Assembly: GCA_047947115.1 (NCBI GenBank) | Contig: CP170459.1 | Span: forward strand, 2,912,001 to 2,976,000 | Direction: 5' to 3' | Length of the DNA: 64,000 nt | Source: Verrucomicrobiota bacterium | GTDB lineage: Bacteria; Verrucomicrobiota; Verrucomicrobiia; Limisphaerales; AAA164-E04 | Shown: piece by piece, positions 1-64,000 of the stretch | Position numbering within the stretch: the first letter of the stretch is position 1 | Layout: each line of letters begins with the position of its first letter | The notes under the pieces: model-generated | The model's database searches: none | Told to the model about the DNA's origin: nothing | The model's input: only the letters and a program-made list of their open reading frames with translations | Program-made: the position numbers and the translations under genes

Positions 1-6
1 TACACC

Positions 7-1011
7 TTGGGTTTTGATCGGATCGAATCATCGTCCAGGCAACCAAAGTTAAACGCAGAGCGTCGGCGAATGGTTGTGAACATTCAAACCGATCGAGGCA
101 TGGCCTCGATCAAAGTGACCCTCTTTTTGCCTTTGGAACACTCAGGTTCGGTGCCGGTGTTTTTGGGGATGCATTTATTTGATTCTTCGAGAGAGCTTCC
201 GGTGATCGGGCAACCGTGGGCGCACCCAACCGATTCGACGTCCACTTTGGCTTCGGAGGATCCCTCTGTGCTGCTGCGTATGATCCTCAACCGCGGGTAC
301 GGATTTGCAACCATCGACGCCAACGATGTGGATCCGGATGAACATGATGGATTCAAGAATGGCGTACACGCACTCTTCCATGACGAAACGCAACGGCATG
401 CTCCTGATGACTGGGGGACTCTGGCTGCCTGGGCCTGGGGATTGAGTCGTGCTCTGGATGCCTTGGAAAGGGAAGAGGATGTGGATGCGTCGAAAGTGGC
501 TGTGATAGGTCATTCACGCATGGGTAAAGCGGCTTTGTGGGCCGGGGCGTTGGATTCCAGATTTGCGATGGTGATTTCCAATGATTCGGGTTGTGGAGGC
601 GCCGCGATCAGTCGACGTCAGACAGGGGAAACGGTGGCACATATCAATCGCGTCTTTCCTCACTGGTTCTGCGGGCATTTTCATGCCTTTGGTGACAGGG
701 AACAAGCTTTGTCTGTCGATCAGCACATGCTGATTGCATTGGCGGCTCCAAGGCCTGTTTACGTGGCCAGTGCCGAAGAGGATGCGTGGGCTGATCCAAG
801 AGGTGAGTTTCTGTCGGCTTTTTATGCTTCGGAAGTTTACCGGTACTATGGGCTGAGCGGATTGCATCCCGACGAACGGCCATTGATGAACCAATCGATC
901 GGTGACAGAGTTGGGTATCACATTCGGTCGGGCAGGCATGATATCACTGCCTTTGATTGGAAATGCTATCTTGATTTTGCCGATCGGCATTTTTTGGGTA
1001 AGCAGCCTTGA
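7..1011 (+). CDS. CE15-family (glucuronoyl esterase-like) alpha/beta hydrolase, probably 5'-truncated by the window edge
   Basis: WGTLAAWAWG, nucleophile motif GHSRMGK, SGCGG, DQHMLIALAAPRP and C-terminal GRHDIT; the frame is open to the window edge. Confidence 0.8.
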   Translation: MGFDRIESSSRQPKLNAERRRMVVNIQTDRGMASIKVTLFLPLEHSGSVPVFLGMHLFDSSRELPVIGQPWAHPTDSTSTLASEDPSVLLRMILNRGYGFATIDANDVDPDEHDGFKNGVHALFHDETQRHAPDDWGTLAAWAWGLSRALDALEREEDVDASKVAVIGHSRMGKAALWAGALDSRFAMVISNDSGCGGAAISRRQTGETVAHINRVFPHWFCGHFHAFGDREQALSVDQHMLIALAAPRPVYVASAEEDAWADPRGEFLSAFYASEVYRYYGLSGLHPDERPLMNQSIGDRVGYHIRSGRHDITAFDWKCYLDFADRHFLGKQP

Positions 1012-1042
1012 CGTTTTTTCCCGGTTTCGGGTCAATGCACCT

Positions 1043-2752
1043 ATGCCGTTTGTTTCTCGAAGAAAGTTTCTGGATCGTAGTTTGAAGGGTGGCCTGGCTG
1101 CCGGTGTGACCGGTGATCTTTGGAATGCCCGTCTGCATGCCGAACCTGCTGCCAAAGACGTCTCCGCCGACATTGCCATCATCGGCGGCAGTCTGGGTGG
1201 ATGTGCGGCTGCTCTGGCTGCTTTAAGGATGGGGCACCGAGTGGTGATGACGGAGGAGACTGACTGGATTGGCGGGCAGTTGACCTCTCAAGGAGTGCCG
1301 CCTGATGAGCATCGCTGGATCGAATCTTTTGGTGCCAATGCTTCCTATCGTGAACTTCGTCGCAGGATTCGGGACTATTACCGTCAACATTATCCGTTGA
1401 CACATGCCCAGAGAACAAAATGGGATTTAAATCCCGGTGCCGGCTCGGTTTCTCGCTTGTGTCATGAACCCCGGGTTGCTCTCGCCGTGCTCAGGGATTG
1501 GTTGGCTCCTTATTTAAGTTCCGGTCAGTTGATCCTATGGACCCAGCACCGGCCTGTTGGCGCTGAGCTTGACGGGGATGAGGTAAGTTCTGTTGAAATG
1601 GAGAGCATCCGTTCAGGACAACATCGCAACATACGGGCCAAGGTGTTTTTGGACGCCACGGAGTTGGGTGATTTGTTGCCTCTGGCCAAGACCGAGTATG
1701 TTACCGGAGCGGAATCCCGGCAACAAACCGGCGAACTCCACGCCAGCGCCATGGCAGGTCCGGACAATGAACAGGCTTTCACCATGTGTTTTGCCATGGA
1801 TTATCTGGAAGGGGAGGATCATACGATTGAGCGTCCCGACCAGTATGATTTCTGGCGGGACTATGTTCCATCCATCCATCCGGCCTGGCCTGGGAAATGG
1901 CTGGATTGGACCTATACTCATCCCCGCAGTCTTGAACCCAGGCGGTTGGGATTCAATCCAGCCAATGGTCCGTTCAAGGGAGTCATCAACCTTTGGTCTT
2001 ACCGACGGATCGCGGCTCGATCCAATTTCGAACCTGGAACCTATCGTAGTGACATCAGTCTGGTGAACTGGCCGCAGAACGATTATTTGCTGGGTTCAAT
2101 TGTGGATGTTACGCAGGAGACATTAGACCGACATGTCAGAAGCGCCAAACAGTTGAGTTTGTCCATGCTTTACTGGATGCAGACAGAGGCTCCACGTCAT
2201 GATGATGGTCAGGGGTATCCCGGATTGAGATTGCGGCCTGATGTGATGGGAACCGAAGATGGTTTGGCAAAATATCCTTATGTCAGAGAATCACGTCGGA
2301 TTCAGGCAGAATACACGGTCACCGAAAAGGATTGTGGGCTCGAGCAACGCATGCAGATTACCGGAGCGGACCGACATTCGGTGCGTGCGGCTGAGTATGA
2401 AGACTCGGTGGGGCTGGGAAGTTACGCGATTGATCTGCATCCCTCTACAGGCGGGGATAATTACATTGATTTTGAATCGTTGCCTTTTCAGATTCCTCTG
2501 GGAGCCTTGATTCCACAGCGTGTTCGGAATTTGATTCCAGCTTGCAAGAACATCGGTTCAACTCATGTGACCAACGGTTGTTATCGATTGCATCCCGTGG
2601 AGTGGGGGATTGGGGAAGCGGCGGGCATTCTGGCTGCTCAAATGAAGCAGACCGGAGAACCCTCGCAGGCCATTCGAAATCAACCCAGGTTGTTCGCCGC
2701 TTACCGTTCCCGTTTGATTCAACAAGGTGTTGAGTTGAAGTGGCCGTTTTGA
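1043..2752 (+). CDS. FAD-dependent oxidoreductase with probable Tat signal peptide
   Basis: SRRKFL twin-arginine motif after ATG 1043; IIGGSLGG dinucleotide motif, DATELGDL, PYVRESRRI, YRLHPVEW. Confidence 0.8.
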   Translation: MPFVSRRKFLDRSLKGGLAAGVTGDLWNARLHAEPAAKDVSADIAIIGGSLGGCAAALAALRMGHRVVMTEETDWIGGQLTSQGVPPDEHRWIESFGANASYRELRRRIRDYYRQHYPLTHAQRTKWDLNPGAGSVSRLCHEPRVALAVLRDWLAPYLSSGQLILWTQHRPVGAELDGDEVSSVEMESIRSGQHRNIRAKVFLDATELGDLLPLAKTEYVTGAESRQQTGELHASAMAGPDNEQAFTMCFAMDYLEGEDHTIERPDQYDFWRDYVPSIHPAWPGKWLDWTYTHPRSLEPRRLGFNPANGPFKGVINLWSYRRIAARSNFEPGTYRSDISLVNWPQNDYLLGSIVDVTQETLDRHVRSAKQLSLSMLYWMQTEAPRHDDGQGYPGLRLRPDVMGTEDGLAKYPYVRESRRIQAEYTVTEKDCGLEQRMQITGADRHSVRAAEYEDSVGLGSYAIDLHPSTGGDNYIDFESLPFQIPLGALIPQRVRNLIPACKNIGSTHVTNGCYRLHPVEWGIGEAAGILAAQMKQTGEPSQAIRNQPRLFAAYRSRLIQQGVELKWPF

Positions 2753-2864
2753 TTTTTCGAGGGCATGTTTTATTAACCACGGAGAGCAGAGAGGACAGAG
2801 TTTGTCCCTATTCAAAATTCCAATCGTTGGGATGATTGACTGCGAAGTTTAGTGATACTGACAT

Positions 2865-3512
2865 ATGAACGAACAAGAAGTACAGGATCTAAGGAGAAAT
2901 TATACCATGGGGGATCTGGATGAGTCATCAGTGGCTCATGATCCGGTCGATCAGTTTGGGCTGTGGTTTGAGCAGGCGTGCAAAGCGCAGTTGCTTGAGC
3001 CGAATGCGATGAGTCTGGCCACTTCCACGCCGGAAGGACAGACTTCCATTCGAACCGTTTTGTTAAAAGGCTATGGCAAGGATGGGTTTAACTTCTTCAC
3101 CAACATGGAAAGCAATAAGGCCCTGGAGATTGGATCGAATCCAAATGTATCCCTGCTTTTCCCGTGGCTGGCTTTGGAACGTCAGGTGATCATCAACGGA
3201 ACTGCGGAGTCCATGGGACGGGCGGAGGTCTTGAAATATTTCGTAACACGGCCGGTGGACAGTCAAATCGGGGCTTGGGCGTCCAATCAGAGCCGTATCA
3301 TTACCACGCGCAAGATTCTCGAGATGAAATTTGATGAATTGAAGCGCAAGTTTGCCGACGGCAAGGTACCTTTGCCCTCTTTTTGGGGAGGATTTCGTGT
3401 GGTTCCACGGACGGTTGAGTTCTGGCAGGGCCGACCGAGTCGATTGCATGATCGGATTCGATACTCGCTTAATGAGCAGGGTAAATGGCAACGGGCTCGA
3501 TTGGCGCCGTGA
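2865..3512 (+). CDS. pdxH: pyridoxamine 5'-phosphate oxidase
   Basis: RTVLLK, SQIGAWASNQS, EFWQGRPSRLHDR and terminal RLAP motifs. Confidence 0.96.
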   Translation: MNEQEVQDLRRNYTMGDLDESSVAHDPVDQFGLWFEQACKAQLLEPNAMSLATSTPEGQTSIRTVLLKGYGKDGFNFFTNMESNKALEIGSNPNVSLLFPWLALERQVIINGTAESMGRAEVLKYFVTRPVDSQIGAWASNQSRIITTRKILEMKFDELKRKFADGKVPLPSFWGGFRVVPRTVEFWQGRPSRLHDRIRYSLNEQGKWQRARLAP

Positions 3513-3680
3513 TGAAATGGTGGATCATGGCTTCTGGATGCACCTGTTTTTGCCGGAAGTATTACATGCATTCAGTAGCCGTTTCACAGGCACTCCTGGA
3601 AGGTTCAGGACTCCGGTTTGTCGGGGAACTGCCTTAAATTGCATGGACTAGCGGACCGGGAATGCGCCACTCTCCAGAAG

Positions 3681-4679
3681 TTATTTTGACATCTCGAGCA
3701 TGCGCTCAATGGGGAGTCGGGCTCGTTCCAAGGTTGCCTTGGGCATCATGACTTCGGGGGTTTTGTGGAGCATGCAGGCGTGCAATTTTTCGAGTGAGTT
3801 CATTTTCATGAATTTGCACTCGTTGCATGCGCAGTTGTCCGTTGGAGCCGCAATGAATTCTTTGTCCGGACACTCTCTCTTGAGCCGGTGAAGCATACCG
3901 GCTTCCGTGGCGATGATGAAGGCGGTGGCCGGGTTATCTCGACAGAACCCGACCATTTTTTCGGTGGAGCATATTTCGTCCGCCAGTAGTCGGACTGCCT
4001 TGGTACATTCGGGATGTGCCACGAGTGGCGCCTCAGGATATTTCTCACGAATGGCAAGGATGCTGTCTGCAGTGAATTCCACGTGCGCGTAACAGTTGCC
4101 TTTCCAAAGCTTCATCGGGCGATCGGTCTGCTCCATAACCCACGACCCCAGGTTTTCATCGGGTACAAACAGCAGTTCGCGGTCTTTGGGGGCGGCCTCA
4201 ACGATTTTCATCGCATTGCCGCTGGTGCAGATGACATCACTCAGCGCTTTGACATCCGCACTGCAGTTGATGTAGGCGATGGTGTAAATGCCTGGATTGG
4301 CATCCTGAAACGCCTTCAACTGTTCGGCTGGACAGCTTTCCTCAAGGGAACAGCCGGCGTCACGGTCCGGCAATAACACCAGTTTGTCCGGGTTGAGTAT
4401 TTTGGCGGTTTCGGCCATGAAATGGACACCACAGAAAACGATGACATCCGCATCTGTCTCCGCTGCTATCCGAGCGAGTCCGAGCGAGTCGCCCACGTAA
4501 TCGGCAAGGTCTTGAATCTCCGGGATCTGGTAATTATGAGCCAGCAATACCGCGTTCAGCTCCTTCTTGAGTCGCAGGATTTCCTTGGAAAGCGGATCGA
4601 GCGGGCGTGCCGTTTCAGGTTTACGCGCCTCGTTTTCCGTTCCTTCTCGCAATGATATGTGCACCAGAGTGTCACTCAT
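3681..4679 (-). CDS. nadA: quinolinate synthase A
   Basis: LAHNYQ, FCGVHFMAETAKILNP, AGCSL, VAHPEC, C-x-x-MK motifs. Confidence 0.96.
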   Translation of the reverse strand: MSDTLVHISLREGTENEARKPETARPLDPLSKEILRLKKELNAVLLAHNYQIPEIQDLADYVGDSLGLARIAAETDADVIVFCGVHFMAETAKILNPDKLVLLPDRDAGCSLEESCPAEQLKAFQDANPGIYTIAYINCSADVKALSDVICTSGNAMKIVEAAPKDRELLFVPDENLGSWVMEQTDRPMKLWKGNCYAHVEFTADSILAIREKYPEAPLVAHPECTKAVRLLADEICSTEKMVGFCRDNPATAFIIATEAGMLHRLKRECPDKEFIAAPTDNCACNECKFMKMNSLEKLHACMLHKTPEVMMPKATLERARLPIERMLEMSK

Positions 4680-4868
4680 GCGTCGAATCTAGGATGTTCG
4701 GAGGTTTTGAGCAATAGCGTATATGGAGAGCGTTTTCTTTTTACACGGGATTAACAGGTTTTTTTGATTGATCGATCGATTTTCCTGCCGAATCGAAACG
4801 ACCTTGGTTTAAACCTTCGTTTTCTTGCTCATCTTAAACAAGCTGCTGGAAAATGGTGCCACCAGGCA

Positions 4869-7106
<2,238 letters not shown>

Positions 7107-7295
7107 AATTCCTCATGTTGGAAACCCTTTTCTGTTTGAGCAACACAACCAGCCGAAACCGGTATTCCATATGGTGGAGGAGGGTGGGGCGGTCAGAGGG
7201 TGACGCTTTTTCGTCATGAAATATTACTTCCTTTCAGCCCGGCATTGCAAATTGCCGAGTATGTTTTTTAATCAGAGCATCTTTAATAAGTCAGA

Positions 7296-10200
7296 ATGAA
7301 AACAAACCGAATTTATCATCATGTCGGTCGGTCTGCCTCAGTTCTTTTGTCGGGGCTGATGATCGGGAATGCAGCCGATTACGTTAATACGCAACTGGAG
7401 TCCAGGACGGATTTGCCGCCATTCGAATACATGGCAGCACCGGCGCCTTTGCCAAATTATACACCCAATGCCCGTTGGGGAACGCAAGGGGATCCCATCA
7501 CCACGATGCAGATTCCGCTATCTCCTGAGGCCTCCATGGAGCACATGGTGACTTTTCGGGATTTTGACATCTCTCTTTTCGCCGCCGAACCGCAGGTCGT
7601 CAAACCCCTCTGGCTGGCGTTTGATCCAAAGGGGCGTCTCTGGATTGCCGAGTCGGTGGATTACCCCAATGAAATGCAGCCGGAAGGACAGGGTCGGGAT
7701 CGATTGAAGATCGTGGAGGATACCGATGGTGACGGCAAAGCGGATAAGTTCACCACTTTTGTCGATAAGTTAAGCATCCCCACCAGTTTCGTTTTCGCCG
7801 ACGGAGGTGTGATCGTGGTTCACTCAGGGCGAACCGAGTTTTTCAAAGACACCGATGGAGATGACAAGGCTGACGAAAGCAAGGTGCTGTTCGAAGGATG
7901 GGGCACGCGAGACACTCACGCGGCCGAGAGCAATCTGCGCTATGGTTTTGACAACTGGATATGGGGGACGGTGGGTTACTCCGGTTTTGAAGGAACTGTT
8001 GGCGGCAAGGAACTGCGATTCGGGCAGGGAATCTTCCGTTTCAAACCGGACGGCTCCGAACTCGAGTTCATTCGTTCCAGCAATAATAATACCTGGGGGC
8101 TTGGTTTGACCGAGGACAACATCATCATCGGATCCACCGCGAACGGTAATGCCAGTATGTATATGCCGATTCCCAATCGTTACTATGAAGCCGTGAATGG
8201 CTGGTCCGCCGCTCGTTTGGAATCCATTGCCACCAGTCAAAGAATTTTTCCCATTACGGACAAAGTCAGGCAAGTGGATTGGCATAACCAGTACACTGCC
8301 GGTTCCGGAAGCGCCATCTACACCGCCCGAAGTTTTCCAAGAAAATTTTGGAACAGTGCCCAGTTTGTGGCTGAACCGACCGGCCATCTGCTGGGCTTGT
8401 TTTTCCTGGAACGACAGGGAGCCGATTTTGTCGCTCAGAATGCTCGAAACCTTTTGGCCAGTGATGATGAATGGACCTCGCCCATTTATGCCGAAGTCGG
8501 TCCGGATGGTGCGTTGTGGGTGGTGGACTGGTACAATTACATCATCCAACACAACCCGACTCCGAACGGGTTCGATAACGGAAAAGGCAACGCTTACGAA
8601 ACACCGCTGCGGGACAAAACGCACGGACGCATTTACCGTGTGGCCTATACACGGGGAGAGCCTTCCGATACTCCCACACTCGATGCCTCCAATCCGGCAA
8701 CTCTTGTTGCCGCGCTCAAAAATGACAACATGCTTTGGCGAACCCATGCCCAGGCAACGTTGGTTGGCCGAGGGCAAAAGGATGTCGTGCCTCAACTTGT
8801 CGACTTGATTCGGGATCCTTCCGTAGACGCCTTGGGATTGAATCCAGCCGCCATTCACGCTTTGTGGACTTTGAAAGGGTTGGGAGCTCTGGATGGTGAC
8901 GGCCAGGTTGCCACCCGTGCGGCCATGTCAGCTTTGAAACATCCTTCCCCTGCGGTACGTCGTGCCGCTGTGATGACGCTACCGAGAAATCAAGGCACAT
9001 TGAACGCACTGATGGAAGGCGGGTTGTTGGAAGATATTGATGCACAGGTTCGCTTGGCTACCTTGTTGGCTTTGGCTGAATTGCCGGCAAGTGACACCGC
9101 CGGCAAGGCCATATACGCCGCGATCAAGCAGGATCGAAATGCGGAAGATCGTTGGCTGCCCGATGCTGTGACTACCGCCGCGGCAAAGAATGATTCCTCA
9201 TTTATCCGCTCTGTCTTGACCGGTGCGCGTGCCGGGAATGTTGATGAGGCTGCTCTTGTTTTGAGCGGCAGCACGGGCGATGTGCTTCGCGTGGTGGTGA
9301 TTCATTATGCGCAGCGCGGCCCCACAGAAAGTATCGTTTCGACTTTGACGTCGTTAAAGGGTGTGGAGCCGGATGTGGCGACTGCTGTGTTGGACGGCCT
9401 GATGGACGGTTGGCCCGCTGAGACCCCTCCGTCCCTTTCAGCCTCGGACAAGCGTCAACTCGAGGACGTCATGGATGCTTTGCCGGAAAGTGTTCGTGAT
9501 CGCCTGCTCAGTCTCGGGGAACGCTGGAATGTGCCGGGGTTGTTCGACGGTCGCATGGATGCCGTCATCGCCTCATTGAAGGGTCAGGTGGACAACGCAG
9601 CCGCCGGCGATGCCCAACGGGCAGCTGCCGCACAGCGCTGGATCGGCTTGAAGGATAATCGTGAAACGGCGGATGCGATTCTGAAGCACATCACGCTGCT
9701 CGCATCACCCACCTTGTCTTCCGGATTGGTGAGCGCTTTGGGGTCAAGTCGAGATGAAACGCTTGGGGATGCGATCCTCGAACATTGGAATGATTATACA
9801 CCCTCAGTCCGGCGCGCAGCCATCAGTGTGATGCTGCGCCGCTCCGATTGGGCCTTGTCCCTGTTGCAATCGGTTCAGGACGGGAAAATCGCCCGCACGG
9901 ACATTCCGCCCGAGTATTGGACCCAGTTGCGCCAGCATCCCAATCGGCGAGTGGCCGGTCGTGCCTTTCGTCTCGCGCAGGAAAGCGCCACCGTCTCGGC
10001 GGACCGCGCCGAAGTTGTTGCCAAGATGCTGCCTTTGGCCAAGCAAAAGGGGGATGCTGAACGGGGCAAAGAGGTATACGAGTTGAACTGCTCGATCTGT
10101 CATAAATTCAACGGAGCAGGTGGCGTGGTGGGGCCTGAATTGACTGGTATCGCCGCCAGAGATCGCTCCGATATCCTCTTGGAAATTCTCGATCCCAACC

Positions 10201-10460
10201 GTTCGGTGGAAGCCAACTACCGTCTTTGGAATGTGACGACGAAGGATGGGGATACCTATTCCGGGCGTCTGGAAGCCGAAACACAAACCACGGTCGAAAT
10301 TCTTGACGTAGCCGCCCAGAAGCATGTGATCCAACGCAAAGACATTCAGTCCTTATCAGCCTCACCCATGTCGATCATGCCTGTCGGGTTTGAGGCATTG
10401 CCGGAAGAGGATCTTAAGGGACTTCTGGAATACCTGGCTCAACCCCATGAGCAACATTAA
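7296..10460 (+). CDS. PVC-type heme-binding protein (beta-propeller dehydrogenase-like domain, HEAT repeats, cytochrome c)
   Basis: FAAEP, DTDGDGKAD repeats, VGPDGALWVVDWYN, HEAT-like repeats, CSICH, GPELTG, SIMP. Confidence 0.88.
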   Translation: MKTNRIYHHVGRSASVLLSGLMIGNAADYVNTQLESRTDLPPFEYMAAPAPLPNYTPNARWGTQGDPITTMQIPLSPEASMEHMVTFRDFDISLFAAEPQVVKPLWLAFDPKGRLWIAESVDYPNEMQPEGQGRDRLKIVEDTDGDGKADKFTTFVDKLSIPTSFVFADGGVIVVHSGRTEFFKDTDGDDKADESKVLFEGWGTRDTHAAESNLRYGFDNWIWGTVGYSGFEGTVGGKELRFGQGIFRFKPDGSELEFIRSSNNNTWGLGLTEDNIIIGSTANGNASMYMPIPNRYYEAVNGWSAARLESIATSQRIFPITDKVRQVDWHNQYTAGSGSAIYTARSFPRKFWNSAQFVAEPTGHLLGLFFLERQGADFVAQNARNLLASDDEWTSPIYAEVGPDGALWVVDWYNYIIQHNPTPNGFDNGKGNAYETPLRDKTHGRIYRVAYTRGEPSDTPTLDASNPATLVAALKNDNMLWRTHAQATLVGRGQKDVVPQLVDLIRDPSVDALGLNPAAIHALWTLKGLGALDGDGQVATRAAMSALKHPSPAVRRAAVMTLPRNQGTLNALMEGGLLEDIDAQVRLATLLALAELPASDTAGKAIYAAIKQDRNAEDRWLPDAVTTAAAKNDSSFIRSVLTGARAGNVDEAALVLSGSTGDVLRVVVIHYAQRGPTESIVSTLTSLKGVEPDVATAVLDGLMDGWPAETPPSLSASDKRQLEDVMDALPESVRDRLLSLGERWNVPGLFDGRMDAVIASLKGQVDNAAAGDAQRAAAAQRWIGLKDNRETADAILKHITLLASPTLSSGLVSALGSSRDETLGDAILEHWNDYTPSVRRAAISVMLRRSDWALSLLQSVQDGKIARTDIPPEYWTQLRQHPNRRVAGRAFRLAQESATVSADRAEVVAKMLPLAKQKGDAERGKEVYELNCSICHKFNGAGGVVGPELTGIAARDRSDILLEILDPNRSVEANYRLWNVTTKDGDTYSGRLEAETQTTVEILDVAAQKHVIQRKDIQSLSASPMSIMPVGFEALPEEDLKGLLEYLAQPHEQH

Positions 10461-10480
10461 AAGATGTAACCTTCCATAGT

Positions 10481-10524
10481 GGAACTTGCCTCTTCCGTCG
10501 TACAAACTGGAAGGGGCGGGTTCC
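10481..10524. repeat. imperfect inverted repeat downstream of the CxxCH gene (REP-like pair or terminator)
   Basis: GGAACTTGCCTCTTCC ... GGAAGGGGCGGGTTCC. Confidence 0.4.
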
Positions 10525-10793
10525 GTGTGCTCTCGAGTCTCTTCAGGGGAACCCATCCTGATCAAATGCCACGGAAAGGGGGGCAAACGGGGCATTTTCA
10601 TTGCGTAGCGACGGTTGTTCGCATGCTCTGAGGTTTGATGTGGCGTTCGGATGGATCATGGGGGGCTTGTCCGTCTAAAATGACAATAAATGGGGCAACT
10701 TGATTGGACAATGTCTTGTTATTTGCCATCGGATTCTTTTTGATGACCGTTCAATAGACGCTAAAACCAGCGTTTGAATTGGATCATCTGATT

Positions 10794-12044
10794 ATGTTGA
10801 AGCTTGAGAAATATTCTATCGGGGTGGGGGATCGCTTCGCCCACCAAGCCAAGGCCCAACTAAGGGCTTGCCAAATGTTGCAGGAACAGGGCGTTGAAGT
10901 GGCCCCTGTCTGGAACAAGTCCAACCGTGAGCATTCCTTCATCGGATCCGAACCCGCCTCGGTTCAGAAGGCAGCCAAGGCGGCGGTGGAGGCTTTGGGA
11001 TGGAAGGGGAGCTGGCATGTGGATGCGGACCATATCGGAATGAAAACGGTGGATCGTTACATGGATTGCGCCGATTTCTATACCATTGATGTCGCGGATT
11101 TCATTGGCCAGGAAACGCCTGGCCCCATCATTGAGGATTTTGTCAAAAGCCATCCAGAGTTGATTGGATCGATCAGTATTCCAGGCATCGATGAACCTCT
11201 TGAAATTACCGAAGAAGAATTGGCACGCGTGGCCAATCAATACCTGCTTGCCGTGCAGGAAGCCACCAATGTTTACCATTACATTGTCGAGAAAAAGGAA
11301 CATGACGATTTTGTGGCCGAGGTGTCCATGGATGAAACGGATAACCCTCAGAGGCCTCATGAGCTGTTGATCATTCTGGCGGCTATGGCTGATGAGGATA
11401 TTCCGGTTCAAACCATCGCACCCAAATTTACCGGTCGATTCAACAAAGGTGTGGATTACGTGGGGGACCTGGCCCAGTTTGAAAAGGAGTTCAACGATGA
11501 TCTGGCGGTGATCGCGTATGCCATTGAGAAATATGGATTGCCGGAAGACCTCAAACTCAGTGTTCACAGTGGCAGCGATAAATTCAGTCTTTACCCCATC
11601 ATTCGAAAAGCCCTTCAACGAACCGGCGCCGGAGTCCACCTGAAAACGGCAGGGACCACCTGGCTGGAAGAAATGATCGGGTTGTCCGAAGCCGGTGGAG
11701 ATGGTTTGGCCTTGGCCAAGGAGATATACGCTTATGCCCTCGAAAACGTGGATGACCTTTGTGCTCCTTATGCAGCAGTCATTGACATTGATCGATCACA
11801 ATTGCCATCTGCCGAAACGGTGAATGGATGGAGCGGGGAACAATTGGCAAATGCTTTGCGGCATATCCAGGATCATCCCGAGTTCAATGCGAACATCCGT
11901 CAGTTGATTCACATCTCCTTCAAAGTGGCAGCCAAAGCCGGGGATCGTTACTTGAATCTGCTCAAGTCCAATGAGGAGATCGTCGGCAAGAATGTGACTG
12001 AGAACATTTTTGATCGCCATTTGAAGCCGTTGTTTCTCGGGTAA
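10794..12044 (+). CDS. uxaE: tagaturonate/fructuronate epimerase
   Basis: GVGDRF, VDADH, EVSMDET, KLSVHSGSDKFS, HLKTAGTTWLEE. Confidence 0.88.
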   Translation: MLKLEKYSIGVGDRFAHQAKAQLRACQMLQEQGVEVAPVWNKSNREHSFIGSEPASVQKAAKAAVEALGWKGSWHVDADHIGMKTVDRYMDCADFYTIDVADFIGQETPGPIIEDFVKSHPELIGSISIPGIDEPLEITEEELARVANQYLLAVQEATNVYHYIVEKKEHDDFVAEVSMDETDNPQRPHELLIILAAMADEDIPVQTIAPKFTGRFNKGVDYVGDLAQFEKEFNDDLAVIAYAIEKYGLPEDLKLSVHSGSDKFSLYPIIRKALQRTGAGVHLKTAGTTWLEEMIGLSEAGGDGLALAKEIYAYALENVDDLCAPYAAVIDIDRSQLPSAETVNGWSGEQLANALRHIQDHPEFNANIRQLIHISFKVAAKAGDRYLNLLKSNEEIVGKNVTENIFDRHLKPLFLG

Positions 12045-12064
12045 GCCGTAACCATTCAATTACA

Positions 12065-12215
12065 ATCCACAGATTTACGCAGATGAACGCAGATGTTAGC
12101 TGCGGAAGCAGATTTTACTACTTCAAACTGATTCCCCGAATAGTGATTCAAACAATAACCGCCAAACGTATCCATCTTCCTTCCAAATCTGCGTAAATCT
12201 GCGACATCTGCGGAT
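12065..12215. repeat. MITE-like element with periodic inverted ends
   Basis: left ATCCACAGATTTACGCAGATGAACGCAGAT (12065-12094) and right ATCTGCGTAAATCTGCGACATCTGCGGAT (12187-12215) are inverted copies. Confidence 0.7.
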
Positions 12216-12278
12216 AAACTGCTTAGATACAGCCAGGACAACTGGTGGGAACAGACAAATCCTGATCACATACGACTC

Positions 12279-13943
12279 ATGAAACTACCCTTGACGAAAT
12301 CGATGATTGCGGCGCTGGTTTTTGTTCAAACATTGGCATTCGCGGAAAAAACACAACCCAACATCCTGTTCATCATGTCGGATGATCACACCGCGCAGGC
12401 CATTGGTGCCTATGCGACGGTGTTGAAGGATTTGAATCCCACACCGACGATTGATCGTTTGGCGGCGGAAGGCATTGTGTTCGACAATGCCTTCTGCTCA
12501 AACGCCATTTGCACACCAAGCCGCGCCTGCATCATCACCGGCAAGTATCCCCATGTGAATGGGGTGGTTGACCTTGGGGGCAATATCGAACCACAACATC
12601 AGACGCTTCCGATTCTCATGCGTCAGGCTGGTTACCAGACGGCGATCATTGGTAAATGGCACCTGAAACGCGAACCGAACTTTGACTACTATAAAGTGCT
12701 TCCGGGGCAGGGGAAATATCATCATACAGAATTCCGTATTCAGGGTGAAGAGAGCTGGCCGGGGAATACGGTGACGCATGAAGGCCAGCATTCATCGGAC
12801 GCCATCACGGATTCCACGCTGGAGTGGTTTCGCACAAAACGCGATCCCGACAAACCTTTCTTTGTTTGTCATCAGTTCAAAGCACCACACGATTTCTTCG
12901 ATAATGCCGAGCGCTATCAAAGTTACCTGGCTGATGTGGACATTCCCGAACCGGATACGCTTTACGATGTGCCGGAAACATTCGGCTCCATTGCCACGCG
13001 TGGCTTTCAGGATGAATTGGTCACTCACATCGGTACTTCGATCGGCAGCCGCAATCCGCGTCGTTCCTATGCTGTCGACCTGAAACGTCTTTACCCCGAG
13101 GAATTCCCCTCGCATTACGATGTGAAAACAATGAGCGAAAGGGAAACCACCCGGCTTGCCTATCAGGCTTATCTCAAGAAATACCTCCGTTTTGTCAAAG
13201 GTGTGGATGACAACCTTGAACGACTCTTTGCCTATTTGAAACAAGAAGGACTCTACGACAACACTATCATCATTTACACCGGCGATCAGGGATTCTGGTT
13301 GGGCGAGAATGATTATCAGGACAAACGATGGGCATACGACAAATCCATGCGCATGCCCTTCATCGTGCGTTATCCGAAATCCATTCCCGCCGGTATTCGC
13401 AGCGATGCCATCGTGGAGAATGTTGATTTTCCTGCTTTGATGCTGGATTTTGCGGGCGTATCGATTCCAGCGTCCATGCAGGGCCGATCTTTTAAACAAA
13501 TCTGTGAGACCGGAAAAGAACCCACCGACTGGAAACAAGCTGCCTACTACCGTTACTGGATGCATATGGCTCACCACGACAACCCGGGAGAAATGGCTAT
13601 CCGCACCAAGACACACAAACTGATTTATTTCTATGGATGCGATTACAAGGGCGAAAACCAAACGCCTCCAGGCTGGGAACTATATGACCTGACAAGAGAT
13701 CCTGATGAACTGAACAACGTCTACGATCATCCCGATTATCGCACTGTTCGTGACCAATTGAAGCAACAATTTGCCGAACTACGCGCACAGGTTGGAGATG
13801 ACGGATCGCATTATCCCGAATGCGAAAAAGTCGTCCAGGAATTCTGGGACTATGACGCCGCCGACCGCCAGAAAGCGATCGAAATCTCCCGCGCGTTCAA
13901 GCTGAGCAGGGAACAAGCCCTGGGCAAAGCAGGGAAGCTTTGA
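12279..13943 (+). CDS. Cys-type S1 sulfatase (N-acetylglucosamine-6-sulfatase-like)
   Basis: PNILFIMSDDH, CTPSRA, GKWHL, DQGFWLGE; signal peptide. Confidence 0.92.
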   Translation: MKLPLTKSMIAALVFVQTLAFAEKTQPNILFIMSDDHTAQAIGAYATVLKDLNPTPTIDRLAAEGIVFDNAFCSNAICTPSRACIITGKYPHVNGVVDLGGNIEPQHQTLPILMRQAGYQTAIIGKWHLKREPNFDYYKVLPGQGKYHHTEFRIQGEESWPGNTVTHEGQHSSDAITDSTLEWFRTKRDPDKPFFVCHQFKAPHDFFDNAERYQSYLADVDIPEPDTLYDVPETFGSIATRGFQDELVTHIGTSIGSRNPRRSYAVDLKRLYPEEFPSHYDVKTMSERETTRLAYQAYLKKYLRFVKGVDDNLERLFAYLKQEGLYDNTIIIYTGDQGFWLGENDYQDKRWAYDKSMRMPFIVRYPKSIPAGIRSDAIVENVDFPALMLDFAGVSIPASMQGRSFKQICETGKEPTDWKQAAYYRYWMHMAHHDNPGEMAIRTKTHKLIYFYGCDYKGENQTPPGWELYDLTRDPDELNNVYDHPDYRTVRDQLKQQFAELRAQVGDDGSHYPECEKVVQEFWDYDAADRQKAIEISRAFKLSREQALGKAGKL

Positions 13944-13949
13944 TGCCGG

Positions 13950-16370
13950 TTATTGCATGGGAATCAGACCGTAACGCCGCATCATTTCCAGATCCATTTG
14001 AGGAGAGGGGGTGGGTCTTGGTCCCGGTTGGGCTTGATTTGATGTCTCGGATTTCAGGAGGTGAACAAGGGTTTCTGGTGGAAGATCGGATTGTTGCAGC
14101 CAGTTGACTGCTTTGTCCCGATCATTGCGCAGCCAGTTTTGGGCGTATTCTTCGACAGTTTGCAGACGCATATGCTCGTCCGAGATGCCGTTGGCCCAGA
14201 TGACACCCATTGCCGGATCACGGTTGCCGACTAATTGGGCATAGTTCTGAATCAGTTTGTCCCGTCCCGCATCCTGAGGTTGTTTCAGGAGCCAGGCTCC
14301 TGCTGCTTCTTCGTCCTGGTCCGCCCACTTTCGGATGATGTTTTCGTTGGCCTGTTGCCGGGTGGCTTCGTCTTCAAAATCGCTTGCCCATTCGGTTGCG
14401 TAGGACGGTTCGTATTCTGCCCACTGGGCAGCCACCTGAATGGCCGCACTGTTTTGAGCTTCTCCTGCTTCCATTGAAGCTACATATTCGGCCGCTTCCA
14501 ACGGTGATTCGTTGGCCCACTGGTTCATTACCCCTGGCAGGAGGCTGTTTCGCAGGTCCGGATCTTTCATGTCTGACACCCATTCTGCTGCCGCTTCCGC
14601 ATCGTGCCTTGAAAGGTTCTGGCTCATGGATCGCATGACGGATTCCTTTAGTTTTGGATCTGAGAGGTCTTCGGCGTATTCCATGGCTTTCTCCGGATCG
14701 GTTTCAATCCATCGATTGGCAATCTGTGAAAGCGCATTTTGTCGTGTTTGATCGTTTTCCAATGTCTCCGCCCATTCCAAGGCCTTGTTCACATCCTGGT
14801 TGGCCCATGATTGGGCGATTTGATGGTAGAGGTTCTGTTTGTCTTGGTTGTTGGTCAAAGTTTCTGCCAAGGCCACGGCTTGTTTCGGATCGCTTTCTGC
14901 AAGTCGATGGGTGATGTCTCTAATGGCATCCGACCGACTTCTACCATTTGGGAGGTCCATGGCAATCTGCATAGCCTGTTTGGTGTCGCTGTATGCCAGT
15001 CGATTCAATACTTGCCTGATGACCTGTTGTTTGGCGCTGCCCGGGGGCATTTGGTCAGCCAGTTGAAGGGCTTTTTGAGGATCAGCATCCGCCAGTTGCA
15101 TGCTGAGATTTTGATAAGCTGAGGTGCGCGCTTGTCCCGGGGGGAGTCCATGAACCCACTCCAATGCGGTGTCGGGATCCTCGTTTGCCCATTGGCTGAC
15201 GATCGTCTGAATCAATTGTGTTTTAGCCCTTCCAGATTGCGTGCCCTCCAAATGAGCCAGGGCACCTTCCCGATCCTGCTGCACCCATGTATGAAAAATG
15301 TTGGTGTATGCGTTCTCTTTCATCCGAGGATCGTTGAGTTTTTCGATCCAGCTCAATGTGCCCTGGAGATCTTGTTCGGCATTGGTCCGGGCAAAATTGG
15401 ATAAGGCGTTTTGCTTGTGCGAATAGCTTGAAATGCCCTCCATCAGGGTTTGAAGAGTATCCATTTCATCCAGTCCCAGATTGATTGCAATACCTGACAA
15501 CGCTCTGTCCCTTGACCGTGGGTTTTCCAGCGATTGAGCCCATTCCATTGCTTTGGTTGGTGACGTGGCTGCCCAACCTGCGGCAATCTGGTGATACACG
15601 TATTCATCACTTGAACCGTTCGATAAAAGACCGATACGTTTGGCGGCTTCTTCCGGGTTGGTGTTGGCCAAGTCGAAGAATAGACTGCGTCTGGCGCTGG
15701 ATGCGGTCCCGCCACTGAGGTGAGTGTTGATCAACTCCAAAGCGTCATCGATCGAGGTTTGTGAGATGCTTCGTGCGAGGCTTTGAGCCAATTGCTGCTT
15801 CAAGAGTCCTGGTTCCAGTTGATCAAACCAATTTCGCGCGGCGGAAGGATCGGTGATCGCCCAACCACCCAATGCTGACTGGAGGTATTGTCTGCGGTGG
15901 TTTTGGTTTGAAGTTCGATCCGCAAAAGCGATCACGAGTCCGGGATCTTTTTCTGCCATGACTGCGATGGCCTGCGACAGCATTTGCCGACGGCGGTTGC
16001 CAAACGATCCGTTCAGGTCTGTCTGTTCACTCAGGTATTGCAGCACCAAAGGGAAATCTGCGGCCGGCAATCCCATCAACAAGGCATGTAACTCGTAATG
16101 GTTCCTTTGATTCATGGGGGCATCAAGTATTTCCTCCAATCGTTCTTGCAGGTTCTTCTTTCCTTCAAAAATAGCAGTGGCACTCACGGTCGGCACATTG
16201 GGTAAACCTGAGCTCGTGGAGCGTCCGGCACCCAAACGACCTACCTTGCTTGGAGAATCGCTTTCCTTGCCCGAGGTATTGCCATTGTTCCGACTTGCGC
16301 CTCCCCACACGAATCCAACAAGCAAAGCCAAAACAACGGCTGCGGCAGTTTGAAGTGAAGATTTTTTCAT
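13950..16370 (-). CDS. membrane-anchored alpha-solenoid repeat protein of unknown function
   Basis: N-terminal hydrophobic helix, then many ~35-aa repeats of type W-A-x-x-D-P-x-x-A-x-x-W. Confidence 0.75.
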   Translation of the reverse strand: MKKSSLQTAAAVVLALLVGFVWGGASRNNGNTSGKESDSPSKVGRLGAGRSTSSGLPNVPTVSATAIFEGKKNLQERLEEILDAPMNQRNHYELHALLMGLPAADFPLVLQYLSEQTDLNGSFGNRRRQMLSQAIAVMAEKDPGLVIAFADRTSNQNHRRQYLQSALGGWAITDPSAARNWFDQLEPGLLKQQLAQSLARSISQTSIDDALELINTHLSGGTASSARRSLFFDLANTNPEEAAKRIGLLSNGSSDEYVYHQIAAGWAATSPTKAMEWAQSLENPRSRDRALSGIAINLGLDEMDTLQTLMEGISSYSHKQNALSNFARTNAEQDLQGTLSWIEKLNDPRMKENAYTNIFHTWVQQDREGALAHLEGTQSGRAKTQLIQTIVSQWANEDPDTALEWVHGLPPGQARTSAYQNLSMQLADADPQKALQLADQMPPGSAKQQVIRQVLNRLAYSDTKQAMQIAMDLPNGRSRSDAIRDITHRLAESDPKQAVALAETLTNNQDKQNLYHQIAQSWANQDVNKALEWAETLENDQTRQNALSQIANRWIETDPEKAMEYAEDLSDPKLKESVMRSMSQNLSRHDAEAAAEWVSDMKDPDLRNSLLPGVMNQWANESPLEAAEYVASMEAGEAQNSAAIQVAAQWAEYEPSYATEWASDFEDEATRQQANENIIRKWADQDEEAAGAWLLKQPQDAGRDKLIQNYAQLVGNRDPAMGVIWANGISDEHMRLQTVEEYAQNWLRNDRDKAVNWLQQSDLPPETLVHLLKSETSNQAQPGPRPTPSPQMDLEMMRRYGLIPMQ

Positions 16371-16479
16371 GATGACGTTTTGGACACCCTAGCACCTGAT
16401 GACGTTGAATCAATACTCCAGATATTTGAAAGGACTTTGGAGTGTTTGTTATAGCTAATAAACACATATGCATGGGCTT

Positions 16480-17264
16480 ATGCAGAAATGCCTGTGAGTA
16501 TGGGTGGGCTTTGCTGGAATCTTTTCCGCGTTAAATGCCAATGGACTTTCTTTTGGGGGGGGCAGACTGGATATAGCTGTTCCTGTTGAAGGCATGCATG
16601 CACCATTGCAGGTTGATATATTGGGTTTTACCGTGGTTCCAAAGGTTATTTAATTCTCCAACTCACATCTCCGGCTCCGAAAACGGTGTTGGTTTCGATC
16701 GCAAACGAAAAGGTGGTTGATGAAATCCTCATCCCAAATCAGGGAGCGATGCGGGCATTTGATTACAGGGCGGCTTGGACTGCTTTTCCCTCAAACACGG
16801 TCCGCGTCTGGGATGTCTCCATTGAAAATCCAGATGCGGATTAAGTCCTTGAGATTTACCCTCTGATCGTCGCCACATCGAACAATTCAAACCTCGACAC
16901 AGGCAACAAGACAGAGCGCGTGGATTTATCGAAATATGCAGGAGAAAATATACGCGTCAGTTTTGGGGTGGAGGCATGAGGGGCAAATGAGGGATTTGGT
17001 TTGATTCAGTTGGATCATGTGAGACTGGAAGTGGAAGTGTCTTATGCCTTGAGTGTCACACACGATCCAGAAAACGGATTTGCGATAACGGTGAAGGACC
17101 CGCCTCTCGGGAGGTTGGTTTTGGAGCAAAGTACCGATTTCAAGAATTGGACACCTGTTCTTACGGGAAATGTTTATGAAAATACCGGAGTCATTGTGTT
17201 CAATGATGAAGTAGAGTCAGAACTTGGACAGCCTTACCAATTTTATCGTGTGTGGAACGAGTGA
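16480..17264 (+). pseudogene. degraded gene for a secreted beta-sandwich protein with a C-terminal PVC-type module
   Basis: the frame of ORF 17001-17264 reads upstream to about 16623 through TAA 16842 and TGA 16977 (..VDLSKYAGENIRVSFGVEA*GANEGFGLIQLDHVRLE..); a signal-like segment in another frame starts at ATG 16480 and has TGA at 16495. Confidence 0.65.
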
Positions 17265-17324
17265 GGAGTTGTTACTTTCCGACACGCAACAACTCGAAGC
17301 TGGTGGGATGCATTTGAAAATAAA

Positions 17325-17402
17325 TGGTCGGGGCGGGGAGATTCGAACTCCCGACCTCCTGAACCCCATTCAGGCGCGCTAGCCAGACTACGCTACGCCC
17401 CG
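17325..17402 (-). tRNA. tRNA-Pro(GGG)
   Basis: reverse complement CGGGGCGTAGCGTAG...CCTGAAT-GGG-GTTCAGG...GTTCGAATC...CCCCGACCA folds as a cloverleaf with encoded CCA. Confidence 0.97.
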
Positions 17403-17431
17403 ACCCCTGCTTAGCGGGTAAGCAGACGCGT

Positions 17432-17461
17432 ATCTTAATGATGAGTCTTTGAGCATTTCAA
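17432..17461 (-). promoter_or_regulatory. putative sigma70 promoter of tRNA-Pro
   Basis: TTGAAA-N18-TAAGAT on the minus strand, about 30 bp upstream of the tRNA. Confidence 0.45.
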
Positions 17462-17496
17462 CACCTTTCGGAAGAAAATTTTGATGGTGTTTGGGG

Positions 17497-17591
17497 CCAC
17501 ACTCTTGCGAGTGCGGCTACGTGAGGATGGTGAGCGGCCACATTCTGGCGAATGCGGCTACTACGGCTCACGTTTTGGCGAATGCGGCTAC
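17497..17591 (-). repeat. three GTAG-type REP palindromes
   Basis: 24-mers at 17497, 17538 and 17568; minus strand reads GTAG-CCGCATTC-GCCA-GAATGTGG and variants. Confidence 0.8.
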
Positions 17592-17636
17592 GGGGGGGAG
17601 AAGAAAAATTGATTCTTGTGCCTGACTTTTCCTACC

Positions 17637-19061
17637 ATGTGCCAAGTGAGCACCCCAAAGGCCATCGATGAGCTTGTGAAACGCACCCTTTCGGATGCGT
17701 TGACGGCTGACATCGGTCTTGATTCAAAGCCGTTATGGCTGGTGGCTGTGTCTGGAGGATTGGATTCAGTGGTTCTCCTGCATATGTTGTTTCGTTTCAG
17801 GAGTGTTCATGGAAGGTGTTTGGTGATAGTTCATTATGATCATCAATTGCGTGGGCTGGAGTCCTCCGAGGATGCCCGGTGGGTGGAGAGGCTTTGTGAA
17901 TCCATGGGCTTGCGTTGTGTTATGGGAGTCGGCGATGTGGCGGCTTACGCCAAAGATCAGGGTGTATCCATTGAAATGGCCGCCCGAGCCTTGCGGCATT
18001 CCTTTTTCGTGGATCAGGCTCATGCTCTCGGAACCGACGTTTTGGTGACAGCTCACCATGCGGATGATCAATTGGAGTTGGTTTGCATGCGCTGGATGCG
18101 GGGGAGTGGTCCGGAAGGTTTATCCGGGATGACACGTTTCGGTCCTTCAGCGTTTGATCCTGATTTAAATATCTGGCGTCCATTGCTTGGGTTGAACAGG
18201 TCGGACATTGAAGCTTATGCGAAGCGTCACAATTTGTCATGGCGGGAAGATCGAACGAATGCCGATATGGAACATCAGCGTAATAGGGTGCGTCATCTGC
18301 TGCTACCTCAGATTGAATGTGCTTTTGGCCCCGAGGCTTTGAATGGAATATTACGTTCCGCTGACTTGGTGGCGGCAGAGCACGCGGTGGTGCATCGGGC
18401 AGCTTTGGATTGGGAGTGTGGCGTGCAGGTTGGTGACCGGTTTGAACAACTGCCACTCGCCGTGCAGCGTGAACTCATCAAGTTGGCATTGATCCGCATG
18501 GGAGTCGTGCCGGAGTTTGAATGGATCGAACGATTGCGTCAGTGCGAGGAAGGGGAAGTGTGCGTGTTGCCTCAGGGGGTGCGGGTTGCTCGTTTGTCAG
18601 GATTCCCTTTGTTAAAGCGACTGGTATCATCCGTTCCGCCTGCTCACCTTTCAGAGAGCCAAACAATCCTGCTGCAAGCGGGGGATGGATACAACCTATT
18701 TGATGGAATGCGGATCAAGTGGCGTATAGAGAAGGGCGGCTTGCCTGATCGGAAAAGAATAGAAACGCCCCAGCACTTTGAAGTGTTCGATGCGGACCAG
18801 GTAGGTGAAGAGGTTGTTCTACGGCATTGGCAAGAAGGAGACCGCATGCACCCTATCGGTGGCAGGGGGAGTTCAAAGCTGCAAGACTTGTTTGTGAACG
18901 CCAAAATTGACATTCACATGCGCAGACAGTTGCTGGTGGCAGAATCTCCAGAAAACGGTATTTTTTGGGTGCAGGGTTTCCGCATCGGAGATCTTTTTAA
19001 AGTGACCGAAAAGACTGAAAAGCTCCTGGTTTGGGAATACGAATCGCTCGATTCTCATTGA
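17637..19061 (+). CDS. tilS: tRNA(Ile)-lysidine synthetase
   Basis: AVSGGLDS PP-loop, HYDHQLRG, AARALR, TAHHADDQLE, RNRVR, TilS C-terminal domain; exact start uncertain. Confidence 0.95.
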   Translation: MCQVSTPKAIDELVKRTLSDALTADIGLDSKPLWLVAVSGGLDSVVLLHMLFRFRSVHGRCLVIVHYDHQLRGLESSEDARWVERLCESMGLRCVMGVGDVAAYAKDQGVSIEMAARALRHSFFVDQAHALGTDVLVTAHHADDQLELVCMRWMRGSGPEGLSGMTRFGPSAFDPDLNIWRPLLGLNRSDIEAYAKRHNLSWREDRTNADMEHQRNRVRHLLLPQIECAFGPEALNGILRSADLVAAEHAVVHRAALDWECGVQVGDRFEQLPLAVQRELIKLALIRMGVVPEFEWIERLRQCEEGEVCVLPQGVRVARLSGFPLLKRLVSSVPPAHLSESQTILLQAGDGYNLFDGMRIKWRIEKGGLPDRKRIETPQHFEVFDADQVGEEVVLRHWQEGDRMHPIGGRGSSKLQDLFVNAKIDIHMRRQLLVAESPENGIFWVQGFRIGDLFKVTEKTEKLLVWEYESLDSH

Positions 19062-19067
19062 ACCGTC

Positions 19068-19553
19068 TTAGAGCGGATGTTTCGTCAGGTTTTCCAAAAG
19101 GTTTCCGCAGCCGTCTTCCAATAGATCAAGGACATGGTCGAATCCGTCCAATCCCCCGTAATAGGGATCGGGAATGTCGGTGACATCGAATGCTTTGACG
19201 TAGGAACAAAAGGGCCTGATTTTCTCGCGATACCTGGCGTCGATGTCGAGCTCGATCACTTCGTTGTAGTTGTCCTCGTCCATGGTGAGGATGTGGTCGA
19301 ATGTCTTTAGATCCACCTCTCTGATTTTTCGCGCCCGACTGGTCATGTGATAGCCGCGGCCGGATGCGGCATTGCGCATCCTTTGGTCGGCGGGTTGTCC
19401 GCTGTGGTAATTGATGGTGCCGGCCGAGTCGCATTCGATGAGGTGACTCAAACCTGCCTCTTCCACTTTGGATTGCATGACGGCTTCCGCTGCCGGACTC
19501 CGACAAATGTTGCCCATACACACGAAGAGTATCCTGATCTTTGCTTGCCCCAT
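19068..19553 (-). CDS. low-molecular-weight protein-tyrosine phosphatase
   Basis: VCMGNICRS P-loop and DPYYGG. Confidence 0.95.
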   Translation of the reverse strand: MGQAKIRILFVCMGNICRSPAAEAVMQSKVEEAGLSHLIECDSAGTINYHSGQPADQRMRNAASGRGYHMTSRARKIREVDLKTFDHILTMDEDNYNEVIELDIDARYREKIRPFCSYVKAFDVTDIPDPYYGGLDGFDHVLDLLEDGCGNLLENLTKHPL

Positions 19554-19591
19554 GTTTTCTTCCTCTAAAGATTCCCCTCGTAAGAGTGTGG

Positions 19592-21037
19592 TTATTTGGT
19601 AAGCAGGCTTTCGTAGTAGGCTTTGGCCTTGGTGACAAACTCCGAAGGTTGTCGGGCGAACAGGGGACAGTCTGTTTCGATAGCCAGGACGCCTTTGAAA
19701 CCAGTTGTTTTCAAGACCTCTATGAGTCCGGAGATGTTGGCATCTCCTTCGCCAATGCCTGCGCTGATGCCGACCAGTCGATTGTCTGCGATCTGGACGG
19801 TTTTGTCTTTGAGGTGAATGTCGTAAACCCGTCCTTCATATTCCTGAAATACCTTGGCGGCATCAAAACCGGAAGCCGTGATCCAACCCACATCCAGACA
19901 AACGCCAATCCTTGCGTCGCGGTGTTGAATGATGTTTCGAACCACCAGAGGGTTTCCATAGAGTGACGTCAGTCCATGGTTGTGGATGGCGATTTTGATG
20001 TCGAATTCTTTGACAAGTGCCTCAAGCGAATCGAAGATGGCAAAGTCTCGAGGTTCCACAACAATTAGTTTGATGCCCATGTATTTGGCAAACTCGAACA
20101 AACGTCTGTTGTATGCGTGATCCGTGGACGTTCCCGCCACGCCAAACGTATACGCCTGGAGTCCGTTTGCATCCAGTACCGCTTTCTTGGCCTTGATGAT
20201 TTCCCAATCGGCGTGTGGATCGATGTGATTGCCGATGACCTGCAGCTTGGTGATGCCATGTTCTTTCGCGAAAGCGACCGCTTGATCAAAATCCAGATTG
20301 CGAAGGGTCCAGGTTTGCAGTCCCAGTTCGAAGGGTAGCGAAGGCAGGGCTGTGAATGTCTTTGGGCGATCGATGGTGATGTCATCGAACTCAATGGGGC
20401 GGTCGGAGTATGGCTGGCCCCAAATGCTTGCTTTGCCTTGTGTTGGTGCTTGCTTGCTTTGGTGTTCAATTTGCCAGTGATCGGGTTCGTGTGACTGCTC
20501 GGACCAGGCTTTGCCACGGATGCTCCAAGTGGAATCAGAAGTGCTGGAGACCGCCAGCTTCATGTGTGTCCATGTTGACGGGGTCCAGTTGAATGAAACT
20601 TGACTGACAGCCTTTCGACCACGGAAGAGTTCCAAGGCGTTTTTGGAATTCGATGCATTCAACGCATATCCACCCAGGCCATACAAACCGATCCCAAAGG
20701 ACGGTGAAAGGCGACCGCGCTTTTCCGATCGGATGCGGGCGGAAATTTCCAAATCCCCTTCATTGTCCGGACCAAACACCGCTCCAAATTTGTTCAAAGG
20801 AGTGCCTGGCAAAACGAGCGCGCCGGACTGAATTGAGTAGTCGCCTCCTAGCACCAGAAAATCCTCCGGCACGGAGCCGTCGGCGTCATTTTGAAAGTTT
20901 TGATGATAAACCGGGGCACCCGAAATATTGAGCGCAGTCAGGCCCACGCAAATGCAAAAAGTCCAAAGCACTGAAATAGGTGAAAACCGGTGCTTATTGA
21001 GACCGGATGGCATGTTGGTATATGGATTCATATTCAT
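19592..21037 (-). CDS. secreted fusion of a lectin-like beta-sandwich and a sugar phosphate isomerase/epimerase (TIM barrel) domain
   Basis: signal-like N-terminus; beta domain ending GKASIWG...FDDITI; C-terminal AIHNH, CLDVGW, IHLKD, LAIE. Confidence 0.75.
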   Translation of the reverse strand: MNMNPYTNMPSGLNKHRFSPISVLWTFCICVGLTALNISGAPVYHQNFQNDADGSVPEDFLVLGGDYSIQSGALVLPGTPLNKFGAVFGPDNEGDLEISARIRSEKRGRLSPSFGIGLYGLGGYALNASNSKNALELFRGRKAVSQVSFNWTPSTWTHMKLAVSSTSDSTWSIRGKAWSEQSHEPDHWQIEHQSKQAPTQGKASIWGQPYSDRPIEFDDITIDRPKTFTALPSLPFELGLQTWTLRNLDFDQAVAFAKEHGITKLQVIGNHIDPHADWEIIKAKKAVLDANGLQAYTFGVAGTSTDHAYNRRLFEFAKYMGIKLIVVEPRDFAIFDSLEALVKEFDIKIAIHNHGLTSLYGNPLVVRNIIQHRDARIGVCLDVGWITASGFDAAKVFQEYEGRVYDIHLKDKTVQIADNRLVGISAGIGEGDANISGLIEVLKTTGFKGVLAIETDCPLFARQPSEFVTKAKAYYESLLTK

Positions 21038-21206
21038 TGGCTTATGGTTTGAGACAGAGTTTGCTGGAAAGTCCTTGCCTCGAAAAGAAATTTGTTCGTG
21101 GTCGGCAAAAAGGGGCGCAGGTCAAAACTCTGAACTTGTTCTTGCCTGCGCGCAATGCAATGGTATCCATTGTCAGGGCGACGGTGCCCGTTAATAGATC
21201 TGAGAC

Positions 21207-21455
21207 ATGCCACTCTACGAATACGAATTGGAAAGCGGTGACGGCTGCGGTGTATGCGGAGGGAAATTCACTCTGCGCAGACCGCTTTCAGCCAAGCCAT
21301 TGACCAATTGCCCGCTTTGCAAGAAACCAGTCAGGAAACTGATTTCCGGTTTCAATACCCCGACCATCACCAAGCCCGTATCGATCAGCGACGCCAAAAA
21401 GGCCGGGTTTACGGTGCTCAAGAAAGTCGGTAAAGGCGAATACGAACGTCAATAA
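21207..21455 (+). CDS. FmdB-family zinc-ribbon protein
   Basis: MPLYEY, CGVC, CPLC, RKLIS. Confidence 0.85.
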   Translation: MPLYEYELESGDGCGVCGGKFTLRRPLSAKPLTNCPLCKKPVRKLISGFNTPTITKPVSISDAKKAGFTVLKKVGKGEYERQ

Positions 21456-22351
21456 TCCCTGTCAGCGGAACCTGCCATGACGGGTGAGGATTTGCCTTGG
21501 GGAACAACGCTCCATTCCGCTGACCATGCTTCCAGTTGCCGGATGACCGTACGGATGGTTTCGTCCGGTGTGGATGTGCCGGCTGTCACCCCTACTGTGT
21601 CAGTTTCCTTAAACCAGTTGGGTTTCAGGTCCGTGACGGATTCAATCTGATACACCCTCGTGCAATAATGAGAAATGGTGTCGGATAATTGGCGTGTGTT
21701 GTTGCTCGTCTTTCCGCCGATCACCACGACGACGTCCGAACTCTTTCCCAGTGACACCGCCGCGGATTGCCTTTGCTTGGTGGGATGGCAGACAGTGTCC
21801 TTGAATTGCACATCTGACTCGGGAAAACGTTCGCGAATGCCTGCCACCAATAAGCGAACTTTGTCGATAGGTTGTGTGGTTTGAGAAACGACACCAATAC
21901 GGTCTTTCTGTGGGATATTGAGGATGTCCGATTCCGACAATACAACCGTGAAAGTATCCAAATCTCCGGTCAAACCGCGCACTTCGATATGGTCCGCTTT
22001 GCCAATAATAACCGGGTAATATCCTTCCTCCACGAGTTGAAGCAGGGACCGGTGAGCGAAATGTACCAATGGGCACGTGGCATCTTTCATATCAAAGCCC
22101 GCCTGCTGTGCCGCTTCACGGGTGCGGTTGGAAACCCCGTGTGCCGTAATGATCAATTCCCGCGTGAACGCTTCCTCATGGCGTTCTACGAAACCGATTC
22201 GTTGATCCAGCAATCGCTTTTGGATCGCTGGATTGTGTGCCAGAGGCCCCAATATGGTGGTCGGGCCGCTTTTGGCGGAGGTTTCCGCCAGCTTGATCGC
22301 GTCCCTGACTCCGAAACAAAGTCCCATGTGTTTTGCTGTCTGGATGTTCAT
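21449..22351 (-). CDS. ispH: 4-hydroxy-3-methylbut-2-enyl diphosphate reductase
   Basis: GLCFGV, AHN, TAHG, DATCPLV, SQTT, DTVC, SNNT, VTAGTSTPD; start at ATG 22351. Confidence 0.95.
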   Translation of the reverse strand: MNIQTAKHMGLCFGVRDAIKLAETSAKSGPTTILGPLAHNPAIQKRLLDQRIGFVERHEEAFTRELIITAHGVSNRTREAAQQAGFDMKDATCPLVHFAHRSLLQLVEEGYYPVIIGKADHIEVRGLTGDLDTFTVVLSESDILNIPQKDRIGVVSQTTQPIDKVRLLVAGIRERFPESDVQFKDTVCHPTKQRQSAAVSLGKSSDVVVVIGGKTSNNTRQLSDTISHYCTRVYQIESVTDLKPNWFKETDTVGVTAGTSTPDETIRTVIRQLEAWSAEWSVVPQGKSSPVMAGSADRDY

Positions 22352-22433
22352 CGTGTTTGTTTGGTTGTTTAAAGTGATCTGTGTTACAAAGTAACCAATT
22401 TGTGTGGTCCTGGTGAGGCTTGCATTGTTCTTG

Positions 22434-22745
22434 TCAGTCCGATTCGCGATTGAGTCGAACGATCTCTTCCAGCAGGTTGATGTAATCCTCAAACGAGCGT
22501 ATGCCTTCTTTGGTGAGGCGGTAGCTGGTGTGAGGTCGATTGTTGACAAATGTCTTGGAAACCACGACGTAGCCTGCCTGTTGCAGGGTGCGTATGTGGA
22601 CACTGAGATTGCCATCCGTCATGCCAAGCATTTCTTTGAGCTCCCTGAACGACATTTCGGAGCTGGATGCCAGGATGGACATGATGGCCATGCGCCCCTT
22701 TTCGTGGATAACCTTGTCCAGTTGGTTGAACGTCTCTGTTTTCAT
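22434..22745 (-). CDS. winged-helix transcriptional regulator (MarR/ArsR-like, HTH_34 type)
   Basis: LDKVIHEKGRMAIMS, TDGNLSVH, L..AGYV, TSYRLT..G. Confidence 0.88.
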   Translation of the reverse strand: MKTETFNQLDKVIHEKGRMAIMSILASSSEMSFRELKEMLGMTDGNLSVHIRTLQQAGYVVVSKTFVNNRPHTSYRLTKEGIRSFEDYINLLEEIVRLNRESD

Positions 22746-23380
22746 GGTTGGTTGGTTGGTTGGGGTTCGGTCAAAAACAAATAGATTCCGTAAAACAAAT
22801 GCAGGATTCCGAAGGATGCTCCCATGACGATGTGGGCATGAACAATGCGGGGAAGGGAGCCTTCAACGGATTCCTTGGTGAAATGATAAATGGAAATGAC
22901 TCCACACAAAACGAATAGAGTGCCGAACAACTTGATCCCCCGATGCATGAAAAAGCCCGCCGAGAACAAAGCACAACCGTAGAACATCATCCATAGCGGA
23001 GGCACTTTCCACAGGAACGTTTTGTCCAGTTCAGACATGCTCATGCCCAGAAAACCGATCATCCCTCCGGCAAACAAAGCCGGGCAAAGCGCCTGAAACA
23101 CTCTGCGTGTCGGGGGGGACCACATCGGTTCCTCGTCCTTCCATGCCTGGCGGCGTATCAGAAGAAATGAAAACAACAGCGCAATGACACCCGTGACCAT
23201 CCACAACAAGCAGAATCCGGAGCCCGTTTCCACAGGAAAAGTCCACCCGATCAAACCAGCGAGAATACCAATCGCCCCGGTCCCGGTCATCGTCGGAGCC
23301 AGGGCACGACGATACAACGCCGAACGCTCCATCAAGGTTCGAATCTCAGCAAGTCGCTGTGCTGCCCAGTTGGCATCCAT
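22742..23380 (-). CDS. hypothetical integral membrane protein (about 6 TM), coupled to the wHTH gene
   Basis: L.EIR.LMERS N-terminus, hydrophobic helices, FGILH..YG C-terminus; 4-bp overlap with the regulator gene. Confidence 0.75.
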   Translation of the reverse strand: MDANWAAQRLAEIRTLMERSALYRRALAPTMTGTGAIGILAGLIGWTFPVETGSGFCLLWMVTGVIALLFSFLLIRRQAWKDEEPMWSPPTRRVFQALCPALFAGGMIGFLGMSMSELDKTFLWKVPPLWMMFYGCALFSAGFFMHRGIKLFGTLFVLCGVISIYHFTKESVEGSLPRIVHAHIVMGASFGILHLFYGIYLFLTEPQPTNQP

Positions 23381-23392
23381 AAGACCTGTATA

Positions 23393-23407
23393 CTTTGCGT
23401 TACAAAG
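23393..23407. promoter_or_regulatory. putative operator CTTTG-N5-CAAAG, with a degenerate second copy at 22376-22392
   Basis: perfect 5-bp inverted arms 12 bp upstream of ATG 23380; 12/17 match upstream of ispH. Confidence 0.55.
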
Positions 23408-23496
23408 CAATAGATGTCAAATGTGATCTTTTCTGAGACCTTTCCATTACAAGCCCAGGCGTCACGGTTCGATCATTGACATGGTAAAGGAATGGT

Positions 23497-24108
23497 TCAG
23501 TCCTTTTTGATCGCTCTCATGGCCTTGACGAGATCGTCCAGGGGGGGGCGCTTGTTGATGTCGTGGATGTCGATCCATTGTATGATGCCTTTTTTATCGA
23601 TAAGAAAGAGGGCGCGTTCGGAGACTCCGCTTCTTCGAAGAATGCCATAGTTTCCTGCCACTTCTCCGTGGGGATAAAAGTCTGATAGCACTTCAAACCA
23701 CAACCCTCCCATTTCTTTTGTCCACGCATGCAGAGTGGGGATGTTGTCCACAGTGATGCCAATGAGGATGGTGTCTGTTTCATCGAAGTATTCTTTGGCT
23801 AAATGATACCCTGGCCACTGAGCCGAACAGACCGGGGTCCATGCCGCGGGAACGAACGAGAGGACAACATTCTTTTTTTCACGGTATTGGGAGAGGGTTG
23901 TTTTCCCACCCTTCAGGGAAGGAAGTGTGAAGTTGGGCGCGGGTGTGTGGATGGCGACTTTCAGCTTGCTGTCGGTCGGTTTCAGGATTCCTGGATCGTA
24001 AATATTGTCTTGGTTTACCTGGCCGGTGGCAAGATGGGGCAGACAAATGAAAAGCGTGCTGAGGCAAGCGAGCGGAATGAGGCGGTGGATGGTGGAGTTT
24101 TCGTTCAT
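23497..24108 (-). CDS. exported AhpC/TSA-family peroxiredoxin (AhpE-like)
   Basis: signal peptide; APNFTL, FVPAAWTPVCS (P-x-x-x-T-x-x-C), LSDFYPHG, SERA. Confidence 0.85.
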   Translation of the reverse strand: MNENSTIHRLIPLACLSTLFICLPHLATGQVNQDNIYDPGILKPTDSKLKVAIHTPAPNFTLPSLKGGKTTLSQYREKKNVVLSFVPAAWTPVCSAQWPGYHLAKEYFDETDTILIGITVDNIPTLHAWTKEMGGLWFEVLSDFYPHGEVAGNYGILRRSGVSERALFLIDKKGIIQWIDIHDINKRPPLDDLVKAMRAIKKD

Positions 24109-24114
24109 GGCGGG

Positions 24115-24726
24115 TTATTCCATCTGTTGAGTGGTCAGCGACAAAACCAAACCGGTGAATAGGTCAACGTCTTCTTTTGAAAAGTAGCCGATTTTCTGTT
24201 GGATGATTTGATAATCCTTTCCGTCTTTTTTCAGGATCATGACATGTGGTGTGTGCGTCACCGGAATTGCCTGGGCGAACAAGGCCGAAGGGTCGGGAAG
24301 CAGGGGAAAGGCTACTTGGAGATTTCGTCGAAAAGTGTCTGTTTCCAGTGCGGTGTTTTCTTTACCTATCCCCATCATGCATACCCATGCATTGAATGGA
24401 GGCCCACTTAGATTGGAGTGCAGGATGTTCAGGTTTTCCGCCGATGATTGGCAGATGTGGCAGTAAAAATCAAAGACCTCCACGACGAGTATCCTGCAGT
24501 CCATCTGGTTGACTTGGAAGTGTGCTGCTTCCTTCAGGTGGGTCAAACCCAGTTGTGTTCGATCTGTCGGGTTGTCCGGCAGGGGAATGGGGATGTTACC
24601 AATGGGCACCGAGTTCAGTGAGTTCGGAATTTGGCTGGTCGGAGTGGTTTCGCATGCGGACAGCAGGAGGAGCATGGCTGTGCATGTCGATAGCAAACTT
24701 GCCGGTTTTTTGTTGATAACGGTCAT
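24115..24726 (-). CDS. thioredoxin-fold (TlpA/redoxin-like) lipoprotein
   Basis: lipobox LSAC; FDFYCHIC; FPLLPDP, THTP. Confidence 0.7.
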   Translation of the reverse strand: MTVINKKPASLLSTCTAMLLLLSACETTPTSQIPNSLNSVPIGNIPIPLPDNPTDRTQLGLTHLKEAAHFQVNQMDCRILVVEVFDFYCHICQSSAENLNILHSNLSGPPFNAWVCMMGIGKENTALETDTFRRNLQVAFPLLPDPSALFAQAIPVTHTPHVMILKKDGKDYQIIQQKIGYFSKEDVDLFTGLVLSLTTQQME

Positions 24727-24728
24727 GG

Positions 24729-26050
24729 CTAACTGATTGGGAGGAAGGTGCCTGTCCTTCCTCCCTGGAATGTTTCTTCCGCGTAGAATCTCCAATTTAA
24801 TGAGAAATCGAGCCCATTCTCACGGAGATCAGATGTCATGGTGGTTGGTCGTCCGAACAGAGCGGTGCCGGATTCCACGATTTCGTTTTCAAATGCATGC
24901 ATGTAAGCCAGGCTTGCTCCAAACTTCTGGGTGAATTGATAGGTCAACCCCAAGGTTAAATGATGCTCCACAACTGCCGGGAAACCTGTGATACGAAACG
25001 TTTCGTAGTAATAGTTGGGGATATTTTTTCCTTGGACATTTGTGAATCCGGGCGCCCAGTTGGAATGTTTTTTGAGAGGGCTTGCTCCGTAGTTGTATCC
25101 GGCGGACACGTAGCATTTGTCCCGAAGAACGGCGTAGCGGAATCCCAGTCCAACAGTCCATTGATCTTTCCAATCAAAGTCCGAGTAGCCGTCCGCATCG
25201 GACCAATTGATCCATCGGGTGTTGAGTTCCGCAATCAGTCGTCGATCCAGTAATTCAACGGCGACACCCAATCCAATATTGTTCGGAGATTGCAGCTTGA
25301 GGTCGTCCATGGCTCCATCCCCGTCGAAGTCGTTCACATCCTCGTGTTTGATGCCCTGTGGACTGATGTAGGATATTCCAAAGGTGACTCTGTCGGTTGC
25401 TTTGTAAACGAGCCCAGGCTGCATGCCGAAACCAAATCCGGAAGCCATGCCCATTCCCAGGTCGAGCATACCATAACTTGCCTGAAGGCCCAGCCCGACA
25501 GAGAGCTTCTGGTTCACCATGTATGCAATTGATGGTGAAAATTTCATCACCGACAGGTTGGTATATTTCCGGCAACCAGGGGGAAGGCTCCTCCGGGAGT
25601 CACGAAAGCGCCGGGGGCATCAACTGCTGTTCCCTTATAATTGACGCCCATCCCTGAAACGCCATAAGCGGCAAATCCAAAACGCCACTGCTGCGGGTTT
25701 TTGCTGAACGGAACGGAGATGCCGATGGCTGGAATGGGGTAAACGGTTGATTGGCTCTTGGCTGCGAAGGTGCCGTCAGGGTTTGTGATGCGTGTTTTGA
25801 TGGTTGGTATGAAGAGTGTGCCGGAAAAATTGACCTCCGAGGAGGGACAGAAGGATCCGTAGCACATGGAGGCCGGGTTTTGAAAAACGGCGCTGATGGC
25901 GTCCATGGGCAGGGCGATTCCGACCCCTCCCATGGATCTGGAAACGGGGCCGACAGCGATCAAGTTGTCCCCATTGGTAGCCGACAGAGAGGGTGCCAGC
26001 GCTGCCATGCCCGACGCAGCCAGGGCCATGATGTGTTGATAAAGTTTCAT
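24729..26050 (-). pseudogene. FadL/OmpP1-family outer-membrane channel split by a frameshift (pseudogene or assembly error)
   Basis: N-half has a signal peptide and TNGDNLI..GP.SRSMGG, NPA; the frame changes near 25567 into YTNLSVMKFSP; the barrel C-terminus ..SLNWRF is followed by TAC rather than a stop. Confidence 0.8.
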
Positions 26051-26165
26051 GATTTTCCTTTCTTGCTTTCAGGGTTGGTGCGTTCCAGTTTGTCACCTTC
26101 AATTTACCGTCCGGACTGGAACGCGTGTTAAATGTTCAGTGGTTTCATTCGAGGGATTCGAAGAT

Positions 26166-26663
26166 TCATGTGAAAATGATCTGGGCGTCATTGGAAATCT
26201 CGTAAAATTCACCTACTGTCAGCACTTTGTCCACTTCGGGACAAAAATCGTCCATACTCAGATTAAACATGTCCACGGTTGCTTTGCATGCATAGATGGT
26301 TCCACCGGCATCATGGATCATCTCGATGAATTCACTGACCGGAGGGATATCCAGTTTGTCCATTTCCTTTTTCATCATGGAGGTGGCAAAGGCTGACACA
26401 CCGGGGATGGCGCCCATCCAGGTGGGCATGGACATTCCCATGGGAGTTGGAAAGCACAGGGCTGGATTGCCGACAGTGGCGACTTTCAGGTGATCCATCT
26501 TTTTCTTCACGATGGCGTGCAGTCCGAAGAAAGTGAAAAAGAGGGATGCTTCAATCCCTTCCATGCGCGCGCCATTTGCCATGATCAATCCGGGGTACAC
26601 ATTTTCCAGTGAACCTTTGGATACGACGATGGACACTTTTTTCAATTTGGATGTTTCAGACAT
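26166..26663 (-). CDS. DsrE2-like (DsrE/F family) sulfurtransferase
   Basis: IVVSKGSL, IMANGA, LFFTFFGL, IYACKAT, AQIIFT. Confidence 0.85.
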   Translation of the reverse strand: MSETSKLKKVSIVVSKGSLENVYPGLIMANGARMEGIEASLFFTFFGLHAIVKKKMDHLKVATVGNPALCFPTPMGMSMPTWMGAIPGVSAFATSMMKKEMDKLDIPPVSEFIEMIHDAGGTIYACKATVDMFNLSMDDFCPEVDKVLTVGEFYEISNDAQIIFT

Positions 26664-26689
26664 AATGATTTCTCTTTCTCAATAGTTTG

Positions 26690-27004
26690 TTAAACGCAGC
26701 TTGCTGGTTTGGGGTAGCCGGAAATCATCGCTGCGGTTTTGATGGGTTTGTCCGGAAACAATTCGTAGAGCTCTTTGGTTGGGATGTTGCCAACTTTCTT
26801 GATGCGTCTGATGCCTGGAACGACTCCTTTTTCCTTGAAGTCGCGGTCAATGAAATCGATGACCTTCCAATGGGCATCCGTCAGTTCGATGTTCATTTCC
26901 CTGGCAAGGGCGGTTGCGATTTCCTTGTCCCACTGGGAGTGATCGGTCAGGTAACCTTCTTCATCGACGTTGATGGATTTTCCTAAGATATCTTTTGTTG
27001 CCAT
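26690..27004 (-). CDS. TusE/DsrC/DsvC-family sulfur relay protein with one C-terminal Cys
   Basis: VDEEGYL, LTDAHWKVI, LYELFP, GYPKPASCV. Confidence 0.9.
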   Translation of the reverse strand: MATKDILGKSINVDEEGYLTDHSQWDKEIATALAREMNIELTDAHWKVIDFIDRDFKEKGVVPGIRRIKKVGNIPTKELYELFPDKPIKTAAMISGYPKPASCV

Positions 27005-27040
27005 ATTGTTTGTTCTTTCTTTGTTCAGAGTTCAAAAATG

Positions 27041-28303
27041 TTATGCTGCGTTGTGTTGATTGGTTTTGCTTGGGATTTCCTTTCCGAGCCGTGTCATGTG
27101 GGGGGAGATGCCAGGCATGGGACGTGCCGGGAGGAGGATGTTCCAGTAGACCCATCGGAAGGCCATTTTGCCGATGTGATTTAATCGGCTTTCCCTTAAC
27201 AATTTCATCGGGCCGATGCCGGGCAGGGGGAAGGTGCCGGGGACCGGTTCCTGTTCGTAATTGAAGTCCAGCAGGATGGCCTTGTTGTGGCCGGATTCCA
27301 CAAAGCAGTTGGCATGGCCGTCAAAGCGGGCGTTCAACGCTTCATCCTTCATGTAGGAGAGGATGTTTTGAGTGAGGATTTCCGCCTCGAAATGAGTAAC
27401 CGAGCCTGCCTTGGATGTGGGCAGATCGGTGGCATCGCCCAGCACAAAGATGTTGGAATGAGCTTTGGATTGCAGTGTGTGGGCGTCGGTTGGGATGAAA
27501 TTCAATTCATCCCCCAAACCGGAGCGATCCACCATGTCGGAACCCATGTTGGTGGGAACAGTGACCAGCAAATCGTAGTCCACGGATTCATCACCCCAGC
27601 TCAACACGCGTTTGGCATCATGGTCGACCCGGCTGATATTGAAATCCGTCACCACTCGAATGTTCTTATCCTCCAACATGTGCGAGAGCATCTTGGATGC
27701 GGTCGGTTTGGTGAATGCGCTGGATAGTGGGGTGACGTAGGTGATTTCGGTCCTGTTTCTGATGCCTCGTTGTCCCAACCACCAATCTGCAAGAAAGGCA
27801 AATTCCAGTGGAGCAACCGGGCACTTGATGGGCATCTCGGCGATGTGCACCACGAGTTTGCCTCCATTGAAATGCCTCATGGTTTCCGCAAGTTTGCTGG
27901 AGCCTTCGAAGGTGTAAAAATCATGCACGTTTTTACCCCATCCCGGTCCGGTGAGATCTTCCACCTCCTCGGGAGCAGGATGGCACCCTGTTGCAATAAT
28001 CAAAATGTCATAGTTCAGCTCACTGCCGTTTTGCAGCAGCACTTTGTTATGGTCTCCATTCACTCGGTCGATGCCTGCCTGAATGTATTGAACACCTTTG
28101 CCGACGAATTTTTTCTTCGGTTGGACCACATCCGATGGTTCATAAATCCCAAACGGGATGAAGAGAAAACCAGGTTGGTAATAATGATGGGGCTCCTCGT
28201 CCACGATGCTGATGGTCCACTGATTGAGATCGATTTGTTTCCTCAAATGATTGGCCATCATTGTGCCGGCTGTTCCGGCGCCTAAGATTAGAAGATTTTT
28301 CAT
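27041..28303 (-). CDS. sqr: sulfide:quinone oxidoreductase-family flavoprotein
   Basis: ILGAGTAG, YYQPGFLF, IATG, KCPVAPLE, GDATDLPTSKAGS, HANCFVE; adjacent to sulfur carrier genes. Confidence 0.82.
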   Translation of the reverse strand: MKNLLILGAGTAGTMMANHLRKQIDLNQWTISIVDEEPHHYYQPGFLFIPFGIYEPSDVVQPKKKFVGKGVQYIQAGIDRVNGDHNKVLLQNGSELNYDILIIATGCHPAPEEVEDLTGPGWGKNVHDFYTFEGSSKLAETMRHFNGGKLVVHIAEMPIKCPVAPLEFAFLADWWLGQRGIRNRTEITYVTPLSSAFTKPTASKMLSHMLEDKNIRVVTDFNISRVDHDAKRVLSWGDESVDYDLLVTVPTNMGSDMVDRSGLGDELNFIPTDAHTLQSKAHSNIFVLGDATDLPTSKAGSVTHFEAEILTQNILSYMKDEALNARFDGHANCFVESGHNKAILLDFNYEQEPVPGTFPLPGIGPMKLLRESRLNHIGKMAFRWVYWNILLPARPMPGISPHMTRLGKEIPSKTNQHNAA

Positions 28304-28644
28304 AGCTCGGTTCCTTCCGGTTTTAAGTAAGACTTGCGTAAAAATTGGAGCATCTGACCGAAGCGCTCATCGGCAAGGCGATAGAAAACGAACTTATTTT
28401 CCTTCCTCTTGGCGATGACTCCGGCAAGGGACAGAATGCGCAGTTGCTGTGAGATGTTGGACAGTTTTGTCTCGCCTAGAATTTCAGCGATATCGTTCAC
28501 ACAGAATTCGTCCTGTGACAGGATGCACAAGATTCGGAATCTTGATTTGTTCGAAATCAATTGGAACAGATCAATGACTTTGGAGCAGACCACATTGTTT
28601 TGTTCGAACTCTCGTTTGATTTGCGTTCCAAGCGCGTTCATCAT
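28300..28644 (-). CDS. ArsR/SmtB-family repressor, putative persulfide sensor
   Basis: RFRILCIL, NISQQLRIL...VFYRL; Cys20, Cys40, Cys48; 4-bp overlap with sqr. Confidence 0.85.
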   Translation of the reverse strand: MMNALGTQIKREFEQNNVVCSKVIDLFQLISNKSRFRILCILSQDEFCVNDIAEILGETKLSNISQQLRILSLAGVIAKRKENKFVFYRLADERFGQMLQFLRKSYLKPEGTEL

Positions 28645-28652
28645 GTGAAAAC

Positions 28653-28676
28653 TTTAATATTTGTTAAAATGTTAAA
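28653..28676. promoter_or_regulatory. putative ArsR operator
   Basis: TTTAATATTT-GTTA-AAATGTTAAA, a 9/10 inverted repeat 8 bp upstream of the arsR start. Confidence 0.6.
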
Positions 28677-28889
28677 CAACACCTTTATTGTTTTCGCGTT
28701 CGCACATTTTGGCTTTTTGGTATGCAGGCATATGCTTGGGATGGGGAGACATTTTGTTGATGCGAAAAATCCAAAAATCGTAGCGGCGGATTGGAACAGG
28801 CTGAGAATTTTTGAGGAATGTTTGTCTATGTTCGTGCAGTCAGGAAAAAAGTGTTTGCTCTCTATCTTCAAAAACGATGAAATCCGGTT

Positions 28890-29192
28890 ATGTTTTCACA
28901 TGTTGTGATTTTTTGGACGGATCCTGAGCAACCTAATGCGGCTCAGGAATTGATTGACGGGGCAAACAAGTATCTGCGGGATATTCCCGGTGCTTTGCAT
29001 TTCCATGTGGGCCGCATGGCGACCAGTGAGCGTCCGGTGGTGGATCAGTCCTATCAGGTGGCTTTGAACATTGTCTTCGAGGACAAGGCCACCCAGGATG
29101 CTTACCAGGTACACCCTGAGCACGTGAAGTTTGTTGAAGAGGTTTTCAAGCGCGTTTGTAAGCGAGTGGTGATCTACGATTTCGAAGATTAA
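28890..29192 (+). CDS. Dabb-family stress-responsive A/B barrel protein
   Basis: HVVIFW, IPG, F.D....AYQVHPEH, YDF. Confidence 0.88.
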   Translation: MFSHVVIFWTDPEQPNAAQELIDGANKYLRDIPGALHFHVGRMATSERPVVDQSYQVALNIVFEDKATQDAYQVHPEHVKFVEEVFKRVCKRVVIYDFED

Positions 29193-29238
29193 TCGTGATC
29201 GATTTCAGGCCGTTTCGAATCTGCGCGTTCGAGACGGC

Positions 29239-32200
29239 CTAATCCACGAACATGAATCCGTTCAGGTTGAACATCCAACGGCAGGTGTTGGCCAGTCCAT
29301 GCGCGTTGGCGTAAGTTTCCCAACGGTTCATTTCTTCCTGCGTTGGTTTTTGCCCGGTGGCTTCTTCAAAGGCTCTTTGAATCTGACTGCGTGTTTGCGG
29401 GTGCTGCTTTGAAAGTGTTTCCGCCCATGCTTCCGAGAGGGCGATCATGAACGGGTTGTTCAACAAGGCCAGGGACTGATTGGGGGTGAGGGTTTCATTT
29501 CGGCTGCCTACCAGCAGGGACGGATCGGCGCAGTCTAACGTGGTCATGAATGGCTGTTGCTGTGAGCGCACGATGAAACGGTAAATGGATCGTCGATGTG
29601 AAAGGGAATTCATCGGGTCATACAACCGGTATTCGTAGTGAGGCGAATGCTCTGGTTTCTCCAAGACAAAGTCCATGAACGCCGGCCCGCCCATGGTTTG
29701 ATCCAATTTGCCTGCGAGCAGCAGCACCGAATCCCTGAGGGATTCCGCTTCAAGACGGCGCCGGTTCATTTTCCACAGGTATCGGTTTCCCGAATCCAAT
29801 GCGAACTTGGCGGAATCGGTTCGGGAGGTCTGTCGATAAGTGGCGGATGTCAGGATCAGGCGATGGAGTTGCTTGAATGATTGTCCATTGTCCCTGAAGT
29901 AAACCGCCAGCCAGTCCAGGAGTTCAGGGTGGGAAGGTTGACCTCCCATGTGTCCGAAATCGTTGGGTGTGTCACAAATGCCGGTTCCGAAATGATAGTG
30001 CCAAACCCGGTTGACGATCGACCGCCAGGTCAACGGGTGATGCTTGTCCAGGATCCAGCGCGCCAGTGCGACACGCCGTTCGCCTTCCGAATGATCTTTT
30101 GGCAAATTAAATCGGGTGTCCTGACCCATTATGACCGGAATGGTTCCAGGGCCGACTTCCCTGCCGGGTTGGGCAACATCTCCGCGTGCAAGGATGTGGA
30201 TGGGGCGGGGTTTGCCTCCTTCGTTGCCGGTTCCGCGAAAGGCCCCGCTGCCTTTATGGATGGTGCCTGCGTAAACCTTTGATGGCTCGGGGAGTGATGC
30301 CAGATTGGATTCCAGGTTTTGGAGTGTTTGATTCAATTTCTGGAGTCGATACGCCCATTCGGGTTTGGTGGCCTGATTCCAAAGATGGTCTCTCTCTTCC
30401 TTCAACTGTTGGATGCTTTTACCGTCAGGGGCGTTCCGTTCCATATTGACGTAGAGTCCGTCCACCAGATTTGATTTGGCCCATCGCACCGGTGCTTCGA
30501 TGCTGTCTAGGGCCGTAACCATGCTTCCCCGGGCCACGTTCTTCCCATTGGCATCCATGGCCATCAACTCGGCCAAGGCGAAAATGTAGTCGTTCGCGCG
30601 CAGAGCCAGTTTGGTGGCGGTGATTCGGATATAGCGTGTCTTGATTGGAGCCGTGTCGATACGGAGTGGAGCTACCCCTGGATTGGAAATATCTTCCTTG
30701 GTTCTGTCTGCCAGCAACACAACACCTTCTCCAAAGGCTGCCTCAAGTGAAGCCTCAATACGGAACCGCCGGGGGAAACCAAATCCCGCCCCAATGCCAT
30801 TAAACTCATCATCGCAACCTGTCAGCGTGATGGACTGGATGGTCTGTGGTTGGCCGAGATCGATCTGCACCCACTTGATGATGTCCTGCTTTTCGGCTAC
30901 GGCGCTATGATAACCGTAAGCAGCGGGTTTCGAATCTTTGTCGGACTCGAGCTGCCTGATGGCGTTATCCAGAGCGGTCCAGGTCGGTCCTGCCACTTCT
31001 TTGATGGTTGTTGTTATTTCACTAATTTCACCTTTTGCAGCCACGATCTCCTCGGACCACCTTTTCCGCGTTTCGGCAACTTCGGGATTGGCGTCGAATG
31101 TTTTGTCCGCCCGATCCAATGCGGCGAAGACAGCCTGTAATCGGTAGTAATCTTCCATCCGCACAGGGTCGAATTTGTGATGATGGCACCGGGCACATTC
31201 CACGGTGGTACTAACAAAGGTGTTCATGGTGGTGGTCACCATGTCATCCCGGTCGAGGTGGCGTGCGATGCGTCCGTCGAGTTTTGTTTCCGGCACTTCG
31301 GCGTGTCCGATAAAATCCCATGGGCCGGCCGCAATAAATCCCGTTGCGGTAATGCCATCCGGGGTGTTTGGATACAAGACGTCTCCAGCCAGTTGCTCTT
31401 CCACAAAGCGTGAATACGGCTTGTCCTGATTAAAGGAGCGGATGACGTAATCCCGATAAGGCCAGGCATTCATACGCAGCTTGTCCTTGTCGTAGCCGTG
31501 GGTGTCCGCGTAGTGGACCACATCCAGCCAGTGACGTGCCCAACGTTCGCCGTATGCCTGCGATGCCAGAAGTTGGTCGACAAGCTTTTCGTAGGCACCG
31601 GGATCGCTTGATTGTTCGAACGTCTTGATTTCAGCGGGTGTGGGGGGAAGTCCGGTCAGGTCAAAATACAGTCTTCGAATCAAGGTCCGGCGATCCGCCT
31701 CGGGGGAGGGGGAGAGTCCCTCTTCGGTTTGTTTTTGGAAGATGAAATGATCTACCGGATTGCGTGTCCAGTCCATGCTTTCAGCGGAGAGTTCCGGAAT
31801 GGACGGAGAGCGGAGAGGTTTGAGAGACCAATGTTCATATGCTTCTTCGGGGAAGGGGGCCTTTTCCAGTTGAGCCAGTTCCTTCGCGCCTTCTTGGATC
31901 CAATGCTCGATGGCGGCGATTTGTTGTTCAGTCAACGGTTTCTTTTTCTCAGGCGGCATGCGTTCTTCGGGATCTTCGTGGCGCAGTCTGGCTATTAAAG
32001 ATCCCTGCCGAATGTCTCCTGGGATCACAGTGGGACCCGACGAGCCACCCAGTGCCAGTTGTGCGAGAGAGTCGAGTCGGAGGCCGCCTTTTTGAGTTTC
32101 GGGGCCGTGGCAATCGACGCAGGACCGGTCGAAGATCGGTTGAATGGATGCCGCAAAATCTTCATCCGCCCGGATCTCCACTCCTGTGAACAGGATCCAG

Positions 32201-32346
32201 ACAAACAGGCACCATGCCGGCGCCAGCCTGTTCGTCGTGTTGATGATCCAGCGGTCTGATCCAATCAGATTCACCGAGTACCGGGTCAGTTGGCTGGGCG
32301 TGGATTGCATGGGGAGCATCATGCGTAATTGGGTCCCAATCGTCAA
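29239..32346 (-). CDS. planctomycete cytochrome c protein with DUF1549/DUF1553 (PSD1) domains and an F5/8-type C insert
   Basis: CVDCH, LIRRLYFDLTGLPPT, YGERWARHWLD, CARCHHHKFDP, WVQIDLG, NRVWHYHFG, HPELLDWLA; the true start may be one of the ATGs at 32310-32322. Confidence 0.9.
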   Translation of the reverse strand: MTIGTQLRMMLPMQSTPSQLTRYSVNLIGSDRWIINTTNRLAPAWCLFVWILFTGVEIRADEDFAASIQPIFDRSCVDCHGPETQKGGLRLDSLAQLALGGSSGPTVIPGDIRQGSLIARLRHEDPEERMPPEKKKPLTEQQIAAIEHWIQEGAKELAQLEKAPFPEEAYEHWSLKPLRSPSIPELSAESMDWTRNPVDHFIFQKQTEEGLSPSPEADRRTLIRRLYFDLTGLPPTPAEIKTFEQSSDPGAYEKLVDQLLASQAYGERWARHWLDVVHYADTHGYDKDKLRMNAWPYRDYVIRSFNQDKPYSRFVEEQLAGDVLYPNTPDGITATGFIAAGPWDFIGHAEVPETKLDGRIARHLDRDDMVTTTMNTFVSTTVECARCHHHKFDPVRMEDYYRLQAVFAALDRADKTFDANPEVAETRKRWSEEIVAAKGEISEITTTIKEVAGPTWTALDNAIRQLESDKDSKPAAYGYHSAVAEKQDIIKWVQIDLGQPQTIQSITLTGCDDEFNGIGAGFGFPRRFRIEASLEAAFGEGVVLLADRTKEDISNPGVAPLRIDTAPIKTRYIRITATKLALRANDYIFALAELMAMDANGKNVARGSMVTALDSIEAPVRWAKSNLVDGLYVNMERNAPDGKSIQQLKEERDHLWNQATKPEWAYRLQKLNQTLQNLESNLASLPEPSKVYAGTIHKGSGAFRGTGNEGGKPRPIHILARGDVAQPGREVGPGTIPVIMGQDTRFNLPKDHSEGERRVALARWILDKHHPLTWRSIVNRVWHYHFGTGICDTPNDFGHMGGQPSHPELLDWLAVYFRDNGQSFKQLHRLILTSATYRQTSRTDSAKFALDSGNRYLWKMNRRRLEAESLRDSVLLLAGKLDQTMGGPAFMDFVLEKPEHSPHYEYRLYDPMNSLSHRRSIYRFIVRSQQQPFMTTLDCADPSLLVGSRNETLTPNQSLALLNNPFMIALSEAWAETLSKQHPQTRSQIQRAFEEATGQKPTQEEMNRWETYANAHGLANTCRWMFNLNGFMFVD

Positions 32347-32381
32347 CTCAACTCATATTCTCCCAATCTTGGGGGGGCATG

Positions 32382-32420
32382 AAAAACGCCGCCTCCCATC
32401 ACTCAAGGGAAGCGGCGTTC
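32382..32420 (-). terminator. Rho-independent terminator after the CvpA-like gene
   Basis: minus strand AACGCCGCTTCCC-loop-GGGAGGCGGCG followed by TTTTT. Confidence 0.75.
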
Positions 32421-32457
32421 TTTTCTAGAGAAGCCAAGGGGTAATTTGGCCTAAAGA

Positions 32458-33834
32458 CTACCAGACACGTTTGAATACCAGCGTCATGCGTTTTAAGGTG
32501 ATGTAAGCGCGGTGGTTCTTTTTCACAACCACATCGCTCTTATCATTGCTTCCCCGATCGGAAATGGTGTAGCGACCTCTTGAGACGTTTTCCCACTGGG
32601 CGCCTTCGGTGAATTCGGGAGTGTAAGTGGGTTTTGCGGCCTGTTGTTGTTGCTGTCTTTGCTGTTGAGCTGCCGCAGCCGCGCCTGGTGCACCACCTTG
32701 GGGAAAGTAGCGTGAATCCATACCTCCATACGGATCATCGAATGCAGGCTCTTCCTGGGGTGCTTCTTCGGGTTCAGCCTGTTGAGGACCTGAGACCGTC
32801 AATGTTTTGTCGGGATAAACGATCATGGTTGTTCCGGCGAACACGTTGCCCGCAATCTCTTTCATGATGCGTATCTGAGCACTCTTGGTGAGTTGCTTGC
32901 CTCCGGGTGAGATCGATGTGTCGAGTTGAGTCGTCAGGATGTTCTTTTTGAAATAATTGATGGTGGCGTTGACATCAAGTTCCCAACGACCGAGCAGCAA
33001 TTCGTCTGCATACTTGGGAGATTCCCCTGTTTCCAAGTAGGTTTGCAGGTCATCCAAATCGGTGGAGAGCAGGCGGTCGGACAGGTTGGGATCACTCATG
33101 ATTTTCTGGGAAATGGGGTGTGGGAAGATTTCCTGAAGACTGGCTTGCTGGACCAGAAGGCTGTGGTAGGCGTCATCGCTGGCCAGCTCTTCAATGGTTG
33201 CATCGTTCCCAAATTTCAGCAGGGATGGGTAATTGCGGTAACGCACCTCGAGCAGGGGGTTCTTATGGGACAAACCAAGGACATCGGACACCTTGAAATA
33301 TTTTTCGGGGACCGAGGTGATGCTGCGTGCGATTTTCCCCATGCCGGAGCTTTCCAGACCGTTGGCCAGACCATTGAGTTGGGCTAGCATGCCGGTATCG
33401 CTTTCGGTTGCGACTTGGGTAGTGAAATATCCAGCCACATAGACGAGCATGCCCAACAGGATGGTGTAAACGCCTCCAACCATCAAGCCGAGCGCTGCAC
33501 CGGAGCGTTTGTTCATACGTTCCCAAGTCAGGCGGGTCACTTCATCCGCGCCATACTTGTAGTATTGGCTGACCTTGTAATGAACGAAAAAGCCGATGCC
33601 GATGAAGATGAGTCCCACCACGAAAAAGGCGGTGATGGGGGGCAGGACCGCCAGCCAAACGAGGTTGGTCACTCCTGAAGCCGTGTAGATAGGGGTCATC
33701 AGGGGGGCCAGTGGTTTTGCGGCCACCAGACCGATGAACAAGCCTGCCAGCGACAAAGACATTCGAATGGCCCCTTTGAGGTAACCAATTCCAGCGAAGA
33801 TTAATAACAATAGTATAGCAACTAACCAGATCAT
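32458..33834 (-). CDS. CvpA-like membrane protein with a long C-terminal extension
   Basis: GYLKGAIR..LSLAGL, four TM helices, NKRSGAALGL..G; soluble tail with an Ala/Gln-rich segment. Confidence 0.65.
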   Translation of the reverse strand: MIWLVAILLLLIFAGIGYLKGAIRMSLSLAGLFIGLVAAKPLAPLMTPIYTASGVTNLVWLAVLPPITAFFVVGLIFIGIGFFVHYKVSQYYKYGADEVTRLTWERMNKRSGAALGLMVGGVYTILLGMLVYVAGYFTTQVATESDTGMLAQLNGLANGLESSGMGKIARSITSVPEKYFKVSDVLGLSHKNPLLEVRYRNYPSLLKFGNDATIEELASDDAYHSLLVQQASLQEIFPHPISQKIMSDPNLSDRLLSTDLDDLQTYLETGESPKYADELLLGRWELDVNATINYFKKNILTTQLDTSISPGGKQLTKSAQIRIMKEIAGNVFAGTTMIVYPDKTLTVSGPQQAEPEEAPQEEPAFDDPYGGMDSRYFPQGGAPGAAAAAQQQRQQQQQAAKPTYTPEFTEGAQWENVSRGRYTISDRGSNDKSDVVVKKNHRAYITLKRMTLVFKRVW

Positions 33835-34144
33835 AACATTAGTAAAGGTTATCAGCAGAGCCAAACTCACCCCATTGACTCAAACTGCAAGAGATGCCCG
33901 TAATTTAGGCGTCTTCAAGTGAATAACAAGACCAAAAAACCTTTGTTCGGTGATGATCTACCATTTTCCTTAGAGACATTTCTCCTTCGTTGATAGGTTT
34001 TAGCATGTTTCACGCCAAATAATCAAAGAAATGGATGCGTTTTTTTGATTTTGTCTTGCGACGGCATTGGCGCAGTGAAATGATGACCTCTCATTTGCCT
34101 AATTTCGTGTAAAACCGCCTATTTGGATCAAACACAAGCATTGT

Positions 34145-35266
34145 ATGAGCAAGGAAACGACTGCAACCGCATCGGAAAAGAGCACACGCCTCGTCAGCCT
34201 CGACGCGTTGAGGGGTTTTGACATGTTTTGGATCGTGGGTGCGGAGGAGGTGATTCACGCCCTGGGGAACTCCAACAAATCCAGTTGGGCCCAGTTCCTC
34301 GTGAATCAACTATCGCACAAAGAATGGGAGGGTCTTGCTTTTTACGATTGTATCTTCCCTTTGTTTGTCTTTTTGGCCGGTGTTTCCATCGTGTTCAGTT
34401 TGACCCGATCCATTCAGGAGAAAGGCAAGGGCTCCACGCTCCGCAAGGTCTTCACCCGCTCCCTTATTCTTTATTTACTGGGGATCTTTTATTATGGCGG
34501 TCTTTCCGAGGGGGTGGATCAGATTCGGCTGCTGGGAGTGCTGCAGAGGATAGCTCTTTGTTATTTATTTGCTGCGCTCATCTTTTGCTTTACCGGGTTG
34601 AAAGGGCGCATTGCCGCTTTGGTGATCCTCCTGGGTGGTTATTGGGCGGTGATGACCTTTATTCCTGTTCCCGGAGTAGGCGCCGGGAATTTCGAAGAAG
34701 GGAAAAATCTTGCGAACTACGTGGATAAAATGTATCTGCCGCTTTTCAAATGGAATGGAGATCATGATCCGGAGGGCTTGCTCAGCACTTTGCCGGCCAT
34801 CGGATCCTGCCTACTGGGCGTGTTGGCGGGAATGGTGTTGCATCGCAAGGAGGGTTCAGCTGTTCAGAAGACAGGGATCCTTGCCGGCTTGGGGATATTG
34901 TGCCTCGTTCTGGGTTATGCCTGGAGCTTCCAGTTTCCAATCATTAAGAACATCTGGACCTCTTCTTTTGTGTTGGTTGCAGGCGGGTTCAGCTTTCTGG
35001 CTTTGGCTCTCTTTTATTTTGTGATTGATGTCCTCAAATTTCATCATTGGTGCTGGCCGTTTGTGTGGATTGGCATGAATCCCATTGCTGTTTATATGGC
35101 GTTCAAGTTGCTGGACTTTCATGACATAGCCGATCGACTTGTTGGTGGTCCTGTCAAAGGCGCTTTAGGGAACTACGCCGAGGTTCTGGTGCTTGCGGTG
35201 GTGACTGCTCTGAGTTTTGGGTTCGTCTGGGCGCTTCATCGGAGGCGGTGGTATTTGAAAGTTTGA
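34145..35266 (+). CDS. HGSNAT/DUF5009 (NagX-like) membrane acyltransferase-family protein
   Basis: RLVSLDALRGFDM, D.IFPLF.F..G, GVLQRIA, DPEGLLST, PIIKNIWTSSF, GMNPI. Confidence 0.88.
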   Translation: MSKETTATASEKSTRLVSLDALRGFDMFWIVGAEEVIHALGNSNKSSWAQFLVNQLSHKEWEGLAFYDCIFPLFVFLAGVSIVFSLTRSIQEKGKGSTLRKVFTRSLILYLLGIFYYGGLSEGVDQIRLLGVLQRIALCYLFAALIFCFTGLKGRIAALVILLGGYWAVMTFIPVPGVGAGNFEEGKNLANYVDKMYLPLFKWNGDHDPEGLLSTLPAIGSCLLGVLAGMVLHRKEGSAVQKTGILAGLGILCLVLGYAWSFQFPIIKNIWTSSFVLVAGGFSFLALALFYFVIDVLKFHHWCWPFVWIGMNPIAVYMAFKLLDFHDIADRLVGGPVKGALGNYAEVLVLAVVTALSFGFVWALHRRRWYLKV

Positions 35267-35317
35267 TGGAAAAATCCCCTTGGCAGAGGCGGAGGTGGAA
35301 TTCATATTGGCGCACAG

Positions 35318-36106
35318 ATGATGTTTAAATGGACTAAACGATTGATTGTTCTCTTCATACTTTTGGGTGTTGCCGCTTATTTCGGCGTGGCCAAGAGTGT
35401 GAACTCCCTGGTGAAAACAGGTGTCGAGAAGGGTGGTACGCATCTCATGGAAGTGCCGGTCACTCTGGCGGATGCCACAGTGTCCCTGACATCGGGGGGC
35501 GGTTCGCTCTCCGGACTGCGCATTCCGAATCCCGAAGGATTCAAATCCGAAAGTGCCATCACGGTTGGAAACGCAGCCATTTCCCTGAAACCCGGTTCAT
35601 TGATGTCCTCCAAAGTGGTGATTCACCAGCTCAAAGTGGAACAGCCGGCCATCACTTACGAACGCACCTTGTCCACCAGCAATCTGGATAAGATCATGGA
35701 AACCATTCAGTCCAAAGTGCCGGAATCGGATGAAAACGCGGAAGAAGCCCGGTTTCAAATCGATGATCTCCAGATTTTGCAGGCGAGTGTCAAACTCAGC
35801 GCCTCGGCTCTTGGCGGCAAGGGAATGCAATTTACTCTGCCCGATATCGTCCTAAAAGACCTCGGGAAAGATGGGCCGGGCCTGACCGCTGCGGAATTGA
35901 CCAAAACCATCATGGGGGAGGTGCTGTCTGGAGTCCTTGGAAAAGTCGCCGGATCCGGGGTGGGCGGTATTGCCGATGCTTTGAAAGGCGCATTCAGCCA
36001 GGATGGCGGAGCCACGGAAGATGGCGCCGCATCCAAAGCCGAGGGGATGTTGAACAACGTCAAGTCTCTCTTTAATACTTCGAAATCCGATTCCTCCGGG
36101 GAATAA
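35318..36106 (+). CDS. AsmA-like/DUF748 membrane-anchored hypothetical protein
   Basis: N-terminal anchor, IPNPEGF, SNLD.I, LPDIVLKDLG. Confidence 0.6.
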   Translation: MMFKWTKRLIVLFILLGVAAYFGVAKSVNSLVKTGVEKGGTHLMEVPVTLADATVSLTSGGGSLSGLRIPNPEGFKSESAITVGNAAISLKPGSLMSSKVVIHQLKVEQPAITYERTLSTSNLDKIMETIQSKVPESDENAEEARFQIDDLQILQASVKLSASALGGKGMQFTLPDIVLKDLGKDGPGLTAAELTKTIMGEVLSGVLGKVAGSGVGGIADALKGAFSQDGGATEDGAASKAEGMLNNVKSLFNTSKSDSSGE

Positions 36107-36146
36107 TTTTCCGGTGTGGAACAAACCCAGACTTCATCATAACGAC

Positions 36147-36860
36147 ATGACCAAAAATGCCATTGTCACCGGCGCCGGAACGGGCGTTGGACGTCATATT
36201 GCCATTCTGCTTGCCAAGGCGGGTTGGAATCTCACCCTTACCGGGCGCACACAAGGGACGCTTGAGGAAACGAGGCAACTGGCGGGAGTGGATGATTCCA
36301 CGTCTCAGTTGGTGATCGGTAGCGTTGCCGATGAGTCTTTCGTTGGAGAACTGGTGGAACAAGCGGAATCAAAGTTCGGTCCGACCGAGGTTCTGGTGAA
36401 TTCCGCAGGCACCAACACGCCAAATCGCACCCTCGAAGTGCTTTCTCAGGAAGATTACCACGATTTGATCAATACCAACCTGCACGGCAGTTACTACGCC
36501 ATTCAGGCAGTTTTGCCGGGGATGCGACAGGCCAAGTCCGGCACCATAGTAAACATCGTTTCGGATGCGTCACTCTGGGGCATGCCTTTGGCGGGAGCGG
36601 CTTACACGATATCCAAATTCGGATTGCGCGGATTGACCCAGACCATCAATGCCGAAGAAAACAAAAACGGCATCCGGGCTTGTGGTATCCTTCCGGGTGA
36701 GATCGACACTCCCATCCTCAAGCTGCGTCCCAGCGAACCCACGGCGGAACATCGCGCAAGTATGTTACGACCTGAAGATGTGGCTCAATGCGCCATGTTG
36801 GCCATCGAATTGCCGTCCCGTGCGGTGGTTCAGGAGTTGTTGGTGAGACCTTGTCGTTGA
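36147..36860 (+). CDS. SDR-family oxidoreductase
   Basis: TGAGTGVG, VNSAG, YTISK, PGEIDT. Confidence 0.92.
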   Translation: MTKNAIVTGAGTGVGRHIAILLAKAGWNLTLTGRTQGTLEETRQLAGVDDSTSQLVIGSVADESFVGELVEQAESKFGPTEVLVNSAGTNTPNRTLEVLSQEDYHDLINTNLHGSYYAIQAVLPGMRQAKSGTIVNIVSDASLWGMPLAGAAYTISKFGLRGLTQTINAEENKNGIRACGILPGEIDTPILKLRPSEPTAEHRASMLRPEDVAQCAMLAIELPSRAVVQELLVRPCR

Positions 36861-36885
36861 GTTGGACAGTGTTCCCGGAAGTTCA

Positions 36886-37245
36886 ATGAATCCTCATCGT
36901 ATACGTCAGTGGGCTGCGGCCTTTGGTTTCCTGGCCGTATTGCTGGGAGCTTTTGGGGCTCATGGTCTGGAATCAAGATTGACGGAGCTGGACCGCGTCG
37001 AGACGTGGGAGACCGCTGTGTTTTATCATTTTGTCCATGCACTTGCGCTGCTTGGCTTGTCATTGATGCCTCGACCGTCGAAGGGAGCCGCCTATGGGTT
37101 CATTATCGGGATACTGATTTTCTCCGGAAGCCTTTACGTGCTTTCCCTGACCGGCATTACAAAACTGGGTGCGATCACTCCCATTGGTGGATTGTCGATG
37201 ATGTTGGGGTGGGCTTGCTTGTTTTTGAACAAGGCGGAGTCCTGA
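36886..37245 (+). CDS. DUF423 (YgdD/TMEM256) membrane protein
   Basis: LGAFGAHGL, TAVFYH..HA, FSGSLY, GAITPIGG. Confidence 0.92.
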   Translation: MNPHRIRQWAAAFGFLAVLLGAFGAHGLESRLTELDRVETWETAVFYHFVHALALLGLSLMPRPSKGAAYGFIIGILIFSGSLYVLSLTGITKLGAITPIGGLSMMLGWACLFLNKAES

Positions 37246-37377
37246 ACCGTATTCAGCTGCTTGTCCGCAGTATTCCCATTTCAATTGTAAAAGGAATGCC
37301 TTTACTCCATGCTGCCGATGCGTATGGAGGTTTTGTTGTTCGATTTTTTTCGGAAGGATCGTCACACGGTTCTTTCC

Positions 37378-40300
37378 ATGAAACGCATCCGGTGCGGTTT
37401 ATTTCCGGTATGGGTCGCCTTCCTATGTTTGATACAATCCTCCGACCTGGCCGCACAGCCTGTTCCGAAAATTGTGGGCGGTCGTGAAACCGAATCGGAA
37501 TGGCCCTGGATGGCGGCTTTGATTCAAAGCCGCTTCGACGTTCCGGCTGACGGGGCGTTTTGTGGCGGTTCCCTGATTCACCCCCAATGGGTGTTGACCG
37601 CTGCGCACTGTGTGGGGAGGCAATTCGGTTTAGGGTTGCTTGATCCCGAGGACCTTCATGTGGTGGTTGGGAGTCATGATCTCGATAACCAGGGGCAGGG
37701 GATGCGGATACCGGTATTGGAGATCATCGTTCATCCCGATTACAATGGGGATGTTACCCGCACCGGGAATGATCTTGCCCTGCTGCTGCTGGCCTGGCCT
37801 GTGGACGATGCGCAGCCTGTCACCTTGTTGGATGACCCTGAAAAGCCGCTTGAGAACGTTCTGGCCACCTCAATAGGTTGGGGGGTTGTTTCCACTGAAC
37901 CCGGTGTTGAAAAACCCTCGAAATTGCGCGAGGCAAGTTATCCGATTGTTTCCAACGCATCAGCAAACGAAGCCCGGGCTTATGATGGCTCATTGAGGTC
38001 ATCCATGTTGCCGGCTGGTTATCCGAAAGGGCGTGTCAGTTCCTGTTATGGTGACAGCGGGGGGCCGCTGATGATTCAGGATCCCGGAACCGGTGAGTGG
38101 TTGCAGGTTGGGATTGTCAGTTTTGGTCATGACTGTGCAACACCTTTTTCGTATGGAATATATACGCGGGTGACATCTTTCGTTTCCTGGATTTATCAAC
38201 ACATTTATCCCTCCTTTGCCGCCTGGAGTGATCGCTACGGGGTGCGGGGATTGCCTGAGGATGCTGACCATGACGGGTGGAGCCATTTCCAGGAATTTGC
38301 CTTTGGCTCTGACCCTGTCAACGCCGATTCCATACCTCGAATCGCAGCTCAATGGGTGCCCTTGCCGGATGACTCGGGCGCTGAGTTGCTGTTGGGTATC
38401 AAGGCGCCTCTGCCCGGACGTTTCGTGGATTACCGTTTTTTGGAATCGGAAGATCTTGAATCATGGCATGCCGTTGAACCCATGAGCGTGCAAGGGGCAT
38501 TGTCAGAGAGAGGTTCTGGTGTGTTTGATCTTTCTGTTTCACTGGGGGGAGCTGGCTCCGGCAAGAGCAGTCGGTTTTATCAGGTGCAACCCGTGTTTGC
38601 CCAGGCTGCTCAGGCTTTTGCACTGGATCTTGCCTTGGGTTACTCGGTGAACGGCACCGTGTCCAATGCGTTTCGAGAGCCTGATTCCGTTGATCCGCTC
38701 TTGGCCGGAAGAATGGTCAGGCGTTATCGCTTGAAAAGCGAACCTGGTCGGACGACTTTCCGCCTCCGGGTTTCTTCGAAGGATTTCTTACCGGGACTGG
38801 ATGTTTACCATCCGATTACGAACCAGTTGCTGGTCACTCATCACCCGAGCGAGCCTGTGCAGGATGTGGTCTTGACCGTGGATGATTTGGGCGTCAGCGA
38901 CCTGATGGTTTCCGTAGTATCACTAGATGGACGAGAAGGAGGATTTGAATTGGTTTCCTGGTTGATGCCAGCCGAGCGGATTGAGCCAGGCCAAACCATT
39001 TCGAGCATGCTCGTTGAAAACGATCCGCTCACCAGCAATCCGTATGGAGATCATTTGCAGACAGATTCCTACCTGCTCTCCAATGTAGCGCCTGGTCAGG
39101 CTCTGGAAATTCATGCCACCAGCGTGCCAATAGACATTGCGCTGGTCATTCTGGATGCGGAGACGGGGAAAATCGTAGCCGAAGACGATGATTCGGGGGA
39201 GGGATTGAATGCCGCTCTTATTTTGGAAACTGAGAGCGAGGGACAGGCCTGGATCGTGCAAGTGACGACTTCAGGCTGGCATGATCTCGGGCTTTATGAG
39301 TTGGAGATATCACCCTATGACGGCGTTGCACTTCTGGATCGGACCAAGTTATCCGGGACACTGAGTCCGGGTGATCGGGTTGAGGGGGTGATTGATGCGG
39401 ATGATGAGCGGTTTCTGGACGATTTTGGTGAAATCCTCATTGCCGATGTTTACGATTTGACTGGTGTTGAAGGGGGGCAGTTACTGACCATCGAGTTGAG
39501 TTCAGATGATTTTGACGCTTATCTTCAGTTGGTGGACGCCTTCACTTCTCAAATTATCGAATACAATGACGACCATGGGTTGACGTCCCATTCCAGAATC
39601 GACTACCACGTGCCTCGCGGCGGATTGGAGGAGCCGGCGAGGATTATCGTGAGCGGATCTGACCAGGCTGATCGTGGTCATTACACACTGCGAGTGGAGC
39701 AGGCGGATGTGCCGACCCAGTTGACCGCTCCGACGACTCGTATTGCAATCGGAGAGGTGATTGAGGGAGAGCTTGATTATGGTGATAATACCCATTTCGA
39801 CGCCTATACAGGTATTCAGCCTGCGGATTATTATCTGTTGGAAGTGCCCAAGGAGGGAGTTGATGTGGAGATCCGTTTGCGATCTTCAGATTTTGATGCT
39901 CACCTTGCCTTGTTGGATGCCGAATTGGGTATTCATATCGCTGTAAATGACGATGGAGAGGATGGTGGTCCCAATGCCTTGATTGAGTATTCATTTGAGG
40001 CTTCGGAGGATGTTTATGATGTTTTGATCGAAGTCAGTTCCGTCTTTGCGGAAGATCTGGGTGATTACCAGTTGAGTGTTCAAAAGGGGGCAAAGCAAGC
40101 GCCAATAGATACTGAAAATGAGGTTCGGCTTTTGGAAATGCAGTCCAAAGTGGCGGGAGCGGTCATTTTGGGATCGGATCGATTGCCGGGCGGATTGCTG
40201 GGGCATCAGTATCGGGTGGAGATGACGCGATCGGTCACCCGGTGGTCTGTTGTGCTGGAAAGCTCCCAGTTTGACACGTGGTTGGGGCTGAGCGAGTCAC

Positions 40301-40860
40301 GTGATGGGCACTTCATTATTGAGAATGACTTTTATGAGGTCGGGACCGGGGCTTTTGATGTCGACCGGTCGCGACTGGATTTCTTTTCAGGACCCGAAAT
40401 CGATCCCTTGTTTCTCTGGGTGTCCTCGTTCTTCGAGGATGAGACAGGTGAATACGGGTTGTCCGTGGATGCCCATGTGCTGCCATTGATTCGAATAGGT
40501 AAGGAGATTGAAGGGAACTTGAGCACCGCGTCCATGAAAGATCCCTATTACCAGGTCTACGGTGGTGAGTTTTTTGCTGAGGATTATGCTCTGGACAGTG
40601 TGGCCGAGCCGAATCCTTTGAGAGTGACCATCACTAGTGAATCTTTTCTGCCCGAATGTTATCTGATGATTCCTCCGACTCAGGAAACGGTTGCATGGAG
40701 TTTGCCCGAGGGTTCGGAAGGGAATCAGGCTAGCTTTCTGTTTACGCCTCAAGAAGGCATGTCATATGTCCTTCGTGTTACCTCGGTTCAGGAAAATCAG
40801 ACTGGTGATTACAGGGTTTTAATCCAGGGTGACGGCGCTTCAAAAGGGCAGATTGAGTAA
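37378..40860 (+). CDS. secreted S1 (chymotrypsin/trypsin-clan) serine protease with about 6 PPC-like domains
   Basis: signal peptide, IVGG, FCGGSLI, LTAAHC, NDLALL, SCYGDSGGP, GIYTRV; then repeated S-x-D-F-D...N-D-D...G-x-Y-x-L domains. Confidence 0.9.
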   Translation: MKRIRCGLFPVWVAFLCLIQSSDLAAQPVPKIVGGRETESEWPWMAALIQSRFDVPADGAFCGGSLIHPQWVLTAAHCVGRQFGLGLLDPEDLHVVVGSHDLDNQGQGMRIPVLEIIVHPDYNGDVTRTGNDLALLLLAWPVDDAQPVTLLDDPEKPLENVLATSIGWGVVSTEPGVEKPSKLREASYPIVSNASANEARAYDGSLRSSMLPAGYPKGRVSSCYGDSGGPLMIQDPGTGEWLQVGIVSFGHDCATPFSYGIYTRVTSFVSWIYQHIYPSFAAWSDRYGVRGLPEDADHDGWSHFQEFAFGSDPVNADSIPRIAAQWVPLPDDSGAELLLGIKAPLPGRFVDYRFLESEDLESWHAVEPMSVQGALSERGSGVFDLSVSLGGAGSGKSSRFYQVQPVFAQAAQAFALDLALGYSVNGTVSNAFREPDSVDPLLAGRMVRRYRLKSEPGRTTFRLRVSSKDFLPGLDVYHPITNQLLVTHHPSEPVQDVVLTVDDLGVSDLMVSVVSLDGREGGFELVSWLMPAERIEPGQTISSMLVENDPLTSNPYGDHLQTDSYLLSNVAPGQALEIHATSVPIDIALVILDAETGKIVAEDDDSGEGLNAALILETESEGQAWIVQVTTSGWHDLGLYELEISPYDGVALLDRTKLSGTLSPGDRVEGVIDADDERFLDDFGEILIADVYDLTGVEGGQLLTIELSSDDFDAYLQLVDAFTSQIIEYNDDHGLTSHSRIDYHVPRGGLEEPARIIVSGSDQADRGHYTLRVEQADVPTQLTAPTTRIAIGEVIEGELDYGDNTHFDAYTGIQPADYYLLEVPKEGVDVEIRLRSSDFDAHLALLDAELGIHIAVNDDGEDGGPNALIEYSFEASEDVYDVLIEVSSVFAEDLGDYQLSVQKGAKQAPIDTENEVRLLEMQSKVAGAVILGSDRLPGGLLGHQYRVEMTRSVTRWSVVLESSQFDTWLGLSESRDGHFIIENDFYEVGTGAFDVDRSRLDFFSGPEIDPLFLWVSSFFEDETGEYGLSVDAHVLPLIRIGKEIEGNLSTASMKDPYYQVYGGEFFAEDYALDSVAEPNPLRVTITSESFLPECYLMIPPTQETVAWSLPEGSEGNQASFLFTPQEGMSYVLRVTSVQENQTGDYRVLIQGDGASKGQIE

Positions 40861-40909
40861 TGCCAATTGATTGATTGCAGGATTCATTTAAAAAAAAATC
40901 GAAAAACAC

Positions 40910-40938
40910 TTGCATGGAATTTTGACCATGACTATGGT
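40910..40938 (+). promoter_or_regulatory. putative sigma70 promoter of tRNA-Lys
   Basis: TTGCAT-N17-TATGGT preceded by an A-rich UP-like tract. Confidence 0.55.
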
Positions 40939-40987
40939 TCGTCCTCCTTTGCTAAAAGGGCACCGATCGCGTATCGCGAAATTTGGG

Positions 40988-41063
40988 GGGCTGGTAGCTC
41001 AGTTGGTAGAGCAGCGGCCTTTTAAGCCGTTTGTCCAGGGTTCGAGTCCCTGCCAGCCTACCA
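40988..41063 (+). tRNA. tRNA-Lys(TTT)
   Basis: GGGCTGGTAGCTCAGTTGGTAGAGCAGCGGCCT-TTT-AAGCCG...GTTCGAGTCCCTGCCAGCCTACCA, 76 nt. Confidence 0.97.
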
Positions 41064-41398
41064 TTTATTTGGTGGCATCCCCCACATCACCATTGGTGAG
41101 TCGGTCTGTATCTTCACTCACTCTGTCATTTTGCTTTTCTTACACATTTTCCTTTTATCCTGAATTGTCATGATTTTGTCACCCTTGGGTTCTAGGGGGG
41201 GGCGGTATCTGTTTTTTTATGGAGGACACAGCCGATAAAATGGCGAGTTGGCAAAATTTGGTTTCAATAAGCCAAGATGTGTATAAAAGTTTGATAATAT
41301 ATAGTTTTCACTAATAAATTTAATATAAAATTTTATTGTGACGTCCGTCGGATGGAGTATCTTTGAGGTAGAGTGAAACCTCAAAGAGTGGAAACCAT

Positions 41399-44300
41399 AT
41401 GAAAACCTATTCGCGCTTGGTGGCTTGTGTTCGTGCATCCTTTCGCTCCTGGTCGAGTTCTGTGGAGTGGATTTGTTTGGCGGTGTCTTCTTTGTTTGAA
41501 AGCTGTGTCGAGAATGTACGATATTTTTGTTCTCGTGTAACAGGGCTTGTCAGTGAAACTAATGCGTTGTGTTCCGGCTGGAAGCGTGTTTTGGGCAGGT
41601 TTGGCTGGAGTTTGGTGGCCGCACTCTTCATGGCTCCGATGCTGTTGTTGGGTGAGAGCGAACCTAATGATGTGCTCGGGGATTCGAATGTTCTGCCTCT
41701 TAACGGTCAAATGTCCGGACAGATCCAAAGCCCGGGGGAATATGACTGGTATCGAATCACTTGCCCTGATCCCGGGCGCCTGGAACTGAGATCCGTCAAT
41801 CCGCCGTCCAATCTGCGTGTTGAAATGGCAATGTTTGGCCGCCATGCTCAGTGGATCAGTGTTTACAGGTCTGCGGTCAATCCTGGGGATGATGTTTTTT
41901 TGTCTCTGGATATTGTCGAACCGGGGAGCTATTTCGTCCGATTCCGTGATATGAACAATGCAGTCTCTGAGGGCGATTATACCTTGTTCAATACTTTTAC
42001 TCCTGTTGTGGATCCGAATGAACCCAATGGTGACCTGGGGTATGCGACTCTCGTGGATTCTCGTTCCATGCGTGGGATGATCTTTTCGGGCAATGATTAT
42101 GATTTCTTTCGTCTGTATGTGGAGGAGAACTCGACGGTTGGGTTTACTTTGGAATCGCCGGATGCAATGAGGGGCGAACTGGCCCTCTATGATGAGCATT
42201 ATGGTTGGATGAGCGTTTACACTTCCGCGGTGAATGATGGGGATACGGTATTTCTGGAGCATCAGGTGAATCATTCCGCCTTTTACTACCTGCGTGTCCG
42301 GGACGTACACGGTCGTTCGCACTTGGATGCGTATTCGCTTTCCGTCAGCGGTGGTCGTGTCGGGTTTGTTCCAGCGGAATCCCCAGCCACAACAGAAAAG
42401 GAGAGCAATGACGATTCCGGCCATGCGAATCTCATCGGGATCCAGCAGACGGTTTCCGGGACAATCGGGGATGCGGGTGATATGGATTGGTTTGCTTTTG
42501 ATGTAACTGAACCCAATCAAATGACTTTGTCCATGGACACCTCGTCGGACGAGTTTCTATTGAGAGCCGAGTTCTTTAATCCTTCCAAAGGGCATCTGTT
42601 GACCGGACAGTCGGGGCATCCTGGTGATCCGTTTTCCATGACCTACGACTTTCTTCAGCCTGGCAGGTATCTTCTGCGAGTGAGAAGTTTGAACAACGCT
42701 TTTAATGACACACCCTACCGATTTTCTACGTCTGTGCTTCCTGTGGTTGATCCTTATGAGCCCAACGGCGACTACGGCGATGCGACACCTTTGAGTCAGA
42801 TCAACCAGGTGCAGGGCTTTCTGTTTCCTACAGGGGATCATGATTGGTTCCGGGTTCAAGTGGCAGAGCCGGGAACCTTGACGGCGATCGTCAGTGGTTT
42901 GCCTTCCAACATCACACCTTCCATTGATTTCTTCAATTTGTCCAAAGAACATCGAGCCGGCCGATCGGGAGCCGCCGGTGTGGATTTGCGTGTTTCCTAT
43001 GAAGTGGGAGAACCGGGCACATACCTGGTGCGCATGCGTGACAACGGGGACAATGATGAATCCACACAACCATATACCCTGACCCTGTTGGGCGCATCTT
43101 TTGAATCCTACGCTCCGGTGGCGCGGATTCAGTCTATTGATCCCGGCGCCATCGTCGTTGGAGATGAGATTTCCTTTGAGGGAGTCGGGAGTGATATTGA
43201 CGGATCGATATCGGGGTATGAATGGAGATCCAGCATTGACGGCGTATTGAGTGATCAAGCTACGTTCCGCACCGACAGTTTGTCCGTGGGTACCCATGAT
43301 ATATATTTCAGAGTGTTGGATAATCAAGGCATCTGGTCAACCCAGGTCGGAGAGCTGGTCTATGTTGGCAGCAGCATCTCCGAGGAAATTGAACCGAACG
43401 GCAGTTTCTTTGAAGCGAATGAATTTGCCTTGGAACGTCCTTTGACGGGCAAAGTGGAAGAACGAGGGGAAAATGATTTCTACAAGGTTTATGTGCCGGG
43501 CGCCGGACACCTGCGGGTAGAGTTGACGAATGTGCCGGTGGACCTGCGCATGGAGCTGGCCCTTTTCAACCGTTACTGGGATTGGGTCTCCGTTTCCAAC
43601 ATGGCAACCGAGGCCGGAGACGATGTGGGCGTGAGTATGGATATCACCGAGCCCGGATTGGTTTATGTCCGGTTGAGGGATGTTCAGAGTGTGACGAATG
43701 CTGATTTTACGTACACACTGGCAGCCTATTTCGAGGCCGCTCCCGACGTGTTTGAGCCCAATGGTTCTTTGTTGCAGGCACCGGTATTGCCGAGTGCTCA
43801 AGTGGAGGCCTACCTCTTTCCATCGGGCGACTATGACTGGTACCGAGTTTGGGTGGAACAGGGGCAGACGCTGGTGGCCGAAGTGAATGCGTTGCCGTCC
43901 AATGTGCGGGCGGAAGTGGCTTTATATGGTCGGAACCGCGAATGGCTCAGCCGTTACCAATCCTCAACCAATCCAGGAGACTCGGTGGTTCAGCAAATCG
44001 ATGTCACACAATCCGGTTTTTATTTCATACGCGTGCGTGCGATGGACGGGCGAAATTGGACCGATACCTATACGTTGAATGTTTCGGGTGGGATGCCGGG
44101 GTTTGTGCCGACGCTGATTCCTGTCCAGGAGGAAACAGAATCCAATAATGACATTGCAGACAGCAATTTTGTGTCCTTGGGCAATGTGGTTTCCGGCTCC
44201 ATGGAGCAACGGAACGATGAAGATTGGTTTGCATTTGATCTGCCAAGCCCGGGTTTGCTGGAGGTATCCGTGGATCAAATGCCAGCCGATATGCGTGGAC

Positions 44301-47300
44301 GCGTGCAGCTTTTTCAGGACGACAGGTCGCATGTGGCCACGCGGCAGGCCACCAATGCGGGGGATCCGCTCTTGATGGAGGTTCGAATGACAGTTCCGGG
44401 TCGTTATTACGTTCGAGTGGATCACGTGGGAGGCGATTTTTCAACGCCGCGTCCCTATGTTCTTGGGTTGTCATCCACTCCGATTGTTGACGTGTATGAA
44501 CCCAACCATGAGTTTCAGGATGCCACCCTGATCACCCAGCAGAACCGGGTGCAGGGATACATGTTTGATGTGGGGGATTTCGATTGGTATCGGGTTCGGA
44601 CGCAGGAGGGGAACACCTTGAGAATCACCGTGGGCGATGTGCCTTCCGAGATACGGCCGCAGATAGAATTGTTCGATTTTCATGAGGGGCACAAAGCGAC
44701 CAAACGCGCCACCAATGAAGGGCAGTCCATCACCTTGGAATATGTTGTTCCTGCGACGGGTGAGTATTCCATTCGCATTCGGGATGTGGGGGACAACAAT
44801 TTTTCAGCATCGCCTTACACGTTGTTGATTGATGGAGCCACCTTTGAATCCTATGTACCGATGGCGTTTATCGACGAGATGATTCCGAATCCCGCTGGGG
44901 AAGGGGAAATGGTTCAGTTTGTCGGGCATGGAGAAGATGCCGACGGATCGATCATTGGTTATGAATGGCGATCTTCGGTGGATGGTGTGTTCAGTATTTC
45001 TCAAAACGCCACATCGGAGGGGTTGAGCACGGGGGTGCATGAAATATTCTTCAAAGTCAAAGACAACCATCAAAACTGGTCCCCTGAGACTTCCGAAATT
45101 CTTTTCCTCGGTGTGCCGGCGCCTCAGGAAGAAGAACCCAATGACATCGCGGGTTCGGCGACCCTGATGGAGCTCGACCGTCAGTACAAAGGGCGCATTG
45201 ATCGAAATGGAGATTATGACTGGTATCGGATTCCTGTCACCGGGCCGGGAACCCTGGTGCTCCAACTGGTGAATCCCTCCGACGTCAAAATGCGCGCCGA
45301 ACTGGCCATGTACTCGCCGGATTTGGGCTGGGCCGGTGTGAGCACCACGGCGGACAATGAAGGGGACTCATTAACCCTTCGGTGGGATCTCAACGAGGCG
45401 GCAGATTATTTCCTGCGATTGAGAGATGTGCATAATCGTGTGGATGCCGAATACACACTTTCGGCCCATGTGGATTTGGTGCCGGACCCGTTCGAACCAA
45501 ACCACAACTTCACCACAGCTTCTCCGATCGGGACGGACGATGTCCTGGAAGCCTACATTTATCCGCGTGATGATCATGACTGGTACGAGGTGACCTTTGA
45601 GACACCAGGAACCTTTCATGCTTCGTTGACGTCCGTTCCGGAATCGATGCGAATCGAGATCGCCATGTATGGTCCGGATCTTAACTGGTTGAGTGTTTAT
45701 TCCAGCGGAGGAAACCCCGGTGACAATGTGTTTCGCGACTATGACGTGTCCCAGCCGGGAACCTACTTCCTGCGTGTGCGGGATACTGCTTCAACACGGA
45801 ACACTGAAGATACTTACACCTTGACCACTTCTTTCGAACCGGTAGTGGATGTGTTTGAGCCGAACCATGACTGGTGGCATGCTTCCCGGATAACCCAGAG
45901 TCCGGTTCAGGCTTATATCTTTCCCGGAGGAGACTATGATCATTACCGATTGTATGCGCCGGGTGGCGGTCCGTTGGATGTTTCCATTGAGCAGGCACCG
46001 AGTCATATGCGTATGGAACTGTCCCTTTATGACACGCATTACAATTGGATGTCTGTTTACAAAAGCGCGGCTGCTGAAGGCGATCCGGTGGCTTTGCATC
46101 TCGATGAAGCCAGCGGATATTATTATCTGAGAGTGCGCGAGGTCGATAATGACCGGTCGCCGGTTGAGCCTTATCAACTCAGTATTCAGGGGGCGGTTCT
46201 GGATCATGTCACTTCAACAGAACCCATGGAGACAGAAACAGAACCGAATGATCGATTCGCGTTCGCAACGGTCATTCAGATGGGGGAAGTCACCGGTCTT
46301 TACCAAGGCAATGAAGACTGGTTTCAATTCGAAGTCACGACACCGGGCGAGTTGGCGGTGGAATTGTTGTCCCCCGAAACCAACCGGGCACAATTGAATC
46401 TGTATGATCGAAATGCCCAGCATCTGATTGGCAGGGATTCTGAAAACAAAGGTGATCCGTCCAGATTGGTGTATCCCATTTCAAGGCCGGGTTGGTATGC
46501 GCTGCGCGTGTTGGACGCGGACGGCGCGACAAGCGATGAACCGTATCAACTCAGTGTGGTGCTCCATCCTGATCCGGATACACACGAACCCAATCCATCC
46601 TATTCGACCGCTGAACCCCTGGCGCTCAATGTGCCCGCAGTGGGGAATATTTTCCCAACCGGAGATCAGGACTGGTATCAATTCGAAACGACTGAAACCG
46701 GCACTGTCCAATTCACGGTGCTGAACGAATCGACCCATGTTCAAACATCCTTGTATGTCTACAATGAGGAACTTGTTCAATTGCTGAGGTATGATGCTTT
46801 GCACATTCAGCAACCCGTTGAGACGTCTCTTTGGCTCGAAACACCGGGTTTGTATTGGGTGAGAATTACGGATCGAGCGGATAATGCCTATTCGCTGCAG
46901 TCTTATACGTTGACGGCGCGGTTCGCCCCGGAAGTCGACGTGTTTGAGCCGAATGATCGTTTCAGGGATGCAACCGATATCGCTGAGATCAACCAGATCA
47001 AGGCGATCATTTATCCCGCCAACGATTGGGATTGGTATCGGTTTGATGTGGCGGAGGCCGGACGGATTCGTCTGCAGGTTTCACAGCCTGGTGGTATCCA
47101 GCCCGATATCCGGTTATATGACGACAGCGCTTCACAACTTGCTCGTGTGGCGGCGCGCAATACGGGCGAAACGGTCCTGTTGGTCTATGATATCTCCATA
47201 CCGGATACTTATTATGTAGCGGTCAGGGATGACGATGAAGCGCGCGTCAGTACAGAGCCTTATGTTCTTACTTTGGAAGGAGTTGCCACGCTTCACAGCG

Positions 47301-50300
47301 CACCCATGGCCGAGCCGCAGTTTGATCTCTCTCCCAACCCCGTCAGGGTGGGGCATCCCGTGACGTTATCTGGTGAAGGCAGCGCCATCGGGGGCTCCAT
47401 TGTGGATTACGAGTGGACATCCAATTTGGACGGTGTTCTTGGCCGGTCAGCTTCCCTGACGGTTCAGGAATTGCAGCAGGGGATTCACTCCATTGGATTG
47501 CGCGTTCGAGACAGTCAGGGCACATGGTCCGGGCGAGTGGATCAAAACCTGGTTGTCGCGTCCGATATATGGAGCGAATCGGAATACAACAATTCCTGGG
47601 AAACAGCGTACTCCATTCCATTGAACACTTGGGTGACAGGTCACATTGCGCCTCGTGGGGAGTATGATTTTTATCAAATCTACGTTGAACAATGTGGATT
47701 GGTGCGCATTTTGTTGGATGCGGTTCCATATAACCTGCGTCCTGAAATTGCCATGTTTGGTCCAAAGGGGGAATGGTTGGGGATCAGCTCATTACCACCT
47801 AATGCGGGTGAATGGGCGGATGTTGCCTGGTATGCGACCCCCGGTTATTACCACATCCGGATACGCGACGTGAACAATGCCACTCATGTGAACCCTTATG
47901 CACTCAAGGCCTTTTTCGATCCGGCCGGTGATCGGTTCGAGCCCAATGGATCATTCTCGCAGGCCACGCCGATAGGGGTGGATCAGATGGTGGAAAATCT
48001 GACGATTTGTCCAAGGGATGACCAGGATTGGTTTCGCATTGACGCGACTGAAGCCGGTCGATTGACCATGAAAGTCGTCGATCCACCGGAAGGGATGCGT
48101 TCCGAGATGGCGATGTACAATCGTGATTTTGGCTGGATGAGTGTTTATCACAGCGCGCTCAATGCCGGGGAACCGATAGATATGAGCTACGACATCACCG
48201 AACCCGGAACCTACTTTGTCCGGGTGCGGGATTTGAACAGCGGAGGGCATACCGAAAGTTATGCGTTTCAAACAGAATTCACCCCTGTGGTGGATCCGTA
48301 TGAGCCCAACGGTGGACACGGAGTCGCTACCTTGTTGAAGGCATCGACCGTTCAGGCTTATATTTTCCGTGGGGGGGATGAGGATTGGTATCGTGTCTAT
48401 GCTCAGGAAGGCTCGCTCATACGTTGTTCCGCTTCCGCCGTGCCTGAATCACAGAGGACGGAACTGGCCCTCTACGGTGTTGAACGGCAGTGGCTGAGTG
48501 TTTACAACCAGGCCAATCATTCCGGTGACACGGTTCACCTGAATTATACGGTTCCCAGAACAGGGTTCTACTATCTGCGTGTGCGGGATACCAATGGAGG
48601 ATCGCATTTGGCACCCTACACCTTGACGGTGGAAGGGGATTTGGAATATGGATTCGAGCCTGAGTTTGCACCGGTCATCACCGAAACGGAAGACAACAGC
48701 GAGTGGTCCACCTCCAATGACATCGCCTTGGATACGATGGTCTCTGGAGCTGTAGAATCGAATGGTGATGCCGACAGGTATCGGTTCTGGATCAATGCAC
48801 CCGGCATCCTGCAGATTGAACACACACAGGTGCAGGAAGCCATCACTTCGGAAATCTGGGTTTACAACCCTCATTTCAATCAGATTGCCTATCGAACCAC
48901 CACCAATCCGGGGGAGGACAACCTGCTGGAAGTGGCCCTGACCGAGCCAGGTTGGTATTATCTGCGCCTCGCAGATCGGGGCAATAACCACTCATCGCCC
49001 GATCCATATCAGTTGAGGCTGAACCATACACCGGTCGTGGACGAGCACGAATACAATGATGGTTTGGGAGCAGCGACGCCGCTGGGTGAGGCAACTATTC
49101 AGGGATACCTCTTCTCCGGAGACGACGTTGATTGGTATCGGGTTTACGTAAGAGAACCTTCCACCTTGTCAGTTTCTCTTGTTGAAGTTTCGGATGTGAA
49201 CCGGCCTCGGTTGCGGATCTATGATTCCGATGGGGGAGAGCGTGGGAACTGGGTGAATACCAACGCGGGTGTGACAGGAGAAAACGTGATTGTTTATGAA
49301 GCCGTCACACCCGGTTTCTATTACGTACGCGTGAATGACGAGGATCGACGTTACTCTGCCGATCCTTATTCCATTCGAATTGAAGGAGCCGATTTTTCAC
49401 GCGCACCTTCATTGGATGCCATTGGCGATCAAGTCATCGAAGCCATGATTCCTTATGCGCTTCGCGTTTCAGCCAAGGATCCAGATAATCCGGAAGCCTT
49501 GGTCTATTCAGCAACCAATCTGCCTCCAGGCGCTCGCTTTGATCCGGTAACCAGACTGTTGGAGTGGACCCCTTTGTTCAATCAAGCGGGAACCTATTCG
49601 GGTGTGACGTTCGAAGTGAGTGATGGTGATTTTTCCGATAGTGAAAGCATCACTCTCACAGTGGAAACACATAACCTGGCACCCGTGCTGGATCGGGTCG
49701 GCTACCGGAATATTCTGGTGGAATCGGAATTCAGATTGACCTTGTCGGCGATCGATCCGAACCCCGGAGACACACTTGCCTATTCCGCTGAAAACCTGCC
49801 GCGAGATGCGGTGTTTGACACAGACACGGCGACTTTTGTTTGGACGCCTTCCACAAATCAGTTGGGTGAACACGGCAATATTTTGTTTGTTGTGACCGAT
49901 GGTGTTCGATCCGATTTCGAGTATGTCACCCTGAATGTGGTGGAAGAACTCGAGCCGGAGGATCCTCGGGATGTGTGGTGGGCGACCCACTTCACCGAAT
50001 CCGAACTGTCTGATCCAAATGTGAGCGGGATGGATGCCGATCCAGACGGAGATGGCATGACAAACGGACAGGAACTGGAAGCGGATACGAATCCAAAAGA
50101 CCCTCATTCGTTGCTGCAGATTTTTGGATTTGCATCTGACGGTGAAAACCTCGAGATAAGCTGGCGGGGTGGTCGTGATTCCATTCAGTATCTGCAATTC
50201 CGAAGCAGATGGGATGCGGATTCCGAGTGGCAAACCATTCATACCTTTGAACCACCGACCGCCATTGAAAACAGTGCGACGGATGATCACTTGGAAGGGA

Positions 50301-50338
50301 TGGAGAGATACTATCGTATTCTGGCCGAAAGGCCGTAG
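41399..50338 (+). CDS. giant secreted/surface protein: about 19 PPC-like repeats, 3 PKD-like domains, 2 He_PIG/cadherin-like domains and a C-terminal PVC-type module
   Basis: 2979-aa ORF with repeats E/D-x-x-EPN...D-x-DWY...PG-x-Y-x-x-RV; DG-x-I-x-x-YEW-x-S PKD-like units; NLP-x-x-A-x-FD...W-T-P Ig units; DPDGDGMTNGQE. Confidence 0.88.
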   Translation: MKTYSRLVACVRASFRSWSSSVEWICLAVSSLFESCVENVRYFCSRVTGLVSETNALCSGWKRVLGRFGWSLVAALFMAPMLLLGESEPNDVLGDSNVLPLNGQMSGQIQSPGEYDWYRITCPDPGRLELRSVNPPSNLRVEMAMFGRHAQWISVYRSAVNPGDDVFLSLDIVEPGSYFVRFRDMNNAVSEGDYTLFNTFTPVVDPNEPNGDLGYATLVDSRSMRGMIFSGNDYDFFRLYVEENSTVGFTLESPDAMRGELALYDEHYGWMSVYTSAVNDGDTVFLEHQVNHSAFYYLRVRDVHGRSHLDAYSLSVSGGRVGFVPAESPATTEKESNDDSGHANLIGIQQTVSGTIGDAGDMDWFAFDVTEPNQMTLSMDTSSDEFLLRAEFFNPSKGHLLTGQSGHPGDPFSMTYDFLQPGRYLLRVRSLNNAFNDTPYRFSTSVLPVVDPYEPNGDYGDATPLSQINQVQGFLFPTGDHDWFRVQVAEPGTLTAIVSGLPSNITPSIDFFNLSKEHRAGRSGAAGVDLRVSYEVGEPGTYLVRMRDNGDNDESTQPYTLTLLGASFESYAPVARIQSIDPGAIVVGDEISFEGVGSDIDGSISGYEWRSSIDGVLSDQATFRTDSLSVGTHDIYFRVLDNQGIWSTQVGELVYVGSSISEEIEPNGSFFEANEFALERPLTGKVEERGENDFYKVYVPGAGHLRVELTNVPVDLRMELALFNRYWDWVSVSNMATEAGDDVGVSMDITEPGLVYVRLRDVQSVTNADFTYTLAAYFEAAPDVFEPNGSLLQAPVLPSAQVEAYLFPSGDYDWYRVWVEQGQTLVAEVNALPSNVRAEVALYGRNREWLSRYQSSTNPGDSVVQQIDVTQSGFYFIRVRAMDGRNWTDTYTLNVSGGMPGFVPTLIPVQEETESNNDIADSNFVSLGNVVSGSMEQRNDEDWFAFDLPSPGLLEVSVDQMPADMRGRVQLFQDDRSHVATRQATNAGDPLLMEVRMTVPGRYYVRVDHVGGDFSTPRPYVLGLSSTPIVDVYEPNHEFQDATLITQQNRVQGYMFDVGDFDWYRVRTQEGNTLRITVGDVPSEIRPQIELFDFHEGHKATKRATNEGQSITLEYVVPATGEYSIRIRDVGDNNFSASPYTLLIDGATFESYVPMAFIDEMIPNPAGEGEMVQFVGHGEDADGSIIGYEWRSSVDGVFSISQNATSEGLSTGVHEIFFKVKDNHQNWSPETSEILFLGVPAPQEEEPNDIAGSATLMELDRQYKGRIDRNGDYDWYRIPVTGPGTLVLQLVNPSDVKMRAELAMYSPDLGWAGVSTTADNEGDSLTLRWDLNEAADYFLRLRDVHNRVDAEYTLSAHVDLVPDPFEPNHNFTTASPIGTDDVLEAYIYPRDDHDWYEVTFETPGTFHASLTSVPESMRIEIAMYGPDLNWLSVYSSGGNPGDNVFRDYDVSQPGTYFLRVRDTASTRNTEDTYTLTTSFEPVVDVFEPNHDWWHASRITQSPVQAYIFPGGDYDHYRLYAPGGGPLDVSIEQAPSHMRMELSLYDTHYNWMSVYKSAAAEGDPVALHLDEASGYYYLRVREVDNDRSPVEPYQLSIQGAVLDHVTSTEPMETETEPNDRFAFATVIQMGEVTGLYQGNEDWFQFEVTTPGELAVELLSPETNRAQLNLYDRNAQHLIGRDSENKGDPSRLVYPISRPGWYALRVLDADGATSDEPYQLSVVLHPDPDTHEPNPSYSTAEPLALNVPAVGNIFPTGDQDWYQFETTETGTVQFTVLNESTHVQTSLYVYNEELVQLLRYDALHIQQPVETSLWLETPGLYWVRITDRADNAYSLQSYTLTARFAPEVDVFEPNDRFRDATDIAEINQIKAIIYPANDWDWYRFDVAEAGRIRLQVSQPGGIQPDIRLYDDSASQLARVAARNTGETVLLVYDISIPDTYYVAVRDDDEARVSTEPYVLTLEGVATLHSAPMAEPQFDLSPNPVRVGHPVTLSGEGSAIGGSIVDYEWTSNLDGVLGRSASLTVQELQQGIHSIGLRVRDSQGTWSGRVDQNLVVASDIWSESEYNNSWETAYSIPLNTWVTGHIAPRGEYDFYQIYVEQCGLVRILLDAVPYNLRPEIAMFGPKGEWLGISSLPPNAGEWADVAWYATPGYYHIRIRDVNNATHVNPYALKAFFDPAGDRFEPNGSFSQATPIGVDQMVENLTICPRDDQDWFRIDATEAGRLTMKVVDPPEGMRSEMAMYNRDFGWMSVYHSALNAGEPIDMSYDITEPGTYFVRVRDLNSGGHTESYAFQTEFTPVVDPYEPNGGHGVATLLKASTVQAYIFRGGDEDWYRVYAQEGSLIRCSASAVPESQRTELALYGVERQWLSVYNQANHSGDTVHLNYTVPRTGFYYLRVRDTNGGSHLAPYTLTVEGDLEYGFEPEFAPVITETEDNSEWSTSNDIALDTMVSGAVESNGDADRYRFWINAPGILQIEHTQVQEAITSEIWVYNPHFNQIAYRTTTNPGEDNLLEVALTEPGWYYLRLADRGNNHSSPDPYQLRLNHTPVVDEHEYNDGLGAATPLGEATIQGYLFSGDDVDWYRVYVREPSTLSVSLVEVSDVNRPRLRIYDSDGGERGNWVNTNAGVTGENVIVYEAVTPGFYYVRVNDEDRRYSADPYSIRIEGADFSRAPSLDAIGDQVIEAMIPYALRVSAKDPDNPEALVYSATNLPPGARFDPVTRLLEWTPLFNQAGTYSGVTFEVSDGDFSDSESITLTVETHNLAPVLDRVGYRNILVESEFRLTLSAIDPNPGDTLAYSAENLPRDAVFDTDTATFVWTPSTNQLGEHGNILFVVTDGVRSDFEYVTLNVVEELEPEDPRDVWWATHFTESELSDPNVSGMDADPDGDGMTNGQELEADTNPKDPHSLLQIFGFASDGENLEISWRGGRDSIQYLQFRSRWDADSEWQTIHTFEPPTAIENSATDDHLEGMERYYRILAERP

Positions 50339-50353
50339 TTGAACCAAAGCCAC

Positions 50354-50386
50354 AAGGCCCGGGATTATTTCCCGGGCCTTTACTTT
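50354..50386 (+). terminator. hairpin terminator between convergent genes
   Basis: AAGGCCCGGGA-TTATT-TCCCGGGCCTT followed by TACTTT. Confidence 0.75.
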
Positions 50387-50447
50387 CCAAACGGATGATA
50401 AATCATCTCAGGCTGCTTTGTTTGAGTTAAGCCGGTTACCTGTTGGT

Positions 50448-51830
50448 TCAACGGATCGATGCCTCATCGACTTTGATCGGGAATTTTGCCCTTGAGGTAT
50501 TGAGCCATTTTTGCAGATCACTCTTTAGTTCGACGGCCTTATCGGAATGAGCGGTTGCAAGATTTTGAGTTTCTTCGATGTCATTGGCCAAATTGAAAAG
50601 CTCCACGGAATCATCGTCATAATAATGGATCAATTTGTAATCGCCTTTTCTGATCGCACTGCCCAGGCGGTTTCGTTTGTGGAAGGCGTAGTTTGGGTAA
50701 TGAAAATAGATGGCAGGTCGTTGAAGGGGTGATTCGCCTTTCAACATGGGGATCAAACTTACCCCGTCACAGACGGTTTGTTTGGGGAGAGCCACACCGG
50801 CCGCATCCAACAGTGTCGGGAATAAATCCGTACTGATCACCGGCGTGTTGGAAACGATATGTTCCTGAACTTTACCCGGCCATCGAATCATCCAAGGCAC
50901 ACGAATACCACCTTCGTAGAGGTAACCTTTGCTCGATCTCAAGGGGAGGTTTTTGAACAGGGAACCATTGTCCGATGTGAAGACAACGAGCGTGTCAGAG
51001 CGTTGTCCCGATGTGTCGATATGTTTCAACACGCGGCCAATCGCTGTGTCCATGCCTTCAATCATCGCCAGGTAGGCTGGATCATTTTTGGTTTTCTTCT
51101 TTTTATATTTTTCGATGAGATGTTCCGGTGCCTGGATGGGATAATGAACGGAGTAATTCCACCAACAAAGGAAGAAAGGTCCTTCGCGCTCCTTGTCCAA
51201 AAACGAAATGCATTCATCCGCCAGACGTTCCGGCAGGTAGTCGCCATCCTTGCGCGGAGTGATCGCCGGGATCCGATAGGGTTCGAAATAACTGGGAGGT
51301 CCCCCATAGTCGCATCCGCCCACATTGAGATTGAATCCCTGATGTTCGGGACGAAGCCTGGGTTCCAGGCGTCCTGCAGTGTCGCTTCCCTTGTGATGGG
51401 ACAAGTGCCATTTGCCGATAAATCCCGTATCATACCCGGCTTCATTCAAATACTCCGCAAGCGTTTTGTAGGCCAAACTCATGTAGGTGGTCCACTCGGC
51501 CCCCTTGAGATGTGAGTCGGGAGAAATGTAATCGGGATTACCCGGCGCGTGATTGGTGATGTGCAACCGGGCAGGGGATAGTCCCGTCATAATGGCTGCC
51601 CGCGTCGGTGTGCAAACCGGCGCGGCAGCATACCCATCGGTAAAACGTATTCCTTCGGATGCTAAGTGGTCGAGGTGTGGCGTCTCCACCTCCTGATTGC
51701 CCTGACAATGCAAATCCGCCCACCCCAGATCATCGGCCATGATCAGGACAATGTTGGGTTGTGCGGCTGACAGATTCGTTTGGATGAAACAAATTAAACC
51801 TGCCACAAGGTTCAAGCATTGGGCTCGCAT
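50448..51830 (-). CDS. Cys-type S1 sulfatase
   Basis: PNIVLIMADDLGW, CTPTRA, GKWHL, SVHYP, SDNG, YEGGIRVP. Confidence 0.93.
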   Translation of the reverse strand: MRAQCLNLVAGLICFIQTNLSAAQPNIVLIMADDLGWADLHCQGNQEVETPHLDHLASEGIRFTDGYAAAPVCTPTRAAIMTGLSPARLHITNHAPGNPDYISPDSHLKGAEWTTYMSLAYKTLAEYLNEAGYDTGFIGKWHLSHHKGSDTAGRLEPRLRPEHQGFNLNVGGCDYGGPPSYFEPYRIPAITPRKDGDYLPERLADECISFLDKEREGPFFLCWWNYSVHYPIQAPEHLIEKYKKKKTKNDPAYLAMIEGMDTAIGRVLKHIDTSGQRSDTLVVFTSDNGSLFKNLPLRSSKGYLYEGGIRVPWMIRWPGKVQEHIVSNTPVISTDLFPTLLDAAGVALPKQTVCDGVSLIPMLKGESPLQRPAIYFHYPNYAFHKRNRLGSAIRKGDYKLIHYYDDDSVELFNLANDIEETQNLATAHSDKAVELKSDLQKWLNTSRAKFPIKVDEASIR

Positions 51831-51837
51831 AAAGGGG

Positions 51838-52581
51838 TTAATTTCCTTGAGAGGTCTTTGGTTGCTGGCGTTTTTGACTTGTGGCTGACCAGTCTCCGGT
51901 GGCGACTTCCTCCTTGAACTCGTCGAGATAAATCCATTTGCCGATCAGTTTTCGAGCCTGTTGCAGTCTGGCTTCCACTTTGACCGTTCCTCCTCCATAG
52001 GGTAGTTCCAATTTGACTACATTTTTGTCGGCTTTCACGCTCGTGTAATCCAATTGTCCTTCATCGGAGGCCGCATAACCGGAAAAGCTGGATCCCGACT
52101 TTTTGATCACCATGGTATGTTTGATATCGTTTTCCGTGGTGACGGCAACGACATCCCAGTTGCCGACCAACACGGTAGCGGCAGAGCGAACAGCCCGCCA
52201 GTCTTCACTCATCGACTCTTTTCCCTCGCCATCCCGAACATACCATTTCCCGGTCAAGGCTCCTTCTTTGTCAAGCTTCGCCTTGGCTCCGACCGTCGCG
52301 GTCTGGCCGTCCCTTTCCCAGTCAAATTCAATGGTCAGTGTCTCACCTTCGACATGAACTCGGTCCAGAATTCTTTCATCACCTGTTTGCCCAACCAGTG
52401 TCGCATGCCATTGACTTTCTTTTTTCTTAATCGTCAGGGATGACTCTCTGGAATCACCATCTCGCAAGGTGGCCGTGGTAATCCACGTTCCAACAAAGTT
52501 CGCCGCATTTGATTCAATGCTGCTTAATGCCAGCAAAAACAACGCAGTAATGCCCGACAAGAATGTAGTTATGCTTTTCAT
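51838..52581 (-). CDS. secreted hypothetical protein with two tandem beta-rich repeats
   Basis: signal peptide; repeats FVGTW...LTGKWY...DWRA and LVGNW...LIGKWI...DWSA. Confidence 0.65.
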   Translation of the reverse strand: MKSITTFLSGITALFLLALSSIESNAANFVGTWITTATLRDGDSRESSLTIKKKESQWHATLVGQTGDERILDRVHVEGETLTIEFDWERDGQTATVGAKAKLDKEGALTGKWYVRDGEGKESMSEDWRAVRSAATVLVGNWDVVAVTTENDIKHTMVIKKSGSSFSGYAASDEGQLDYTSVKADKNVVKLELPYGGGTVKVEARLQQARKLIGKWIYLDEFKEEVATGDWSATSQKRQQPKTSQGN

Positions 52582-52681
52582 GGAGGCCGGGAGTATTGAC
52601 CAATACTCGCCGGATAGCCAGTATAAACTAATCAGGTCAAACCTTTCAGTGCTTCATTTTTCAATCATGGCCACCTAATGC

Positions 52682-54289
52682 TTATCGTGTGAGAAAGAGA
52701 GGCACATCCCGGTCATTTGACAAGACCGGACCATCGGTCGTGCGACCGTTTGATATGGAATGATCCAAAAGTTGTAGAAGTTCCATCACCTTTGCTGACT
52801 GATCTTTTGCCAGGTTGTTGGATTCGCCCGGATCGTCTTCCAAATGGAATAACTGGACGAACGGGTATGCCAATCGTTCTTTCTGTGACGGTTCGTGACC
52901 CAGCTTGTTGACGGCTGCCTGCCACGCTTCGTGTTCTGTGGGCGAGTTGTCCAATCCCGACCGATCCCCGCTGCCTGCCGTGAGCGCCAATTTGAAGGGG
53001 CCTTTGCGGATGATGAACGGTTGAGTGGATTGCTGGATCATGTGTGATCGGACCGGGCCTGATGAAGGATCTCGTAACAGGGGTAGAAAGCTGAATGAAT
53101 CGGGCGCTTTCGTCTCACCGAAAGAATAGTTCAAGATCTCTCCAAACGTTGCCATCAGGTCAATCAAACTGATCATTTCCGAACACTCGGTGCCGGCTGT
53201 AATCACACCAGGCCAACGTGCTAAAAACGGTACTCGGGAGCCACCCTCGTACACGGTGAATTTGTAACCTTTGTAAGGGCCTGATGGGTAATGCCCCTTC
53301 TGTTCCATTTCGTGGACCTGGCCGCTTGTGGCTTCTCGCTTGAAACCCGCATATGTGGCCGGACCGTGATCTGATGAAACGATCAAAAGCGTGTTATCCG
53401 ATAGACCGTTTTCCTTCAATGATTCCATGATTCTGCGCAGACAATCGTCTGTTTCCATCACAAAATCTCCATAAACGCCCATTGCGCTTTTTCCTTCAAA
53501 ACTGGGGTTGGGGCATAAAGGTGTATGCGGTGAAGTCAGCGCGACGTAGAGAAAGAAAGGCTGCTTCTTGCTGGCTGCTTTCGCCTTGTGTTCGAGAAAC
53601 GATTCAGCTTCCGTGCAAAAAGTGTTCAACACTTTCCAGTCTTCGAAATGCTCAGCCGTGGGCCCCACTCGATTGAAAGCGCTCCAACCTCTTTGTTCCG
53701 TCACTGGTCCCTGGAAGTGTCCGTTTTTGATCAACACATAGGGAAACATGTCCAAGGATCCCGGCAGGATGAGACTCTCGTCGAATCCCAATTGAACCGG
53801 GCCGTGCTTCAACGGTTTGGCGAAATCCACATTTTCCGGTCCCTGAGTTTTTCCGTCAATCGTTTCCATCCGGGTACCCAAGTGCCATTTGCCAATGTAA
53901 CAAGTCGAATAACCGGATTCCTTGAACATGGCGCCAAGGTGAAACTGATCCGGTGTGAATCGTGGTGTGATGAATCCCCAGGGTCCATTGTCCCTGGCTC
54001 CCTGGATGCGCCAGGGATATCGTCCTGTCATGATGGCGACTCTGGATGGGACGCATACCGCTGCTGCCGAATGAGCGTCGGTAAAGCGCATGCCTTCTTT
54101 GGCCAGTTGATCGAAGGCCGGGGTGCGGATGCGGCAACGTTCCTGGCCGTAGCATTTCACATCTCCAATGCCTAAATCGTCGGCCAATACAAAAACGATG
54201 TTGGGACGCTCCTTCGGTTGTGCTGCAAGTTGGGAGCAAGCACAGGCCAGAAAAGCCAACAAGATGGAGCATTTTGAAGCGGTGGTCAT
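52682..54289 (-). CDS. arylsulfatase-like S1 sulfatase
   Basis: PNIVFVLADDLG, CVPSR, GKWHLG, SPHTP, SDHG, YEGGSRVP; start at ATG 54289. Confidence 0.92.
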   Translation of the reverse strand: MTTASKCSILLAFLACACSQLAAQPKERPNIVFVLADDLGIGDVKCYGQERCRIRTPAFDQLAKEGMRFTDAHSAAAVCVPSRVAIMTGRYPWRIQGARDNGPWGFITPRFTPDQFHLGAMFKESGYSTCYIGKWHLGTRMETIDGKTQGPENVDFAKPLKHGPVQLGFDESLILPGSLDMFPYVLIKNGHFQGPVTEQRGWSAFNRVGPTAEHFEDWKVLNTFCTEAESFLEHKAKAASKKQPFFLYVALTSPHTPLCPNPSFEGKSAMGVYGDFVMETDDCLRRIMESLKENGLSDNTLLIVSSDHGPATYAGFKREATSGQVHEMEQKGHYPSGPYKGYKFTVYEGGSRVPFLARWPGVITAGTECSEMISLIDLMATFGEILNYSFGETKAPDSFSFLPLLRDPSSGPVRSHMIQQSTQPFIIRKGPFKLALTAGSGDRSGLDNSPTEHEAWQAAVNKLGHEPSQKERLAYPFVQLFHLEDDPGESNNLAKDQSAKVMELLQLLDHSISNGRTTDGPVLSNDRDVPLFLTR

Positions 54290-54534
54290 AGCCTGATTGT
54301 GCCAACGAACCGATGAGATGCAAATCGAATGATCGCCCCAAATAAAAACGAGTCGGCAATCTTCACTGGTAAGAAATCCAAACAAGTAGCGGCTTTCGCT
54401 CTAACGAGGCCTTCAGGAAGCGTCCGTGAGACAAGCCTGAACCAAAATTGAATCAGGAAAAGTGTTCCGAGTTGTGACAGATCCACAAGGATGTCGTTGA
54501 TCTTTTTGAGGCTTGTGCTTAGAGAGTAGGGGCA

Positions 54535-55017
54535 ATGGACATTAAAGTAGGTATCATTACGGTTTCGGATCGGGCTTCCCAAGGGCTTTATGATGATTTG
54601 GGCGGTCCCGCTCTCAAGACTGCTGCTGAGGGTTATGGTTGGAAGGTAATCGCTGATTGTCTCGTGGCGGATGAGGTGCGCGAGATTCAACGTGCGGTGC
54701 TGGAGCAGATTCGACAGGGCGCCCATCTGATCCTGACTACCGGCGGCACCGGCGTCGCCACGCGTGATGTCACTCCGGAAGCCATACGGGAGATCGCTGT
54801 TCGAGAACTGCCCGGTTTCGGTGAGGTCATGCGGGCTGAATCGATGAAAATTACGCCGTACGCTATTTTGTCACGCAGTCTCGCTGCAGTGGTGGAGAAA
54901 GGTTTGGTGCTTTGTCTTCCAGGGAAACCTTCCGGTGCGGTGGAATGCCTGGGGTTTGTGGTGAAAGCCATTCCCCACTGCATCGAGGTGATTCAAGATG
55001 TCCCCACCAGTTGCTGA
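54535..55017 (+). CDS. mogA: molybdopterin adenylyltransferase
   Basis: TVSDRAS.G.Y.D..G, LTTGGTG...RDVTPEA, PGFGE.MR, AILSR, LPGKP. Confidence 0.9.
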   Translation: MDIKVGIITVSDRASQGLYDDLGGPALKTAAEGYGWKVIADCLVADEVREIQRAVLEQIRQGAHLILTTGGTGVATRDVTPEAIREIAVRELPGFGEVMRAESMKITPYAILSRSLAAVVEKGLVLCLPGKPSGAVECLGFVVKAIPHCIEVIQDVPTSC

Positions 55018-55049
55018 TGGACGGCTTGTTCCTTTTTTAGAGCCAGGAA

Positions 55050-56084
55050 TCACTGACGCATGTAGTTCCTGGCATACAGCCCCAGTGCGCGGGAAATGAC
55101 GAGTAAACCGTATATGTCGAGGATGCCTGCGATCACTTGTACAAGTTTGATCAATAAACCGGGCGTACGGGCAGGATCGATACCGGCTTCCATCAACATT
55201 TCCATTCCCACGATGATTCCGATCAGCGCCAGGATGGCGGCATACACCATCGGAGCCCGAAAAATGGCCTGGATCATTCCCGGAATATGAAAGCCGGCCA
55301 GCACGTTGTCATGAACGACCATCATGAGCCAGCCCATGGGCAGCATGCTTAATCCAAATGCAAGAGCGAGCGGCTTTGCCCATGCCGATTCCAAAGGGAT
55401 CCAATTGAGCGCAAAATAGGGAGCCATCCAACCGATGGATAACAAGAAATATCCCAGAAAAATATCTTTGGAATTCTCCCAATCGAAACTGTCGCCGATT
55501 GGCATCTCAAGGTCATTATCTCCCGCCAGTGTGGTTCGAATGATTTCTTTGCAGGTTCCCAGCATGGTAAATCCGTAGAGTATGGCTAATGCCAATCCCA
55601 AAATAGCTGCCGGTAAGGCCAGAAAACGTGGAATCAGGTGTGGAATGATCATCAAGACCATCATAATGAGAAACATCACCCAGGCATCTTTGCGGAAGGG
55701 GTAGTGGAAAATATCCGTCCAGTTTCGCTCGACCTGTTCTTCTGTGTCTTCCGGGACCGGGACTGTCACACGTTGGGGAGGAGGAGGTGGTGGAGCGGGG
55801 AGCGCTGATTCGCGGCCGATTTGGATTTCTCCCAGCATGCAATAGTCGCCGGGAAACAGCGTCAACAGGTCTTGAATGGTGCCATCGGAGTCAATGATGC
55901 CCGAGGGGATTTGAGACTGGATCACCGTTTGCCCACTTGTGGAAACATCAATCACCACGTGATGACTGGACACACTTGGATGTCCGATCTGAATGGAATT
56001 GTCCTCGGCCGCGCCCAGTGTATATTGGCCAGGGTCCAGATCCATTTCGGTTTTTCCTGATCCTGTTTGGATATATAACTTCAT
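55050..56084 (-). CDS. FHA-like domain, Pro-rich linker and multi-TM (DUF4013-like) membrane protein
   Basis: LG...DN.IQI.HPSVSSHH, PAPPPPPP, F.YPF followed by TM helices. Confidence 0.6.
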   Translation of the reverse strand: MKLYIQTGSGKTEMDLDPGQYTLGAAEDNSIQIGHPSVSSHHVVIDVSTSGQTVIQSQIPSGIIDSDGTIQDLLTLFPGDYCMLGEIQIGRESALPAPPPPPPQRVTVPVPEDTEEQVERNWTDIFHYPFRKDAWVMFLIMMVLMIIPHLIPRFLALPAAILGLALAILYGFTMLGTCKEIIRTTLAGDNDLEMPIGDSFDWENSKDIFLGYFLLSIGWMAPYFALNWIPLESAWAKPLALAFGLSMLPMGWLMMVVHDNVLAGFHIPGMIQAIFRAPMVYAAILALIGIIVGMEMLMEAGIDPARTPGLLIKLVQVIAGILDIYGLLVISRALGLYARNYMRQ

Positions 56085-56370
56085 AGTGGACAACAGGGAT
56101 TAAGCTACTGAACGCCTCCTTTCGGTGCCATTATAAACAAGCACCATCATTACAAACCGATCCCCAATAAAATGGAGGGACTTGTTCCACCAAGTCCCAT
56201 ACTTCTCCCTCAACAACCTCCTTGAGCAAAGGAGGATGAATGTGGAAACGCCGGGGTGTGCAAAGACCTGCGACCTTTCTATTGCAACTTGCTCTCAGTT
56301 CAAGCGCCATGAGGTTTGAAGTGGGAGCAAGTCCAGCATGCGGGATTGCCCCAACGATGGTATAACCGAT

Positions 56371-58950
56371 TTATGAAACTTGGATGCCTTGGGTTTCCAG
56401 TGTGCCGCGTGTGACTCCCAATTGGTTGATGAGTTTCAGATCGCGCCAGACGCTTGCTCCATCCCGCTTGCCCTGCAGTAGGTCCTGGTAGGTTTGGAGC
56501 GTGAGTGTGACCTCTCCAGCCTTTTCTGAAATGAACTCCACCCGAAAATGTCGAACACCCATCTCCTGCATCAATGTGGCGTATTCAGCGCCTGTTTGGG
56601 CTCGGCCGTTGAACACCGTGTTGCGACATCCTGCATCGGCTTTCAGCGTGTGACGTTGCCCCACTCGATCTCTGAGTTCAACATGATGTTTTTCGCAGGG
56701 ACGTCCGCAGTCGCGATAGTCTTTGCCGGTGGATAAAAAGGCACAGAAAACACAGTGTTCCATATGAAACATGGGCATGTGCTGATGAAGTGTGATTTCA
56801 ATCCTGTCGGTCGGTACGGATGCCAGAAACGCTTTGAGTTGCTCAATGTTCAAGTCGTAGGATGCCGTGAGACGTTCCAGTTTGAATTGGTTCAATAGCC
56901 AGGCCGCAGACCAGGCATTGGAGACATTGAAGGAAAAATCGGCGATGCAGCGGGCGTCTGCATAGTATTCCAGATGATCGTAATTGCGAACCAGAAATCC
57001 GTCCGGTTCACAAGATTGAACCTGTTTCAATATCCATTCCTCGCCCGGTTTGGTAATGCGGGGAGGGGCCACCCAAATGCCCGTTAAAGGGTGAGATGTT
57101 TTGGCGGGGTATGCTGCTCTGAACCGTTTGACCGCATCGCGATATTTTTTAGGGTCTTCAAACTCACAGTAAATGTTGGAACTGCCAAATTGAATCGCGG
57201 CTTCCAGTTGATCCATATTCCTGACCAAAGGAATCAGTTGGGCTGGTTCTGTCTGGCTGGAGCTTTCTGAGTGGTTCTCGAAACGGACCTCCGGCAGGGA
57301 TTCGGTCGTGATGGTCCACCTTGATTCCTTGGTCGAGGGGCACTGATCCAGCATGGTGACCATCTCCCGACGCATGCGGTTCAGTTCACTCACGGGCAGC
57401 ATGCAGGGTTCATCTGCCTTGTAGTCGACGCTCTCCAGCTGATAAGAGGTGCCGCCCAGCCGGCTCCATTGTTTTGACAGCACTTCTTCGCTCAATGGCC
57501 GGTTTTGAGCGGGTTGAAGGTCGATGGAGGACTGCAGGTTGACAGATCGGCCGGAGGATTCTTTCACTTCAATCTTCAGAGGGCTTCCGGGTTGTCCTGA
57601 TGCCCGGATATGCAGCAGGGAACCGGAAGCTCTTGTATCGTTCTGGTAGCTTTTTCGAAGATCTTTATCCAGAGCGGGATCACTTGTTTTCCAGATCCGA
57701 TCGCCCACATTGACCTTTCGCAGATCCAGTTTGTTCCTCTGAAACGACACACGGAGCAGGGGAGGCTGTGATGCGTGCTGTTCCTGTTGGCTCACCTTGA
57801 ACAAACGTCCGCCTTGTTCAGGTTCATTGGGATTGCCCTGATCAATGACCACTCCATCGCCTGCTTTAAGTGGTTGCCGGGTGCTCAGAGTGAATCCGTC
57901 CTGATGCACGGATTTGATCTTGCCGAGATACACCCCCCGCTTCTTGCCGAATCTGGCATGGACGAGTTTTTGGTTGTCGATGCCTTCAAACCACCCCGTG
58001 TGCAGTCCTCGGCTGAACGCCATTTCCAGATCGTATTGCGATTGATTCAACAGTTGTTTCCCGGAGACCGCTTGAGTCGCTTGTTGTTGAATGATGCTGT
58101 CAATGGCCTGGCGGTAAACACGGGTCACATTGGCCACATATTCCGGGGCTTTGAGGCGTCCTTCTATTTTTAACGATCGCATGCCAAGCCGCACCAAATC
58201 GGGCAGCACACTGATGCCTGCCAAATCCTGGGGGCTGAGGAGGTATTGTCGATCTCCCAATGGCACAGGGTTTCCGTCCTGGATCAATTCATAGGGCATG
58301 CGGCATGCCTGTGCGCATTCTCCCCGGTTGGCAGAACGCCCACCCAGAGCTTCACTGGTCAGGCATTGTCCCGAATAAGCCACGCAAAGCGCCCCGTGCA
58401 CGAAAACTTCAAGGGGCATTTCGAATCCATCCCCGCTTTCCTGAGCGTTCCGGATGCTTTCGAGTTCCTTCATTGAACACTCGCGTGCCATCACCACCAG
58501 TTCACAACCGAGATCTTTTGCAAACCGGATGCCTGCCGGACTGGTGATGGTCATCTGGGTGGATGCATGAATGGGAAAATCAGGGCTGATGGACCGGATC
58601 ATGCGACACAGCCCCATGTCCTGAACAATCACGGCATCCACATCGGCGTCGATCATGGCCCGGATTTGTGATGCTGCCGCCTGGACTTCGTTCGCAAAGA
58701 CCAGTGTGTTCATGGTGACATAACCCCGCACACCTCGCTGGTGGAGGTAATCCATGAGTTCCGGGAGGGATTCCACCGTGAAATTGTTGGCCCGCATGCG
58801 TGCGTTGAAACCGGAGAGGCCGAAGTAAATGGCATCCGCTCCGTTTTGAACCGCTGCGCGCGCGCACTCCCAATCGCCTGCCGGAGCCAATAGCTCAGGA
58901 GCTGCGTTGGAATTGTCTGATATTTCTAGTGTATGTGTTGAACGAGTCAT
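56371..58950 (-). CDS. U32-family protein with DUF3656-like region (RlhA-like RNA hydroxylase)
   Basis: PELLAPAG, GADAIYFG, HASTQM, FVHGALCVAYSGQC, SANRGECAQACR, KIEGRLK; C-terminal HCVFC...CGRPC. Confidence 0.88.
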   Translation of the reverse strand: MTRSTHTLEISDNSNAAPELLAPAGDWECARAAVQNGADAIYFGLSGFNARMRANNFTVESLPELMDYLHQRGVRGYVTMNTLVFANEVQAAASQIRAMIDADVDAVIVQDMGLCRMIRSISPDFPIHASTQMTITSPAGIRFAKDLGCELVVMARECSMKELESIRNAQESGDGFEMPLEVFVHGALCVAYSGQCLTSEALGGRSANRGECAQACRMPYELIQDGNPVPLGDRQYLLSPQDLAGISVLPDLVRLGMRSLKIEGRLKAPEYVANVTRVYRQAIDSIIQQQATQAVSGKQLLNQSQYDLEMAFSRGLHTGWFEGIDNQKLVHARFGKKRGVYLGKIKSVHQDGFTLSTRQPLKAGDGVVIDQGNPNEPEQGGRLFKVSQQEQHASQPPLLRVSFQRNKLDLRKVNVGDRIWKTSDPALDKDLRKSYQNDTRASGSLLHIRASGQPGSPLKIEVKESSGRSVNLQSSIDLQPAQNRPLSEEVLSKQWSRLGGTSYQLESVDYKADEPCMLPVSELNRMRREMVTMLDQCPSTKESRWTITTESLPEVRFENHSESSSQTEPAQLIPLVRNMDQLEAAIQFGSSNIYCEFEDPKKYRDAVKRFRAAYPAKTSHPLTGIWVAPPRITKPGEEWILKQVQSCEPDGFLVRNYDHLEYYADARCIADFSFNVSNAWSAAWLLNQFKLERLTASYDLNIEQLKAFLASVPTDRIEITLHQHMPMFHMEHCVFCAFLSTGKDYRDCGRPCEKHHVELRDRVGQRHTLKADAGCRNTVFNGRAQTGAEYATLMQEMGVRHFRVEFISEKAGEVTLTLQTYQDLLQGKRDGASVWRDLKLINQLGVTRGTLETQGIQVS

Positions 58951-59033
58951 GCCAAAGCATGTCCGGGCTCCGTAAAAAAATATCAGCCGTCGGACTGGCA
59001 AACCGTAGCATTGCGTGGAAGACTGTGCCAAGC

Positions 59034-59951
59034 ATGGAGCGAAGCGACACATCAATTAATCAGCAACCGCGTAGAGCATTGATCCTCGGATTCGGCTATG
59101 TGGGGAGCAGGGTGGGGCAAATGTTGGCCGAACGTGGTGTGGAGGTCTGGGCAGTGAGCCGCACCAAACCTGCGGCCTTCGCGGAGTCTGAAGGGCATGG
59201 GATTCATTGGTATGGAGCGGATCTGACAGAGCCCGGGACGCTGGCCGGATTGTCGGGGAACTTTGATGACGTATTGTTCTCCGCCTCTTCCAGCCGGGGA
59301 ACCATGGAGGATTACGAGGATATTTACTGCCGGGGGCTTCAGTACACCATGGATTGGTTGATCCAGACCAAGCTTCCCAAGCGTTTTGTCTATTTGAGCA
59401 GCACCGGGGTGTATGGTCAGGATGATGGAAAATGGGTGGATGAAACCATGCCCACAGATCCGGTTTCCCCAACTGGCAAGATACTTGTTCGGGCCGAAAA
59501 GTTGGTATGTGAGTGTTATGAGGCTTCCGGATTTCCGGGTATGATTCTACGCTTGTCCGGCATATATGGTCCGGGGCGAGGCTACGCGCTGAAGCGCATC
59601 TTGAACGGTGATGCCGTCATCGAACTGCCGGGAGATCGATGGGTGAACATGATTCACCGGGACGACGCGGCCATGGCTGTTATTTCGGCTCTGGAATCAG
59701 GCGTGCCAGGGGAGACCTACAACGTCACCGACAACGAACCTGTTCAGCAACGCGCTTTTTATGAATGGCTGGCGAAATCCTCCGGAATGCCAGTTCCCCC
59801 TTGTGTGGAAAACGATCCTTCGAAACCCACAAAACGTCGGGTGACCAGCAAACGGATCAGTAACTCAAAGATTTCCAAACTGTCGCAATTTAAGCTAAAG
59901 TATCCAGCATATCGGGACGGTTATGCGCAGTTGCTTTTGCCATGGACTTAA
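59034..59951 (+). CDS. NAD-dependent epimerase/dehydratase (atypical SDR, YeeZ-like)
   Basis: LGFGYVG, YLSSTGVYG, LRLSGIYGPGR, NMIHRDD, YNVTD. Confidence 0.9.
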   Translation: MERSDTSINQQPRRALILGFGYVGSRVGQMLAERGVEVWAVSRTKPAAFAESEGHGIHWYGADLTEPGTLAGLSGNFDDVLFSASSSRGTMEDYEDIYCRGLQYTMDWLIQTKLPKRFVYLSSTGVYGQDDGKWVDETMPTDPVSPTGKILVRAEKLVCECYEASGFPGMILRLSGIYGPGRGYALKRILNGDAVIELPGDRWVNMIHRDDAAMAVISALESGVPGETYNVTDNEPVQQRAFYEWLAKSSGMPVPPCVENDPSKPTKRRVTSKRISNSKISKLSQFKLKYPAYRDGYAQLLLPWT

Positions 59952-60403
59952 AGAATTCATTGATAGAATTGGCTCGCCTATTTGAGAAAGAGAAGGTTGA
60001 TTATGCGCTATGTGGAGGGCTGGCTCTTGCCGTGCATGGTTATCCGAGGGCGACTAGAGATTTGGATCTGCTGATTGGTGCGGAAGATTTGTTAAAAGTG
60101 AGGGGGTTCATAAAGCAAAACGGGTATACTTTGGAAGGCGGTATGTTCGTTTTTCGAGAAGGAACTGAGAGAGAAACTAAACTTTGGCGAGTATCCAAGA
60201 GAGAAGGGAACGATTTGCTGACTGTTGATTTCATTTTGGCGGAAAATTGGCTGTCCGAAGTATTTGAAGGGCGGCTATGTTTGAGTCTCGAGGGAAATTC
60301 GTTGAATGTGGTGAGTCGAGAGGGCCTCCGTATGATGAAGAAAGCAAGCGCTAGAGCCCAGGATTTGGCAGATTTGGAAAAACTGGATGGATATCATGAA
60401 TAG
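59942..60403 (+). CDS. small Pol-beta-superfamily nucleotidyltransferase-like protein
   Basis: YALCGGLALAVHG.PRATRDLDLL, K..SAR.QDLADL. Confidence 0.85.
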   Translation: MDLKNSLIELARLFEKEKVDYALCGGLALAVHGYPRATRDLDLLIGAEDLLKVRGFIKQNGYTLEGGMFVFREGTERETKLWRVSKREGNDLLTVDFILAENWLSEVFEGRLCLSLEGNSLNVVSREGLRMMKKASARAQDLADLEKLDGYHE

Positions 60404-60590
60404 CCGGAATACAACAAAGAGTTCTTCGAGATTTCATTCCGAGGATATGTCTCCAGAAGCTATTTCGAAGCGCCTGGATACGGTGAACGAGTTGAATGCC
60501 GTGTGTAACTGGCTTGGAAAGGCGGTTTTATCCGGCAGGGGAGATCAATCGCGACCCAACGAATTAAAGACAAAAACCGGTCGGCGTTAG
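60396..60590 (+). CDS. small hypothetical protein overlapping the nucleotidyltransferase gene
   Basis: ATG 60396 lies within the 3' end of the upstream gene; helical motif DMSPEAISKRL. Confidence 0.55.
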   Translation: MNSRNTTKSSSRFHSEDMSPEAISKRLDTVNELNAVCNWLGKAVLSGRGDQSRPNELKTKTGRR

Positions 60591-60827
60591 ATTTCAGAAA
60601 TACAGGTGTGCAATCCCGAGTAGAAATAGAACTCCTCGCAGTAAACTTGTTTCTTCACATATTTTGCGGATAGCCTAAGGGCATTGTATGGAGTTTTTGT
60701 TTTCACACTAAGTCACACACAAAGTTGTTTAGACAGGATTTACAGGATGGCCGGGATGGTTTGCAGAGTGGCTGTGCTTGACAATGCATGTGCATGGATC
60801 AAAAGCGACTTGGGGTGATTATGTGAA

Positions 60828-60939
60828 AGAATTGATCCACGTTTTTGCAAACGCGGCTACTAGACAGAATTGATCCACGTTTTTGCAAACGCGGCTACTA
60901 GACAGAATTGATCCACGTTTTTGCAAACGCGGCTACTAG
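60828..60939. repeat. about 3 perfect tandem copies of a 38-bp unit, each with a GTAG-REP
   Basis: AGAATTGATCCACGTTTTTGCAAACGCGGCTACTAGAC at 60828, 60866 and 60904 (last copy 36 bp). Confidence 0.9.
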
Positions 60940-60999
60940 TTACTCTCCACTTCGTGGCTTGGTGTCTTTGTGTGAGAACAATGAATTGTCCTTAAGATA

Positions 61000-61335
61000 T
61001 CACTTCGAAGGAATCTGGCCGTTGATCGTTTCGAAACGAATGACCTTTTCGCCGGGTTTTGCATAGCCGAGCTTTTCTCGTGCCAGTCGTTCCAGAACGA
61101 CGTTGTTGGTGCCGATGGCTTTGATGGTGGCGTTCATTTGCTCGGCAAACCGCTCTTCTTCGGCGATCTGGGCTCGAAGCTGGTTGATGCGTCGCTGCAT
61201 TCCCTCATTGCTGCGGATAACCGGCTTGTACCACTGGAACACGGCAAGGCTTCCTGCACAGATAACCAGCAGCATGACCAGCTTGGTTAGCTTCATCCAG
61301 ATCCCCACATCCACACGTTTTGATTTCCGGGCCAT
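61000..61335 (-). CDS. ftsB: FtsB/DivIC septum formation initiator-family protein
   Basis: one TM helix, coiled coil, LERLAREKLGYAKPGE. Confidence 0.8.
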   Translation of the reverse strand: MARKSKRVDVGIWMKLTKLVMLLVICAGSLAVFQWYKPVIRSNEGMQRRINQLRAQIAEEERFAEQMNATIKAIGTNNVVLERLAREKLGYAKPGEKVIRFETINGQIPSK

Positions 61336-61401
61336 CGTTACAGGAGTTTTGCTGTTGACGATTGTATCTACTTTTGGGACATCCGTCTTATAAGAATATT
61401 G

Positions 61402-62961
61402 TCATTCTTTGTCCAGTTTTTGCTGCAATAATTTTGCGATATCCTTGGCTGCCGGGACTCCCGCCCAGTAGGTGATGAGTCCATACAGGCTGGTCCCAAT
61501 GATCAATGGGACGAAGACCTCCACCAATTGTGTCCAAATATTGGGTGTTTCCACCAGGCTGACAATGTATTTCCAGGTTGCCCATGTAATGAATGCCGCC
61601 AACACTCCCGAGCCCAGCACCGTCAGGGTCGGGATCTTCATTTCCTGAACTTTCATATTCGGAAATTTACGGCGTATAGCATACCATAACAGGCCCAAGT
61701 TGACCAATGAACTCAAGGTGTTGGCGATCCCCATGCCCGCTTGTTTGTAGGTCGGAATCAGGAAAAGTGCGAACAACAGATTGCAACTCAGACTGAACAC
61801 GCTGATGCGCATCGGGGTTTTGACATCGCCCAGCGCAAAAAAAGCGCGTGCCAGGATGTTTACCAAAGAGAAAGCCACCAAACCAGGCATCAGGCATTTG
61901 AGCGCTGTGGCCGCACGCAGGGTTGAGTCATGGCTGAATTCGCCTCCTTCGAAGATCAAGCGGACAATGGGTTCCGCCATGACGATCGTGACCGTGGTTG
62001 CGATCCAGTTGGCGTAAATCAAATATCCCATACCCTGTCGAAGACCGGTTTGGAATTCGCCATATTTTTTCTCGGCGGCCAGTCCCGACAACATGGGTAG
62101 CATGAAAGTCGCCAGTGAAATTCCAAAGATACCCTGAGGCAGTTCCATCAACCGGGTGGCATAATTGAACGAGGCCACAATATAATCGCTTTCGGTGAAA
62201 GCGATGGCGTTGGTCAGGATGATGTTCAGTTGAAAGGCTGCGACACCGACTACCCCCGGAAGGATGCGAGTGATCAATTGTTTGACGGTGTCATTGTTAA
62301 ACGGATTGATCCACCGATACCGGAAGCCTTCTTTGAACAGGAGCGGGACCTGAAAGAGCATTTGAGCCACACCCGCAATCAAGACGCCCACAGCCAATCC
62401 TTCGATTTGACTGAACAGAGTATCGCCGAATCCTGGAGCCAGGAAGTAAACGGAAGCAATCATCACCACGTTCAGCATGGTGGCACCCATGGCCGGGATG
62501 AAAAAATGTCCCCGGGCGTTCAACATCCCCATCAGGACAGCTGCCACGCAGACCATGATAACATAGGGCGCCATGATCCTGAGCAGTTTGAGGAACAGGA
62601 TCGTTTCCAATGAAAGAGTCATGCCCTTCAGAACTGCCGTGGCAATCAGGATGATGAAGGTCGCGGCGATTGCACAGATGGTAATAAGCGCGGAAATGGT
62701 GGCGTTTGCGACCAGCCACATGGCTTTTTCTCCCTCCTGCATTTCCCTTTCCTTGAACATGGGGATAAAGGCAGCCGTTAAGGCGCCCTCACCAAGGAGT
62801 CTTCGAAAAAGATTGGGCACTTGAAATGCGAACAAGAACGCGCTGGCTTGCCAGGTGTCACCCATGAATCGGGAATAGACCATTTCCCGCAACATGCCGA
62901 GGATGCGACTCAGCAGTGTGGCGGCACCCATGGCGCCTGATGATTTGAGCATTTTGGACAT
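61402..62961 (-). CDS. murJ: lipid II flippase
   Basis: LSRILG..RE, AFQVPNLFRRLLGEGALTAAFIP, YATRLMELPQG, FFALGD.KTP; start at ATG 62961. Confidence 0.95.
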   Translation of the reverse strand: MSKMLKSSGAMGAATLLSRILGMLREMVYSRFMGDTWQASAFLFAFQVPNLFRRLLGEGALTAAFIPMFKEREMQEGEKAMWLVANATISALITICAIAATFIILIATAVLKGMTLSLETILFLKLLRIMAPYVIMVCVAAVLMGMLNARGHFFIPAMGATMLNVVMIASVYFLAPGFGDTLFSQIEGLAVGVLIAGVAQMLFQVPLLFKEGFRYRWINPFNNDTVKQLITRILPGVVGVAAFQLNIILTNAIAFTESDYIVASFNYATRLMELPQGIFGISLATFMLPMLSGLAAEKKYGEFQTGLRQGMGYLIYANWIATTVTIVMAEPIVRLIFEGGEFSHDSTLRAATALKCLMPGLVAFSLVNILARAFFALGDVKTPMRISVFSLSCNLLFALFLIPTYKQAGMGIANTLSSLVNLGLLWYAIRRKFPNMKVQEMKIPTLTVLGSGVLAAFITWATWKYIVSLVETPNIWTQLVEVFVPLIIGTSLYGLITYWAGVPAAKDIAKLLQQKLDKE

Positions 62962-63182
62962 GTTGACACGGAGCGGTATCCTCTGGGCATGATACGTTTT
63001 GCGTTCATTCACCTCAGGACCCTCGCTGGCGCATCATAAGCAAACCCAGATCGGCGGCAACCCTTTCTCACTTTTAAAGCAAATAAATTGTCATTGACGA
63101 AAATGAACACTGGCACATTTGACAGGGCTGGCCTAATTTTTAGCTCCGCAATCTTCTAACGAAATTCGGTTCACTCAGTAAA

Positions 63183-63776
63183 TTGGCAAAAAGAAAATCC
63201 AGATCAGCCGCACGGAAAGGTTGGAAAGGCACAACTTCCAATCTGGGCAGGGCTGTGGAAATCGGATTGGCCTGGGTTGGCGCGTTGCTGCTGGTGGAAA
63301 TGGTCGATTACGGTGTGGGAGGCCGCTTGGATGCCTTTGGGATTCTTCCAAGAACCTGGCCCGGTTTGGTGGGGGTGATCACCAGCCCGTTGCTACATGC
63401 CAATTTTGCTCACCTTACCGCCAATGCCGGTCCGATGGCCCTTTTGTTGGCCATTTTGTTCTCTGATGCGCGTTACCATCCCAAAACCAGTCTTGCCCTC
63501 ATTTGGTTGGTCAGTGGGCTTGGGACCTGGCTGATCGGACGCCCCGCCATCCATATCGGAGCCAGTTCGATTATCTACGGGTTGGTCTCCTTCCTGATCG
63601 TGGCATCCCTCTGGATGAAAAGCTGGCGGGCCCTGTTCTTTTCCATTGTGGTCTTCTTTCTGTTCGGGGGACTTTTTTATGGAATTTTTCATGTGAGTGC
63701 GGGTGTGTCCTGGGAAGGGCACCTGAGTGGCGCTCTTGCTGGCGTCTGGGTGGCATGGGTGATGCATGGTCGGTGA
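63183..63776 (+). CDS. rhomboid-family intramembrane serine protease
   Basis: GILPR, PLLHANFAHL..N, HIGASS, SWEGHL.G. Confidence 0.9.
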   Translation: MAKRKSRSAARKGWKGTTSNLGRAVEIGLAWVGALLLVEMVDYGVGGRLDAFGILPRTWPGLVGVITSPLLHANFAHLTANAGPMALLLAILFSDARYHPKTSLALIWLVSGLGTWLIGRPAIHIGASSIIYGLVSFLIVASLWMKSWRALFFSIVVFFLFGGLFYGIFHVSAGVSWEGHLSGALAGVWVAWVMHGR

Positions 63777-64000
63777 TGAATGTCTCCAAGTGGGCGATTC
63801 AAGAGTTGGAGGAAAACAGTCCGCATTTTGGTTGGGACGTCCTCGATTCTTCTGGGATGCTCGTCCGGCAGCGGGGGCGCACAACGCAAAGGGTTTTTCT
63901 TTACCCTTACGCGTTCATGGCCCTGCGGCAGCAAGGCCCTACCTTTCACTTGTCCACTCATTTTATATCGGGCTGGTCTTCAAAATATGACCGTTTTTGA
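63776..64000 (+). CDS. small hypothetical protein (74 aa)
   Basis: ATG overlaps the rhomboid stop (TGATG); no recognisable motif. Confidence 0.3.
   Translation: MNVSKWAIQELEENSPHFGWDVLDSSGMLVRQRGRTTQRVFLYPYAFMALRQQGPTFHLSTHFISGWSSKYDRF

What the first reader, a model, noticed from the sequence alone, without database searches (positions are those of the whole stretch)
41399..50338. 2979-aa secreted protein built from about 19 PPC-like repeats with no visible catalytic domain
Seen: by eye the architecture is [4 PPC + PKD]-[4 PPC + PKD]-[6 PPC + PKD]-[5 PPC]-2 Ig-like-C-terminal module. Two repeat types (E-x-E-[PS]-N and D-x-x-EPN) recur in an ordered pattern, which points to cassette-level duplication. 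I found no HExxH, GDSGG or subtilisin motif. Known: PPC and PKD domains normally occur as 1-3 accessory substrate-binding modules on M9/M4/S8 proteases. Inference: this is a multivalent, probably Ca2+-rigidified adhesin or scaffold that captures protein substrates, rather than an enzyme.
Basis: partly seen in the sequence, partly recalled or inferred. Interest (0 to 1): 0.72.

Follow-up and report, generated by a model that had tools for sequence, protein, structure and literature searches.

The report
Ten-site binder retuned in lockstep
This gene encodes a 2,979-residue protein of 19 collagen-binding-type domains in an order that is frozen across relatives from at least two bacterial phyla, and ten of these domains change the same residue together from species to species, so it is likely an exported, calcium-stiffened adhesin whose ten sites would all grip one variable target that is probably not collagen.

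Summary
The ORF is real (41399-50338, 2,979 aa). It has 19 PPC/CBD repeats ordered 4-PKD-4-PKD-6-PKD-5, two cadherin-like domains and a generic C-terminal module. Pfam, NCBIfam, motif scans and two AlphaFold models show no catalytic domain. New here: it founds an unnamed, rare family. All 39 complete members examined keep the same 19-repeat order (37-87% identity to this protein where measured), and only the C-terminal tail is swapped between lineages. The fold matches clostridial collagen-binding domains (Z 17.6). Positions matching the calcium ligands are 96-99% kept, but the collagen-binding tyrosines are not. Ten of the 19 repeats share one residue within a protein at a site mapping to the CBD ligand face (364 of 378 cells). 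That residue (S, G, N, Y or W) switches at least 12 times on a 36-protein tree, in nearly all ten repeats at once. Adjacent residues and synonymous codons are not homogenised, which points to parallel selection, not gene conversion. Best reading: a ten-valent surface adhesin for one repeated, fast-changing ligand (0.6). The ligand is unknown.

The parts
41399..50338 (+). Gene for the 2979-aa protein P0001
   Evidence: full-length homologues
41399..41653 (+). 85-aa leader with basic residues and one hydrophobic stretch; inferred (extended) signal peptide. A later TTG start cannot be excluded.
41648..42358 (+). W-type repeats R1, R2 (switch residues S154, S272)
42389..43096 (+). Non-switching repeats R3, R4
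43115..43369 (+). PKD-like domain 1
43379..44092 (+). W-type repeats R5, R6 (S731, S851)
44126..44836 (+). Non-switching repeats R7, R8
44855..45115 (+). PKD-like domain 2
45122..46195 (+). W-type repeats R9, R10, R11 (G1313, S1432, S1552)
46229..47284 (+). Non-switching repeats R12, R13, R14
47300..47560 (+). PKD-like domain 3
47570..48640 (+). W-type repeats R15, R16, R17 (G2128, S2248, S2367)
48677..49387 (+). Non-switching repeats R18, R19, with position-specific conserved face residues
49397..49957 (+). Two He_PIG / cadherin-like Ig domains
   Evidence: SraP 4m00 Z 12.7, rmsd 5.6, 172 aligned
49958..50335 (+). Swappable C-terminal module (DxDGDG loop plus beta domain) shared with about 10 other proteins of this genome, mostly at their C-termini; inferred export or anchor signal
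50353..50381 (.). GC-rich hairpin between the gene and the convergent sulfatase; likely terminator
   Evidence: z -4.5, 0 of 200 shuffles as stable

Best explanation
The protein is likely an exported, surface-tethered, calcium-stiffened adhesin in which ten of the 19 CBD-type domains would all bind copies of one repeated external ligand, most likely a surface polymer such as a glycan that differs between lineages. SHOWN: frozen 19-repeat order; kept calcium-linker residues; loss of the collagen tyrosines; lock-step change of one set of alternating strand positions in exactly ten repeats; a swappable tail. INFERRED: export through the N-terminal leader and tethering through the tail. Calcium locks each linker, as described for ColG. 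The nine other repeats and three PKD domains form a frame of fixed geometry (four cassettes, each with 2-3 binding domains). Binding is by avidity, so when the target changes each of the ten sites gains independently from the same substitution and the array is retuned by parallel point mutation. A glycan-like ligand is inferred only from the W/Y-plus-Arg chemistry of the face.
For: Order identical in 33 of 33 complete proteins (two lack one Ig), in the loci, and in 3 of 3 new full-length proteins; shorter hits with high scores are fragments of the same order. Each repeat position is one clade across 10 proteins (18 changes, the minimum; nearest neighbour at the same position in 189 of 190). 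Fold: ColH CBD Z 17.6, rmsd 1.7 A over 115 residues; pLDDT 88.7 and pTM 0.75 / 0.70 for models of 10 and 8 domains. Calcium-linker positions E 99%, N 99%, D 99%, D/E 96% of 627 cells. Switch column: same residue within a protein 0.94, between proteins 0.23; W/Y column 0.94 vs 0.47; median column difference 0.014; maximum 0.09 and 0.07 in the two control groups of non-W repeats. Majority residue in 364 of 378 cells, 38 of 39 proteins at 80% or more, five states; adjacent columns 1 of 39 and 4 of 39. 12 switches on a 36-protein tree built without the face columns, 11-13 in each repeat. P0024/P0027 (76.6% identical) differ N/G in 9 of 9 repeats, while no other of 118 columns shares a substitution in more than 3. 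Switching columns are alternate positions on predicted strands and align with ColG T955, T957, the Y970 strand, Y994 and Y996. No DNA homogenisation. No single cis position outside the switch column tracks the state above 0.59.
Against: No ligand was identified and no binding was tested. The glycan idea rests on residue chemistry; the nearest solved relatives bind a protein. Concordance is imperfect: the window protein has 8 S and 2 G, and fragment P0113 has a decayed, mixed signature. Synonymous identity at the switch codon is slightly above expectation (0.53 vs 0.46; flanks 0.50 vs 0.45; rest 0.45 vs 0.43), so very old short conversion tracts are not strictly excluded. Export and anchoring are inferred. 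Transcription is not proven. Residues 1241-2054 were not folded.
Confidence: 0.6

Rival explanations
1. Homophilic self-recognition: W faces bind W faces of the same protein on neighbouring cells, so all ten must match, and the signature is a kin code.
For: A residue on a symmetry axis needs no complementary partner site, which fits the lack of a co-varying cis position. The C-terminal pair is cadherin-like. One member is from Ca. Magnetomorum, a multicellular magnetotactic bacterium (P0034), in a group where the basis of cell-cell adhesion is described as not entirely known (PMC11239054, passages).
Against: Only about eight signature classes recur in distant lineages (WG and WN arise in both main clades), which is few for a kin code. 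There is no excess of face changes between near relatives (13 of 80 vs 323 of 2596 for P0003). Stepwise change would break self-binding in intermediates. The family is rare and patchy (4 of 301 genomes).
Confidence: 0.15
2. Scaffoldin-like hub: the ten W domains are cohesin-like receptors for a dockerin-like tail carried by many exported proteins of the same cell.
For: Ten equal sites on a fixed frame with lineage-specific residues resemble cohesin arrays (own knowledge). The second clade ends in Pfam Dockerin_1 (5 of 8 proteins scanned). This genome has 11 proteins with the tail module.
Against: The tail occurs 3-11 times in genomes where the giant was not found (G001 11, G006 7, G011 3). Tail type and signature do not track: P0014 is YW with the first tail type, L087 is WN inside the second clade, and P0024/P0027 differ in signature with similar tails. 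Tail positions score at most 0.27 for co-variation.
Confidence: 0.1
3. Substrate-capture accessory for a separate protease, binding collagen or similar proteins as clostridial CBDs do.
For: The closest solved folds are collagenase CBDs. An S1 protease with PPC domains and an intact GDSGG lies upstream on the same strand.
Against: The Y994 and Y996 positions are not kept. A tRNA-Lys gene separates the two genes. The protease is full-length in G001 and G006, where the giant was not found, and was not found with this query in G124 and G302, which have it. No neighbour is shared beyond close relatives across 15 loci.
Confidence: 0.07
4. The lock-step residues come from a DNA process (short gene conversion among repeats, or a diversity-generating retroelement), not from parallel selection.
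For: Simultaneous change in 9-10 places between proteins 77% identical is hard to get by point mutation unless selection is strong. There is a small excess of synonymous identity. No reverse transcriptase search of the genome was run.
Against: Exact DNA runs through the switch codon have a median of 3 nt (mean 3.9, n 522), shorter than at invariant structural codons (mean 5.5). Both AGY and TCY Ser codons are used within one gene. The residues on either side stay position-specific while the middle one switches. The changing columns lie on three separate strands. Repeats group by position, not by protein.
Confidence: 0.05
5. A cryptic enzyme formed by conserved residues in or between the beta domains.
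For: Invariant His and Ser occur in the three PKD-like domains (H633, H1214, H2030).
Against: This PKD subtype is widespread in otherwise unrelated archaeal and bacterial proteins (61 of 71 loci match mainly that part). Both models are beta-sandwich arrays with no catalytic fold among the top matches.
Confidence: 0.03

Closest known systems
Clostridial collagenase collagen-binding domains (ColG s3a/s3b, ColH s3; PDB 1nqd, 5iku, 3jqw), a subclass of PPC (PF04151)
   Same: Same fold (Z 16.4-17.6), same N-terminal E-x-E-x-N linker and D-x-D acidic positions, same association with PKD-like domains, and the variable residues map to the same face.
   Different: 19 copies instead of 1-2, no M9 peptidase, Y994/Y996 not kept, 11 of 19 repeats have Asp at -3 in place of Glu at -2, and the tandem geometry differs from s3a-s3b (rmsd 15 A over 226 residues).
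Giant calcium-dependent repeat adhesins (RTX adhesins such as LapA or MpIBP; SraP) - comparison from own knowledge, except the SraP fold match
   Same: Exported, non-catalytic, beta-sandwich arrays; cadherin-like pair near the C-terminus (SraP 4m00).
   Different: Those use variable numbers of near-identical stalk repeats and one or a few tip domains. Here the number and order are fixed, the repeats are about 30% identical, and the putative binding sites are spread over ten domains. No RTX/T1SS or LPXTG family hit.
Cellulosomal scaffoldins (cohesin arrays) - own knowledge
   Same: Non-catalytic frame with many sites of equal, lineage-specific specificity; a dockerin-like tail in one clade.
   Different: No cohesin domain by Pfam; no co-varying dockerin found; the repeats are CBD-fold.

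Membership tests
PPC / clostridial CBD-type domain | PPC profile match and CBD fold | tested here: met
   Pfam PF04151 280 bits; Z 17.6, rmsd 1.7 A to 3jqw
PPC / clostridial CBD-type domain | Calcium-binding N-terminal linker residues (ligand list E899/E901/N903/D904/D927/D930 is recalled; the calcium-triggered linker change is in PMC4356367 passages) | tested here: met
   E, N and D positions 99%, first D of D-x-D 89% D plus 7% E; D904 position 63% N/D; first acid is E at -2 (8 repeats) or D at -3 (11 repeats). Sequence only; calcium binding itself was not measured.
Collagen-binding domain in the strict sense | Hot-spot Tyr970, Tyr994, Tyr996 (PMC4356367 passage) | tested here: not met
   Y994 position 9% Tyr, Y996 position variable with Tyr not among the six commonest residues, Y970 position 38% Tyr in one register (shifts it by two)
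Collagen-binding domain in the strict sense | Measured binding to triple-helical collagen | not testable with these tools
   needs a binding assay
M9 / M4 / S8 / S1 proteases with PPC and PKD accessories | Catalytic domain with HExxH or Ser-His-Asp motifs | tested here: not met
   the whole length is tiled by repeats, PKD, Ig and tail
RTX / T1SS giant adhesin | RTX nonapeptide repeats, T1SS signal and adjacent secretion genes | tested here: not met
   no such family; none among the neighbours listed; an N-terminal leader is present instead
Scaffoldin | Cohesin domains | tested here: not met
   no cohesin family in Pfam scans of 9 members
Scaffoldin | Binding of dockerin-bearing clients | not tested
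Diversity-generating retroelement target | Variable repeats near-identical in DNA except at adenines | tested here: not met
   median exact run 3 nt among W repeats

The most novel reading that the evidence does not exclude
A new class of bacterial recognition protein: a rigid, ten-valent receptor of fixed geometry, passed between phyla with only its anchor swapped. Its ten sites carry a one- to three-residue specificity code that is rewritten in all ten at once, and it serves to recognise self or a partner cell (homophilic, or through a cell-surface polymer).
Probability: 0.25. Interest if true: 0.85.

Novelty: new variant of a known kind. Interest (0 to 1): 0.68.

Why it matters
PPC domains are usually annotated as protease accessories, and one member of this family is deposited as 'Peptidase domain protein' although no peptidase is present. 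This family shows the collagen-binding-domain fold redeployed as a stand-alone multivalent array. It also offers a clean natural experiment: ten long-diverged paralogous domains in one chain make the same substitution in parallel, at least 12 times. The switch residue is pinpointed and sister pairs exist (N against G at 77% identity), so the ligand and the specificity code can be tested directly with single recombinant domains. Such domains could also be a tunable, calcium-stabilised binding scaffold.

Tried and rejected
Self-BLAST of the whole protein returned no off-diagonal rows and was replaced by slicing into units. Complex prediction for an R1-R2 homodimer was not available, so homophilic binding is untested. 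ESM Atlas gave no answer. Island or recent transfer: no duplicate of the tRNA-Lys 3' end at 14 nt or more, and gene GC 0.522 against genome 0.511 with GC3 like its neighbours; no plasmid match. Conserved partner gene: across 15 loci only the convergent sulfatase is shared, and only with close relatives; a Planctomycete-cytochrome-type gene recurs at varying positions. Promoter scan: 1 site against 1.0 expected. Expression: 6 metatranscriptome runs hold 22-75% of the words, but the three laid are contigs that also cover the neighbours, so transcription is not shown. Literature: ten full-text searches listed no paper on this family or on lock-step switching; (PPC domain + Verrucomicrobia + repeats + secreted) found 0. 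The library lacks most subscription papers; the primary CBD papers (Wilson 2003, Bauer 2013, Philominathan 2009 and 2012, Yeats 2003) were not held, and supplements were not read. Earlier scan findings by sequence and place: none. Rows left out of counts: P0002 (99% identical), in some calls also P0003, and partial proteins.
Full report
Observation. The ORF at 41399-50338 encodes 2979 aa. Motif and HMM scans give 19 repeats of about 120 aa in the order 4-PKD-4-PKD-6-PKD-5, then two He_PIG domains and a 126-aa tail. No catalytic family or motif is found. The gene stands alone: a tRNA-Lys gene lies upstream, and a strong hairpin and a convergent sulfatase lie downstream. The only hydrophobic segment is in the 85-aa leader. 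Most homologues outside this genus have 30-45-aa leaders before the first repeat, so export is inferred. The closest named relatives are titled Verrucomicrobiota. Near-identical DNA occurs in estuary, seawater and marsh metagenomes (20 of 24 listed runs, 16 studies).

Fold. The best sequence matches in the PDB are clostridial collagenase collagen-binding domains. AlphaFold models of residues 85-1240 and 2055-2979 have pLDDT 88.7 and pTM 0.75 and 0.70. I read these pTM values as a sign of defined inter-domain packing, which is an inference. Both models match ColH s3 best (Z 17.6 and 17.3, rmsd 1.7-1.8 A), and the C-terminal Ig pair is cadherin-like. Residues 1241-2054 were not folded but are tiled by six repeats and one PKD domain. 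The positions matching the CBD calcium linker are almost invariant over about 627 repeat instances. The ligand list is recalled; the calcium-triggered linker change and the Tyr970/994/996 hot spot are from passages of PMC4356367. The tyrosines are not kept (Y994 position 9% Tyr). PMC6168687 (passages) shows that a PPC domain only 11-23% identical to these CBDs can still bind collagen, so collagen binding by another mode is not excluded.

A frozen family. A search of proteins of 1638-5214 aa returned 35 homologues over most of the length, at 37-99% identity. All 33 complete proteins, the query included, have the same 19-repeat order; the three partial ones are consistent with it. The order recurs in genome and metagenome loci (L020 is split by a frameshift) and in 3 of 3 new full-length proteins from an HMMER scan of 1.84 billion representatives. 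High-scoring shorter hits are fragments, and related repeats in other layouts score much lower per position. Named carriers include Verrucomicrobiota, Syntrophales, a deltaproteobacterium, Ca. Magnetomorum and a partial Pirellulales locus. It is rare: 2 of 41 relatives carry it, 4 of 301 genomes of the order and 1 of 401 in the phylum of G315, which was the seed genome. After the Ig domains the tail is swapped: one clade has the module seen here, the other has FN3/Hydin-Ig plus a dockerin-like end. The local module occurs on 3-11 proteins per genome whether or not the giant was found, so I read it as a generic export or anchor tag. In a tree of 190 repeats from 10 proteins each position is one clade. 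The four cassettes therefore duplicated before these lineages split and have neither been shuffled nor homogenised.

Lock-step switching. For every repeat column I compared identity between different repeats of one protein with identity between different repeats of different proteins. In ten repeats (R1, 2, 5, 6, 9, 10, 11, 15, 16, 17) a small set of columns stands out: 0.94 vs 0.23 at the column of S1432, 0.94 vs 0.47 at W1430, and differences of about 0.3 at E1420, A1422, Y1434 and R1461. The median difference is 0.014, and the maximum in the other nine repeats is 0.09. The ten were picked by eye from the W-x-S motif of the window protein before this test. Over 39 complete proteins the majority residue fills 364 of 378 cells, with five states (S 10, Y 13, G 9, N 3, W 4); the adjacent columns reach 80% agreement in only 1 and 4 of 39 proteins. 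On a tree of 36 proteins built without these columns the state changes at least 12 times, and each repeat changes 11-13 times (FastTree). Seven close pairs of different state differ identically in 7-10 repeats, for example P0024/P0027 N/G in 9 of 9 at 76.6% identity and P0001/P0005 S/Y in 8 of 10. Six same-state control pairs have no column above 6. Proteins found later behave the same (P0110 YW 10 of 10, P0112 YY 10 of 10, P0111 mostly G), except the decayed fragment P0113. The columns are alternate positions on three predicted strands and align with ColG 955, 957, the 970 strand, 994 and 996. That these form one ligand face is recalled, apart from the three tyrosines.

Cause. In 12 genes, synonymous identity among the ten repeats is 0.53 at the switch codon (expected 0.46), 0.50 at its flanks (0.45) and 0.45 elsewhere (0.43). 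Exact DNA runs through the codon have a median of 3 nt, and Ser uses both AGY and TCY within one gene. The immediate neighbours keep position-specific residues. Recent conversion or retroelement copying is therefore rejected, and parallel selection is inferred. No other position in the chain, the tail included, tracks the state above 0.59, so the partner is not one complementary site in cis. No partner gene is conserved beside it, and the upstream trypsin-PPC gene does not co-occur with it in the five genomes checked.

Mechanism. The simplest reading is that the ten domains bind copies of the same thing. With avidity each site gains independently from the same change, which gives a smooth path to lock-step retuning. 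A face of W/Y with conserved Arg (R1418 column 71-94% in W repeats) suggests a glycan or another anionic polymer, but that is inference. The other nine repeats do not switch, and some keep position-specific face residues (R18 E97%, W87%, Y84%; R19 R94%, N97%), as expected of frame contacts or a second, fixed ligand. Rivals are homophilic recognition (0.15), a scaffoldin-like hub (0.10), a protease accessory (0.07), a DNA-level process (0.05) and a cryptic enzyme (0.03).

Literature seen. Passages: PMC4356367, PMC6168687, PMC5889866, PMC11239054, PMC13284217, PMC7893005. Others were seen as search listings only. Ten searches listed nothing on this family; the library lacks most subscription papers, and supplements were not read.

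Verdict. Real; a member of the PPC/CBD fold class, but not a collagenase, not a strict collagen-binding domain, and not an RTX adhesin or scaffoldin by the features tested. It is a new variant of a known kind (non-catalytic multivalent surface binder), with two unusual, measured properties: frozen architecture and parallel retuning of ten sites. Interest 0.68.

Noticed in passing
window 37309-40860 (+): 1183-aa S1 (trypsin) protease with intact GDSGG, an internal DxDxDG module like the tail of the giant, and several PPC-like domains. Full-length orthologues are in G001 and G006; G007 has a shorter form elsewhere.
   Followed up: partly
window 40988-41063 (+): tRNA-Lys(TTT) directly upstream, followed by an AT-rich stretch (GC 0.38); no att-like duplicate in the genome, and no tRNA beside the G007 orthologue.
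   Followed up: yes
window 41399-41653: An 85-87-aa leader is kept in length, but not in sequence, in six related proteins (P0001-P0006); 12 of the 56 differences between P0001 and P0002 fall in it.
   Followed up: partly
window 43115-43369, 44855-45115, 47300-47560: This PKD subtype (W-x-S-x-x-D-G ... G-x-H) is widespread in Thermoplasmatota, Bathyarchaeia, Nitrospirota, Omnitrophota and Chloroflexota proteins that lack the repeat array.
   Followed up: no
G000 C1, e.g. 4451327-4457797, 3771241-3779994, 1574534-1582135: About ten other proteins, several over 2000 aa and apparently exported, carry the same DxDGDG-beta module, mostly at the C-terminus. No Pfam or NCBIfam model covers it above cut-off; it may be an unnamed verrucomicrobial export or anchor signal.
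   Followed up: partly
L018 2511-24844 and L087, L092: In the second clade the gene lies among other large exported proteins, some ending in the same dockerin-like tail; no cohesin partner was looked for.
   Followed up: no
L020 9875-21366: A family member split by a frameshift in repeat 9; its near-identical relative L089 is intact (3815 aa), so it may be an assembly error.
   Followed up: partly
P0058, P0036, P0063 (fragments): Further signature classes, in which the W/Y position becomes N or D in several repeats together (N-x-Y, D-x-Y).
   Followed up: partly
alignment column 32 and column 66 of W-type repeats: Some pairs share substitutions outside the main face (P0004/P0006 R/G in 6 of 10 at column 32; P0012/P0013 Y/F in 8 of 10 at column 66), which suggests a larger co-adapting surface.
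   Followed up: no
G000 C1 2098577-2121958 and 3167330-3187666: Open frames of 7794 and 6779 codons, the longest in this genome.
   Followed up: no
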